In this document: positions 1-64,000 of the stretch, one piece after another
How the letters are laid out: each line of letters begins with the position of its first letter
Position numbering within the stretch: the first letter of the stretch is position 1
NCBI GenBank assembly: GCA_965203805.1
Contig: OZ241917.1
Location: 256,001 to 320,000, forward strand
DNA length: 64,000 bases
Reading direction: 5' to 3'
From: Candidatus Latescibacterota bacterium
GTDB taxonomy: Bacteria > Latescibacterota > UBA2968 > GCA-2709665
The notes under the pieces: generated by a model
The model's database searches: none
What the model saw: the letters and a program-made list of their open reading frames with translations, nothing else
Told to the model about the DNA's origin: nothing
Position numbers and translations under genes: made by a program

Positions 1-264
1 CTATCGGAAGACAACAGCGACGATCTCATCGACGTATTCAAGACCGAATGGTACCGGAGCGTCAAATCGGGAATGACGCCGGGCGGCAATCTGAGGACTT
101 ACCGGGAGAATCACGGGTTGACTCAGGCAAGGCTGGGGGAGATGCTCGGCGGTGTTCCTCGCCAGCATATCTCGAATATGGAGCGGGATGTCAGATCGAT
201 CAGCCTGAAAACCGCACGCAAGTTGGCAGAGATATTCCGTGTGTCCCCCGATAAGTTCATTTGA
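1..264 (+). CDS. XRE-family HTH protein (HigA-like antitoxin/regulator), 5'-truncated by window edge
   Basis: Frame 1 is open from base 1 (LSEDNSDDLIDVF...) into NLRTYRENHGLTQARLGEMLGG..QHISNMER, a Cro/C1 HTH pattern. Confidence 0.8.
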   Translation, partial: LSEDNSDDLIDVFKTEWYRSVKSGMTPGGNLRTYRENHGLTQARLGEMLGGVPRQHISNMERDVRSISLKTARKLAEIFRVSPDKFI

Positions 265-503
265 CTATCGACGTAACGCCAAGACTTTCAACGAAATGAA
301 GAAAATAGCCGTTGTATTCAATCGTCCTGTCGGTGTAATCCGTCTGTTGCATGCGGCGGATCGATATCTGGAAAAACGCTAAGGGACCAATTCCCGGATG
401 ACGAAGAAGAATTGTACGCATCGTCTGCGGAAGTGACGAGGTCTTCCATTTGCCATGGTGCGTATATACGGCTTGCTCAAGTATCTCAATCGAGGATTGA
501 AAT

Positions 504-1823
504 ATGCCCAGGATAGAAGGATTCCGGGTCAAGAACTTCAAGGTACTCAAAGATGTGACACTGGGCCGCCTCTGGAACCAGAGGCGAATTAAGCCACTTG
601 ACCCCATGACAGCCGTTATTGGCAAGAACGGCGTTGGAAAGAGTGCGTTGTTCGATGCATTCGGATTCCTTGCGGATGCCCTCAAAACGGGCGTCGAAGA
701 AGCTTGCGATGCACGCGGCCGGGGCGGATTTGAGAAACTGCGTTCACAGGGGCAAGCTGGTCCAATCGGGTTTGAGGTGTATTATAAGGGACATGTTAAC
801 TCCCGGCCCATCACTTACGAGATTGCGATTGACACGGACGAGCATGCCCGCCCGTATGTGTCGCGCGAACGTCTGAGACAGAGACGAAGAAACCAAAGGT
901 ACGGACGCCCCTTTTCGTTTTTGTGGCTGGATGACGGGAGTGGTATCGCATGGAAAGGGGAGGAGGGTGACCAGGAAGATAGACTTGAGAAACTGCATGA
1001 AGACGCGATGGGGCAAGACGACCCTGAGGTGAAGCGATCGAAATTGTGGGAGATCGTAGAGCTAATTAGAAGAGAAGAGCCCAATGAGACCGAGCAAATT
1101 GAACTGGAAGATCGACGCAGGCTTGGCATCGCGACTTTAGGCGCCCTGAAACAACATCCCAGAATCTCTGCCTTCAGGCGTTTTATCGAGGGATGGTATC
1201 TCAGCTACTTCACGCCCGACGCTGCCCGAAGTCTGCCGCTGACCGGACCCCAGAGCCGTCTCAGCATCCACGGCGACAATCTCGGCAACGTCGTTCAATT
1301 CATGGAACGCGAACACCCTCAGCGGTTTAAGGCCATCCTGAAAGGGATTGCAGACAAAATTCCGGGTATCGATAGGATCGACACAGAAAGATCCAATGAC
1401 GGACGGTTGTTGCTCCGCTTCAACGATAAAGGTTTTCAGGATCCGTTTTACGCTCAGCAGATGTCCGATGGAACACTGAAGACTTTCGCCTATTTGCTGC
1501 TCCTTGAAGATCCTAGCCCGCCTCCATTTTTGTGTATAGAAGAGCCTGAAAACGGCCTGTATCACAAGCTCCTTGAAACTTTGGCGAGCGAATTCCGTGA
1601 ACACACCAGGAACCCGGGAAGCGGATCTCAGGTTTTTGTGACCACCCATCAACCCTATTTTGTCGATGCACTAGAGCCGGCCGAAGTTTGGATCCTCGAG
1701 AAGGGGACGGACGGTTTCTCAACGATTCGCAGGGCGAGTGACGATCCAATCGTGAACAACATGGTCGAAGAGGGTCTGCCACTGGGCGGCCTCTGGTTCA
1801 GCGACTATCTGGACGCGAGGTGA
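504..1823 (+). CDS. ABC-type AAA ATPase (AAA_21/AAA_15-like, OLD/AbiEii-related)
   Basis: N-terminal IEGFRVKNFK, Walker A GKNGVGKS, signature MSDGT, Walker B CIEEPENGL, H-loop VTTH. Confidence 0.9.
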   Translation: MPRIEGFRVKNFKVLKDVTLGRLWNQRRIKPLDPMTAVIGKNGVGKSALFDAFGFLADALKTGVEEACDARGRGGFEKLRSQGQAGPIGFEVYYKGHVNSRPITYEIAIDTDEHARPYVSRERLRQRRRNQRYGRPFSFLWLDDGSGIAWKGEEGDQEDRLEKLHEDAMGQDDPEVKRSKLWEIVELIRREEPNETEQIELEDRRRLGIATLGALKQHPRISAFRRFIEGWYLSYFTPDAARSLPLTGPQSRLSIHGDNLGNVVQFMEREHPQRFKAILKGIADKIPGIDRIDTERSNDGRLLLRFNDKGFQDPFYAQQMSDGTLKTFAYLLLLEDPSPPPFLCIEEPENGLYHKLLETLASEFREHTRNPGSGSQVFVTTHQPYFVDALEPAEVWILEKGTDGFSTIRRASDDPIVNNMVEEGLPLGGLWFSDYLDAR

Positions 1824-1827
1824 TCGG

Positions 1828-2478
1828 ATGCACTTTGAGATACTCGTGGAGGATATTTCCGGAAAAAAGGCGCTGGATATCCTGGTACCAAAGATCGTGA
1901 GCAAAGAACATACATTCAGGGTCATCGGTTTCAGAGGAATCGGCCACATTCCCAGAAACCTGAAAAGTGGGACCGCCGTGACAAACCGCCTTCTGCTCAA
2001 TCAACTTCCCAGGTTACTCAGGGCCTACGGGAGGACGTATGCGGGAGGTCCAACAGACCATCCTGCAGCAGTGATTCTTGTCTGCGACCTGGACGATAGG
2101 TGTTTGAAGAGATTTCGTCAACGGTTGATCTCGGTTTTGAATGCGTGCAACCCGAAACCGACAACGCGGTTCTGTATCGCCATCGAGGAAGGCGAAGCCT
2201 GGCTGCTTGGAGACGATTCGGCGATTAAACGTGCGTATCCGAATCTCAGGGAGACCGTGCTGAATGGATACAAGAACGACTCGATTTGCGGTACCTGGGA
2301 AGTTCTGGCTGACGCTGTATTCACCGGTGGATCAACTGCGCTCAAGAGTGGTGGTTGGCGGGCAGTAGGGACGGAAAAATCCGCGTGGGCCGAGAGAATC
2401 GCACCGCTGATGGATGTAGAGAACAATGCATCGCCCAGTTTCTGCTATTTTCGAGAGAAGCTTCGTGAACTTACCTGA
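1828..2478 (+). CDS. DUF4276-like TOPRIM-related protein, partner of the upstream ATPase
   Basis: Motifs ILVED, VCDLDD and IEEGEAWLLGD, C-terminal SPSF; starts 4 nt after the ATPase stop. Confidence 0.75.
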   Translation: MHFEILVEDISGKKALDILVPKIVSKEHTFRVIGFRGIGHIPRNLKSGTAVTNRLLLNQLPRLLRAYGRTYAGGPTDHPAAVILVCDLDDRCLKRFRQRLISVLNACNPKPTTRFCIAIEEGEAWLLGDDSAIKRAYPNLRETVLNGYKNDSICGTWEVLADAVFTGGSTALKSGGWRAVGTEKSAWAERIAPLMDVENNASPSFCYFREKLRELT

Positions 2479-2513
2479 GTATTCAGCGCGGGTGGAACGA
2501 TTGAGGTGAATCT

Positions 2514-2738
2514 ATGTACAGCAAGGCGATCAGCCGGAATCCCGACGTTCTCGGCGGCGCCCCCGTATTCTCCGGAACGAGGGTACCGATACGAATTCTG
2601 ATGGAATACCTGGAGGCCGGGGACCGGCTCGACGACTTCCTCAACAGCTACCCCACGGTGACACGCGACCAGGCGATTGAAGTCCTCAAAACCGCGAAGA
2701 TGGCGCTGGAGGGGGATCCGGATGAAGCTGTAGTTTGA
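2514..2738 (+). CDS. DUF433 family antitoxin (VapB45-like)
   Basis: ISRNPDVLGGAPVFSGTRVPI...DDFLNSYPTVT pattern; SD GAGGTG upstream. Confidence 0.9.
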   Translation: MYSKAISRNPDVLGGAPVFSGTRVPIRILMEYLEAGDRLDDFLNSYPTVTRDQAIEVLKTAKMALEGDPDEAVV

Positions 2739-2829
2739 CGAGTCCATGCCCAGACCGCTTGTCGGCAGAGTGGTCGATATGGTCACTGGTGACCTGCAAA
2801 GAAGTATCTATCGGATTAGGATAGGCTAG
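2722..2829 (+). pseudogene. Remnant of DUF5615/VapC45-like PIN toxin (stop at codon 4 plus internal deletion)
   Basis: Reads MKL*FDESMPRPL-VGRVVDMVTGDLQRSIYRI; overlaps the end of DUF433 as cognate toxins usually do. Confidence 0.7.
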
Positions 2830-2900
2830 GTTTGCTCGCAATTGAAGTCACGTACTCGCAGGGGTATGTCATCGCCTCTATTGGGATAAACACGGAAACC

Positions 2901-4163
2901 ATGAACGATCTGTTCAATAAATCCAGCGACACTTTTCGCATAGTACACACTGCGGATTGGCATCTGGGAAAAACCCTGAACGATCAATCTCGGGACGAAG
3001 AGCACGCGATGTTCCTGCACTGGCTGCTCGGGGTAATTGAAGAACGTGAAGTCGACGCTCTGATTATAGCCGGGGACGTGTTCGACGCCGCAAATCCGCC
3101 TCAATCCGCACAGTCCCAATATTACAACTTCGTGTCGGAACTTTACAGGAACACCACCTGTTCACTCATCGTGATTGGCGGCAACCACGACTCGCCCGCA
3201 CAACTGGAAGCGCCGCGGGAGGTGCTGCACGCGCTCAGGGTTCACGTCGTGGGTTTCATGGCCGAGAAACCGGCAAGCTGCCTCATTGTGTTACCTTCAG
3301 CCGAAAATCCAAGCCTTGTCGTCGCGGCGATTCCGTTTTTGCGAGACAGGGATATCAGAACGGGGCACGCCGGTCAGGATGCGGAAGACATTCGAAGGGC
3401 GATTACCGAGGGCATATTGCGGCGTTACGCGGAGACCGCAGAAGCCGCAGACAAGTGGGCTAAGCAAGGAGTACCGATATTGGTAACAGGCCACCTAACT
3501 GTCACGGGTGCCTCAGATTCGGACAGCGAAAGGGAAATTCATATCGGTGGTCTTGGCGCCGTTAGCGCTGACGCCTTTCCCGATATCTTTTCTTACGTTG
3601 CCCTGGGACATCTGCACCGGCCGCAAAAGCTGGATATGCGGGTCGGTTACTCCGGATCTCCGATTCCATTGAGCTTCAGCGAAGCAAACGACACGAAGCA
3701 GATTCGGATACTGGATTTCGCGGATGGCGAGATGATTGCGCAGGCGTCAATTCCTGTGCCGGTCTTCCGCCGACTGGCTCAGATTCGTACTACGTGGGAC
3801 GGCCTCCCCGAAGCTATCGGGAATTTTGATCCGGTTACAGGAGAACTGCAAACCTGGGTAGAGGTCGTTATCCAAGACGCGGGTACAGGTGAGGATATCA
3901 ACGAGACAGTACAGCGTCTGGTGGAGAACCGAGAATTCGACGTCTTGAAAGTTATGCGTGAGGTGACCATTTCGCGGGTGGGCATGAGCGTTGGAAGCGA
4001 TTCCGCCGACGAAGCTATTGAGAGAATCCTTGAGAGTCCGGCGCAGGTATTCGAGCACAGATTGGGTGAAGAACCCCAATTTAACGAAGAACTGAAGCAG
4101 GAGCTCAGAATCGCCTTTGCCTGGTTACTCGAACAACGTGAGGGGAATGGCGCAGACGTATGA
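2901..4163 (+). CDS. sbcD: Exonuclease SbcCD subunit D (Mre11-like)
   Basis: Phosphoesterase motifs HTADWHLG, GDVFD, GNHD, ALGHLH; start placed at ATG 2901. Confidence 0.93.
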   Translation: MNDLFNKSSDTFRIVHTADWHLGKTLNDQSRDEEHAMFLHWLLGVIEEREVDALIIAGDVFDAANPPQSAQSQYYNFVSELYRNTTCSLIVIGGNHDSPAQLEAPREVLHALRVHVVGFMAEKPASCLIVLPSAENPSLVVAAIPFLRDRDIRTGHAGQDAEDIRRAITEGILRRYAETAEAADKWAKQGVPILVTGHLTVTGASDSDSEREIHIGGLGAVSADAFPDIFSYVALGHLHRPQKLDMRVGYSGSPIPLSFSEANDTKQIRILDFADGEMIAQASIPVPVFRRLAQIRTTWDGLPEAIGNFDPVTGELQTWVEVVIQDAGTGEDINETVQRLVENREFDVLKVMREVTISRVGMSVGSDSADEAIERILESPAQVFEHRLGEEPQFNEELKQELRIAFAWLLEQREGNGADV

Positions 4164-7093
4164 AAATTCAGCGAATCATTATCAAGAATCTGAATTCACT
4201 TCGTGGCCCACACACCATTGATTTCACCGATGAACCTCTGGCAACAGCAGGTCTGTTTGCGATTACGGGAGCCACGGGCGCCGGCAAGTCCACGATACTG
4301 GATGCTATAACGCTCGCCCTCTACGGTCGCGCCGCTCGTTACGGCACCCAGACCAATCCGGAAGACATGATGAGCCGCCATTGCGGCGAATGTTCTGCCG
4401 AAGTCGAATTCGAGGTCTCCACGGGACAATACCGGGCCGAATGGAAACTCCGTCGAGCGCGAGGCAAGTCGGGCGGAAAGATACAGGCGCCAAGGCGCTA
4501 CATCTACGATGCGGACGGCATTGTAATTGCTCAACAGGTACGTGATTGCGACGTTCGAGTTGTCGAACTGACAGGACTCGATTATGACCGATTCGTGAGA
4601 AGCGTTATGCTCGCGCAGGGCGAGTTCGCGCGGTTCCTGAAAGCCAGTGCAAATGAACGCGCTGAGTTACTGGAGTCCCTGACTGCAACCTCGATATATT
4701 CAGAACTGGGCATCCTCACATTCAGGGAAGCAACACGCCGAGAAATTGAACTCAATGCCATAAAACAGGCGCTGGAGCATATTGAGACCCTTGAGGATGA
4801 AGAGCGTAAGGAGATCGACGAGAGCATCGTCGCGTTGCAAACGGAAAGATCCGTGGTTGAAAAGCGCCTCGATAAACAAACCGAAATTGCCGCAAAAATC
4901 GATGCCCTGGAATCGGCGTTAACTCGACAGACGAAAATAACCGAGGACTTGGGAGTCTTGGAAGTACGTAGGAACGAGACTGAATCTGATTTGACACGTC
5001 TCGAACGACATCGCAAGACCGCCCCATTTCAGGACGATCTCATTCGTCTGGATAATGCGGAGGTTGCCGCGCGGATGCGCGAAGAACAGAGACGGGAAGC
5101 GCAACGCGTGCGTGAAATAGGATACCAACAACGCCTGCAGGCAAAACTGGACTACTTCCGGACATTAAAAAACAAAATCGGCAAACTCGAACTGACAATT
5201 CACGGCGCCGACGTACTGGCCCGTAATGCGGGAGAAACTCTTGATGCAGAAAGGGAGTGGTTGGAGACCCACGCAATCGACGCACACCTTTCAGATGGCA
5301 TTGCTGATTTGGCCGTGGAATTGACTGAGTTACGAGCCAAACGCGCGACACTTCGACGGGAGTGGGGGCAATTAAACGACATAACACAGGTATTGAGTGC
5401 CCAGTTCGACTTGCCTGTGGTGCCTCAGATTGAGGGAGAAGAGGAACTGAAGAAGGTACTGAATAGAGTTGCGCGACGATTGGCGCGAGAACAAACCGGT
5501 GCCGAAGCCGAACGTTCATCCGCCGAGGACGATCTCGGGCTTCGGAGAGATCATTTGCACAAGGCTCGATTGATTGCAGACCACGAGACACATCGCGCTA
5601 ACCTTGTCGATGGAGATCCATGCCCGCTTTGCGGCGCAACCGAGCATCCTTACGCGAAAGGGCGCGAGCCAACGTTTCCGTTCGCAGAACTGGAAGCGGA
5701 AGTCGGCAGAGCAACAGAAACCCTTGACGCCCGGACCCAACGTATCTCGAAACTATGCGGCGCGCGTGAGACGCTGAGTTCCCAACAGTCCGTCGTCATA
5801 GATGCCTTTCGTGCCCGGTCTGAATGTGAGGCGCAGCTTTCAAAGCGTCTTTGTCTCTTTGACGTCGGATTGCCGGGTGAAGGGCAGGAGGACGAGACAA
5901 GAAAGACCCTTCAAGGCCGAGAAAAGGAATTCCAGACCCACCGGGAGAATCTCCACAATGCCGAGCAGGCAGTTACTCGTGCGAGAGAAGACGGTAATAA
6001 CGCCCGGGAATTATTCGAAAAAATGACACGAGAAGTTCAGCAACTCGGCGAATGCGATGCCGGGCAACTTGAAATCGAAGACGATGTCGAAGAGTCCCTC
6101 AATGTAGAGGAAGCAGAAAAGGCCTGGCTGGAAAAAGAGACCGCATGTAAAATTCACGACTCTGAACTCGAGACCCGGGTAAGAGAAGCGCATGCCGCTG
6201 GAACATCGCTGCGGAAATCTCGAGAAGCGCTTGAGTTCTGTTTGGCGGGATCGGCTTTCCGCGACCTGGATGAACTGCGCGCCGCAAGGTTGGATCACGA
6301 AGAAGCATCCGGCATTGAACAGATTGAAGTCGATCTCAGAAATCGTGAGCGCGATTTGACAACCCGTCTGAACGTAGCCAAGGAGGAGGCCGAATCCCTT
6401 AGAAACGCAGGAATTCCTGAAGGCGAAAATGCTGTTCGGTTTAAAGCGGAATTCGAAGAATTCCGTAAGTCCAGAGATACGCTGATCGAGCAGTTGAAAG
6501 ACTTGCAAATCCGGATTGAATTGGACGACGAAAACCGTAAAAAACTCGCGGATCAGCAGGAACTGCTGGCTGCGGCAAGAAAGGAAGCGGTGATTTGGAA
6601 CCGTATGCGAGGGCTGATCGGTTCCCACGATGGCGCGAAATTCCGCAAATTTGCACAGAGTATCTCTCTGGACGTTCTCATCCGCCACGCGAATCGACAT
6701 CTGGGTCGGCTGAGCGATCGGTACCGGATTCGGCGGTTCACGGGTGAGGAGCTTCAGCTCGAGATTGAGGACCTGCACCAGGCGGGAGCTACACGTCCGA
6801 TGGCCAGTCTCTCCGGCGGCGAGAGTTTTCTGGCCAGTCTGGCCCTGGCTCTCGGCCTGTCGGAACTAGCGGGACGCAACGTAAGGATCGATTCGCTCTT
6901 TATCGACGAAGGATTTGGCAGCCTGGATTCCGACGTTCTGGATCTCGCCATTGGAACTCTTGAAGCATTGCACCAGCACAACAAGAGCGTGGGCGTCATT
7001 TCGCATGTAGAGCTACTTAAGCAGCGTATCGCAACGCAAATCCGAGTAATAAAACAAACGGCCGGCGAGAGTACCCTGAAAGTCGAATCCTGA
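4160..7093 (+). CDS. sbcC: Exonuclease SbcCD subunit C (Rad50-like SMC ATPase)
   Basis: Walker A GATGAGKS, coiled coil with CPLC zinc hook, LSGGE, FIDEGFGSLD; ATGA overlap with sbcD. Confidence 0.93.
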   Translation: MKIQRIIIKNLNSLRGPHTIDFTDEPLATAGLFAITGATGAGKSTILDAITLALYGRAARYGTQTNPEDMMSRHCGECSAEVEFEVSTGQYRAEWKLRRARGKSGGKIQAPRRYIYDADGIVIAQQVRDCDVRVVELTGLDYDRFVRSVMLAQGEFARFLKASANERAELLESLTATSIYSELGILTFREATRREIELNAIKQALEHIETLEDEERKEIDESIVALQTERSVVEKRLDKQTEIAAKIDALESALTRQTKITEDLGVLEVRRNETESDLTRLERHRKTAPFQDDLIRLDNAEVAARMREEQRREAQRVREIGYQQRLQAKLDYFRTLKNKIGKLELTIHGADVLARNAGETLDAEREWLETHAIDAHLSDGIADLAVELTELRAKRATLRREWGQLNDITQVLSAQFDLPVVPQIEGEEELKKVLNRVARRLAREQTGAEAERSSAEDDLGLRRDHLHKARLIADHETHRANLVDGDPCPLCGATEHPYAKGREPTFPFAELEAEVGRATETLDARTQRISKLCGARETLSSQQSVVIDAFRARSECEAQLSKRLCLFDVGLPGEGQEDETRKTLQGREKEFQTHRENLHNAEQAVTRAREDGNNARELFEKMTREVQQLGECDAGQLEIEDDVEESLNVEEAEKAWLEKETACKIHDSELETRVREAHAAGTSLRKSREALEFCLAGSAFRDLDELRAARLDHEEASGIEQIEVDLRNRERDLTTRLNVAKEEAESLRNAGIPEGENAVRFKAEFEEFRKSRDTLIEQLKDLQIRIELDDENRKKLADQQELLAAARKEAVIWNRMRGLIGSHDGAKFRKFAQSISLDVLIRHANRHLGRLSDRYRIRRFTGEELQLEIEDLHQAGATRPMASLSGGESFLASLALALGLSELAGRNVRIDSLFIDEGFGSLDSDVLDLAIGTLEALHQHNKSVGVISHVELLKQRIATQIRVIKQTAGESTLKVES

Positions 7094-7397
7094 TCGGCCC
7101 AGGTCCAACTTGATTAATGGCTTATGCCGCCGATTTCTCGTTTCGACGACTCTGGATATACCTGGCGACGCGCAAGCTGAGGCCCCGGCCGAGCGATCAG
7201 CTTGAGATGGTAGAACGCCCAAGCGGCTTGCGCCATTGCGCGAAATGCTTGTACACGGCCCTGGCGAGTTCAATCTTGATGTGTTCCGTGGTCAGCCCTA
7301 TGATCCGTCGTTACGGAATTGACGTGATTGAAATACACGACAATCGGATGATGTAAAAACGCCGCCTGGATCTACCGACTCTTTTCGGCAAAATGGC

Positions 7398-7426
7398 TTG
7401 ACATGTTGTATCGGCGTACATACTTT
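7398..7426 (+). promoter_or_regulatory. Putative sigma70 promoter of the 7471-8309 operon
   Basis: TTGACA-17 bp-TACTTT; TGTA-N6-TACA inverted repeat in the spacer. Confidence 0.55.
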
Positions 7427-7470
7427 TTTGTGCATCCGACTGAGTCGTTTCCCATGTAAGGAGGCAGGAG

Positions 7471-7998
7471 ATGTCCGCAGTTTTAGATATGTCTTGTGTG
7501 TCGCAGGTCTCTTCGGTCTGGGCGCAGGGCAAAACGCTTCCAATTAGCGGGAAAGATCGGAGAATAAGGGACCTGAAGCAGAGGATGGCCGATTTTCGAG
7601 AACTGTCATCTCGGACAAGAGAAGCTTTGAGCCGGCTTGATTCTCTGACCCTCGAAGCCGTGCGCGAATTGAGAAGGGGATTGGATTTCCTGGAGAAGAA
7701 TCCGGAAGAATATCTGGTTCTGTGCAATGGTGATGCGAAATCTGCAATCGAGGAGATGAACAGCGCAGAATCAGTCGCTAATGAGATAATCGATGAGATC
7801 TACCCGCTATTGGAATTATGCGATGAATTCGATAAGCCGCTATTCGATTCAACCAGGGGTGTCATAGACAATCTTCGATCGCTTGCAGCATTGATTCGAG
7901 AAGTCCGATGGTATGTCACAATCCTTCAAAGGAAAAACGAGCCTGCAACTGGAAGCACCTATTCGGTGGATGAAGCTATCGCCCAACTGCGGGGTTGA
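7471..7998 (+). CDS. Hypothetical helical protein, probable antitoxin
   Basis: Strong SD (AAGGAGG), overlaps a RelE-like gene, C-terminal GSTYSVDEAIAQL resembles antitoxin tails. Confidence 0.55.
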   Translation: MSAVLDMSCVSQVSSVWAQGKTLPISGKDRRIRDLKQRMADFRELSSRTREALSRLDSLTLEAVRELRRGLDFLEKNPEEYLVLCNGDAKSAIEEMNSAESVANEIIDEIYPLLELCDEFDKPLFDSTRGVIDNLRSLAALIREVRWYVTILQRKNEPATGSTYSVDEAIAQLRG

Positions 7999-8309
7999 AT
8001 GTGCATGGGTATCGATTCCCACCCATCGAACGAATTGAGTACCACAATAGTAGCGTCGAAAAATCCGCCAGAAGATTGCCACAAGAAATCAGAAACAACC
8101 TTGGGAGATTTTACAAAGAACTCCAGGAGCGAATTGACCTCCCGGGAAGGAGGCTCAAAAAAATAGACGACGTATGGACCGCCCGCATCGGGAAGAAACA
8201 TCGGATTGGATTTGTAATCGAAGAAAACAAGGTTCGAATTCTATATGTTGAATCTCATGATGAATCCGACAGGTTTTTAAATAGGGTTCGATCCGGAACT
8301 GGCAGATAA
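7995..8309 (+). CDS. RelE/ParE-family toxin
   Basis: 104 aa, basic; VEKSARRLPQEI..LKKIDDVWTARIGKKHRIGFVIEENKVRILYVESHD fits the RelE fold. Confidence 0.7.
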   Translation: MNVHGYRFPPIERIEYHNSSVEKSARRLPQEIRNNLGRFYKELQERIDLPGRRLKKIDDVWTARIGKKHRIGFVIEENKVRILYVESHDESDRFLNRVRSGTGR

Positions 8310-8388
8310 CACAGGTAGCTCCAAGAATACCGTCCACTTCCAGAAGGCTTTCGGCAGGCGTTTTTTTTATGTACAGAAATGACGCTTT

Positions 8389-10179
8389 CTACCCCTCATA
8401 CCAACCCGCCTGAAGCGCCCACATCCGTGCGTACTCCCCGTTTCGCGCAACCAGTTCGTCGTGGGTTCCGGTTTCGATCAGCCGCCCTTCGCTGAGGACG
8501 AGAATCCGGTCGCACATCCGTGCCGAGCCCAGCCGGTGAGAGACCACGATCGTGGTGCGTCCGCCGGCCATGGCGAGAAATCGCCGGAAGACGTCTGCCT
8601 CAGCCTTCGGATCGAGGGAAGCGGTCGGTTCGTCGAGCACCACGAGGTCGGCGTCCCGCATGAATCCCCTGGAGATCGCAACCCGCTGCCACTCCCCGCC
8701 GGACAACTCCGTCCCGCCTTCGAACTCCCTGCCGAGAAGAGTCTCGTACCCGTCCGGGAGCCGGCCGGCGACGGCGTCCGCCCCGCCCCGGCGCGCCGCG
8801 CGGTCGATCTCGGCCTGTTCGCGCATCCGCTCCCACCGGCCGAGCCCGATGTTCTCACCCAGGGTGAAGGCGAAACGGGTATGGTCCTGGAAGACCGCCG
8901 TGCACCGGTTCCAGAAGAGATCCCTGTCCGCCCGTTCCGCCGGAATGTCGCCGTAGCGAAGTTCGCCTTCCATCGGTCGGAACAGTCCCAGCAGTACCTT
9001 GACGAGGGTGGTCTTGCCGGACCCGTTCTCGCCGACCAGGGCGACCCGCTCGCCGCGTCGGATAGCCAGGGTGACTCCGCTGAGTGCGTGACGCTTGGCC
9101 TGGGGATATCGGAAGGAGAGGTTCCTGACTTCAATGGTCCGTCCCTCGAGCGATGTGATGGCGGCTTTCCGGGGCGGCTCTTCCGGGCCGAGGTCGAGGT
9201 AAGTGAACAGGTCGGCGATGTTCAACAGTTGGATGGCAAGAAAGCTCATGCGGTTTACGAGGTGGTCAACGCCTGTACGTACCTGACGCAGGGCGACCAG
9301 CATTGCCGCGAACTGTCCGGCGGACAGCCCGCCGGCGAGGACCGTCCACGCCGACCAGCCGACGGCGCCGGCAAATGCCGACAGGCTGACGGCAGACAGG
9401 CAGCCACCGGTAGCGTGATGCCTGCGTCTCTGGCGGTACAGGGGGTTTGCGACCTGCCAGTAGAGGTGGTCCCACCACCTGACCAGGACGGGCGCAATGC
9501 CGAAAATCCTCACCTCTTTGGCGCATTCCCTTTCGGTGAGGATACTCTCCAGATATCCGCGCAGTCGATCCTTCTGCGTCTGCCGGCGTTGCAGGTAGAA
9601 CTCGTGCACGTTATGGTAAAGGCCGGCAAGCGGCGGCGGCAACGAGACGAGGACGATTGCCACGAGCAGGTACGGATCCCAGAACCCGACGACGATGCCC
9701 ACGGAAACCGCGGTCAGCCCTCCGGTCAGGATCCGGTAGATCGCGCCAAGCAGGTTCAAGAAGAAGCCGGGCGTCGCCGCCACCTGTGCGCGGCGCAGCA
9801 GGTCGTGGAAATCGGCCCGCTCGAACACATCCAGACGGAGAGACCGGGACTTGATCTGGAGTTGCTCGAGAAGGCGGTCTTCCATCTCCTGCTTCAGCCG
9901 CTCCAGCAGGATGGTCCGCGACCACGTCCGGAGGCCGGTCTCGACGAGGGTAACGGACGCCCAGCCCGCGAGCCACGGCAGCATCGAATCGACGGGCGCC
10001 AGACCCTGGTAAACACCGACGCCGCGATCGAACAATTCCCTCACGATCCAGACCGTCGCGGCCGGCAGCAGGCCGGACGTGAACTCCAGAACCAGGGACG
10101 TAACCGCCCGCCATGGATCGGTGCGGATCATCCAGCCAAGGAACCGGATGAGGGTCCGGGGCCCGCGAGGACGCAGCAT
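8389..10179 (-). CDS. ABC exporter, fused permease/ATP-binding subunit
   Basis: TM domain plus GENGSGKT, LSGGEWQR, VLDEPT; the long ORF-track 5' extension overlaps the next gene, so start placed near 10179. Confidence 0.9.
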   Translation of the reverse strand: MLRPRGPRTLIRFLGWMIRTDPWRAVTSLVLEFTSGLLPAATVWIVRELFDRGVGVYQGLAPVDSMLPWLAGWASVTLVETGLRTWSRTILLERLKQEMEDRLLEQLQIKSRSLRLDVFERADFHDLLRRAQVAATPGFFLNLLGAIYRILTGGLTAVSVGIVVGFWDPYLLVAIVLVSLPPPLAGLYHNVHEFYLQRRQTQKDRLRGYLESILTERECAKEVRIFGIAPVLVRWWDHLYWQVANPLYRQRRRHHATGGCLSAVSLSAFAGAVGWSAWTVLAGGLSAGQFAAMLVALRQVRTGVDHLVNRMSFLAIQLLNIADLFTYLDLGPEEPPRKAAITSLEGRTIEVRNLSFRYPQAKRHALSGVTLAIRRGERVALVGENGSGKTTLVKVLLGLFRPMEGELRYGDIPAERADRDLFWNRCTAVFQDHTRFAFTLGENIGLGRWERMREQAEIDRAARRGGADAVAGRLPDGYETLLGREFEGGTELSGGEWQRVAISRGFMRDADLVVLDEPTASLDPKAEADVFRRFLAMAGGRTTIVVSHRLGSARMCDRILVLSEGRLIETGTHDELVARNGEYARMWALQAGWYEG

Positions 10180-10193
10180 ATCAGCATCGGTTT

Positions 10194-12110
10194 CTACCTG
10201 TACCACGAAGCCTGTTCCTCCCACATGCGGGCGTAAACGCCCCCGTGAGCCACGAGGTCGTTGTGACATCCGTCCTCGACGATGCGACCCTGGCTCAGTA
10301 CCAGGATGCGATCCGCCATTCGCGCGGAGCCGAGCCGGTGACTGATCAGCAGGGCGGTTCGTCCCTCGAGCAGTTCTGCGAACTGCCGGTAGAGCGCTGC
10401 TTCCGCCACGGGATCGAGGGCGGCGGCCGGCTCGTCGAGGATGAGCAATTCCGGTTCGCGGGTAAACGCGCGGGCGATGGCGATACGCTGCCACTCGCCG
10501 CCGGACAGTCCCTGCCCGCCGTCGAGGACGTGCCCGACAGGGGTATCGTATCCCCCGGGAAGCCGTTCCGCGAGATTGTCGACACCGGCACGCCGCGCCG
10601 CATCCGCGACCGCCGACATGTCCGGTTGCAGCGAGGAAGGCCACAGACCGGCGGCATCCCCATCGCCCGAGCCGCCCACTGTTCCGATACCGATGGATTG
10701 GCCGAGCGTGAACTCGAATCGGCAGTAGTCCTGGAAAGCCGCGCTCACAGCGTCTCCCAGGCTATCCGTGTCTATATCGGCATAGTCCAGGCCGTCGGCA
10801 GTCACGCGCCCGGCAGTGGGCGGATAGAGTCCGAGGAGGATCCTGGCCAGGGTGGACTTGCCGGCGCCGTTGTCGCCGACGAGGGCGACGCGTTCGCCCG
10901 GTACCAGGCGAAGCGTTACCCCGTTCAGCACGGACGGGGCCCTTTCGCCGGAAGCCAACGCCGGGTACGTGAAGTGGACGTTGTCCACGACGAGACCTCC
11001 CCGCAGGGGTCGGGGAAAGACGGCGGCATTCGATTTGCCGTCCGTGCCGGGAGATGCTACCGTTTCCGGTTCACTGCCATCCGGTCGTTCGAAGAACTCC
11101 CTGACGTAACCGACCTCCGCGGAACAAGCCTGCAACGCCCTGGAGCTGAAACCGAGACTGCCTCCTGCGCGCAGCATGTCGCCGACGCCCTGAAAGAGCG
11201 CAACAAATCGTCCGGGCGTGAGGACCCGGTGACCCAGCAGGAACGCGAGGATAACCGCGACGCCAACTCCCACTGCCACGTGAAACCCCGTGGCAGGTAT
11301 GCTCACAAAGACCTGGCGTTGCCGCTGGCCCAGCAGTCGATCCCGCAGTACCTGGCGCATCCTCCGCCAGCGCCCGGTCAACGGCGCGTGCAGGCCGAAC
11401 AACCGCATTTCCTTCTGCTCCGACCGACCCGTCAGGATCCGGTTCACGTACCCGGCACGGCGCTCCTCCGGTGTCTCGCCATAGGTGAATGCCATGAACA
11501 TACGGTTCTGTCGGATCTCCAGGAGGACGAGCGGCGCCAGCGCTCCCAGCAAGGCAACGGAGATCCATATGGAAACCGGCGCGAACATCGATGCCACCGA
11601 GACGGCTGTGACCACGGCCTTGGAGAAATGCAGCGCGGTGGAAAACAGCGCACCGAGCTTGCGTCCCGGATCGCGCGCGCGTTCCAGACGGTCGTACGTC
11701 TCGCTGACGTCGAAGAACAGCAGGGGCAGCCTCGACGACCGTGCCAGGAGGCGGCGGCCCAGAACGTGGGAAAGATCCTGCTCCAGACGCAGGTAGAAGA
11801 CATCGCGCAAATGCCACATCACATCGTCGGTCACCAGCTGGATCAGGCCGAATGCAATCAGCCACGGCAGGATATCGTGAAATCCGGATGGGCCGCCGCC
11901 GGCCGCATCGACGACGGCGTCGACGAGATGTCTGGTCACGTGGATGAGCATCGCCGGCTGTAAGCCGAGGAGGATGTGTATGACAATCAGCCAGAGCGCG
12001 GCCGACCTGCCGTGCACCCGGATGCGGCTCCAGGTCCAGCGCAGGTTGGCGAGAATGGCGCTTGCGCTCTCGCGGCGGTTCCAATATTCGAGATCGGATC
12101 TCGGCGGCAT
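10194..12110 (-). CDS. ABC exporter, fused permease/ATP-binding subunit
   Basis: TM domain plus GDNGAGKS, LSGGEWQR, ILDEP; paralog in tandem with 8389-10179. Confidence 0.9.
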   Translation of the reverse strand: MPPRSDLEYWNRRESASAILANLRWTWSRIRVHGRSAALWLIVIHILLGLQPAMLIHVTRHLVDAVVDAAGGGPSGFHDILPWLIAFGLIQLVTDDVMWHLRDVFYLRLEQDLSHVLGRRLLARSSRLPLLFFDVSETYDRLERARDPGRKLGALFSTALHFSKAVVTAVSVASMFAPVSIWISVALLGALAPLVLLEIRQNRMFMAFTYGETPEERRAGYVNRILTGRSEQKEMRLFGLHAPLTGRWRRMRQVLRDRLLGQRQRQVFVSIPATGFHVAVGVGVAVILAFLLGHRVLTPGRFVALFQGVGDMLRAGGSLGFSSRALQACSAEVGYVREFFERPDGSEPETVASPGTDGKSNAAVFPRPLRGGLVVDNVHFTYPALASGERAPSVLNGVTLRLVPGERVALVGDNGAGKSTLARILLGLYPPTAGRVTADGLDYADIDTDSLGDAVSAAFQDYCRFEFTLGQSIGIGTVGGSGDGDAAGLWPSSLQPDMSAVADAARRAGVDNLAERLPGGYDTPVGHVLDGGQGLSGGEWQRIAIARAFTREPELLILDEPAAALDPVAEAALYRQFAELLEGRTALLISHRLGSARMADRILVLSQGRIVEDGCHNDLVAHGGVYARMWEEQASWYR

Positions 12111-12243
12111 CGGATGCTCCGGTCGGCTGGCAATGCAAAGGAAGCCTCGTGATTGTCCAGGCGATCGGGAAGATAATGCATCGCGCGAACGAAATCAACA
12201 GCTCTTTTCTACATAAATACATATTTTTAAATAATTTATATGC

Positions 12244-12272
12244 TTGACTTTTGCGCAGTTTTTTGGTATATT
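12244..12272 (+). promoter_or_regulatory. Near-consensus sigma70 promoter with no downstream CDS
   Basis: TTGACT-17 bp-TATATT with TG extended -10 and an AT-rich UP-like tract upstream. Confidence 0.6.
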
Positions 12273-12288
12273 ATTTACGTGGGAAATC

Positions 12289-12330
12289 AAAGAGGGAGCA
12301 GAAGGCAATCGCCTTCTGCTCCCTCTTTTT
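12289..12330 (+). terminator. Intrinsic terminator hairpin, possibly bidirectional
   Basis: AAAGAGGGAGCAGAAGGC-AATC-GCCTTCTGCTCCCTCTTT followed by TT. Confidence 0.8.
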
Positions 12331-12453
12331 CGGTAATTTCGATCGAGCTTTTCAACCTTGCACCGCACCGTATCCCAAGTCTGATCAGCCGGGGCACGAT
12401 GTCACACCGACGCGATCACTCGGAGGAACCTGCCGCCTGGAACCGCCGCCGAC

Positions 12454-12711
12454 TCACGATCGTTCACTCAGGAATCGCGTCGCGTAAATGTCCAGCACCT
12501 TTCGAATCATGCTCTGATAGGGTACGCCGTTTTTCCGTGCGTTCGACTTGAAGAAATCGACGCTTCTCTTGTTGAGGTTCAGGGTCACACGCACTGTTTC
12601 CTCTTTCGGGACAAGCTGGTCGGGAGGCGGCAGAAAGTCCGGAATAACAAGGGCCTGTTCAATGGCGTCAGCAATTTCGGCAGGCGCTTTTTCATATTTC
12701 GTACTGTTCAT
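12454..12711 (-). CDS. brnA: BrnA-like (RHH/CopG) antitoxin
   Basis: DFLPPPDQLV..VRVTLNL..VDFFK..GVPYQSMIRKVLD. Confidence 0.8.
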   Translation of the reverse strand: MNSTKYEKAPAEIADAIEQALVIPDFLPPPDQLVPKEETVRVTLNLNKRSVDFFKSNARKNGVPYQSMIRKVLDIYATRFLSERS

Positions 12712-12972
12712 AACGCTTCCTTCCTTCTCGCCAATACCCGGCGCGGAATATGCGGATATTGCCTTTACGATACGTAAAACGGACGGTCAAGACCCGATCC
12801 TCAACGCTTCCAAAAAAAAATTCCGTGTTTCCTGAGATGTACTATGTTTGCGGTCGACGGCGACAATACGATCGGGGTCCATAAACGCGAGTTGCGCTTC
12901 GGCGAATGAGACACCGTGTTTGCCCTGGTTGAGGCGGTCCTTTCTGTCATCCCACTCAAAGGCTATATTCAT
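12692..12972 (-). pseudogene. brnT: BrnT family toxin, frameshifted at a T9 tract
   Basis: FEWDDRKDRLNQGKHGVSFAEA...ETRNFF, then the shifted frame gives GSVEDRVLTVRFTYRKGNIRIFRAGYWREGRKRYE; A9 run at 12812-12820. Confidence 0.85.
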
Positions 12973-12994
12973 CCAGTTTCTTATTCGTTAGCGC

Positions 12995-13038
12995 ATTATT
13001 ATACATATAATAATACATATTTTCGTTGCATATGTCAA
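12995..13038 (-). promoter_or_regulatory. brnTA promoter with palindromic operator
   Basis: Minus-strand TTGACA-17 bp-TATTAT; ATTATTATA-CA-TATAATAAT palindrome over -10/+1. Confidence 0.75.
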
Positions 13039-13088
13039 TTTTTCCTTTGCGGCAAATCTGAAAACGAGCTCGCCCACAGCTTGACACC

Positions 13089-14297
13089 CTACCGGTGATG
13101 GTACCCGTGACCCAGTTCCAGCCGGATGCCGAACACCAGCGCGTTCGCAAGCGTCCGGTCGGCGCCGGGGTTGATGATGTATTGAATGTCCGGCTGGATC
13201 TTCAGTCTGTCGTTGATGCTCACCAGATACGTAAATTCGATTGCCGTTTCGTGGCTCTGCGCGTTGTTGACGGCTCGGAAGTCCGGACCGAATCGCGCCA
13301 TCGCCAGGGAAACCCCGATCCGGTCCTCAGGACGGCGAGGGACGAATCCCGACAGGACCGCCCCGGCGCCGACGTAACTGTCAATAGGATTCAGCGCGCC
13401 GTTGGCGGTCCCGCACCGAACGAATGCCGATGCGCTTCGCTGTTTGACATCGTCCGCGTAAACGTCGCCCTCAGCGAATCCGTACAGACCGTAATTGCCT
13501 CCGCGGCGCACGGTATTCCCGTGCGCATCGGTTTCACGCACTGTCTCGAACTCCGCGCTATACGAGAATGCGCCGAGACCCAACCGCGGGCCGCCGGAGA
13601 ATTCACGGGTGTACTCGAAGGCGTGCAGGACACCCTCGCGGCTGCTCAACTTGATTGCCGTGGCCGAGGGATTGTCCGGATCGCCGGGCACTGCGTCGAG
13701 GAGCGCGTAACGTAGAAGATTGTCTTTGTGGATCTCCCATTGCAGGCGCGCCGACAGCGACGTCACCGGAAATATCGAGGGACCGTTCTCTCCGGTCTGA
13801 GAGTACGTGGGTGCGATTCCGTGAGAACTGTTCAGGAATAACGCCGACGAATCGACCGCGTCGAATTCGCTGTTGAGATCGTAGAGTCCGATTTTCAGAC
13901 TCAATTCGTCGGCGAGACGATGTTCGTACCAGAGTTCATAGAGGCGCAGGGCCCGTTCCGCATCGATGTTGGAGACGACCTGCACGTCGCCCGCGTAAAG
14001 ATCCGAAAACGTCGACGCGTCGTTCCAGAGCAGATAGGCGAACAACGACCCTGTCCCGGCTTCGAAGACCCGCCCGAGGTCGAACTCGATCGTCGCGTCA
14101 ATGTTCTGCAGATAGGCGGAGCCGTTCCGGATCCCCCCCGCGGCGTTTTGAAGCAGATCGCCCTTGTACCCGAGTTGCACCGAAACCGAGCGGGCATCGG
14201 CGTTGGTATCCGCGGTGGAAAAGCCAGGTGTCGAGCCGACCAGCAGCACGCAGAACACAACATGCCGAAAACCGGGAGTGTGTCCGTCTCCGTGCAT
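13089..14297 (-). CDS. oprB: Carbohydrate-selective porin, OprB family
   Basis: RLYELWYE, KIGLYDLNSEFD, ETAIEFTY..IQPDIQYIINPG..ALVFGIR. Confidence 0.85.
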   Translation of the reverse strand: MHGDGHTPGFRHVVFCVLLVGSTPGFSTADTNADARSVSVQLGYKGDLLQNAAGGIRNGSAYLQNIDATIEFDLGRVFEAGTGSLFAYLLWNDASTFSDLYAGDVQVVSNIDAERALRLYELWYEHRLADELSLKIGLYDLNSEFDAVDSSALFLNSSHGIAPTYSQTGENGPSIFPVTSLSARLQWEIHKDNLLRYALLDAVPGDPDNPSATAIKLSSREGVLHAFEYTREFSGGPRLGLGAFSYSAEFETVRETDAHGNTVRRGGNYGLYGFAEGDVYADDVKQRSASAFVRCGTANGALNPIDSYVGAGAVLSGFVPRRPEDRIGVSLAMARFGPDFRAVNNAQSHETAIEFTYLVSINDRLKIQPDIQYIINPGADRTLANALVFGIRLELGHGYHHR

Positions 14298-14447
14298 TCC
14301 TGTCTGCCCTTTCAATCTTCCTTCTGCCGGAATGCAGACGGAAGTGATCCAATAGATCGCGCCGTCGTTTTTCCGGCTGGAGAGACGGCGGCGCGTCGTG
14401 TACGGCGGCCGCCGATACCTTCGCGGCCCCTGCTCGAGCAGTACTTC

Positions 14448-15386
14448 CTAGAACTCGAGCTCGAATGTCTGCGAACTGTATCCGGCGAAGATTCCGTACC
14501 CATTCTCAACGTTGCTGTATACGTTCACCGGCTCCGCAAAGGGGTTGTCGTCCGTCGCGTCGTGTAGAAGGGCGCTCTTGAGGTGTCTGTAATATGCCTC
14601 GCTTATGTGGCGGACCTGGAGCCAGATTACGCGCTCCTGGTCTGGCTCAACCACGAGGCTGACGGACGATATCTCGATTTCGTGGGATTCACCATCGAAC
14701 AGGGCATCGCTGAAAAACGGCTCGGAACCTGTAAACGGCTCCACGACTTCGGTGACGGGATCTTCAATCCGGTTGTCGGAGATAATGGATGGATCTCTCG
14801 TCGAAAAATACAGATCGCGCGGACCCGGCCAGCCAGGCGCAATGACTCGAATCTGATAGCGGTTTTCCTCTCCGGGTGGATCCTGAATCTGAAGGTTGAT
14901 CCGGAACTCCATAACGGTCGAAACACCGGGTTCTCCCGAAGGGGGATCGCTGGTCTCGCCGGGAACAGGATCGCTGGTCTCCACGCGAAAGGATTCGATG
15001 GACGTCGGTACGGGTGGGGGCGCCCTGTCAGTCGCCTGGACGGTCTCGAAGCCCGGCGCTGACACGCGCAACGAGTAGGACATGCCTGCCTGCAGGGGCT
15101 CTTCGCTTATATACACTCGTTCCCGGTCAAAGAAGGACAGCCGATCGATGATCCGGCTTTCCGAAAGCAACTCCACGCTGGCGCCGGTAACCAATCGCTC
15201 GGATTCGGGCGAGGGGTCCAGAATGCCAACGGACCGACTGACGGATGCCGCCCATCCGCCGTCCGGCGTGAAGAAGGCCTTTATCACCAGTCGAGGCGTA
15301 TGTTCAGGCAAATTCGGTTGAATGATCAATTCGCACGCGGTGAAAGCGATAACGAAGATCGTAGTCGTGATGCATTTCTTCTTCAT
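14448..15386 (-). CDS. DUF4249-like lipoprotein
   Basis: Lipobox FTAC, FSDALFDGE, C-terminal EPVNVYSNVENGYGIFAG; directly follows a TBDR. Confidence 0.8.
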   Translation of the reverse strand: MKKKCITTTIFVIAFTACELIIQPNLPEHTPRLVIKAFFTPDGGWAASVSRSVGILDPSPESERLVTGASVELLSESRIIDRLSFFDRERVYISEEPLQAGMSYSLRVSAPGFETVQATDRAPPPVPTSIESFRVETSDPVPGETSDPPSGEPGVSTVMEFRINLQIQDPPGEENRYQIRVIAPGWPGPRDLYFSTRDPSIISDNRIEDPVTEVVEPFTGSEPFFSDALFDGESHEIEISSVSLVVEPDQERVIWLQVRHISEAYYRHLKSALLHDATDDNPFAEPVNVYSNVENGYGIFAGYSSQTFELEF

Positions 15387-15402
15387 TGAGGCGCGCCGAT
15401 GT

Positions 15403-17826
15403 TCAGAACTTGAACCGGTAACTGATCCATGGCAGAACCGGAAACAGGGTCACCTGTTTGGCCTGGTACTCCCTGGTATCCGTCTGAGGGTCATAGAAAT
15501 CGTCGAAATAAATGAAATAGGGGTTCTTTCGGTTGTAAGCATTGTAGGCGCCCACGCGGAATCCGTGCCTGGTCCAGTCGAAGTTGAACCCGAAGTCAAG
15601 GCGATGGTAGGCGGACATTCGGTAGCCGTTGCGTGCTTCGTATATTCTGGTTTCATAGGGCAGCACGCGCGGAGTCCAGAGCTCGCGTCCGCCAATTGAT
15701 CCCCTTACGTACTCGTCATAGTATCTTGCGACGGGTAGGGTAATCGCATTGCCGGTTCCGTACACCCAGTTTAACGAGGCGTTCGTGATGCGCGTCAGCT
15801 GGTGGGACAGGACAAGCGCCACGTCGTGCCGGCGGTCGTAGCGAAAGGGAAAAGCGCGCCCCTCGTTCAGTTCGGGGAAACGCCGCCTGGTCCAGGAAAG
15901 CGTGTACCCGATCCAGCCCGTGGTGCGGCCGCGTTTTTTTTGCGCGAACGCTTCGACGCCGTAGGACCATCCACGCCCGGTTTCCACCTTGTCCTGCCAG
16001 TCCTGGTGTTCCCCGAACCCCGCCATAAAGGTCGCGCCTTCCCGGTACTCGATCAGGTCCGTCATCGTCTTGTGATAGGCCTCCAGGCTGAGTTCGTATT
16101 GTCCCTGTTTCAACGCGCCCGCCACGCCGAGGCCGAACTGCCGCGACCCCTCGGGACGCGCGCGTTCGGTGGCCGGGAGCCACAGGTCGGTCGGGAGCCC
16201 TATGGTGCTGTTTGAGAGTAGATGAATATACTGGCGCATCAGGGAATAGGACGCCTTCAGGGCCCACCGCGGATTCAACAGAAAACGCGTCGAAACCCTG
16301 GGTTGCAGGGATCCGAACCGTGAGTCGTCCACGGCGAAGCCGGAGGCGTGCAGCCCCACGTTGGCGCTCAGGCGCCTGGACAGGCGGACGTCGTCCTCCA
16401 CGTACAGGCCGAACTCCATGGCGTCCGTCGCCTGGGAAACGCCAAGTGTTGTATCCTCCGGGGCGCCGGCGGCGGGGTCGAATCTGTACTGCGCCGCTCC
16501 GGGGCTATAGGTGTGGTAGGTGGCGTTGCCGCCAAAGCGGATATAGTGGGCTGGATTGGGAATGTAGTCGAGATCCATCTTCAGGCCGAAGTCCCGGATG
16601 CCTGAGTGGTAGCGCAGGCTGAGGGTCTCGGTCTCGTGGTCGTCCCCGTCGTGTATCTCGGAGCGATCGTCGATGTCCGAGGTAAGCTTATATCGGCTGA
16701 AGATTGCGGTGAGATTGCCGAAGAGCCGGTTGCTGAAGAGGACGTTCCAGCGCAGCGTCGAAGTGAAATTGCCCCAGCCGAAATCCGCCGACGTCGTTTC
16801 TTCGCTACGATAGGCGCCGGATGTGTACTCCTCCTGTATGTCGCTCCAGAAACGGTCGTCGCCGCCGTAGAAACTCAGGAAGACGCGGTTTCGGGGCGAC
16901 AGGATGTGGTTCATCTTGGCATTGATATCGTAGAAATAATACCCGCCCCGCTCGCCGGGCTCGAGAAAGGGACGGATCAGCAGATCGACATACGTCCGCC
17001 GGGCCGAAACGATGAATGAGGTCCGGTCCTTGCGGATGGGCCCCTGCAGGGTCACCTGAGACGCGACAAGACCGATGGAGCCTTCGGCTTCGAACGATTG
17101 CATGTTGCCGTCCTTCATGGCAACTTCCAGAACCGAAGAAAGACGCCCGCCGAAACGCGCAGGAAATCCGGCCTTTGTGAGCTGTACGTTCTTGACGGCG
17201 CTGGTGTTGAAGACAGAGAAAAAGCCGAAGAGGTGGGACGCGTTGTAGACCGGGGCGTCGTCGAGCAGGATGAGATTCTGATCCGGACCGCCGCCCCGAA
17301 CGTAAAGGCCGCTCATACCCTCGGCGCCGGATTGGACTCCGGGAAGAAGCTGCATGGTTTTCATCAGGTCGACTTCGCCCAGGAGGACAGGCGCCTTCTC
17401 AATCTGGGTGACGGGGACGTCGACAACACCCATCCGCGTCTGTTCCTGGATCGGATCCACTTGCTCGGCCTCTACCTCTATAGCTTGCATTTCCAGAGGG
17501 AGAGGCTTCAGGGCGAAATCCACGCGAAGGTCCCGGTCCAGGCGGATTGCCAGGGTATCGCTCCGAAACCCGATGTAGGAAACCACAATCCGAAGAGAAT
17601 CCGCCGGCAGTGTCAGACTGAAGAAGCCGTAGCGATTCGTCGTGGCGCCCTGTCGCAGGGCAGGTTCGTACAATGAGGCCCCGATCAGTTTCTCGCCGTT
17701 CGAGGCATCCGTGACGTACCCGCTGATGGTGTGTTCCGCAGGGGGCTGCGCATTGGCCCCGCAGACACAGCCAATCCAGAAGATAGACAACCATCCGACG
17801 GGCGTCTTTCGAAACGCCCGATTCAT
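15403..17826 (-). CDS. TonB-dependent receptor with N-terminal carboxypeptidase-regulatory-like domain
   Basis: TISGYVTDASNGEKLIGA, LLPGV..GLYVRGGGPDQNLILLD, barrel ending YRFKF; start placed at MNRAF. Confidence 0.9.
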   Translation of the reverse strand: MNRAFRKTPVGWLSIFWIGCVCGANAQPPAEHTISGYVTDASNGEKLIGASLYEPALRQGATTNRYGFFSLTLPADSLRIVVSYIGFRSDTLAIRLDRDLRVDFALKPLPLEMQAIEVEAEQVDPIQEQTRMGVVDVPVTQIEKAPVLLGEVDLMKTMQLLPGVQSGAEGMSGLYVRGGGPDQNLILLDDAPVYNASHLFGFFSVFNTSAVKNVQLTKAGFPARFGGRLSSVLEVAMKDGNMQSFEAEGSIGLVASQVTLQGPIRKDRTSFIVSARRTYVDLLIRPFLEPGERGGYYFYDINAKMNHILSPRNRVFLSFYGGDDRFWSDIQEEYTSGAYRSEETTSADFGWGNFTSTLRWNVLFSNRLFGNLTAIFSRYKLTSDIDDRSEIHDGDDHETETLSLRYHSGIRDFGLKMDLDYIPNPAHYIRFGGNATYHTYSPGAAQYRFDPAAGAPEDTTLGVSQATDAMEFGLYVEDDVRLSRRLSANVGLHASGFAVDDSRFGSLQPRVSTRFLLNPRWALKASYSLMRQYIHLLSNSTIGLPTDLWLPATERARPEGSRQFGLGVAGALKQGQYELSLEAYHKTMTDLIEYREGATFMAGFGEHQDWQDKVETGRGWSYGVEAFAQKKRGRTTGWIGYTLSWTRRRFPELNEGRAFPFRYDRRHDVALVLSHQLTRITNASLNWVYGTGNAITLPVARYYDEYVRGSIGGRELWTPRVLPYETRIYEARNGYRMSAYHRLDFGFNFDWTRHGFRVGAYNAYNRKNPYFIYFDDFYDPQTDTREYQAKQVTLFPVLPWISYRFKF

Positions 17827-18081
17827 GGTGACTGCCGCGAAGTGAATGAAAGATGAATGCATGCTGTGTATTGAACGCGCGTTGGTGCTTCGGTGTTCCC
17901 GATGAAACCACGTCATCGGTGGATTCCGGCGCGGGCTTGAATCAGCGGGAGAATGGTGTGAACTTTCCGGGACAGAACACGAAGCCCGACTGTAATGGTA
18001 AAGCGGAATCGGACACATACCGTGAATTCCAAACGGCGTTCACGGCAACTCCCGGAAGGTCGGTTCTCCGGCGTATCTGCA

Positions 18082-18504
18082 CTAACTGGAATCGAGGACG
18101 AGACGGAAACCGCGGTTTCCGGCGGAACGATAGGCCGAAAAGCCGCGCCGGTCGAGGGTGGCGACGTCGGAACATTTCAATTGTTCTGCCAGCAGCACCA
18201 GGGTGGCGTCCGCGTAATCCATCGGGGTATCCGCGTATTTTTCCATAAGCGTTGCGCACGCGCGCAGGGCCGAGGGCTGAGCGAAGTCGAACACCCGGAT
18301 GCGGGCCGAGGTGACGAATTCAGAAAGCAATCGGGGACCGGACCGGCTTCCCGCGACGAAATGCATCGCTTCGGTGACGACCGCGCCTGTCGTACAGAGT
18401 TGTCCCGCAAAGCCGTCGAGCGCGTCTCCCACGCTCTGATGGGCCGGGTCGGCGGCGTTCAGATAGGCGACCAGCGGACCGGTATCCAGCAGCCAGACCG
18501 TCAT
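18082..18504 (-). CDS. vapC: VapC PIN-domain toxin
   Basis: LLDTGPLVA, VVTEA, MDYADATLV, TLDRRGF. Confidence 0.9.
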   Translation of the reverse strand: MTVWLLDTGPLVAYLNAADPAHQSVGDALDGFAGQLCTTGAVVTEAMHFVAGSRSGPRLLSEFVTSARIRVFDFAQPSALRACATLMEKYADTPMDYADATLVLLAEQLKCSDVATLDRRGFSAYRSAGNRGFRLVLDSS

Positions 18505-18734
18505 CCGCGCCAGTTCCGTTCACGCAATTGATCGCGCCAGGCGTCGGAATCGGGACCCGCCGGTTCGAGACGTCCCTTCAAATGCCCGGCGCGTTGGCCC
18601 AGCGGACGTTCGGAAATGGCGTCATCAAGAAGCCGGCGCACAAGTTCCGAAACCGTCAGTCCCTGCGCACGGGCGCGGTCTTCCAGCGCCTCCCGCATCG
18701 CCCGGTCGGTCCGTACCGTCAGTGTCGTATTCAT
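18501..18734 (-). CDS. vapB: RHH/CopG antitoxin (VapB)
   Basis: TLTVRTD..ALEDRARAQGLTVSELVRRLL; 4-nt overlap with vapC. Confidence 0.85.
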   Translation of the reverse strand: MNTTLTVRTDRAMREALEDRARAQGLTVSELVRRLLDDAISERPLGQRAGHLKGRLEPAGPDSDAWRDQLRERNWRG

Positions 18735-18770
18735 GTATTACAATATACGACAATGTAATACAAACTGCAA
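18734..18770 (-). promoter_or_regulatory. vapBC promoter/operator (probably leaderless mRNA)
   Basis: Minus-strand TTGCAG-17-TATATT-7 nt-ATG; inverted repeat TGTATTACA (18734-42) / TGTAATACA (18754-62). Confidence 0.6.
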
Positions 18771-18863
18771 ATGCAATTCCGGGGAATTCGCGTTTTCCAT
18801 TGCAGTCTGTATATTCGTGAGAACCCTGTACGGGAGCCTCTCCTGCATCGTACCGATGATGGT

Positions 18864-19742
18864 TCACACGTCCGCGCCGGCCCGCCGCAGCAAATCCGGT
18901 ATCATATCCGTGAACTCAGCCGGTCTCCCATGAACCCTGTCGCGGAACCGGACCATGAGGTCTTTCACGAGCGGAGAGACCTCAAGCGGCACCCCAAGCG
19001 CTTCACCGAGCGCAACGCCCAGACGCATATCCTTCACCGCAAGGTCAGCGGTCGAACCCATTCGATCACCGTCCAGGAACAGGGAGAGCGTGCGTTCGAA
19101 AATTCGACTCTGACCCATACTCGCTTTCACCGCGTCCAGAAGCTGGTTCAGGTCGATTCCCGCCTTGGCGCCCATGGCCACGCCTTCGCACACGCCGACG
19201 AAGTTCACAAACATCATCAGGTTGTTGATCAGCTTGACCACGTTCCCGGAGCCGGCGGGTCCTACGTGAACGATCCTGTCGCCGATACACGCCAACACCG
19301 GCCGCACCCATTGCAGATCCTCCGCTTCACCGCCGACAAACAGCGTGAGCGTCCCGTCACGCGCGCCAAAGATGCCACCGCTGACCGGCGCGTCGAGCAC
19401 GCGCAAACCGCGTTCGGCCCCAAGCGCGGAAATGCGGCGCGTCACGGCCGGCGCGACGGTGCTGGTGTCGACGTACGTCGATCTTGCCGCAATACCGGCA
19501 AACACGCCGTCGTCACCCAACACCACGTCCTCGACGGCCTCGCCATCGGGCAGCGACGACAACACCACGTCGGATCGAACCGCTACTGTCTTCGCGTTCT
19601 CCGCCCAGGTCGCCCCCGCCGCCTCCAGGTCGCGGCCGGTGTGACGCCGGGTATCGTGGATGGTCAGTTCGTGACCGGCGCCGAGAATATTGGCCGCCAT
19701 CGGCTGCCCCATGTTTCCCAGACCGATGAACCCGACTCTCAT
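18864..19742 (-). CDS. NAD(P)-dependent beta-hydroxyacid dehydrogenase (HIBADH/GarR family)
   Basis: VGFIGLGNMG, LDAPVSGG, VKLINN, KDM. Confidence 0.9.
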   Translation of the reverse strand: MRVGFIGLGNMGQPMAANILGAGHELTIHDTRRHTGRDLEAAGATWAENAKTVAVRSDVVLSSLPDGEAVEDVVLGDDGVFAGIAARSTYVDTSTVAPAVTRRISALGAERGLRVLDAPVSGGIFGARDGTLTLFVGGEAEDLQWVRPVLACIGDRIVHVGPAGSGNVVKLINNLMMFVNFVGVCEGVAMGAKAGIDLNQLLDAVKASMGQSRIFERTLSLFLDGDRMGSTADLAVKDMRLGVALGEALGVPLEVSPLVKDLMVRFRDRVHGRPAEFTDMIPDLLRRAGADV

Positions 19743-19760
19743 GCGAATCCTTTCCCGATG

Positions 19761-20150
19761 TTAGCGCTGCTCGTCGTGGGTGTCGAATTCGGCCGGCATG
19801 GTGATTTCGATCACTTCCCAGTCGTCGGAGTATTCGAGGACTTCGTGCTTGACACCCGGAGGCTGATACCAGGCGTCGCCCGCCTCGACCCGAATTTCGC
19901 CGATGTCCTCGAAATAGAGGCGGGCCCATCCGCTGATCAGGTATACCATCTGAAATTCCAGGTCGTGGGAGTGATAGCCGAGCGGGCCGGTGCAGGGTTC
20001 GTGAGCACGGATGATATGGGCCAGCACGCGACCCTCCGTCGCATCCCTGATACCCAGGTCGCGATAGCTGAAATACGAGCGCAAACCCTGCTGCATCCAG
20101 CGGGCATCTCTGGCGTGAGCGGCAAACGACTTTACCTTTTTTTCGGACAT
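19761..20150 (-). CDS. Cupin domain protein
   Basis: YRDLGI, HSHDLEFQMVY..G and GDAWYQPPGVKH cupin motifs. Confidence 0.85.
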   Translation of the reverse strand: MSEKKVKSFAAHARDARWMQQGLRSYFSYRDLGIRDATEGRVLAHIIRAHEPCTGPLGYHSHDLEFQMVYLISGWARLYFEDIGEIRVEAGDAWYQPPGVKHEVLEYSDDWEVIEITMPAEFDTHDEQR

Positions 20151-20241
20151 CGTGGATTCCCCTTTCTTCGTGGTGGTATCCATTGACGGTCGGACAATTC
20201 TGACCACGGAGTCTCCGAACGGCTTCCCACCTGCAGGCGCC

Positions 20242-21249
20242 TCACGCGTTCCATACCTGCTGGAAGATGCGCATCCAGTTGGCGCCGAGCAGTTTCGTGA
20301 TCTCTCCGGCGTTATAGCCCCGGTTGGCGAGCGCTTCCGCGACGTTGGGAAACTCCGATGGCGTGGCGATTCCCTTCGGCTGGAAGCTCAGTTCGGTGTA
20401 CGGAAGCGAGGCGTCTGAAAACGTGGATGGAAATTTCGTGCCCTGCTGCGATCCGATATAGTGCCAGAATTCGATGGGTTGATCCTGGGTGGAATCGGTG
20501 CCGATGGCGACGTGGTCGATGCCAATACGTTCTACCATATTGTCGATGGCGTCGACGAAGTCCTCCACCGTTGATTCGAATCCCCGGGGAAGGAAGGGCG
20601 TGAACGACGTTGCGCCCACGACACCCCCTTTTTCAACCAGGCGGTTCAGCGCGTCCTCTTCCTTGTTGCGCGGATGGTCACAAAAGCGCTTCGCGTTGGC
20701 ATGGGTGATGGCGACGGGATATTCGGACGCCTCGATGGCGTCCAGCGTCGTCCGGGGCCCCACGTGCGACAGATCGATGAGAATGCCGAGACGGTTCATC
20801 TCCCGAACCGCGTCGACACCGAAATTGCTGAGTCCTGCGTCGTTTCGTTCCCAGCAGCCGCTGCCCAGAAGGTTGGTCTCGTGGTAAGTGAGTTGGATCA
20901 CCCGGACCCCGAGTGCGAGGAAGAGACCCAGGCGATCGAGTTCGTTCTCGATCGGCGAAGCGTTCTGAAAGCCAAGAATGATCCCGGTCTTTTCCAGCTG
21001 CTTGGCAGCGCGGATGTCGTCCGTTGTTTTCACCTGCAGGATGTCGTCTCGCTCCCGGAACCGGCGCATCCACGTTGCGAGATGCGCCATGGTCTGGCTG
21101 AAGTTTTCCCATGTGGACACCGTCGCGTTGATCGCCGTGAACTTGCCGGCGCGCAGTTCCCGGAATACGGCATCGCTCGTCCAGTTGCATACGCTCAGCC
21201 CGTCGATTACAATCGCGTCGTTGTAGATTTCACTCGGATGCTTTGCCAT
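20242..21249 (-). CDS. Membrane dipeptidase-like protein (peptidase M19)
   Basis: GVRVIQLTY, MNRLGILIDLSH, THAN..HPRNK, GIDHVAIGTD, LLGANW. Confidence 0.88.
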   Translation of the reverse strand: MAKHPSEIYNDAIVIDGLSVCNWTSDAVFRELRAGKFTAINATVSTWENFSQTMAHLATWMRRFRERDDILQVKTTDDIRAAKQLEKTGIILGFQNASPIENELDRLGLFLALGVRVIQLTYHETNLLGSGCWERNDAGLSNFGVDAVREMNRLGILIDLSHVGPRTTLDAIEASEYPVAITHANAKRFCDHPRNKEEDALNRLVEKGGVVGATSFTPFLPRGFESTVEDFVDAIDNMVERIGIDHVAIGTDSTQDQPIEFWHYIGSQQGTKFPSTFSDASLPYTELSFQPKGIATPSEFPNVAEALANRGYNAGEITKLLGANWMRIFQQVWNA

Positions 21250-21263
21250 TGGAACACCCCCAC

Positions 21264-22394
21264 TCAATCGAAGCGGTTTCCGATCCTGAACATGTCGCCC
21301 AGGGGATTCTCCCGGTCTTCCAGGGCGTCGGCGATTACGGGACCGATGGCGCCGCCGAACTTGAACCCGTGGCCGCATCCGCACCCGGCAATCAACACCC
21401 GTTCGAATCCCTGGGCCCAGTCGATGACGAACGCTTCGTCCGCCATATCGGCCATGTTGGTATAGAGACAGGACCGGCCTCCGACCAGTTGCGCCGCACT
21501 GAGACCGGGAATGCGCCGGGCGACGAACTCCCGGGCCCAAGCCAGAAATTCGGGCGTCGGATCGCGTGAAACGTCGACCTCGGCATCGTCCAACTTGCTG
21601 TCTTCCGCCACCTTGACGAACCCCTCGTGCAGATACGGAAACCCGTACCACATGTTGCCGGGCGAAAGGATCGACCACACCGGAAAACGGGACCGTTCGA
21701 AGGGCCCCGGATCGTCGGGTACGAAGAAGGCCATCTGCTGCCGCGTGATGCGTACGCGTTTCTTCATTGCCGGTAGCAGTTCGGCCACCCAGGGGCCGGC
21801 CGCTATGACCGCGCGGTCGAACGCCATCCATGCCGCGCCGGTTCGGACGCTGGCCCGGCCACCCGTCTCTTCCACCGCGGTCACGCACGTATTCTCAAGA
21901 ATGGTCACGCCCGCTTCACGCGCCAGCGTCGCCAGGTCCGCCAGCGCCTGGCCGCTGCGCAGATACCCGGCCCACGGGTCGAAGAAAAGCCGGTCTTCGT
22001 CGCCTACGGTGAACTGCGGGAACCGCTCGCGAACCTGGCCGGCGGTGAGTTCGTAGACGTCCCGCGTCAACCGGCTCAGGGTCTCCCAGCCCGCGTGCGC
22101 TTCGTGATCCGAATCCAGATCGCGCGCGACGATCAGCTTGCCGTTCTGAAAGTAAATCGACCCACCGGTGCGGTTGTGCCACGCCCGCCACTGCCCCGCG
22201 GACCTGGTCACGAGCTCCACGTATGTCTCGTTCGGGTACATCGTGCGCCGGATTACTTTGGAGACATCCGTGCTCGATGCCTCCGGGTTGGGGATCTCGC
22301 CGCGCTCGATCAGCGTGACGTCGTGACCGCGGTTACGCAACTCCAGTGCGGCGGCCATACCAAAGATTCCTGCGCCGACAATACAGACATTCAT
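21264..22394 (-). CDS. FAD-dependent amine oxidase (monomeric sarcosine oxidase/fructosyl-amine oxidase family)
   Basis: IVGAGIFG, SSTDVSKVIR, RSCLYT (covalent-FAD Cys position), GHGFKFG. Confidence 0.85.
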   Translation of the reverse strand: MNVCIVGAGIFGMAAALELRNRGHDVTLIERGEIPNPEASSTDVSKVIRRTMYPNETYVELVTRSAGQWRAWHNRTGGSIYFQNGKLIVARDLDSDHEAHAGWETLSRLTRDVYELTAGQVRERFPQFTVGDEDRLFFDPWAGYLRSGQALADLATLAREAGVTILENTCVTAVEETGGRASVRTGAAWMAFDRAVIAAGPWVAELLPAMKKRVRITRQQMAFFVPDDPGPFERSRFPVWSILSPGNMWYGFPYLHEGFVKVAEDSKLDDAEVDVSRDPTPEFLAWAREFVARRIPGLSAAQLVGGRSCLYTNMADMADEAFVIDWAQGFERVLIAGCGCGHGFKFGGAIGPVIADALEDRENPLGDMFRIGNRFD

Positions 22395-22470
22395 AGGTTT
22401 TCTCTCGAATCGGGGTTGGCGGGTACTGCGGCCGGGCGGGGCCGGGCGCGTTCGGACGATCCTGCGCCGG

Positions 22471-23256
22471 TCACGCCGAGGCGCCGGAATAGTGACGCAG
22501 CCCCCACCGCCAGAAAAGACGAGAGGCGATCAGCATTCCGGCGGCAACGAGAAGGGCGGCGGTCAGGGACTCGGAATCAAGCCGGCCGGTCAGGGCCCGG
22601 GCGGGGACCGTGATTGCAAACGCGACGGGAACGATGAACGTCAATACGAAGCGGAGCCAGTGGGGATAGATGCCTATCGGCCAGCGCCCCGCCTGGACCA
22701 TGGCGTCGAAGATATTGAGGATGTTTTCCACCTTGATGTACCAGAATGAGATGGTGGAAAGGATCAGGAAAAAGCTGTAGATCGTGGCCGCGCCGGACAG
22801 AAGAACCAGGCCGAAAGTGGCGGCGTCGGCAATGCCCACGTCCATGCCCTTCTTGTAGAGGGCATACGACAGCACGATCACGCCCAGCACGAAGTCGGTC
22901 GCCTTCCAGATGCGAAACTGGCTGATGCTGATCAGAAACTGCGCGTCCGCCGGCTTTGTGAGGGTGTAGTCGAGCGTCCCCCGGCGGACGTCCGTCATCA
23001 GCTGCGACATACTGGGCCGGATGACGATAGAGATCGCCCCCCCGATAATGACGAATACGCCGATCAGGGCGAGCAGGTCGTAGGATCGCCAGTCGCCCAG
23101 GGTTTCCGTGTGCAGAAAGACCACGTAGACCCCGAGAAGCGCCTGTACGAGGCTCACCGCGGACTGGAAGATCTGGACGTAGAAGTTGACGCGATAGGCG
23201 AGTTCATTGAGAATGCCAATCTTCAGGAACGTCCAGATCACGTTCACTTTGTGCAC
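22471..23256 (-). CDS. ABC-2 family permease (DUF990-like)
   Basis: AYRVNF, GTLDYTLTKP, GRWPIGIYP, GLRHYSGAS; several TM helices. Confidence 0.85.
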   Translation of the reverse strand: MHKVNVIWTFLKIGILNELAYRVNFYVQIFQSAVSLVQALLGVYVVFLHTETLGDWRSYDLLALIGVFVIIGGAISIVIRPSMSQLMTDVRRGTLDYTLTKPADAQFLISISQFRIWKATDFVLGVIVLSYALYKKGMDVGIADAATFGLVLLSGAATIYSFFLILSTISFWYIKVENILNIFDAMVQAGRWPIGIYPHWLRFVLTFIVPVAFAITVPARALTGRLDSESLTAALLVAAGMLIASRLFWRWGLRHYSGASA

Positions 23257-23283
23257 AGTCGGAGCCCCTCGCTGAATCTGTTC

Positions 23284-24078
23284 TCAGGAACCCACGGCGG
23301 AATATCTCCTGATGCCGCGGCGCCAGACGAATTTGACAATGACGAATCCGATAGCCACCCAAAACGCCTGCATCAGGAAGCCATGTGTGATCTGCGCTCT
23401 GTCGAGCCTTCCGAGGAGCAACTCGACCGGAAAGGCGACGGACCATTTGAACGGGAGCGCGTCCGCGACCGTCCTCGCCCACGCGGGCAGCAGATCCAGC
23501 GGCGCGATTCTGCCAGACAGAAACAGGCCGAAGAAGAAATACATCTGATTGACCGCGTCGGTCCGGGTTGTCCAGAACGCAACAAGGGAGAGTGCCCACT
23601 CGACGAAGAATCTGAGGAGGTACGCGAGTACCAGCGAGAACACGAAGAGCAGCACGTTGATGACTTCAAGGTCGAACGTGGGATTGAACAGGAAGCAGAG
23701 GACGGCCGCCGACGGGATCAATACGCACAATGTCAGGGTCTTGTAGCCAATGTTGTCGGCAATGTCGCTGTGGATCGGATGGATCGGCTTCAGGAGCATC
23801 GCGGACAGCTCCCCGTGCTGCACGCGATAGCCCATCTCGTGCATGATCCAGGTAAACGTCCACATGTTGACGACCATCAGGACGATGTAATACGAGGCAA
23901 ATCCGCCTGCGTCGTATCCGCCCACGTCGCCGCCGCGGGCAAGCGCAACGGTGGACCAGACGACGCAATAGATCGTCGGTTCGAGGAGCCCGCCGATCAT
24001 CCAGATCGCCAGGGCCACGCGGTACTGAAACTGAAGCGCAATGGTGGTCTTCAGGTATGCCCAGTAGATCGCAATCAT
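23284..24078 (-). CDS. ABC-2 family permease (DUF990-like)
   Basis: FQYR, GELSAMLLKP, LSGRIAPLDLLP, GIRRYSAVG. Confidence 0.85.
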   Translation of the reverse strand: MIAIYWAYLKTTIALQFQYRVALAIWMIGGLLEPTIYCVVWSTVALARGGDVGGYDAGGFASYYIVLMVVNMWTFTWIMHEMGYRVQHGELSAMLLKPIHPIHSDIADNIGYKTLTLCVLIPSAAVLCFLFNPTFDLEVINVLLFVFSLVLAYLLRFFVEWALSLVAFWTTRTDAVNQMYFFFGLFLSGRIAPLDLLPAWARTVADALPFKWSVAFPVELLLGRLDRAQITHGFLMQAFWVAIGFVIVKFVWRRGIRRYSAVGS

Positions 24079-24083
24079 CGGTG

Positions 24084-25088
24084 TCAGCCGGCTCCCGCCT
24101 GCCCCCCTCGGTATTCCGGGGTTTCCACCGAGAAGACCTGTTCGATGACCTCCTCGATGGGCGGGTCTTCGACGGTAAGGTCGAGCACGGGCAAATCACC
24201 CAGAATCCTCGCCGTTACCTGTGGGGTGGCTTCTTTGGGTACGCGCAGGGAATAGCGCAAGCCGGCGGCTTCAACCACTTCTCCGTATGGCGTCAGGTCG
24301 GCGCCTTCGGTCTCGAGTTCAACGTCGATGGTCTTGTGCGGGGAGAACCGGGCAACCAGGTCGGAAAGCGCGCCATCGAAGAGAATCCGGCCGTGGTGGA
24401 TGACCACGACACGCCTGCAGAGGGCTTCGACGTCGGCCATGTAATGGCTGGTGAGCAGCACCGTCGCGCCGTGCGCCCGGTTGTAGTCGTCGACGAAGCT
24501 CCGGATGCGGCGCTGCATGGTCACGTCGAGACCGATCGTGGGTTCATCCAGGAAGAGTACCTTCGGTCGATGCAGCAGGGCGGCCGCGATCTCGCATTTC
24601 ATCCGTTCTCCCAGCGACAGGTTTCTGACCGGTTTCGGCAGAAGCGACTCCAGCTCGAGCAACTCCGTCAATTCATCGAGCGTCTCGCTGTAGTCCCCGC
24701 GGGAGATCCGATAGACCGCCCGATTGCGCTCCAGCGAGTCGATCATCGGGATGTCCCAGATCAGCTGGTTTCGCTGGCCCATTACCAGCGTAATCTGGCT
24801 GAGGAACGCCTTCTCGCGCCGGTGAGGGACAAATCCCAGGACGTCGGCCGTGCCCCCGGTGGGGTAGAGCAGCCCCGATAGCATTTTGAGGGTCGTGGTC
24901 TTTCCCGCCCCGTTTGGACCTAGAAACCCGACGACCTCGCCCGGTTCGACGCTGAAGGAAATCGCCTCGACGGCCTTGACCACCCTGGATTTTCGTTTGA
25001 CAAGGCTCTTTGCCGCGGCGCGCAGTCCGGCCTCGCGTTCGGGTACGACGTAGTGTTTGGAAAGGCCTTCTACCGTGATTGCGTGCAT
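24084..25088 (-). CDS. ABC transporter ATP-binding protein
   Basis: GPNGAGKT, LSLGERM, FLDEPTIGLD, LTSH. Confidence 0.92.
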   Translation of the reverse strand: MHAITVEGLSKHYVVPEREAGLRAAAKSLVKRKSRVVKAVEAISFSVEPGEVVGFLGPNGAGKTTTLKMLSGLLYPTGGTADVLGFVPHRREKAFLSQITLVMGQRNQLIWDIPMIDSLERNRAVYRISRGDYSETLDELTELLELESLLPKPVRNLSLGERMKCEIAAALLHRPKVLFLDEPTIGLDVTMQRRIRSFVDDYNRAHGATVLLTSHYMADVEALCRRVVVIHHGRILFDGALSDLVARFSPHKTIDVELETEGADLTPYGEVVEAAGLRYSLRVPKEATPQVTARILGDLPVLDLTVEDPPIEEVIEQVFSVETPEYRGGQAGAG

Positions 25089-25214
25089 GTGATCGTAAGA
25101 CGTCGGCTCCGGAGTTTCGCCATTATAGACAACGAGCCGCCGTTTTTTTGTATTCGGCGGCCCTTGACAGCGAGAACGGGAGTACTCAACCAGGACAACT
25201 CGTAACGCGATCGC

Positions 25215-26447
25215 TCAGGCTTCGATCCTGTCCTTTATCACCCGCCAGTCCGATGCCGTCATGTCGTTGTAATGCCAGTAAATGAGCGTGTTCAGACCGC
25301 CTTGCTCAACGGTCTGCAGCAGGTGTTCGAGTTCGCGGCTGTCCATGCGGACACCACCGTGATGCAGACCCATCCAGGGTCGGATGCGGGAGACGTCGCC
25401 CACGCGTTCCCTCATTTTGAAAATCTCGCTCAGGGCCACCTGCTCGAAGAACTCCGGTGGAAGCGCCGCGTCCAGATCGGCGAGGCGCGCGGCGCCTGGA
25501 ACCCACAGGGCAAAGAGTTCACGAACGCGGTCGAGCGCTTCCGGCTCGGTCATGCCGGGATTCCACTCGCAGAGGGTCTTTCCGTAACGGTACAGCGTGC
25601 CCTTCAGGCCGTCGATGCCGTGTTGCCAGAAATAGAGTTTGGGGCATTGAAAATCGACAATTCCCGCGAGGCGTCCGAAGTTGTAGCCTGTGAGCGGCGC
25701 AAATGCGGGCAGTCGGGGTCCGCAGGCTATCTTTCGCGGTGGATCGAGCGATCGGGCGGTGTCCGCGAAAGCCCGTACGTAGTTTTCGATGCTGTCGGTC
25801 TTGAAGCGGAACCAATCGAAGAGACCCGGGTTCGCAATCAGTGTGTCGAGACCGTCCATCAGGCCGCGTTCCCGGCGACCTGGCGGGAGGTTCCCCAGAT
25901 TCCGCAGACTGTCCTTAAGGCGTGCCTGGGCTTGCCAGACGGCATCGAAATCGTACCCCCATTCCGACGCCCTGTCGCGGCAGCAGTCACAGTCGCAGCG
26001 GAACAGATTGCTCCGATAATCGGGCGCGATCTCATACCCCCACTCGGGCCCGTCAAGGATGAATCCATCCACCCCGGGGAAACTTCGAACCACGTCCCGC
26101 GTCCGTGCCGGCCCGTACCTGAGTTTCTCCGGATCGTTGATGCAGCCCGGCGCTGACTGAAGCCAATCGTGGAGGTACACGCTGAAGTTCCGGTCTTTCG
26201 CCCTTTCGACTGCGCGTTGCAGGATTTCGAACCGGGCGGTGTCTTCGCGTGACATCTCCGGGGGAGGGGTCTCGCATTCCCTGTACAAATTCGGCGTGGG
26301 CGGATACGCCGGCGACGGTCCGAATCTCAGGTCGCCGAGCACGATGTTGCCGATGCCCGCCCCTTCCAGGCGGTCCAGAATACGGTCGGCGCCTTCTTCT
26401 TCGAAGGCGTCGATCCGGCCGATAAACATCCATATATCGAGTGACAT
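25215..26447 (-). CDS. Hypothetical protein, possible glycoside-hydrolase-like TIM barrel
   Basis: Long ORF; VDGFILDGPEW, CxCxxC-like CDCDCC, WFRFK pattern. Confidence 0.6.
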   Translation of the reverse strand: MSLDIWMFIGRIDAFEEEGADRILDRLEGAGIGNIVLGDLRFGPSPAYPPTPNLYRECETPPPEMSREDTARFEILQRAVERAKDRNFSVYLHDWLQSAPGCINDPEKLRYGPARTRDVVRSFPGVDGFILDGPEWGYEIAPDYRSNLFRCDCDCCRDRASEWGYDFDAVWQAQARLKDSLRNLGNLPPGRRERGLMDGLDTLIANPGLFDWFRFKTDSIENYVRAFADTARSLDPPRKIACGPRLPAFAPLTGYNFGRLAGIVDFQCPKLYFWQHGIDGLKGTLYRYGKTLCEWNPGMTEPEALDRVRELFALWVPGAARLADLDAALPPEFFEQVALSEIFKMRERVGDVSRIRPWMGLHHGGVRMDSRELEHLLQTVEQGGLNTLIYWHYNDMTASDWRVIKDRIEA

Positions 26448-26514
26448 GGAAGGTCCGTACAAAAGGAGGGCGGATTTGAAACCCCGCCCCCGTGGGCCCC
26501 TGCGGGTCGAAAAT

Positions 26515-27564
26515 TCAACCGATCTTCAGCATGCGATCCACTGCGCGTCTGGCGCGAATGCGGATGTCTTCAGGTACTTCGATGATCTGTTCGTTGTTTT
26601 TCAGCGCGTTCAGGGTGTCTTCGAGGGTGATTTCGTTCATGTGCGGGCAGCGGATACTGCACAGCCGTACCATTTCCTTGTCGGGGTTATCGGCCATGAT
26701 ATTGTCACCCATGCTGCACTCGGTAAGCAAGAGATAACTGGATGCGTCGGTCTCCTGCACGAAATCGCTCATTTTAGACGTGCTGCTGGAGAAATCGGAA
26801 GCGGAAACGACTTCGGGACTGCACTCCGGATGGGCGAGAACGAGGACGCCGGGAAATTGCTCCCGAACCTGGGTGACATCGTCGACCGTGAATTTCTCAT
26901 GCACTTCGCACCGGCCGTGCCAGCCGATCATCTCGTATTCGAGTTCCGCGCGGGGCAGATCGGGTTCTTCCCGCGAAGGGAAGATGATCCGCTTGCCGGT
27001 TTCCTGCGCCACGTTCGCCGCGAGGTATTCGTCGGGAAGAAAGATGACGGTATCGCTGCCGAGCGATTCCACAACCTTTGCGGCGTTGCTGGACGTGCAG
27101 CAGACGTCGCATTCCGCTTTCACGTCGGCATAGGTGTTGATGTAGGTGACGATGGGGACGCCGGGGTAATCCAGTCTGAGCATGCGGACGTCTTCGGCCG
27201 TGATACTCGCCGCGAGCGAACAGCCCGCAATCTTCGCGGGCAGGAGTACCGTCTTTTCCGGGTTGAGGATCTTTGCGGTTTCCGCCATGAATCGCACGCC
27301 GCAGAACACGATCGGATCGCAGTCGGTTTCAGCGGCTTTGCGGCTGAGTTCGAGCGAATCGCCTACCACGTCCGGCACGGTATGGAAGAGCGCCGGTTCC
27401 ATGTAGTTGTGTCCCAGGATGATGGCGCCGCGCGCCTCCTTCAGGCGGTTGATCTCGTAGACCAGTTCGGCTTTATACAGCAGCTCGATCTCCGGCACAA
27501 GACCACTGAGTTTGCGCTCCATCTGTTCGTACGTATCCTGGAGCGTGTCTGCGAGAATTGCCAT
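26515..27564 (-). CDS. nadA: Quinolinate synthase
   Basis: LGHNY, GDSLEL, FCGVRFMAETAK, GCSLA, YINT, AHPEC, CPHM. Confidence 0.96.
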   Translation of the reverse strand: MAILADTLQDTYEQMERKLSGLVPEIELLYKAELVYEINRLKEARGAIILGHNYMEPALFHTVPDVVGDSLELSRKAAETDCDPIVFCGVRFMAETAKILNPEKTVLLPAKIAGCSLAASITAEDVRMLRLDYPGVPIVTYINTYADVKAECDVCCTSSNAAKVVESLGSDTVIFLPDEYLAANVAQETGKRIIFPSREEPDLPRAELEYEMIGWHGRCEVHEKFTVDDVTQVREQFPGVLVLAHPECSPEVVSASDFSSSTSKMSDFVQETDASSYLLLTECSMGDNIMADNPDKEMVRLCSIRCPHMNEITLEDTLNALKNNEQIIEVPEDIRIRARRAVDRMLKIG

Positions 27565-27667
27565 CGAAAAAGTCTCCGTGCACTTCGAAATCCGAGTTTG
27601 TTAGCGCTAAAGATAACCAAAGTGTTTTGTATCGGCAAGGGCATACCGCCCATGAATTTTCGTTTCG

Positions 27668-28780
27668 TTACGGATGCGTTCCAAAGGAAGTCTGCCGCCG
27701 GGCCCCTGGTCTCGTTCCGGACTCGTCTATCAGGTCCTCCTGCCGGGAACGCTTGAGAAGTTCCGCTTCCGCCGCGTGTCTCTCCGCCTCTGTCTCGAGC
27801 GCCGTTACAGTTACGCCGGGCGCAGGCGCCGGTGAAAGGATCCGGCTGGCGCCGGCATTCCACAGCGCCCTGACAACCGGTTCGGGTTCCGGCGCCAGGG
27901 CAATGATGGTGCCGCCGGCTCCGGCGCCGGCCAGCTTGGCGCCCAGGGCGCCGCAACTCAGCGCGGCCTGAATGAGTCGTTCGTTTTCCGGACCGGAACC
28001 GCCGAGATCCCGCTGGATTTCGTGGTTCTCCGCCATCAGTTCGCCCAGGGTTCGCCAGTCTGTTTCCAGAAGCGCCCGTTTTCCCATCCGGGCCAGGTGG
28101 GCGATGCGGAGGTAGCTGCGAACGACTTCCCGGTCGCCTTCCAGCCAGCGTTCCCGGATCGGCTGGTGTACCCGGGCGGAGTTTCGCTTTACGCCCGTGT
28201 GGGCCAGGATGAAGGGGCAATCCTCGATGAACGGCGCCAGGGGTTCCACGGTGGCGTACGGTTCGTCGGCCAGCGCCCGGTAGAACTGCTTTTCACGGAA
28301 GTCCATAAAGTTCAGACCCCCGATCGTGCACATATATGCGTCCTGATATCCGCAGAGTACAAGATAGTGCAACTCGATGTGGCGGGCCATTTCCGCGCGG
28401 TAGTACACGTGGACCGACCGGCCCATGTAGGCCAGCACAGCGTTGAGGATGGATACAATCAGGGCGGATGAACTCGAAAGACCGGCACGGAAGGGGACGT
28501 CGCAGGCCCAGCGCAGGGAGAATAGCGCGTTCTTCAGGTTGAGGTAGTCGACAACGGCCATCGCAACGTCGAAATATCCGCCGTCCGGTTTCGGTTCGTC
28601 CGAGGGTTGTATCACACGGCGGCAGCCGGCAACCTCGAAGCTCAGAACGTCGGCGGGTTCAATGAGTACGGCAGCACGTTCCCTTGTGGAACAGGAGATG
28701 ACGCTGCCCCCGTACATATCGGTGGGATTGCCGATAATGCCCGCTCTGCCCGGCGCCGTGCTCAGATAGGCCCCCGGCAT
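27668..28780 (-). CDS. GHMP-family sugar kinase (glucuronokinase-like)
   Basis: RAGIIGNPTD, VPFRAGLSSSSA, CGYQD, GAKLAGAGAGG. Confidence 0.8.
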   Translation of the reverse strand: MPGAYLSTAPGRAGIIGNPTDMYGGSVISCSTRERAAVLIEPADVLSFEVAGCRRVIQPSDEPKPDGGYFDVAMAVVDYLNLKNALFSLRWACDVPFRAGLSSSSALIVSILNAVLAYMGRSVHVYYRAEMARHIELHYLVLCGYQDAYMCTIGGLNFMDFREKQFYRALADEPYATVEPLAPFIEDCPFILAHTGVKRNSARVHQPIRERWLEGDREVVRSYLRIAHLARMGKRALLETDWRTLGELMAENHEIQRDLGGSGPENERLIQAALSCGALGAKLAGAGAGGTIIALAPEPEPVVRALWNAGASRILSPAPAPGVTVTALETEAERHAAEAELLKRSRQEDLIDESGTRPGARRQTSFGTHP

Positions 28781-28782
28781 CG

Positions 28783-29688
28783 TCAGAATTCCCTCAGTTG
28801 TTTCTGAATATGCTGGCGGACGATATAACCGTGGCGCTGGTCCGAGATGGCGAAATCGATAAAGGCCTTGTAGTAGGATACCGGGTCGCCGATACCATAT
28901 CGAAGTTCCTCCTTCTTCAGGCGCACGCACCGCACTTTTCGTCCCATCTTGATCAGGGTGGCGATCGCGTCTGTCAACTCCAGTTTGCCGCTCGGCCCGG
29001 GAAGGGTGTGCCGGATTGCGTCGAAAATCTCAGGATGAAACACATACCGCGCGGCGACGGCAAGGCGACTGGGCGCGTCGGCCACGGCCGGCTTCTCGAC
29101 GATGCCCTCGATTTCGAAGTCCGTGCCGGCCCTGTTTTCGGGATTGACAATACCGTAGTTGGACACATCCGAAGGATCCACTTCCACAACAGCGATGGTA
29201 CAGCGGGAATCGTGCCGGAAATGGGACCTGATCATCCTCCGGATCAACCCGGCGTGGCTGCCGGACTTCACAATGGTATCTCCAAGCGCCACGACAAACG
29301 GGTCGTTTCCCACGAAGTCCTCGGCACCGCCGATGGCGTCTCCTATTCCGGGCGGCGTATGCCGCCCCTGGGGGACAAGCTGGCGGGTGAAGAAAAACCT
29401 CACCGCTTCCCGTCCATAGTCCACCGCGTCCAGCAGTTCCCGGTTTTCGCTTTCCGATAGACGATTCAGCAGTTCAGGGTCCCGATCGAAGTGATCTTCC
29501 ACCGACCGTTTGTCCCGCCCGGTAATGAACAGGAATCTTGACAGGCCCTGATCAACCATTTCTTCGACGACGTATTGCACCACGGGTTTGCACCCAACGG
29601 GAAGCATCTCCTTCGGTTGCGATTTGGTGGCCGGCAGGAGCCCGGTACCCATACCGGCCAGCGGGATCACGACCTTTTCGATTTCCAT
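28783..29688 (-). CDS. galU: UTP-sugar-1-phosphate uridylyltransferase (GalU-like)
   Basis: VIPLAGMGT.LLPATK..PKEMLP, LGD, VEKP, LELTDAI; some active-site deviations. Confidence 0.75.
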   Translation of the reverse strand: MEIEKVVIPLAGMGTGLLPATKSQPKEMLPVGCKPVVQYVVEEMVDQGLSRFLFITGRDKRSVEDHFDRDPELLNRLSESENRELLDAVDYGREAVRFFFTRQLVPQGRHTPPGIGDAIGGAEDFVGNDPFVVALGDTIVKSGSHAGLIRRMIRSHFRHDSRCTIAVVEVDPSDVSNYGIVNPENRAGTDFEIEGIVEKPAVADAPSRLAVAARYVFHPEIFDAIRHTLPGPSGKLELTDAIATLIKMGRKVRCVRLKKEELRYGIGDPVSYYKAFIDFAISDQRHGYIVRQHIQKQLREF

Positions 29689-29930
29689 AAGACGGAACTC
29701 CCTGGGTTCGTTGAATACAAAAATCAGGGCGCGCCTGCTGCGGCACACCCTGCATTCGATGTGATGAATATGTTACGTACAGCGGCCATCGAATCCGGCC
29801 GCGCCGGTGTGTCAACGGGGTCGGGCTCTGGCTGCGGACCCAATAATGGGTCAGGCTCGCGGCCGGCAAAGGCCGGGGGAACACCGCATCCCGCCTGCCA
29901 GGGTCCCTTCGGGACGCGTGGCCGCTTGTC

Positions 29931-30260
29931 TTATAGCACGGCCTCGAGTTTTTCAACCAGTTGGTTCTTGGGTACCGCGCCGACAATCTGGTCGGCCAGT
30001 TCACCGTCTTTGAATATGAGCAGCGTCGGGATGCTGCGAATTCCGTAGTCGGCGGCGATTTTCCGTTCGGAGTCGACGTCGACCTTGCCGACCTTGACCC
30101 TGCCCTCGTATTCGACGGCCAACTCGTCCACGATGGGCGCAACCATGCGGCAGGGACCGCACCAGACGGCCCAGAAATCCACGAGTACCGGAATCGAGGA
30201 CTGTACCACTTCAGTCTGAAAGCTGTCGTCGGTTATTGCTATTGCATTTGCCAACGCCAC
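29931..30260 (-). CDS. trxA: Thioredoxin
   Basis: VDFWAVWCGPC, IRSIPTL. Confidence 0.96.
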   Translation of the reverse strand: MALANAIAITDDSFQTEVVQSSIPVLVDFWAVWCGPCRMVAPIVDELAVEYEGRVKVGKVDVDSERKIAADYGIRSIPTLLIFKDGELADQIVGAVPKNQLVEKLEAVL

Positions 30261-30378
30261 ACCGCCTTTCGTTAACTGGTTCGAGTAACATTGAAGCGTT
30301 CACCGCGAGACCGGCGCGCGACGCGCCAGGGGGTTCCTGATTCGAACCGTCGGATGATGGCTTCTTCACTGGTTGTCA

Positions 30379-30407
30379 AATCTACCATGTTTTCAAGGGC
30401 GTGTCAA
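30379..30407 (-). promoter_or_regulatory. Putative sigma70 promoter of trxA
   Basis: Minus-strand TTGACA-17 bp-TAGATT. Confidence 0.55.
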
Positions 30408-30457
30408 GAATCAGAAAAGCGGTTGGGGACATTGAGGGGGAGCCGTATTGCGACCGT

Positions 30458-31486
30458 TCAGCCGGCCGGCCCGGAACAGATGCGGCAGATGAGCCGCGTG
30501 AGCGTGGCGTGAGGTGCTCGAGACCGCGACTTCAGGCGGTTGTCCGCGTGCAGGAGCGCTTCGTAAGCGCGCCACAGGCTCTGTTCGTCAAACTGTGCGG
30601 CCTGCTCGAGGTAACTGGAAACAAAGAACGGAGGAACTCTCAGCTTTCCCGCCATTTCGGACCGCGACAATCCCTGATTCCGGAGCCACCTGGCCTTGCG
30701 AAGAATCCCGATGTGACGCACAAGCATTGCCACAATTGCCACCGGATTGTCTCCGCGTTCCACAAGGCGGTGCAGAACGGACAGGGCATCGCGCGCATTG
30801 CGTTGCCCAACGGCATCGGTGAGTTCGAACACCGTTGCACTTCGCGCGGCGCCGCCAACCTGGATAACGTCGTCGCGCGTGATGGTATCGCGTCCTTGCG
30901 TATAGACGGCCAGCTTTTCGAGTTCACTGGCCAGTTCCCCCGGATTCGGACCCACGCCCAGGTGCAGCATGTGCGCGGCGTCGGGTTCAATGCGTTTTTC
31001 CAGGGTAGCCGCGCGGCTCTGAATCCACCGAGGGAGTTCACTTTCGTAAGGCGGCTTGAACTCCACGGAAACAGCGTTCTTTCTCAAGGCGGCGGAGATC
31101 TTCTTGCGGCCGTCCAGTTTGTCCGCGGTAAATACAAGGACAGTGGTCTCGACCGGGTTGTCGATGAGGGGCAGAAGGGTTCGCGCGTCCGTGTCCCGCA
31201 ACCGTTCCAGGCGCTTGACCACCACAACCCGACGCGACGCCATCATTGGAAAGGCGGTTGCCCGGCTGACCGCGTCGGCCGCATCCATCTCCTCGCCGCG
31301 GAAGATATCCAGGTTGAACGGTTTCGACGCGGGTTCGACGGCTGCGTCGACGAGGGCCGTCAGACTCTCTTCCTTGCTGACGTTTTCAGACCCATGCAGC
31401 AGATACAGGGGTGCGAATTCCCGCCGCTGTATCTGCGCGGTCAGTTTATCCTGAGAATTGCCGGCTCTGGCTTTGGTTTTGGCCAC
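30458..31486 (-). CDS. holA: DNA polymerase III subunit delta
   Basis: PLYLLHG, FNLDIF, FPMMASRRVVVVK, SELEKL, VFELTDAVG; GTG start inferred. Confidence 0.88.
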   Translation of the reverse strand: MAKTKARAGNSQDKLTAQIQRREFAPLYLLHGSENVSKEESLTALVDAAVEPASKPFNLDIFRGEEMDAADAVSRATAFPMMASRRVVVVKRLERLRDTDARTLLPLIDNPVETTVLVFTADKLDGRKKISAALRKNAVSVEFKPPYESELPRWIQSRAATLEKRIEPDAAHMLHLGVGPNPGELASELEKLAVYTQGRDTITRDDVIQVGGAARSATVFELTDAVGQRNARDALSVLHRLVERGDNPVAIVAMLVRHIGILRKARWLRNQGLSRSEMAGKLRVPPFFVSSYLEQAAQFDEQSLWRAYEALLHADNRLKSRSRAPHATLTRLICRICSGPAG

Positions 31487-31568
31487 GGTCGTGTTGGACG
31501 GGAAAGAAGCGAACAACCATAATACATGTGCCGTTGCCCGCCGGCGTCGCGCGGACAGAGACAGAACA

Positions 31569-31760
31569 CTAGCTGTCAAGGTCGCGAAATTCAGCATCGC
31601 GAATCCGATTCCTGCTGTCTCGCCAGGATGGCTTCTTGCCGGCTGTACGGGCCTCGTCCTTTGCCCTGGCGACCCATCGAAGCGTGGATCGCAAACCGTC
31701 CCGAAGCACGCGGTAAACCAGACCCAGCAACAGGCCGAACAGGAAAATGCGCAGCAACAT
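31569..31760 (-). CDS. Small membrane protein (N-terminal TM, C-terminal IRDAEFRD motif)
   Basis: Hydrophobic N-terminus and a DAEF tail typical of small proteins; lies in operon after purM. Confidence 0.6.
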   Translation of the reverse strand: MLLRIFLFGLLLGLVYRVLRDGLRSTLRWVARAKDEARTAGKKPSWRDSRNRIRDAEFRDLDS

Positions 31761-31772
31761 GGTGTACTCCCG

Positions 31773-32816
31773 CTACAGGATTTGAACACCGGATCCCGGA
31801 TCCTTCACAATTTCCCCGACGACGTAGCCTGTATCTCCACTTTGCCTCAACGCTTCTATCGCTTTCTCCGCCTGGCCGGAAGGCACGACAAGCAGCATCC
31901 CCAGACCCATGTTGAATACCCGAAACATCTCGTCGGTGGCGACGTCCTCGCCCACCCGCTGCAAAAGGCTGAAAACGGGAAGTTCGGGCCAGGTCCCCCA
32001 GTAAATACGAGCGCCAAGCCCGTCCGGAAGGGTGCGCGGGAGGTTGTCGACGATCCCTCCGCCGGTGACGTGGGCCATCCCCCGTACGGACACGGCTTCC
32101 ATGAGACCGAAGGCCGTCGACACGTAATTCCGGTGAGGCGCCAGCAGGGCTTCGCCAATAGTCGCGTCGAGTTCGGTAAGGTGGGTGTCCACGGTCCATC
32201 CCGCGGTTTCGAAGAACAGCCTGCGCGCCAGGGAATACCCGTTTGTGTGAAGGCCGTACGACGGCAGACCGATGAGTTTGTCGCCCGCTTGAACCCTGGA
32301 GCCGTCCAGAATGTCTTTCCTGTTGACAATGCCGATGATCGTCCCCGCCAGGTCGTATTCGCCTTCCGCGTAAAAATCGGGCATTTCCGCCATTTCGCCG
32401 CCCAGCAGGGCGCATCCGCAGGCCTTGCATCCGTTTGCGATTCCCTCGATGACGGCCTCGGCGACGGAGGAATCGTGTTTCCCCATGGCGAGGTAGTCCA
32501 GGAAGAAGAGCGGGCGCGCGCCCTGTACGAGAATGTCGTTGGCGCAGTGCGCCACGAGGTCGGCTCCAACCGTATTGTGGACACCGGTCATGAAAGCGAT
32601 TTTGAGCTTCGTGCCCACGCCGTCCGTTCCGGCAACCAGGACCGGATCCCGGTACGCCTCCCACTGAGGAGCAAAAAGGCCGCCGAATCCACCGATGTCG
32701 GTGAGGACTTCAGGGCCGAATGTCGATCGTACCAGGCTGCCAATGCCTTTTTTCGTTCGACTGGCGCGCTCGATGTCCACGCCGGCGGCGGCGTATGCGC
32801 CCGGTTCTTCCGTCAT
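31773..32816 (-). CDS. purM: Phosphoribosylformylglycinamidine cyclo-ligase
   Basis: YAAAGVDI, GGFGG, TDGVGTKL, GGEMAEMP, GLHTNGYS, VFNMG. Confidence 0.97.
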   Translation of the reverse strand: MTEEPGAYAAAGVDIERASRTKKGIGSLVRSTFGPEVLTDIGGFGGLFAPQWEAYRDPVLVAGTDGVGTKLKIAFMTGVHNTVGADLVAHCANDILVQGARPLFFLDYLAMGKHDSSVAEAVIEGIANGCKACGCALLGGEMAEMPDFYAEGEYDLAGTIIGIVNRKDILDGSRVQAGDKLIGLPSYGLHTNGYSLARRLFFETAGWTVDTHLTELDATIGEALLAPHRNYVSTAFGLMEAVSVRGMAHVTGGGIVDNLPRTLPDGLGARIYWGTWPELPVFSLLQRVGEDVATDEMFRVFNMGLGMLLVVPSGQAEKAIEALRQSGDTGYVVGEIVKDPGSGVQIL

Positions 32817-32915
32817 CGGGTTTCCGTCCGTCGTTTGCTGATACTCAAGGGAGGTGTGACAGATTCGAATTTCGCATTCTCAGTCGGGCTTGCGATCCTA
32901 TTCGGTTACACGGCG

Positions 32916-33872
32916 TTATTCCACGGCGCCGCACGCCTGCTGCGTTAAATGTCCGCGTGCCGCCGGGAGGCCGGGATTCCCACCGGGCGTCGCGCTGTCT
33001 GCGCCGGCGGCCGCAACGATCTGTTCCGCGACTCGCACTGCGCGAACGGCTGCGGCAACGTCGTGCACGCGCAACATGTGAGCCCCGGCGGCCACAGAGA
33101 GACCCACCGCGGCCAGCGTGCCTTCCAGCCGTTCTCCCGGCGGAAGTTCCAGCGCGGCGCCGAGGAATTTTTTGCGTGACGGGCCCACCAGCAGTGGGCA
33201 GCCGAGGCCGTGGAATTCGTCCAGACGGGCGAGGATTTCAAAGTTATGGGAATTTCGTTTTCCGAATCCCAGGCCCGGGTCGATCAGTATGCGGTCGGGA
33301 GCTATCCCGGCGTCCAGGGCTGCGGACCGGCGAGTGTCGAGAAAGTCGATCACCTCACGCAGCATGTTACCGTACGTCGGCTTGATCTGCATGGTTCGGG
33401 GCGTACCTTTCATGTGCATAAGCACAACCGCCGCGCCCGATTGTGCGACGGTTTCGGGCATCAGGGAGTCGAATCGCATCGCGCTTATGTCATTGACGAT
33501 GCGCGCGCCCGACGCTATCGCTTTTCGCGCGACTGCCGCTTTGGTGGTGTCTACGGAGATGATGAGATCGTTTCTGGACGCGATTGCTTCGATCACGGGC
33601 GCGGTACGCCGGATTTCCTCTTCAGTCGAAACGGGATGGGCTCCCGCGCCGTATGTGCCGGCTGGACGGCTGGATTCACCGCCTACGTCGATGATGTCCG
33701 CCCCTTCTTCGACCATCCTGAGCGCGCGTTCAACGGCCGGCTGCGGCTCGAAATAACGTCCGCCGTCGGCGAAAGAGTCGGGCGTGACGTTGAGAACACC
33801 CATGATCAGGGTTCGTGAACCCAGGTGCAGGACATTATCCCGGCAAACGAGCCGACGAGAGGGGGATTTCAT
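32916..33872 (-). CDS. folP: Dihydropteroate synthase
   Basis: MGVLNVTPDSF, IDVGGESSRP, DPGLGFGK, SRK, RVHDV. Confidence 0.95.
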   Translation of the reverse strand: MKSPSRRLVCRDNVLHLGSRTLIMGVLNVTPDSFADGGRYFEPQPAVERALRMVEEGADIIDVGGESSRPAGTYGAGAHPVSTEEEIRRTAPVIEAIASRNDLIISVDTTKAAVARKAIASGARIVNDISAMRFDSLMPETVAQSGAAVVLMHMKGTPRTMQIKPTYGNMLREVIDFLDTRRSAALDAGIAPDRILIDPGLGFGKRNSHNFEILARLDEFHGLGCPLLVGPSRKKFLGAALELPPGERLEGTLAAVGLSVAAGAHMLRVHDVAAAVRAVRVAEQIVAAAGADSATPGGNPGLPAARGHLTQQACGAVE

Positions 33873-34153
33873 GTAACGCATGGAAAAGCCGGACATGCGA
33901 AAGGGATGGCAAAGTGACACGACCATTTACCATCCCCCGGTGAGAATCGAGATCCGCGTTTGACGTTGAATCGTCAGTCTTCGGGGACGTTGACTTGAAT
34001 ATATACTGACGGATAAAGGCGATTTGACATCGGATTTCCAGGATGCTTGAGGTCAATGACGTGTAGGGAAAAAGTGTCCGTCCGGTTGACCCTTCCGGCC
34101 CGTTTCGGAAGGTTTCGTCGCAATGCCGCGTTGCTGTATTTTTCGAATTATCG

Positions 34154-36301
34154 CTAATCGTCGTTATCGGAAGCTTCCCGAGATTCGGCGGTCCCTTCCT
34201 CCGCGGCGGGTGCGTCCGAATCCTCCGCGTCGGCAGTTGCGTCCTGTTTGGGCCGTCCGTTGTGAGATTCCGACGGTTCAGGCGGCTTTTGCAACTTCTC
34301 TCCAGCGAGAATGCGGTCGAGCTGGGAGTCGTCGAGCACTTCGAACTCCAGCAGCGCGTCGGCCAGCACGTGGACCTGGGCGATATTCTCCCGCAGCAGG
34401 GATTCCGCCCGTTCCTCCGCGGTCAGGACGAAGCTGCGGATTTCGTCGTCGATGACTTGCGCGACTTTTTCGCTGAAATCCCGGCGCTGGGCCATTTCCC
34501 GGCCCAGGAAGACCTCGTCCTGTCTGTTGCCGTAGGAAATAGGACCGAGCTTGTCGCTCATGCCCCAGTCGCAGACCATCCTGCGGGCCAGGTCCGTGGC
34601 CATCTTGTAGTCCTGCTGCCCGCCGCTGGATACTTCTCCAAACACGATTTTCTCCGCTACCCGCCCACCCAACGCGTAGGTGAGAACAGCGTCGCTGTAG
34701 CTCCTGGAATAGTTGTGGCGTTCGTCGATCGGCAGATACGTGGTCAGGCCGAGGGATTGGCCGCGGGGAATAATCGTGACTTTATGCACCGGATCGGACT
34801 CGGGAACGAGCTTGGCCACCAGCGCGTGACCGATCTCGTGATATGCCGTGCGCTTCTTTTCCGAGTCGGAGATGACCAGGCTGCGCCTTTCCACGCCCAT
34901 AATGACCTTGTCTTTCGCATTCTCGAAGTCTTCCATAACCACGGAGGTCCGGTCGTACCTGGAGGCGAGCAGGGCCGCCTCGTTCACCAGATTCTCCAGG
35001 TCGGCCTGCGTGAAGCCGGGCGTGGCGCGGGCAAGCACGGCCAGGTCCACGTCCTTGTCCAGGGGCGTATTCCGGATGTGGACCTTCAGCACGCCTTCCC
35101 TGCCCTTGACGTCGGGCCGGTCCACAACGACCTGCCGGTCGAAACGGCCCGGTCGCAGAAGCGCCGGATCGAGTACGTCCGGCCGGTTGGTCGCCGCAAT
35201 GAGAATGACGCCTTCCTTGGAGTCGAATCCGTCCATCTCAACCAGCAACTGGTTGAGCGTCTGCTCCCGCTCGTCGTGGCCTCCGCCGATGCCGGCGCCG
35301 CGGTGCCGCCCGACTGCGTCGATTTCGTCGATGAAAATGATGCACGGCGCATTGGCCTTGCCCTGTTCGAACAGGTCTCGTACGCGGGAGGCGCCGACAC
35401 CCACGAACATCTCGACGAAGTCGGAGCCGCTCATACTGTAAAACGGCACCCCGGCCTCGCCGGCCACGGCTTTCGCCATGTACGTCTTGCCGGTACCCGG
35501 CGGCCCGACGAGGAGGACGCCCTTGGGGATCCTGCCGCCGAGCCTCTGGAATTTCCGGGGATCCTTGAGATACTCGATGATTTCCTGGAGTTCCTGTTTG
35601 GCCTCGTCGGATCCGGCAACGTCTTTAAACGTGACTTTCGGGCGGTCTTCCGAAACCAGCTTCGCCCTGCTCTTGCCGAAGCTGAACGCGCCTTTCGGAC
35701 CTCCCTGCATCTGCCGGAAGATGAACAGCCAGAGGCCGACGAAGAGCAGCCACGGCAGGAAGTTGAAGAACACCTTCAACCAGTCGAAGGGTTTATCCTG
35801 GAACCGAAAGTCGATCTCGTACTTTTCCCAGTCGGCTATTGCCTCTTCGCCGATGACGCCCAGGTTGACCACAAAGGTGCGGTATGCCTGTTGCGAGCCC
35901 CGGCTGGTTGCATATTCGGGTTCGCGCAGCGTACCATAGAAATCACTGTCGATGATGACGGCGCTTTCAATCTTGCCCTGTTTCATCAGCGTTCTGTATT
36001 CCTTATAGCTCAGGACCACCTCGCCCGAGCCGGTACTGCTTCCGAAGAACCGGGTCGCGAACAGGGCGACCAGGACAAAAAAGACCCAGAACGCAAGCGT
36101 CTTTGAGCGTCGACGCCACTCGCTGCCGTTGTTCTCGGGACCGGACCCGGGCTCCCGGTTGTGGCGCGGCCGCGGCCGGTTCCGCGGCGTCTCGGGCGCG
36201 TCCCGGTCCCCGTCGGATTCAGGTTTCAGTTCCGGCGCAGGCGGCTTCATTTCCTTCGGTTCCGCGGCCGGAGTCTCTTCCTGGTCTTTGCGATCTGCCA
36301 T
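34154..36301 (-). CDS. ftsH: ATP-dependent zinc metalloprotease FtsH
   Basis: Two TMs, [26 protein letters not shown]. Confidence 0.97.
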
Positions 36302-36324
36302 AAATACCGCCTCGACGAACTTGC

Positions 36325-37749
36325 TTAAGAGGAAGCGATTACGTGTCCCCAACCACCCCTGAAGGTGACGTCCAGCACAGTTTCTGCCCGATGGGTGACG
36401 GCCGTTGGACGGGCCGTACGCAAGCCGACCACCCAAAGGATGGCCTTCCCGTCCATAAGCAGCGGGATTTCGTCACGCAACGGCCTGGGAATCTTGAGGT
36501 TGATAAACAGGTCGCTGATTTTTTTCGTTCCATTCAGGCCGAACGGCGCGAAACGGTCCGCCCGGCGCCGGTTTCTCAGTGTCAGGCCGCCGGCAAGCGT
36601 ATCCCGGTCGAAACAGGCGCGAAACGGATCGCTCGTCAGATCATGCGCTCGCACCTGGCTGGCTGGACGGATCCTCGTCTCCAGGACGGCGCCGATTTCC
36701 GGAATTTCGGTGACGCCCGGAACCGCCACTTCGGTCTCGAACGCCGGCGTTGGCCGACTCACGATCAGCCATGGGCCGGCACGATGAACGGAGATACCGG
36801 AAGCTGCCTGAACCGCGCCGGCAGGTGCATGACGCAGGGAATCCATGCGCCTGACACTCTGCTCGTCCAGGTCTCGCGCACAGCCTCGAAGTCGAAAAAA
36901 GGCCGTTCTGAAAATCCTGCGTCGAAGTGCTATATGATAACCGAAAACGGCGTTTTCATCAAGAATTATTTTTCGCTTGCCCTCGTAGCGAAGAGCCTTT
37001 CGGTAGGCCGATTCCGCCTGCAGATCGAGCAGTTGATCTTCCCCCTGGATGATCTCCGCGGACCTTGCCAGGGCCGCCTCGATGTCGGGGTTGTATTCCG
37101 ACGCGAGCTTCGGCAGGAGACGATGCCGGATCCGGTTCCTGAGAAAGCGGTCATCCGCGTTGGAATCGTCGCGGCGCACGCGCAGGCTCCGGTGGTCCAC
37201 ATAGGCCTCGATCTGTTGGCGCGAAACCGTCAGGAGGGGGCGGATCCAGATGCCGTCGCGGATCGGTCTGATCGCGCCCAACCCGGTCGGACCGGCGCCG
37301 CTGAACAGGCGCATCAGTACAGTTTCGGCCTGATCGCTGCGTGTATGGCCCAATGCGATCCGCGCGGCGCCCGCGGTCCGCATTACGCGTTCTAGAAACG
37401 CGAGGCGCGCTTCGCGGGCAGCCGCTTCCGGAGAGCCCCTCATCACCACGGTGGCGCGCTCCGAATAGAACGGGAGACCCATCGAGGCGGCGAGGTCTCT
37501 TACGAATCGCTCGTCCATATCGGATGCCGCGCCCCTGAGTTGATGGTTGAGGTGGGCCACGCAGAGCCGGATATCGAGAGATTCGCGAAGCCTGAACAGC
37601 AGATCCAGAAGCGATACGGAGTCCGGCCCGCCCGATACGCCGATCACAATCCTGTCCCCGCCCCGGATCATCTCGTGCCGGTCAATGTGGGAATGCACGG
37701 ACTGGAGCAGGTCGGGAGGATCGGAGTCGGGTTTTTTTTTCGGATCCAT
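36325..37749 (-). CDS. tilS: tRNA(Ile)-lysidine synthase
   Basis: [34 protein letters not shown]. Confidence 0.95.
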
Positions 37750-38003
37750 GGTGGCATTGCGCGAAAGTGCAGGCACAGACGGCAAAGGGTGCCTTGCCGG
37801 GTGTCCGACGTGACCCCGTGCGGCGAGTGAAGTCAGATCCGGAAGCATGCGGATTGTCTGCATTTCAACTGTTAGACGCCGCAGAAATCGGTTCGGTTTC
37901 TGAAAAACCGGCGCCGGTCGGTCTATCTGTAACGAACTATAGACTTTTGCGCGCTGCAGCCGGGCCCGACATAATGGATGTTCCATGATATCGGGGAAAG
38001 AAA

Positions 38004-38037
38004 AGAAAAAACACGCTGATTTCAGCGTGTTTTTTCT
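38004..38037. terminator. Bidirectional-type intrinsic terminator ending the redox operon
   Basis: AGAAAAAACACGCTG-ATTT-CAGCGTGTTTTTTCT. Confidence 0.85.
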
Positions 38038-38057
38038 ACGTAATGACTACCTTCAAT

Positions 38058-39038
38058 TCAGGGCACGCGTTTGCCGAAGTTTTTCGCGAATTCCAGAAAG
38101 TCGCGAAAGTCGACCAGCCCGCTTCCGTCAAGGTCGAAGGTGGCGTTGTCGGTGTTGAAGGCCTGTGCGAATGCGATGAAGTCGCTGAATCCGATTTCGC
38201 CGTCATTGTCGAAGTCGGCCCGGGGATTGACGGGGACGATGACGGCCGTTCCGGAGAACGAGACGGTAATGCTGCGGTTTTCAGGGTCGTTGCTCAGAAT
38301 TGTGAGGGTGCCGGAGAATGGACCGCCCTCCGAGGGTGTAAAGGTGATATCGACGGTCCCGCTGTCGCCGGGCGCGACCATGAGTCTCGTGCGGCTGAAC
38401 GTGACGCCCTCGAGGTCGGACTCCATGTTCGAAATCCTGAGGGGCTCCCCTCCGGTATTCTTCACGACGAGGGTAAGGGTCCTGGCTTCTCCGGCGGGAA
38501 CGTCCTCGCCTAAGTCGAGAGATGTATTGGCGAGGCTGATTGCCGGCGGCGCGACGGCCAGCAATCCCCGGATACTCGTCGCCGCGGCGCTGAGACCGGA
38601 AGCGCCGCGGCCGATGTGCCGGACGATCCCTTCACGGTCCGCGACCAGCATCGTGTGGGTCCCGTGAGATCCCCTGACACTGCCTGCCTTAAGCAGGAGG
38701 GGAAACGTGATCGAAGTCGTTGATTGAAATCCTTGAAGTTGGGACTGACTGCCATTGTAGATGTCGAGCCCCAGGACCGCAACGCCGTCATCCTGGAACG
38801 CCTTCCAGATCTGCTGTTCAATGGACGGACCCGCCGCCCTGCAGGTGGGTCAGTTGTGGCCCAGGTAATAGAGAACCAGAATGCTGCCCTTGTAATTCGC
38901 GGTGGCGTAGGTTTTCCCGTCCAGCCCCGTCAGCGAGAAGGTGGGCGCCGCGTCTCCGACACTCTGGGCTTCGGCGGGTTCCGGCGGGTTGAGTCCGAAG
39001 AGCAGAAGAAACACAAGGCACGTCGCGATTCGACTCAT
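38058..39038 (-). CDS. Secreted selenoprotein: AhpC/TSA-TlpA redoxin (UxxC) + Ig-like domain + double EF-hand/dockerin-like domain
   Basis: ORFs 38850-39038 and 38058-38651 are in one frame and separated only by TGA at 38852-38850, read as HN-U-PTC; signal peptide; SD AAGGAGG; 326 aa. Confidence 0.85.
38823..38849 (-). promoter_or_regulatory. Candidate bacterial SECIS element
   Basis: UGA + 10 nt + stem GGGCGG / loop CGGGU / CCGUCC; loop starts 16 nt from UGA, with G at loop position 2. Confidence 0.65.
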
Positions 39039-39071
39039 CGAAGGCCTCCTTTAAGAAAGTGAAGGTTTGTG

Positions 39072-40655
39072 TCAGAAATAGGTCTTAAAACGCATTTCAA
39101 GTCCATTGAACGGCAATACCTGATAGCATGTCCCCGATGTACACGCGGCGCCGCCCCGCCTCCGGCCGGCGAAGACGAGGGCTTCGTATCTGTCGAGGAA
39201 GGCGGCGTTGAGATTGACCGCCACCCAGGTCCGCGACCCGGTTTCGATCCGGTCCGTCGTGGCGCTATCATCCACTTCGAACGGGTCGTTGGTGCGATCC
39301 AGAACGAGAGCGGCCCCCACGCCCGAGGGATGCTGGAATGAAAACTGGGCATACACGTCACGGAACGTCGGCTCGTTTCGGGGAAGCCTTGCCGCGCGTC
39401 GGACCTGCAGATCGAAGCCCGTGACAGCCCCGCCGGGTGCGATGGACTCGATTCCCGCGCCGGCAATCCTGTGCATTCGGATGCCCTTCAATTCGTCTTT
39501 GCCCCAATCCACGAACAGGCTGGTCGAAATCGCGCGGCCGTGGTCTTCCGGGTGGTGGTCGATGTCCAGGCCGACGTACCGTTCATTGAAAGTCGTCGCG
39601 AATCCGGGCGCCAGTTCGTTCTTCCCCTTACTGATGTTTGCCGTCAGCGTCCCCAGCCCGAAAATCGAATACGTGGCCTCCGCCTGATAGCCCGTTTCCG
39701 TATCGGCAATCAGGGCATGGGTGGCCCGGTTGAGCAGGACGGCCGAGTGTTCGCGGACCAGGGAAGGGGGATCGTTGAAACTGAAGGCGAAATTCTCATA
39801 GTCCTTGTATTCCAGGCTGAGACCCAGGTTGGAAATCCCGGCGTTTGCCGAAAGATACAGAGCGCTGCCGTCCACGTGCACGTCGTTCAGCCCTGCGTAT
39901 TCCGCGTATACGGTCGCGTACAGGTCAGAGAATCCGGATGCTTCAAATGCCGGCGTGACGTCCAGCTCCAGGAAACCCGACCACGATCGGGTCGAATCAA
40001 GCCCGGAGGCGTGGTGACTGACGGCCGTAACACCGGCCTTAATTTGGCTGGCAGGCTGAAGCGAGACCTCGCCTCCGACCAGCCAGCTATCGCGCCGCGG
40101 CAGGTCCTGGAGCGGGTTGCCCACTCGAACCGCGGGCGGAATGTCACTTAATACGGGTCGCCCGATCAGGGCTTTGGCCCCGGCCCGCGGCCCCGTCCAG
40201 GTGGCCATGCCTCCCTCGAGGTCTCGCGAAGGCGAATAGCGTCGCCGGTATTGCCCGCTCTCCAGAATTACGCCCGGCAGATCGAATGCCCTGAGCGTGA
40301 TACCCCGACCCAGGATGGCATAGTAGTTGCCCGCAACCAGTTCGGCGGGTCCATGGGTCCACCGCAGTTGTTTCTGGGCCAGATGCACAACCTGGTATTC
40401 GACCTGTGAAAGCGGCGAGTCGCGACCGGTGTTGCGCCATGCGTTGAAAATCTCGGCCTGCAGGCCCGCCTGAAATTCACCCCGGGTGTAACTGATATCG
40501 AACTGTTCGTAAAGGTTCGAAATTGCAAGCGAATCCGAGCCCGGTACGCGTCCCCGCTGGACTTCGGTCAGGCTGGATGCAGTCACCTGCGCGACCGCGG
40601 GCTGCGCCGTCGACAGCAGTATTGGCACGATCAGGTTATTGATCAGCGCTCGCAT
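39072..40655 (-). CDS. DUF6029-like outer-membrane beta-barrel protein
   Basis: Signal peptide, GNYYAILGRGITLR, EYKDY, C-terminal RRGGAACTSGTC and terminal Phe. Confidence 0.7.
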   Translation of the reverse strand: MRALINNLIVPILLSTAQPAVAQVTASSLTEVQRGRVPGSDSLAISNLYEQFDISYTRGEFQAGLQAEIFNAWRNTGRDSPLSQVEYQVVHLAQKQLRWTHGPAELVAGNYYAILGRGITLRAFDLPGVILESGQYRRRYSPSRDLEGGMATWTGPRAGAKALIGRPVLSDIPPAVRVGNPLQDLPRRDSWLVGGEVSLQPASQIKAGVTAVSHHASGLDSTRSWSGFLELDVTPAFEASGFSDLYATVYAEYAGLNDVHVDGSALYLSANAGISNLGLSLEYKDYENFAFSFNDPPSLVREHSAVLLNRATHALIADTETGYQAEATYSIFGLGTLTANISKGKNELAPGFATTFNERYVGLDIDHHPEDHGRAISTSLFVDWGKDELKGIRMHRIAGAGIESIAPGGAVTGFDLQVRRAARLPRNEPTFRDVYAQFSFQHPSGVGAALVLDRTNDPFEVDDSATTDRIETGSRTWVAVNLNAAFLDRYEALVFAGRRRGGAACTSGTCYQVLPFNGLEMRFKTYF

Positions 40656-52519: not shown

Positions 52520-52730
52520 ACTCCAAGATGAGATATCCCGTGGGTTAACCCACCTGAAGGCTCCTTGTAGACTACAAGGTCGATAGGTCGCAGGTGTAAG
52601 CGCAGCAATGCGTTCAGCCGAGCGATACTAATCAGCCGTGCGGCTTGATCAATTAATGGCTTCTCGGCGGATCGCCTGTGCGTTCTGTATGCAGCGAGAT
52701 CCTGTTCCGTATTCGGTTGTCTCTTTTGTT

Positions 52731-52850
<120 letters not shown>

Positions 52851-52854
52851 ACTC

Positions 52855-52902
52855 CAACAGGGTCCGGGATTCGGACGAATCCCGGACCCTGTTGACGTTT
52901 TT
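52855..52902 (+). terminator. rrn operon terminator
   Basis: 18-bp stem CAACAGGGTCCGGGATTC-GGAC-GAATCCCGGACCCTGTTG, then ACG and a T-tract. Confidence 0.8.
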
Positions 52903-53064
52903 GCAGGAAGAAAGTATGCCTTGACATGCGTGGTGATTCTATTTTAATTACCGGCTTCGTGTCTGAGATGATCTGTACGGCCGGCTGTCGTTCGTGCCAG
53001 GATCGGATCACTGGCGGGCGGCGGACACGCCGCCGCTTTTCCGGGTAATCACAGGAGGAGGCGC

Positions 53065-55155
53065 GTGAATATCGAGACGCCTGACAGGATACGGAACATC
53101 GCCCTGGTGGGACACAGCAGTACGGGAAAGACCTCGTTGGCCGAAGCCTTGATTTTCGCGGCCGGCGGAAGCAATCGGCTGGGGACCATCGATGCCGGCA
53201 CCACCATGTCGGATTTCACAGAAGCGGAAATCGCCCGCAAGATCTCCATCAGCATGTCAATGCTGCACTGCGGTTGGAAGGGCAATAAAATCAACATTTT
53301 AGATGCTCCAGGCTATGCTGATTTCATTGGCGACGCCAAGGCGGCGCTTTGGGCGGCGGACAATGCGGTTCTGCTTGTCCACGCGGCCAACGGCGTGGAG
53401 ATCGGGACGGACAAGGCGTGGGGATTTGCAGAATCCTTCGGACGACCGCGTCTGTTTTTTGTCAACCACGTCGACAAGGAATTCGCCGACTTCGAAAGCG
53501 TATTGAATGCACTCCAGGAGCAGTACGGGCGACGCGTGCTTCCGTTTCAAATGCCCGTCAACCAGGGCGCGGGCTTTAACCGGATCATCGACATTCTGCA
53601 TCGGAGGCTGCTGACCTATCCGGCCGACGGCAGCGGAAAGCCCGAAGTTGGCGAAGTGCCTGCCGAACATCGCGATGATGTCGAGTCCCTGAGAGAGCAG
53701 ATCGTCGAAGCGGCGGCTGAAAGCGACGATGAATTGACGGAGAAATACCTGGAGGATCTGGACCTTTCGGAAGAGGACCTCCTGCGCGGGCTGAAGGTCG
53801 CCATTATGAACGGAACGACGGTCCCGGTCCTTTGCGGCGATGCCTCCTCGAACATCGGAACGGATCGATTGCTCGATTTTCTCGTTGACAACATGATGGC
53901 TCCGTCTGAAATGCCCGCCACCTGTGGACGGTTGCTCGCCAAGGACGAATCGACCGACCTTCTGCCGTCGGCGGATGCGCCGCTCGCCGCCGTGGTATTC
54001 AAGACCGTGTCCGAAACCGTCGGCGACCTCTCCTTCGTGCGCGTATTCTCCGGGACGTTGCCGGCATCCTCCGAGGTATACAATTCGAGCGCAAAAACAG
54101 TCGAACGGGCCGGGCAAATCTACACCCTGAACGGTCAGAATCGCGAGGAGATCGAATCCATTTCCGCCGGCGATATGGGGGCGCTGGTCAAGCTGAAGGA
54201 TACGCACAGCGGCAATACGCTGTGCAGTCGCCGGGACGCCGTCGAGGTTTTGCCTCTGGAGTTCCCTCATCCGCTGATCCGTATCGCTCTCGAGCCGAAG
54301 TCACGAGGTGACGAAGAAAAGATCAGTATGGGATTGCAGCGTATTCACGAAGAGGATCCCAGTTTCATCGCCGGGTACGATCCCGAACTGAAACAGATCA
54401 TCGTTCAGGGCCAGGGAGAATTGCACCTGGATGTCGTTCTCGACAAACTGAAGCAGAAATTCGGCGTTGAGGTCAATACGGTTCAGCCGAGGATCCCGTA
54501 CCGGGAGACAATTACCGCACATGCCGAGGGGCACCACCGGCACAAGAAACAGACCGGCGGGCGCGGTCAGTTCGGCGAGGCCTACCTGCGAATCGAGCCC
54601 TCGAACCGTGGCGACGGATATGAGTTTCAGGACGAGGTGGTTGGCGGCGCCATTCCACGCAACTATATTCCCGCGGTCGAAAAAGGGGTGGTCGAAGCCA
54701 TCCAGCGTGGTGTGCTTGCCGGCTACAACGTTGTGGATACGCGGGTCACGGTCTACGACGGATCGTATCACCCGGTAGATTCCTCCGAAATGGCTTTCCA
54801 CATGGCGGGTTCCCAGGCCTTCCAGAAGGCGTTCATGAACGCCAGGCCGATTCTTCTTGAGCCCATTTATCGTGTTACGGTAATGGTGCCTGATAGATAC
54901 ATGGGGGACGTGATGGGCGACCTGAACAGCCGTCGGGGGCGGATCCAGGGCATGGACCCCGAAGGCAGCTTTCAGGTTATCCACGCGGAGGTACCGCTGG
55001 CGGAGCTGTACAAATACTCCACGTCGCTTCGTTCGATGACGCAGGGCACCGGTGATTATACGATGGAGTTCGACCATTACGAACCCGTACCCGCCGATCT
55101 GACCCGCAAGATCGTAGAAGCCTCGAAGAAGGAGGGCGAAGCCGTAGAGGCGTAA
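53065..55155 (+). CDS. fusA: Elongation factor G paralog (EF-G2 type)
   Basis: RNIALVGHSSTGKT, DAPG, GELHL, KKQTGGRGQFG, DGSYHPVDSSEMAF, LLEP; outside the str operon. Confidence 0.92.
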   Translation: MNIETPDRIRNIALVGHSSTGKTSLAEALIFAAGGSNRLGTIDAGTTMSDFTEAEIARKISISMSMLHCGWKGNKINILDAPGYADFIGDAKAALWAADNAVLLVHAANGVEIGTDKAWGFAESFGRPRLFFVNHVDKEFADFESVLNALQEQYGRRVLPFQMPVNQGAGFNRIIDILHRRLLTYPADGSGKPEVGEVPAEHRDDVESLREQIVEAAAESDDELTEKYLEDLDLSEEDLLRGLKVAIMNGTTVPVLCGDASSNIGTDRLLDFLVDNMMAPSEMPATCGRLLAKDESTDLLPSADAPLAAVVFKTVSETVGDLSFVRVFSGTLPASSEVYNSSAKTVERAGQIYTLNGQNREEIESISAGDMGALVKLKDTHSGNTLCSRRDAVEVLPLEFPHPLIRIALEPKSRGDEEKISMGLQRIHEEDPSFIAGYDPELKQIIVQGQGELHLDVVLDKLKQKFGVEVNTVQPRIPYRETITAHAEGHHRHKKQTGGRGQFGEAYLRIEPSNRGDGYEFQDEVVGGAIPRNYIPAVEKGVVEAIQRGVLAGYNVVDTRVTVYDGSYHPVDSSEMAFHMAGSQAFQKAFMNARPILLEPIYRVTVMVPDRYMGDVMGDLNSRRGRIQGMDPEGSFQVIHAEVPLAELYKYSTSLRSMTQGTGDYTMEFDHYEPVPADLTRKIVEASKKEGEAVEA

Positions 55156-55179
55156 GTCGGAACGATGAACCGACGGCCT

Positions 55180-55218
55180 CAGGGCGATGTCCTCCTGGAC
55201 ATCGCCCTGCGTTTTTTT
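55180..55218 (+). terminator. Intrinsic terminator after EF-G2
   Basis: CAGGGCGATGTCC-TCCT-GGACATCGCCCTG, then CG and T7. Confidence 0.85.
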
Positions 55219-55669
55219 CCGGCAGACCGTACTGCGTAACGGGTTGACCTCGGAATCATGCAGAGATTCGGCGGGGGCAACGCGTTGGTGCAACCGGTAC
55301 CGGACGACGGACGGTCGCATCGCCCGGAATTCATCTCGCGGCCCGGTGCTTCAATGCGGTGTGGAGCCCGAATCGTCGAAGGCGAATATGCATCTGAAAT
55401 CGCTCCTTTTAGTATTGCCTAAATATCTATTTGTTTCTATATTATCAAATAGTTACGGCGATTTTTCGTGAAGGGTTCCTTACCAGACCGTTGAGAGAGT
55501 TGCTCTGCAGGCGAGGCCGAGCCATTGTGGTCGAAGACACGGCGCATGACCGATCGAATCCTGGGATTCGTGGCGGGAGTGCAACGCAGTAATTCGGTCA
55601 GACGGGCCGGCCGCAACCCGGTTGGACTTTTCCAACGGGTGTTAGCCAACGGAAGGAGGTGGGCGGTCT

Positions 55670-56422
55670 ATGGCCGGTCATTCGAAATGGGCGAATATCA
55701 AGCACAGGAAAGGACGCGCGGATGCCGCCCGCGGCAAGCTGTTCACCAGGCTGATCAGGGAAATCACGGTAACCGCAAGGGAGGGGGGCGGGGACGAGGC
55801 GAATAACCCGCGGCTGAGGGCCGCCATTTTGAACGCCAAGTCGGAGAATATGCCGGCCGCCAACATCGAGCGCGCCGTAAAGAAGGGAACCGGCGACCTG
55901 CCGGGCGAATCCTACGAGTCGGCGGTCTACGAAGGATACGGCCCAGGAGGTGTCGCCATTTTCATCGAGGTGTTGACGGACAACAAGAACCGCGCGGTAT
56001 CCCAGGTGCGGCACCTGCTCAACAAGTACAATGCCAGCATGGCCGAAAGTGGTTCGGTAGCCTGGGTTTTCGATCAGAAGGGGCTGGTTGTCGTGTCGCG
56101 AGACAGTGTCGATGAAGACACGTTGATGACGGCCGCCCTCGAAGCCGGCGCTGAAGACATCGTTGAAGACGACGCCGTGTACGAGATTTACACGCCGGCG
56201 CAGGGCTTCGACGCGGCGCAAAAGGCGCTTGCGGCGCAGCAGATTCCCGTTGAACGCGCAGAGTTGACGCGGGTGCCGCAGAATACGGTTCCCATTGAGG
56301 GAACGACAGCGGCCCAGGTGATTCGGCTCCTGGAGATGCTGGAATCCCAGGACGACGTACAGCGGGTCTATGCGAATTTCGAAATGGATGATGAGCAACT
56401 CGCCGCATTGATTTCGCCATAG
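55670..56422 (+). CDS. yebC: YebC/PmpR family protein
   Basis: MAGHSKWANIKHRK, YEGYGPGG, TDNKNR, DDVQRVYAN. Confidence 0.96.
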   Translation: MAGHSKWANIKHRKGRADAARGKLFTRLIREITVTAREGGGDEANNPRLRAAILNAKSENMPAANIERAVKKGTGDLPGESYESAVYEGYGPGGVAIFIEVLTDNKNRAVSQVRHLLNKYNASMAESGSVAWVFDQKGLVVVSRDSVDEDTLMTAALEAGAEDIVEDDAVYEIYTPAQGFDAAQKALAAQQIPVERAELTRVPQNTVPIEGTTAAQVIRLLEMLESQDDVQRVYANFEMDDEQLAALISP

Positions 56423-56523
56423 ACGGCCCGTCCCGCTTGCGGGATTGAGCACGGATTCCTCGCGCGGCCCCCGATATCCTGAACGCTCATCGATTACAGA
56501 CTGCACCCGGAAAGGCGGATCCA

Positions 56524-57156
56524 TTGCGTGTCATAGGTATCGACCCGGGCAGCGTCGTCACCGGTTACGGTGTTGTGGAAGCCCGGCGCCGGGAGAGCCG
56601 GCTGGTCGCGTGCGGGGGCCTGCGCCCCGACGCAAGCCTTTCTTTTGCCCGGCGGCTGCTGGAGATTCACGATGGCGTGCTGCGGCTGGTTGAAGAATAC
56701 GCGCCTGACGAGGTTGCCGTCGAACACGCCTTTTATCAGGCCAACGTAAAAACCCTGATGAAGATGTGCGAAGCCCGCGGGGCAATCATGGTGGCGCTCG
56801 CCCGGTCCGACCGTCCCGTCTTCGAATACGCGCCCCGGGAGGTAAAGCAGGCCGTCGTGGGTCGCGGGGGCGCATCCAAGGAACAGGTTCAGTTCATGAT
56901 GCGAAATCTGTTCGGCGAGAAGCGTGTGACGGGTACGTACGACGTCACCGACGCGCTGGCTGTTGCGGTGTGCCACGTGAACCGGCTTCGATCACCGGGA
57001 AATCACGGCCGGAGTGAAGGCTCCGCCCGCGAAAAGGGGACGGCGATCGTCGCGGGTCGCGCGCCAGAAGGCCGGATGGACCGCTTGAATGAGAAGCTCT
57101 CGCAACTGGGCGTCGACAGGGTCCGGGCAACCGGGACGAAACGAAGGGGTCGGTAG
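56524..57156 (+). CDS. ruvC: Holliday junction endonuclease RuvC
   Basis: IGIDPG..TGYG, VAVE, EARG, VKQAV, DVTDALAVA; TTG start. Confidence 0.94.
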   Translation: MRVIGIDPGSVVTGYGVVEARRRESRLVACGGLRPDASLSFARRLLEIHDGVLRLVEEYAPDEVAVEHAFYQANVKTLMKMCEARGAIMVALARSDRPVFEYAPREVKQAVVGRGGASKEQVQFMMRNLFGEKRVTGTYDVTDALAVAVCHVNRLRSPGNHGRSEGSAREKGTAIVAGRAPEGRMDRLNEKLSQLGVDRVRATGTKRRGR

Positions 57157-57160
57157 TTGA

Positions 57161-57754
57161 ATGTTCGCCTATCTCGAAGGCAAGCTGGCCGAGAACAGCC
57201 CAACGCATCTGGTTATCGACGTTGCAGGTGTAGGTTATTACGTTCACATTCCGTCATCAAGCTATAACGCCAGCCGGGCGCCGGGCGAAAACCTCAGAAT
57301 ATTGACCCATCTGCACGTCCGCGAGGATGCACTGACGGTCTATGGGTTCGCAACGGAGGCCGAGCGGGACCTGTTCGAGTTGTTGATCTCGGTTTCGGGC
57401 ATCGGGCCCCCGCTGGCCCAGAAGGTTCTTTCCGGCGTTCAAATCCGGGTTTTTCGCAGGCTGGTGGCGTCTGAAGATGCCCGCGGACTCACGCAGATCA
57501 AGGGGATCGGCCGGAAACTGGCGGAGCGGCTGGTGCTGGAATTGAAGGACCGGATCGGCGATGTTCCCGATGATGACATCCGGGGCCGGGTCTCACCCGA
57601 GGTTGCGGAAAGGGCTGAGGAAGCGGCAACGGCGCTTACGGGTCTGGGCGTCCCCCGGATTCAGGCGCACAGCGTGGTGAACCGAGTGATTGCCGACCAG
57701 GGTAACGAGGCGCCCGTAGAAGAGATTATTCGAGAGGCGCTCCGGCGACTGTAG
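57161..57754 (+). CDS. ruvA: Holliday junction branch migration protein RuvA
   Basis: GVGY, HVREDA..YGF, VSGIGP, IKGIGRK. Confidence 0.95.
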
Positions 57755-57806
57755 CGACGGTCGGGAGCATGTACGGATCCCGTTCGATAACGAAAGACAG
57801 ACCGGC

Positions 57807-58829
57807 ATGGATCAACGGATAAGCGATCCCGATATGCAGGACCGGGACCGAATTGAAGGCGAAGACCAGTTACGCCCGGGGCGATTCGCCGACATGACCG
57901 GACAGGAGAAGGTCAAGGAAAAACTGCGGATTGCGGTGGATGCGGCAATGCACCGGGGAGACGCCATGGACCACGCGCTTCTGTACGGTCCACCGGGGCT
58001 GGGTAAGACGACACTGGCATACGTGGTCGCCAACGAACTCGGGGCCGAAATTGCACCGACTTCCGGGCCCGTGCTCGAACGCGCCGCGGATCTTGCCGGC
58101 CTGCTGACCAATCTGGGCGAAAAAGACGTCCTCTTCATTGACGAGATTCATCGGATGAACCGGGTTGTGGAGGAAACGCTGTATCCCGCGATGGAGGACT
58201 TCGTGCTGGACATTATGCTCGACAGCGGACCCGGGGCGCGTTCTTACCGGGTGCCCCTCGACCGGTTTACGCTCATCGGCGCCACCACGCGCTACGGCCT
58301 CCTGACCGGTCCGATGCGGGACCGGTTCGGGATCGTCGAACGGCTGGACTTTTATACCGAACCGGAATTGCAGACCATCGTCGAGCGCGCTTCACGAATA
58401 CTGAAAATCGACATTCAGCCGGAGGGGGCCTTCGAAATTGCGCGCCGGTCTCGGGGTACCGCGCGAATCGCGACCCGGTTGTTGCGTCGATCGCGGGATT
58501 ACGCGCAGGCGCGCGCGCAGGGAACGATTACGCTCGACGTTGCGGGTCGCGCATTGGAACTGGCCGACATAGATAACGAAGGGCTGGACGAGATGGACCG
58601 CCGGCTTCTTGCCCTGCTGGTCGAGAAGTACGGCGGCGGTCCGGTTGGCCTGAACAACCTGGCCGCGGCCCTGGGCGAAGAATCCGATACCATTGAGGAC
58701 GTCTACGAGCCGTACCTTATTCAGGAAGGTTATCTGCTGCGTACCCACAGGGGGCGCCAGGCCACGGCGCTGGCCTATCGTCACCTTGGACTAACCCCGC
58801 CGGAGGGAAATCAGGGGCGCCTGTTGTGA
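57807..58829 (+). CDS. ruvB: Holliday junction helicase RuvB
   Basis: [38 protein letters not shown]. Confidence 0.97.
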
Positions 58830-58938
58830 GAAGCTGTCTCAAAATCCCCAGCGGTCTTCGCGCCTGCCTGCTGCCGCAGGCAAGGCAGGCGGCTGCAAGA
58901 GCGCCGGTCGGGACTCACCGGGAATTTCAAACAGTTTC
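58830..58938. mobile_element. Putative MITE (109 bp) with imperfect TIRs and TGA target duplication
   Basis: GAAGCTGTCTCAAAATCCC vs reverse-complemented right end GAAACTGTTTGAAATTCCC (15/19); TGA on both flanks; internal GCCTGCC..GGCAGGC hairpin. Confidence 0.5.
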
Positions 58939-58985
58939 TGAGCCGACGGAGCGTCTGCTGTCGTGACCCGGCGCCAGGCGGCGCG

Positions 58986-59669
58986 ATGTACGTATTGGGC
59001 ATTGAAACCTCGACACCTGTTTGCAGTGTCGGGCTGGTGGACGACGATCGGGTGCTCATGTCCTTTTCGCAGAATACCGGGCTGCGGCACTCGGAACGGA
59101 CCATGGCGATGGCTGAACGGGCCATGGCGGACGCGGGGGTCGAATTCGCGGACCTGGACGGCGTGGCCGTGGGGTCGGGGCCGGGTTCGTTTACTGGGCT
59201 GCGTATCGGCATGGCCGCGGCGAAGGGCCTGTGTTTCGCGTTGAACCTGCCGCTTCTTGCCGTGCCGACTCTGAAGGGCCTGGCGGCGCAGGTTGTCATT
59301 GAAGGGATGCCGGTTTGTGCAATGCTCGATGCCCGTCGCGGAAACGTCTATGCGGGCGTTTACAGCCTCGACGGCGGCTGTCTGGTCGCGCGCCATCCTG
59401 ACACGGCGGCGCCTCTCGACGAATTGATGCCGAGGCTGCCAGGACCGGTGCTGATTGTCGGCGAGGGCGGCGTGACATACCGGAACCGGATAAAGGAGTA
59501 TATGGGCAAGGACGCCCGGTTCGCTCCGGCGTTCACCCATCCCTGCGGTGCGTCCATCGCGCTATTGGGGGTCGAAAGCCTGCGGGCCGAAAACGCGGTC
59601 GACGCGACCACGGCGGAACCCGAATACCATCGCCTGAGTCAGGCGGAGCGTGCCGGAATTGCGCAATAG
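58986..59669 (+). CDS. tsaB: tRNA threonylcarbamoyladenosine biosynthesis protein TsaB
   Basis: LGIETST, HSE, GPGSFTGLRIG, DARRGNVY. Confidence 0.95.
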   Translation: MYVLGIETSTPVCSVGLVDDDRVLMSFSQNTGLRHSERTMAMAERAMADAGVEFADLDGVAVGSGPGSFTGLRIGMAAAKGLCFALNLPLLAVPTLKGLAAQVVIEGMPVCAMLDARRGNVYAGVYSLDGGCLVARHPDTAAPLDELMPRLPGPVLIVGEGGVTYRNRIKEYMGKDARFAPAFTHPCGASIALLGVESLRAENAVDATTAEPEYHRLSQAERAGIAQ

Positions 59670-59703
59670 CGCGGCGGTGCCCGCCACCGGGAGACCGAAT
59701 TCG

Positions 59704-60210
59704 ATGCGAGACAAGGCGACCTCCGATTGTACGCTCTGCGAAATGGACCCAGGGCATCTCAACGCTGTATTGGAAATCGAACGCGAGGGTTTCGCTGACC
59801 CTTGGGACAGAAGGGACTTTGAAGACGCGCTGAACCGGGACAACAGGTATTGCCCCATTTACCTGTGCGGCGAACGGGTCGTCGTATACGCGGTTGGCTT
59901 TGTTGTCGCCAGTGAATATCATCTGGCCAATCTTGCGGTACATCCCGGTCTCCGGCGCCGCGGACTCGGGCAGCGGTTTCTGGAGGCCGTGATGGAACGG
60001 TTGCCGGGTCGAAATGTGCAGATCGTAACCCTTGAGGTGCGCGTCTCCAATCGGTCCGCGATCGGGCTCTACGGAAAGCTGGGATTTCGCACGGTTGCGA
60101 TTCGTCGCGGATATTACCGCGCGACAGGGGAAGATGCGCTTGTGATGTTGAAAGCGCTGCATGGACGTCTTTCGGATCGCGTGAACGCCGCAGACGCGGC
60201 TTTACATTAA
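59704..60210 (+). CDS. rimI: Ribosomal protein S18 alanine N-acetyltransferase (start uncertain, 59650-59743)
   Basis: FADPW, NLAVHP..RRRGLG, LEVRVSN, LYGKLGF, RRGYY..GEDA. Confidence 0.9.
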   Translation: MRDKATSDCTLCEMDPGHLNAVLEIEREGFADPWDRRDFEDALNRDNRYCPIYLCGERVVVYAVGFVVASEYHLANLAVHPGLRRRGLGQRFLEAVMERLPGRNVQIVTLEVRVSNRSAIGLYGKLGFRTVAIRRGYYRATGEDALVMLKALHGRLSDRVNAADAALH

Positions 60211-60234
60211 TCTCAGTTTACAGGCGATCGGCGC

Positions 60235-61332
60235 ATGTTCAGCCACGCAGTCACGGGGCAGAAACGCCTGACAGAGCGGCTCGAACGGATGGCTCGCGGC
60301 CCGAATCTGCCGCACGCGCTCCTGTTTACCGGACCTGAGGGTGCGGGCAAGACTGCAGCGGCCCTCGAAATGGCGCGAAGCCTTTACTGCGACCAGGGGA
60401 GGGCAGGGTGCTGCGAGAATTGCCGGGGATGCAGAAAGACTGCGGGTTTGAACCACCCGGATCTTTCTCTTCTGTTTCCGTTTTCGGCGCGAACGCAGCC
60501 CGAAACGGAACGAGAGACGTTGCGGCAGGTCGCAAGCGATCCTTACGGCTATCCGTTGCCGGCCGACCACGCCACGCTTTCCATCGAGCAGATTCGAACG
60601 CTGCAGAAGCAGTTTGCGTACGGTGCGTTCGAGGGTGGGTGGCGGGTGGCGGTCATCCTGCACGCGGACCGGATGCGCGCGGAGGCAGCCAATGCGCTGC
60701 TGAAAACGCTGGAAGAACCGCCCTCACGGTCTCTGTTGATTCTAACCTCATCCACGCAGGAGACCCTGCTGCCGACCATCGTCTCCCGTTGCCAGTGGGT
60801 GGCGTTTCCGGCTGTGGCGGTTGACGATACGGCCCGAATGTTGATGGACGGGTCAGGTGTCGATGCCGATACGGCGATGTCCGTCGCACGTTCCTGCGGC
60901 GGAAACCTGAGGCGTGCACGGGACATGATCGAGAATGAAGTCGATGACCTGCAAGACAGGGCGTACCGGTTCCTGGCGGCGCTCCTGTGGGACGACGAGG
61001 GCAGAACCCATGCGGCGCTTGAAAAACTGGCTTCAGACCGGGATGAAGCCTTGCAGCTGCTCGGCGGCGCGGAAGCGTGGCTGCGGGACGCTCTGGTACT
61101 TCTTTATGGCGATTCCGGCAGCGTGACGCACAGTCGAAGGGTTGACGATATACGACGGCTGTCCCGCGCTTTCGGTCTTGAGGACTTGCAGCGTACGGCT
61201 GCAAAGATCGAGTCGCTGCGCGAGATGAATCGCCGCAACGTCAATCTCTACGTTGGCCTCGTTTCGCTCTGGCGTGAGATCAGGAGCGTAGGTAATCAGG
61301 TTGCGCACGGTCAGAACGCCAACTCAGTATGA
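60235..61332 (+). CDS. holB: DNA polymerase III subunit delta'
   Basis: HALLFTGPEGAGK, Cys cluster, HPD, AANALLKTLEEP, TIVSRCQ. Confidence 0.9.
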   Translation: MFSHAVTGQKRLTERLERMARGPNLPHALLFTGPEGAGKTAAALEMARSLYCDQGRAGCCENCRGCRKTAGLNHPDLSLLFPFSARTQPETERETLRQVASDPYGYPLPADHATLSIEQIRTLQKQFAYGAFEGGWRVAVILHADRMRAEAANALLKTLEEPPSRSLLILTSSTQETLLPTIVSRCQWVAFPAVAVDDTARMLMDGSGVDADTAMSVARSCGGNLRRARDMIENEVDDLQDRAYRFLAALLWDDEGRTHAALEKLASDRDEALQLLGGAEAWLRDALVLLYGDSGSVTHSRRVDDIRRLSRAFGLEDLQRTAAKIESLREMNRRNVNLYVGLVSLWREIRSVGNQVAHGQNANSV

Positions 61333-61496
61333 ACGATGAGGTGCCGGGCGTAATGCGGACGAAGGCCGGATCCGCCACCAGTGGTCTCTCGCGCTCTGAC
61401 GCTTCCGTCGTCTCGCGTCTGCCCTCTTACGGCGGGTTGGCTTCGACCGGCGGCGCGATCGCGGGCCGCCGGTCAGATACGGGGAAGGTTGGTTGA

Positions 61497-63401
61497 ATGG
61501 GGCGGTTCTACATAACAACCCCGATATACTATGTGAACGACGAGCCGCATCTGGGACACGCGTATACGACCATCATTGCGGATGTGTTTGCCAGATATCA
61601 TCGGTTTGCGGGCGACGACGTGCTGTTTCTGACCGGGACGGACGAGCACGGTCAGAAAGTGGCGCAGGCGGCCAAAGCCCGCGGCGTGGATCCGCAGGAT
61701 CATTGCGACGAAATGGTCGAACGCTTCCGCAGCCTCTGGTCGTTATTGAATGTCTCATACGATGACTTCATTCGCACAACCGAATCCAGGCACCGGCGCG
61801 TGGTACAGCGTATTCTCCAGCGCCTCTACGACGCCGGAGAAATCTACGCCGACGACTACGAGGGATGGTATTGCGTGCCGGACGAACGGTTCTGGACGGA
61901 GAAGGATCTGGTCGATGGGAAATGCCCGGAGTGCGGGCGGGAGGTGACGAGGATATCGGAGAAGAATTATTTCTTTCGAATGGGGAAATACCAGGCGTGG
62001 TTGACCGACCGCATCCGGAACGACTCGCGGCTTGTGCTTCCCGCCACACGCAGAAACGAGATGCTCGGCTTTTTGCGCCGGCCGCTGAACGACCTGTGCA
62101 TATCCCGCCCGAAGGCCCGGTTGTCATGGGGCATTCCGTTGCCATTCGACGAATCATACGTGTGTTACGTGTGGTTCGACGCGCTCATCAACTACATTAC
62201 GGCTGCGGGTTATCTTCAGAATACCGAAGCCTTCGCGCGGTGGTGGCCGGCTTCCTGCCATCTGATCGGCAAAGATATTCTGACGACCCATTGTATTTAC
62301 TGGCCGACGATGTTGAAGGCGATGGGCGTCGATACTCCCGAAACGGTGATGGCCCACGGGTGGTGGCTTGTCGACGAGGAGAAGATGAGCAAGTCACTGG
62401 GCAACGTGATACGTCCCCTGGATCTGGCGGAGAAATACGGCGTGGACGCTTTTCGGTATTTCCTCGTTCGCGAGATGGTGCTGGGTACGGACAGCACCTT
62501 CAGCGAAACGGGATTTATCCACCGGTACAATTCTGAGCTGGCGAACGATCTGGGCAACCTGCTGAATCGCACCGTGGTCATGGCATGCCGGTACCTGGAC
62601 GGACAGGTCCCCGAATCGGATGTGAATCACGCCGTACTTACCACGTTGAAGGAGCAGGCGCACCGCACGCTGGACGGCGTGATGGATGCGCTGGGTGACA
62701 TGAACCCCACTGGAATTCTGGATGCGATCTGGGACCTTGTTCGGCAGGCCAACCGGTTCGCGGAAGCGCAGGCGCCCTGGAACCTGGCCAGGGATCCGGA
62801 GAACCGGGTTATGCTGAAGGCGACGATCTACGGCCTTCTCGAAACCATGCGCTATCTGGCGGTGCTGCTCTTTCCGGTGCTGCCGGATAAGTCGGAAGAG
62901 ATGTGGGAGCAGATCGGTGCGGATGGCGATGTGAAAACGCAGACGATACAGGACCTTCGCCTCTGGGGCGGACTTCGCGCCGGAGCGCAGGTGAGTGCGG
63001 GCGGTCCGATTTTTCCCAGGATCGAATCTATAGAACAGGATTTCTCGGAGACATTTGAAATGGCTGAAAGCAACGAGGATCTGGTACCGTTCAAGGAGTT
63101 TCAGAAGCTCGAGTTTCGCGTGGCCAGGGTGGAGTCCGCCGAACGGGTCCCCGGCGCCGACCGGTTGCTGAAGCTGAGGGTCAGTCTGGGTGAAGAGCGT
63201 CGGCAGATCGTCGCCGGAGTCGCGAAACACTACCGCCCCGAATCGCTGATTGGCCGTCAGATTGTGGTGGTTGCGAATCTGGAGCCGGCGACAATCCGCG
63301 GGGTGGCGTCGGAAGGGATGCTGCTGGCGGCGTCGGCGGACGGGCGTGTCGCTCTGCTGCAGCCCGATGCCGATGTTCCCGACGGAGCGGAGGTGGGTTG
63401 A
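61497..63401 (+). CDS. metG: Methionine--tRNA ligase
   Basis: YITTPIYYVN, HLGH, KMSKS, C-terminal tRNA-binding domain. Confidence 0.97.
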   Translation: MGRFYITTPIYYVNDEPHLGHAYTTIIADVFARYHRFAGDDVLFLTGTDEHGQKVAQAAKARGVDPQDHCDEMVERFRSLWSLLNVSYDDFIRTTESRHRRVVQRILQRLYDAGEIYADDYEGWYCVPDERFWTEKDLVDGKCPECGREVTRISEKNYFFRMGKYQAWLTDRIRNDSRLVLPATRRNEMLGFLRRPLNDLCISRPKARLSWGIPLPFDESYVCYVWFDALINYITAAGYLQNTEAFARWWPASCHLIGKDILTTHCIYWPTMLKAMGVDTPETVMAHGWWLVDEEKMSKSLGNVIRPLDLAEKYGVDAFRYFLVREMVLGTDSTFSETGFIHRYNSELANDLGNLLNRTVVMACRYLDGQVPESDVNHAVLTTLKEQAHRTLDGVMDALGDMNPTGILDAIWDLVRQANRFAEAQAPWNLARDPENRVMLKATIYGLLETMRYLAVLLFPVLPDKSEEMWEQIGADGDVKTQTIQDLRLWGGLRAGAQVSAGGPIFPRIESIEQDFSETFEMAESNEDLVPFKEFQKLEFRVARVESAERVPGADRLLKLRVSLGEERRQIVAGVAKHYRPESLIGRQIVVVANLEPATIRGVASEGMLLAASADGRVALLQPDADVPDGAEVG

Positions 63402-63406
63402 GGACA

Positions 63407-64000
63407 ATGCTTGTCGATACCCATGCCCATCTGAATTTTCCACAGTTTCTCGGGGAGGAGGAGGCGACGATCCGGCGGGCCCGGGCGGCAGGAGTGGCAC
63501 GCATCGTGAACGTCGGCACAAACCTGGACGTGAGCCGGCGTGCGCTGGACCTGGCTTGCCGGCACGAGGGAGTCTTCGCAACCGTGGGATTCCATCCGCA
63601 CGACGTCGAACTGGCCGACCCGGACGGCTTGGCGGCGCTGGGCCGCCTTGCCGCAAATGAAAACGTCGTGGCGGTGGGTGAGACGGGTCTGGATTTTTTT
63701 CGGGACTATGCGCCTCGACCTCTCCAGGAGCGGATTTTTCGCTTCCACATCAACCTGGCGCTTCAGGCGGGACTTCCGCTCATTATTCATAGTCGCGGCG
63801 CAGAGGACCGGGTGATGGACATCCTTGAGGACGAGGGCGGTCAGGCGGCCGGCGGGGCATTACACTGTTTCGGCGGATGTGAGGGCCAGGCCGGGCGGGC
63901 CGTGGATCTTGGCTTCCATCTGGGATTCGGCGGAACGGTGACCTATAGACGTTCCACGTCGTTGCCTGTGGCGATGGGCACTCCGCCCGATCGGGTGCTT
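63407..64000 (+). CDS. tatD: TatD family hydrolase, 3'-truncated by window edge
   Basis: MLVDTHAHL, GFHPH, VGETGLD, IIHSR, LHCF. Confidence 0.92.
   Translation, partial: MLVDTHAHLNFPQFLGEEEATIRRARAAGVARIVNVGTNLDVSRRALDLACRHEGVFATVGFHPHDVELADPDGLAALGRLAANENVVAVGETGLDFFRDYAPRPLQERIFRFHINLALQAGLPLIIHSRGAEDRVMDILEDEGGQAAGGALHCFGGCEGQAGRAVDLGFHLGFGGTVTYRRSTSLPVAMGTPPDRVL

Follow-up and report, generated by a model that had tools for sequence, protein, structure and literature searches.

Redoxins with selenocysteine (Sec) in a UxxC motif, carrying PF00578/PF08534 and TlpA-like domains, are listed among predicted selenoprotein families in Table 1 of PMC13188914; next to the Prx-like family, the list has ‘Redoxin family protein’ (PF08534, UxxC) and also ‘Thiol-disulfide isomerase-like / TlpA-like’ (cd02966). 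The accessible text of PMC1088965 describes a Prx-like thiol:disulfide oxidoreductase family as distantly Prx-like, with UXXC replacing TXXU, and the naming rule in the accessible part of PMC9312934 (pfam00578, UxxC/UxxU) places the present 326-aa protein under the selenoproteins of that name. Its AhpC-TSA domain (PF00578) scores 52.4 bits against a gathering cut-off of 26, Redoxin scores 37.2 bits (cut-off 26.6), and the motif reads U63-P-T-C66. Families being matched by description, the features shared with the Prx-like selenoproteins are the PF00578/PF08534 domain, a predicted Sec as the first residue of UxxC, the existence of Cys homologs and a SECIS-like hairpin right after the UGA; the difference is the fusion to an Ig-like domain (at least two in longer relatives) and a dockerin. 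The ResA/TlpA/CcmG(DsbE) proteins share the fold, an export signal and a redox motif (CxxC) where helix 1 begins, and one Cys-type member of their family is encoded in the operon, but they have Cys where Sec is predicted here and lack the extra Ig and dockerin domains.

An earlier note had proposed an exported Sec redoxin fused to Ig-like and dockerin-like domains and had called this architecture unusual. The catalytic UxxC redoxin part belongs to families already listed; within the literature searched, only the Ig plus dockerin fusion looks undescribed. None of the words ‘dockerin’, ‘signal peptide’ and ‘Latescibacter’ turned up in the accessible part of PMC13188914. At listing level, a literature search found papers that contain both selenocysteine and dockerin, but those listed have neither word in title or abstract; one for dockerin, cohesin and type IX secretion together with Latescibacteria gave no joint mention. 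A single paper, PMC8318568, combines selenoprotein terms with Latescibacter, Gemmatimonad and Zixibacteria, and in its accessible part these taxa appear only as bins.

Gene structure and codon 63 in relatives

The gene lies on the minus strand of the window, the whole stretch of 64,000 nt that was analysed, and starts with the ATG at 39038..39036 (Table 1). A short ORF of 62 codons (39038..38853), with the C-terminal residues ...LYYLGHN, is ended by a TGA at 38852..38850, where the first Cys of a redoxin motif belongs, as the earlier note had observed. Past this TGA the same frame reads PTC-RAAGPSIEQQIWKAFQDDGVAVLGLD... and meets its next stop only at 38060..38058, which bears out the claim that the frame runs on stop-free into the 197-aa ORF (38651..38058). 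The read-through product is 326 aa long, codon 63 is the sole interruption of the frame, and the 197-aa ORF is its C-terminal portion. Only this portion is called in the window, and the gene had indeed been missed by ORF calling. The region 38061..39038 is very probably a single gene, not two. Orthologs of 325–328 aa match it in start, TGA and end. The final stop is also TGA in most orthologs, and TGA is the commonest stop in the genome, ending 2558 of 4500 long frames.

Table 1. Features of the locus, in window coordinates
Feature	Position	Strand	Basis or remark
TlpA/ResA-like redoxin, exported, first operon gene; ordinary Cys motif WATYCKPC	40636..41175	-	translation, Pfam
DUF6029 protein, upstream operon gene	39072..40655	-	Pfam DUF6029 54 bits; start codon uncertain, ORF open to 40769
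Shine-Dalgarno-like AGGAGG	39045..39050	-	6 nt upstream of ATG; direct sequence reading
Complete predicted selenoprotein CDS, 326 codons, UGA as predicted Sec codon 63	38061..39038	-	TGA=U translation
Signal peptide, residues 1–24 (MSR / hydrophobic core / AEA, then Q), Sec-type, without twin arginine	38967..39038	-	judged by eye
Thioredoxin-fold redoxin domain, ResA/TlpA-like, residues 27–147, U63-P-T-C66	38598..38960	-	Pfam, Foldseek
In-frame TGA, putative selenocysteine codon 63	38850..38852	-	TGA in 36/38 aligned copies, TGT in 2
SECIS-like hairpin GGGCGG/CGGGU/CCGUCC	38823..38839	-	energies, pair counts, RNAalifold, fixed synonymous sites
Family-wide hairpin core	stem 38835..38832 with 38827..38824; loop GGUC 38831..38828	-	loop is +22..+25 from the U of UGA
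Ig-like beta-sandwich (DUF1573 / choice-of-anchor D / HYDIN-PapD-like), residues 165–264	38247..38546	-	Pfam, NCBIfam, Foldseek
Dockerin-fold module, residues 269–326, two Ca-loop + helix repeats DFDNDGEIGFSDF... and DLDGSGLVDFRDF...	38061..38234	-	profile, AF2/Foldseek
Terminal stop, likewise TGA, without GGUC hairpin behind	38058..38060	-	sequence
Intrinsic terminator, 15-bp stem and T run, closing the operon	38004..38037	-	

The earlier note had called for homologs with Cys or TGA at this codon, and these were found. Among 38 homologous copies from 30 loci in 30 genomes, which are kin and give counts that are not independent, codon 63 is TGA (UxxC) in 36 and TGT (Cys) in 2, and the TGA keeps its place at identities down to 35 %. 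Cys forms total 10 when distant TlpA types are included; in stop-free homologs the residue aligned to codon 63 is always Cys, and one full-length Cys homolog has the identical domain architecture. Genomes with a match but without SelB carry Cys forms in all four cases; a TGA form despite no SelB-wing match occurs in one genome, which is 92 % complete. Residues invariant in the family alignment lie on both sides of the UGA (V27, F34, L36 and G60 before; C66, P71, G90, L91 and D92 after).

The family is large: across the phylum, 110 of 168 genomes have a redoxin-domain match. Exactly one TGA is present in 142 of the 150 matches listed, its alignment to codon 63 being established for all but 106 of these 142. 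Because of these two proportions, selenium use in the lineage is probably underestimated. One to at least four Sec copies are listed per genome, with at least one Ig spacer. As for the accuracy of the codon itself, on which the earlier note had asked for a sequencing check, metagenome contigs from two other studies are identical to the reference at the TGA. Contigs from an RNA library cover 38086–38233, 38307–38493 and 38882–39148; none spans the TGA, DNA carry-over is possible, and they are not counted as evidence of expression.

Selenocysteine machinery and the hairpin after the UGA

All four genes that the earlier note had named for checking, selA, selB, selC and selD, are present. In the genome to which the window belongs, selA, selB and tRNA-Sec are clustered at 1837983–1841270 of contig C1, with scores of 477 bits for SelA, 71.9 bits for SelB and 73 bits for the tRNA, which ARAGORN calls as SeC/tca. 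SelD (359 bits) itself contains one in-frame TGA, at the UxxK site of a Sec-type selD.

The hairpin reported to lie 10 nt past the UGA is found there (38839..38823) and is the most stable one locally, at -9.3 kcal/mol. Its proposed pairing is thus present and stable in this gene, but does not extend to the family: of 31 distinct sequences, 17 form the 6-bp stem well, whereas 29 form a 4-bp stem that is shifted and has GGUC as its loop. The 6-bp pairing was rejected as the family structure, since pairing is seen in only 70 % of cells and breaks down in paralogs, and is likely a local structure of this genus only. Both alternative pairings place GGU +22..+24 in the loop, and all 31 sequences are able to fold one of the two overlapping hairpins with G22 G23 (U24) in the loop. 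The pairs of the 4-bp stem are kept in 28 (18–29), 31 (19–28), 30 (20–27) and 31 (21–26) of the 31 sequences. Covariation is seen at pair 19–28 (GU/AU/GC) and at pair 18–29, which swaps GC to CG, and RNAalifold recovers the same stem. Conservation of a SECIS-like hairpin, as distinct from the exact pairing first drawn, is therefore supported by pair counts, RNAalifold and energies.

Folding energy was dropped as a test, being uninformative at 59 % GC: the 71 nt around the UGA do not fold below shuffled sequences (z = 0.07; 95 of 200 shuffles equal or better), and the conserved 4-bp stem has only -3.4 kcal/mol. The hairpin exceeds chance because the TGA and the GGGUCC core are conserved, at a fixed distance from each other, and not because of its energy. 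Conservation of GGGUCC is partly imposed by a conserved Gly-Pro. The Gly at +22..24 is encoded by GGT in 33 of 35 cases, compared with a genome-wide GGT use of 16.4 %, and by GGT in only one of four Cys forms that keep Gly-Pro.

The small apical loop, which contains G, begins 18 nt after the UGA, inside the bacterial SECIS spacing of 16–37 nt from UGA to loop given in the accessible text of PMC10778597. As in the E. coli fdhF SECIS, a short hairpin within the CDS presents GGUC at +22..+25, counted from the first base of the UGA; the stem here differs in being conserved over 4–5 bp only, and a conserved bulged U was not found in it. In fdhF, loop nucleotides G23 and U24 contact SelB. Within the same genome, GGUC also occurs at +22..25 in an Fdh-like UHAP gene and at +21..24 in the Sec-type selD. 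Rfam (E<=10) gave no matches over 38700–38950. As a genome-wide scan for selenoproteins, the pattern of TGA, 18 nt, 4-bp stem and GGUC was discarded, its 12 sites not being enriched over the 7–23 found at offsets of -6 to +6. On all this evidence, the TGA at codon 63 very probably encodes selenocysteine.

Domains and operon neighbours

The predicted structure (AF2) has pLDDT >90 over the redoxin domain, with residue 63 just before helix 64–81. Foldseek aligns this model with ResA (1su9/1st9) at a TM of 0.85 and an rmsd of ~2.0 Å, and with ResA, DsbE and TlpA types generally at 0.83–0.85. By sequence, the best solved relatives are also of TlpA/ResA type, their WCxxC aligning with N-U-P-T-C; the residues before the motif are H-N here, whereas this genome's Cys paralogs have W (WATWC). 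NCBIfam's curated cut-offs are missed for the ResA subfamily (44.2 versus 170 bits) and for DsbE (16.2 versus 359), and none of its selenoprotein models reaches its cut-off with the 326-aa protein. The fold and motif position are of ResA/TlpA/DsbE type, yet the scores lie below the curated NCBIfam values.

The architecture anticipated in the earlier note, a redoxin predicted to be exported with Ig-like and dockerin-like domains, was confirmed by Pfam/NCBIfam and AF2/Foldseek. An N-terminal hydrophobic stretch is present in 25 of 25 aligned homologs, with A24 nearly invariant, and residues 5–23 are the sole low-confidence part of the model (pLDDT <50). The Ig-like domain matches Pfam DUF1573 (48.7 bits; cut-off 26.1), HYDIN_VesB_CFA65-like_Ig (44.7) and NCBIfam choice_anch_D (51; cut-off 45), and Foldseek pairs it with 2e6j at a TM of 0.81. 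The C-terminal module scores 33.6 bits with EF-hand_1 and 18.9 bits with Dockerin_1 (PF00404), below the cut-off of 22.9; Dockerin_1 matches 21 of 25 family members at E<=0.01 (best E 3.8e-7) and is above cut-off in the nearest paralogous module of the genome (1937407–1937574, 66 % identical). Its model is confident (pLDDT 97.2), and Foldseek ranks 1–13 are all solved dockerins (2y3n_B, TM 0.84), the best E of 1.7e-3 being weak for a domain of only 58 residues. Calmodulin-type EF hands give a TM of ~0.3.

A TlpA-like thioredoxin followed by a beta-sandwich in one exported chain is also known from the C-terminal region of M. tuberculosis DipZ (2hyx, 5cyy). The domains are placed differently (overall rmsd 21 Å), and DipZ, which is fused to a membrane domain, has Cys in place of Sec and lacks a dockerin. 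Cellulosome-type dockerin enzymes resemble the present protein in their C-terminal duplicated Ca-loop/helix module, and cohesin domains occur in this genome too, which encodes ~55 dockerin-like modules and several cohesin carriers. Here, however, the cargo is a predicted redox selenoenzyme in place of a glycoside hydrolase, and the proteins carrying the cohesins have T9SS-like domains at their C-terminal end (FlgD_ig 37.6 bits; Por_Secre_tail 22.1 bits, missing its cut-off of 27).

The Cys-type redoxin that opens the operon scores 85.9 bits with AhpC-TSA, 70.7 with Redoxin and 102.7 with the NCBIfam ResA subfamily, which again misses the cut-off of 170. The intervening DUF6029 gene ends 34 nt before the start of the selenoprotein gene and is its direct neighbour in 19 of the 30 loci. 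For the DUF6029 protein, a PDB sequence search gave only one match, at chance level (E 0.46), and NCBIfam none.

Alternative readings and proposed mechanism

If the TGA were a true stop, the locus would consist of a 62-aa secreted peptide and a separate 197-aa Ig-dockerin gene, or of a redoxin gene that a nonsense mutation has inactivated. Public gene calls agree with this, homologs of 197–241 aa being named ‘choice-of-anchor D domain-containing protein’, as does the rank of TGA as the genome's commonest stop codon. However, retention of the TGA in nearly all copies down to the lowest identity is unlike a decaying pseudogene. Residues 64–130 would be non-coding if the TGA stopped translation; dN/dS against five orthologs is 0.10–0.17 over residues 27–62 and 0.11–0.31 over residues 64–130, so that the stretch of 67 codons from the TGA to the starting ATG of the 197-aa ORF evolves under purifying selection in this frame, which counts for read-through. 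Moreover, that ATG corresponds to Leu in orthologs, the redoxin domain matched by Pfam and the thioredoxin fold modelled by AF2 both extend across the TGA, and full-length Cys forms of equal architecture exist. Termination at codon 63 is regarded as extremely improbable. Read-through without selenium, whether near-cognate suppression inserts Trp, Cys or Arg or the code is changed locally, would give an ordinary redoxin and is very unlikely. The computed data do not tell which residue enters and the conserved stem is short, but the genome has the full Sec machinery with a UGA at UxxK in selD itself, stop-free homologs have no residue other than Cys at the aligned position, TGA forms occur only where SelB is present save in the one incomplete genome, GGUC stands at the fdhF offset, and TGA also terminates the selenoprotein gene itself.

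A selenoprotein at this locus could also act outside the cytoplasm as a Prx- or GPx-like peroxidase instead of a disulfide reductase, which is possible but unlikely. Sec is a good peroxide-reducing residue. The top Pfam match is AhpC/TSA, NCBIfam gives weak matches to thiol peroxidase, PrxQ and glutathione peroxidase, and Bcp structures are among the Foldseek matches (3drn, 3hjp). These have a TM of 0.73, however, against the higher values of the ResA, DsbE and TlpA types. The TxxC/TxxU context of peroxiredoxins is absent, the motif being a thioredoxin-type UxxC; U63 aligns with the Thr of this genome's own BCP (TPGC), C66 with the BCP Cys, and U63 with the first Cys of WCxxC in TlpA-like paralogs.

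The single frame, TGA/Cys pairing, conserved hairpin, Sec machinery and folds are directly computed. It is highly probable that 38061..39038 is one gene for a 326-aa selenoprotein with Sec at residue 63, which would be exported and would act as a docked ResA/TlpA-like reductase. SelB with Sec-tRNA(Sec) would bind the mRNA hairpin through its GGU loop, and the complex would insert selenocysteine at codon 63 without termination. The Sec-type signal peptide would then export the product. Reductase chemistry, electron donor, docking and function are assigned by homology only. At the start of helix 1, U63 would be the nucleophile attacking an extracytoplasmic disulfide (or sulfenate or peroxide) and would form a selenenylsulfide with C66. 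Re-reduction may plausibly proceed via the operon's Cys-type TlpA-like protein and the single DsbD/CcdA-type membrane protein encoded in the genome. Through its Ig-like spacer and the dockerin fold at its C-terminus, the enzyme may be held on a cohesin-bearing partner.

It is conceivable, if doubtful, that this is the first described family of dockerin-tagged selenoenzymes, with Sec-redoxins displayed on the surface via cohesin proteins that have T9SS-type C-terminal anchors. Such display would imply a selenium-dependent extracellular redox layer beyond the outer membrane, reducing disulfides or oxidants of the host or environment, and the DUF6029 partner might then be the outer-membrane route. 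Since the genome encodes cohesin carriers as well as this predicted Sec-redoxin with its dockerin fold, the idea of an extracytoplasmic selenoenzyme, possibly docked at the surface, can be put to the test. Additionally, the short hairpin with GGUC at the fdhF offset suggests direct expression in E. coli, where Sec and Cys versions of a TlpA-type reductase could be compared.

Like the call in the window, almost every public relative is a headless fragment of 197–241 aa named only after the Ig domain, which amounts to a systematic annotation error. Because the relatives are stored in this form, the predicted redox function and selenium dependence are invisible in databases. The lineage is found in sponge, coral and marine metagenomes. 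The NCBI taxon names of close homologs disagree, with four proteins under Gemmatimonadota and one under Candidatus Latescibacteria.

Gene model and genomic setting

Multiple independent lines of evidence favour decoding of the TGA at codon 63, and the locus is a genuine, mis-annotated selenoprotein gene; confidence in this reading of 38061..39038 is high. The earlier note had described a 62-aa ORF ending in TGA with the frame open beyond it into a 197-aa ORF, and all of these parts are present at 39038..38058 on the minus strand. Past the TGA the frame resumes with PTCRAAGPSIEQQIWKAFQDDGVAVLGLD and stays open to the next stop, a TGA at 38060..38058, giving a read-through product of 326 residues of which the listed 197-aa ORF is the C-terminal portion.

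The gene is the last of a three-gene operon. In 19/30 loci, all in the taxonomic family of the window, DUF6029 is the gene immediately upstream of the Sec gene; tilS lies downstream in 13/30. Structure and family searches gave no hint for DUF6029. Three minus-strand ORFs 5′ of the operon (41632-42786, 42857-44332 and 45529-46599; 384, 491 and 356 aa) are without Pfam matches even at E<=0.1. Metagenome runs of 7 coded studies, from sponge, coral and marine samples, contain the stretch.

Features of the selenoprotein gene, its operon and product, and the cohesin proteins of the same genome
Feature	Position	Strand	Remark
AGGAGG, 5′ of ATG	39050..39045	minus	direct sequence reading
Start codon ATG	39038	minus	direct sequence reading
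62-codon ORF	from 39038 to TGA 38852..38850	minus	begins MSRIATCLVFLLLFGLNPPEPAEAQSVGDAAPTFSL, ends VLYYLGHN
In-frame TGA (codon 63)	38852..38850	minus	
Hairpin GGGCGG/CGGGU/CCGUCC	38839..38823	minus	begins 10 nt past UGA
TlpA-like exported redoxin	40636..41175	minus	operon gene 1; Cys-type, WATYCKPC
DUF6029 protein	39072..40655	minus	operon gene 2; ends ...RFKTYF
Selenoprotein gene	38061..39038	minus	operon gene 3
Strong terminator after selenoprotein	38037..38004	minus	
AhpC-TSA	residues 27-117		Pfam, 52.4 bits
Redoxin	residues 27-147		Pfam
DUF1573 and HYDIN-type Ig	residues 165-264		Pfam
EF-hand	residues 274-322		Pfam matches
L058, 360-aa cohesin protein	G000:C1:3837417-3838499		signal peptide, cohesin, T9SS-like C-terminal domain
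L059, 1776-aa cohesin protein	G000:C1:3329366-3334696		ends in T9SS-like C-terminal domain

Conservation and probable decoding of the in-frame TGA

Homologs were found in 61/61 genomes (60 related genomes and the window's own), and nearly all matches spanning the redoxin domain contain exactly one TGA. Homologs with TGA or Cys at codon 63, a check proposed in the earlier note, are both present: among 38 aligned redoxin-domain copies from 30 fetched loci, 36 have TGA and two have TGT (Cys, CPVC). A survey of 168 genomes of the phylum with query residues 1-160 (E<=1e-10) gave matches in 110; by hand count, 142 of the 150 matches listed hold exactly one TGA, with alignment of that TGA to codon 63 established for the 30 loci and L053. 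The remaining 8 comprise six stop-free matches, one with TAA and one with TGA plus TAG.

In an alignment of 25 sequences with identity down to 35 %, V27, F34, L36 and G60 are invariant before the TGA, as are C66, P71, G90-L91-D92 and F112-P113-L114-L115 after it. Against five orthologs, dN/dS is 0.10–0.17 for residues 27-62 and 0.11–0.31 for residues 64-130, a segment that would be non-coding were the TGA a stop, and the initiator Met of the 197-aa ORF is replaced by Leu in orthologs. Purifying selection acts on both flanks of the TGA. The gene is single copy in the window's genome, the nearest Cys paralogs being 26 % identical. P0027, recorded as a 437-aa ‘peroxiredoxin’, is a full-length Cys form with this architecture, and relatives differ in the number of Ig domains, with lengths from 324 to >766 aa.

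TGA is not reassigned in this genome: it closes 2558/4500 long frames and ends this same gene. Nor is the TGA an assembly error: X5 record 9 and X7 record 12, contigs from two further studies, cover codon 63, their 6 and 5 differences all lie elsewhere, and the TGC, TGT or TGG at 38850-38852 that the earlier note had named as counter-evidence does not occur in them. Selenocysteine insertion, the favoured reading, has its full machinery here, with selA, selB, selC and selD, which the note had put forward for checking, all present. The tRNA-Sec scores 73.4 bits (cut-off 47; ARAGORN: SeC, anticodon tca) and is grouped with SelA (477 bits) and the SelB wing domain (71.9 bits) at G000:C1:1837983-1841270. 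SelD (359 bits; G000:C1:2775468-2776391) itself contains an in-frame TGA (...TCG-U-AAK...), and is a selenoprotein gene too.

SelB-wing matches occur in 130/168 phylum genomes. Four genomes with a redoxin match and no SelB (G065, G078, G086 and G090) all carry Cys forms (WATWCPxC), a prediction that held. In G119 (92 % complete, 270 contigs), a TGA form is present and a SelB match is not.

Logan contigs from the two sponge-metagenome studies X5 and X7 both break off at 38879, and positions 38850-38881 are spanned by another contig, of 32 letters and at ~2x depth; this points to strain or paralog variation that makes the assembly graph branch at the Sec codon. Four genomes of the window's genus (G004, G009, G010 and G002) carry a second Sec-redoxin gene (U-D/N-L-C) in tandem, immediately following the ortholog (L024, L025, L026 and L027) and 64–67 % identical over the full length; the window's genome has one copy.

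The SECIS-like hairpin

From the UGA to +48 the alignment of the 36 Sec-form sequences is gap-free, and its core G21-G22-G23-U24-C25-C26 is invariant or nearly so. The hairpin proposed in the earlier note (stem 14-19/25-30, loop CGGGU) is present and strong in the window's genus, with −9.3 kcal/mol for the window and for most same-genus orthologs; family-wide, however, only 70 % of cells pair, and 17 of the 31 distinct sequences reach −5 kcal/mol or better. The pairing with its stem moved to 18-21/26-29 (loop G22 G23 U24 C25) keeps its four pairs in 28, 31, 30 and 31 of the 31, outdoes all three 3′-slid controls on either side, and is the same four pairs returned by RNAalifold. Pair 19-28 alternates between GU (16), AU (9) and GC (6), and pair 18-29 changes from GC to CG in three sequences. 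Each of the 31 is able to form one or the other pairing, and GGU at +22..+24 stays in the loop in both.

GGT, genome-wide the least used Gly codon (16.4 %), encodes the Gly at +22..+24 in 33/35 cases; the preceding codon has CG as its last two letters in 35/36, and the Pro codon is CCG in 34/36. Conservation at the hairpin site goes beyond what the protein alone explains. Where Gly-Pro is retained in Cys forms of the family (four cases), the Gly codons are GGC, GGG, GGG and GGT. In the fdhF loop, the G and U contact SelB. GGUC lies at +22..+25 in the fetched E. coli fdhF sequence and in the genome's own Fdh-like gene, and at +21..+24 as the loop of a 6-bp hairpin in selD. The UGA-to-loop gap here, 18 nt, falls inside the 16–37 nt quoted for bacterial SECIS elements in the available part of PMC10778597. 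The stem is short, the local fold is no better than shuffles (z = 0.07), Rfam gave no match in the hairpin region, and the strict hairpin pattern showed no genome-wide enrichment.

At one locus (L082, G054:C178:1000-1700), a CKYC Cys form beside a Sec paralog retains GACGGUCCGUCC after the Cys codon and with it the SECIS-like hairpin, which may be a trace of recent change between Sec and Cys. The Fdh-like frame (G000:C1:788378-789433; 937 aa, one in-frame TGA, context CSRA-U-HAP) carries its GGUC within a 7-bp hairpin and is likely a second selenoprotein of the genome.

Architecture, putative function and known families

The redoxin, Ig-like and dockerin-like architecture described in the earlier note was borne out by Pfam and NCBIfam matches and by AF2 models compared with Foldseek. 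Among NCBIfam models, choice-of-anchor D exceeds its cut-off; ResA, thiol peroxidase, DsbE and dockerin models fall below theirs, and no selenoprotein model passes for the 326-aa product. The closest solved relatives by sequence are of TlpA/ResA type, their WCxxC aligning with N-U-P-T-C. An AF2 model from the 25-sequence alignment, with U entered as C, averages pLDDT 86.9; poor modelling is confined to the signal peptide, assigned by eye alone, and residue 63 directly precedes helix 64-81. With Foldseek, domain 1 matches ResA, DsbE and a Bacteroides protein disulfide isomerase (TM 0.78–0.85, rmsd ~2 Å) and, more weakly, Bcp peroxiredoxins (TM 0.73); domain 2 matches the PapD-like domain of HYDIN (TM 0.81).

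A separate model of the 58 C-terminal residues (pLDDT 97.2) superposes on solved dockerins, which fill ranks 1-13 (best 2y3n_B, TM 0.84, rmsd 2.0 Å), with TM ~0.3 for calmodulin-type EF hands; the domain is very short and the E-values are weak (best 1.7e-3). Against Dockerin_1 (cut-off 22.9) the module of the window stays below threshold at 18.9 bits, and 21/25 family members match at E<=0.01. The genome carries the module at ~55 places (62 HSPs), among which fall all 13 above-cut-off Dockerin_1 matches. The genome has two Pfam cohesin domains, and the cohesin plus CTD module has 9 matches there and is present in multiple copies in 26/26 relatives searched. From these sequences, this looks like a cohesin–dockerin display system in a non-cellulosomal lineage; that the selenoprotein docks to the cohesins is a tentative suggestion, somewhat on the doubtful side.

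The analysis establishes the gene structure, the pairing of TGA with Cys, the RNA conservation, the machinery and the folds; the biochemical steps that follow are all inferred from what is known of the families. With the ribosome at UGA-63, SelB carrying Sec-tRNA(Sec) would bind the GGU-loop hairpin and Sec would be inserted, after which the Sec pathway would export the pre-protein. In the thioredoxin fold U63 would act as the nucleophile and C66 would resolve, so as to reduce a disulfide, or else a sulfenate or peroxide, outside the cytoplasm; a reductase is moderately favoured over a peroxidase. The enzyme would then be recycled by a thiol relay, plausibly the Cys-type TlpA-like protein of the operon with DsbD/CcdA; the genome has one DsbD/CcdA-type membrane protein, a possible electron source. 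The dockerin would anchor the enzyme on a cohesin carrier.

Among predicted selenoprotein families, the available part of a 2026 review (Table 1, PMC13188914) lists ‘Prx-like thiol:disulfide oxidoreductase’ (PF00578, UxxC/UxxU), ‘Thiol:disulfide interchange protein’, ‘Thiol-disulfide isomerase-like’, ‘TlpA-like’ (cd02966), ‘Redoxin family protein’ (PF08534, UxxC) and ‘DUF1573 domain-containing protein’ (UGC). Since a 2022 review, in its available part, names families by domain plus Sec motif (PMC9312934), the Sec-redoxin would be classed among the Prx-like thiol:disulfide oxidoreductases, the family described in the accessible text of the Sargasso Sea paper as distantly Prx-like with a thioredoxin-type UXXC (PMC1088965); the likeness is one of domain and UxxC motif, matched on descriptions rather than reference sequences. 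The catalytic kind is thus already known. The domain fusion looks undescribed: the Ig plus dockerin fusion, the DUF6029 operon and the spread through the phylum were not found by term in the available parts of the reviews, nor in the literature searched.

A further AhpC/TSA-domain frame in the genome (G000:C1:4220148-4220639) has one TGA in a UxxS motif (GTW-U-RRS), and the hairpin behind it has AGUU in its loop, not GGUC; the frame may be a member of the listed ‘Peroxiredoxin-like family protein, UxxS’ selenoproteins.
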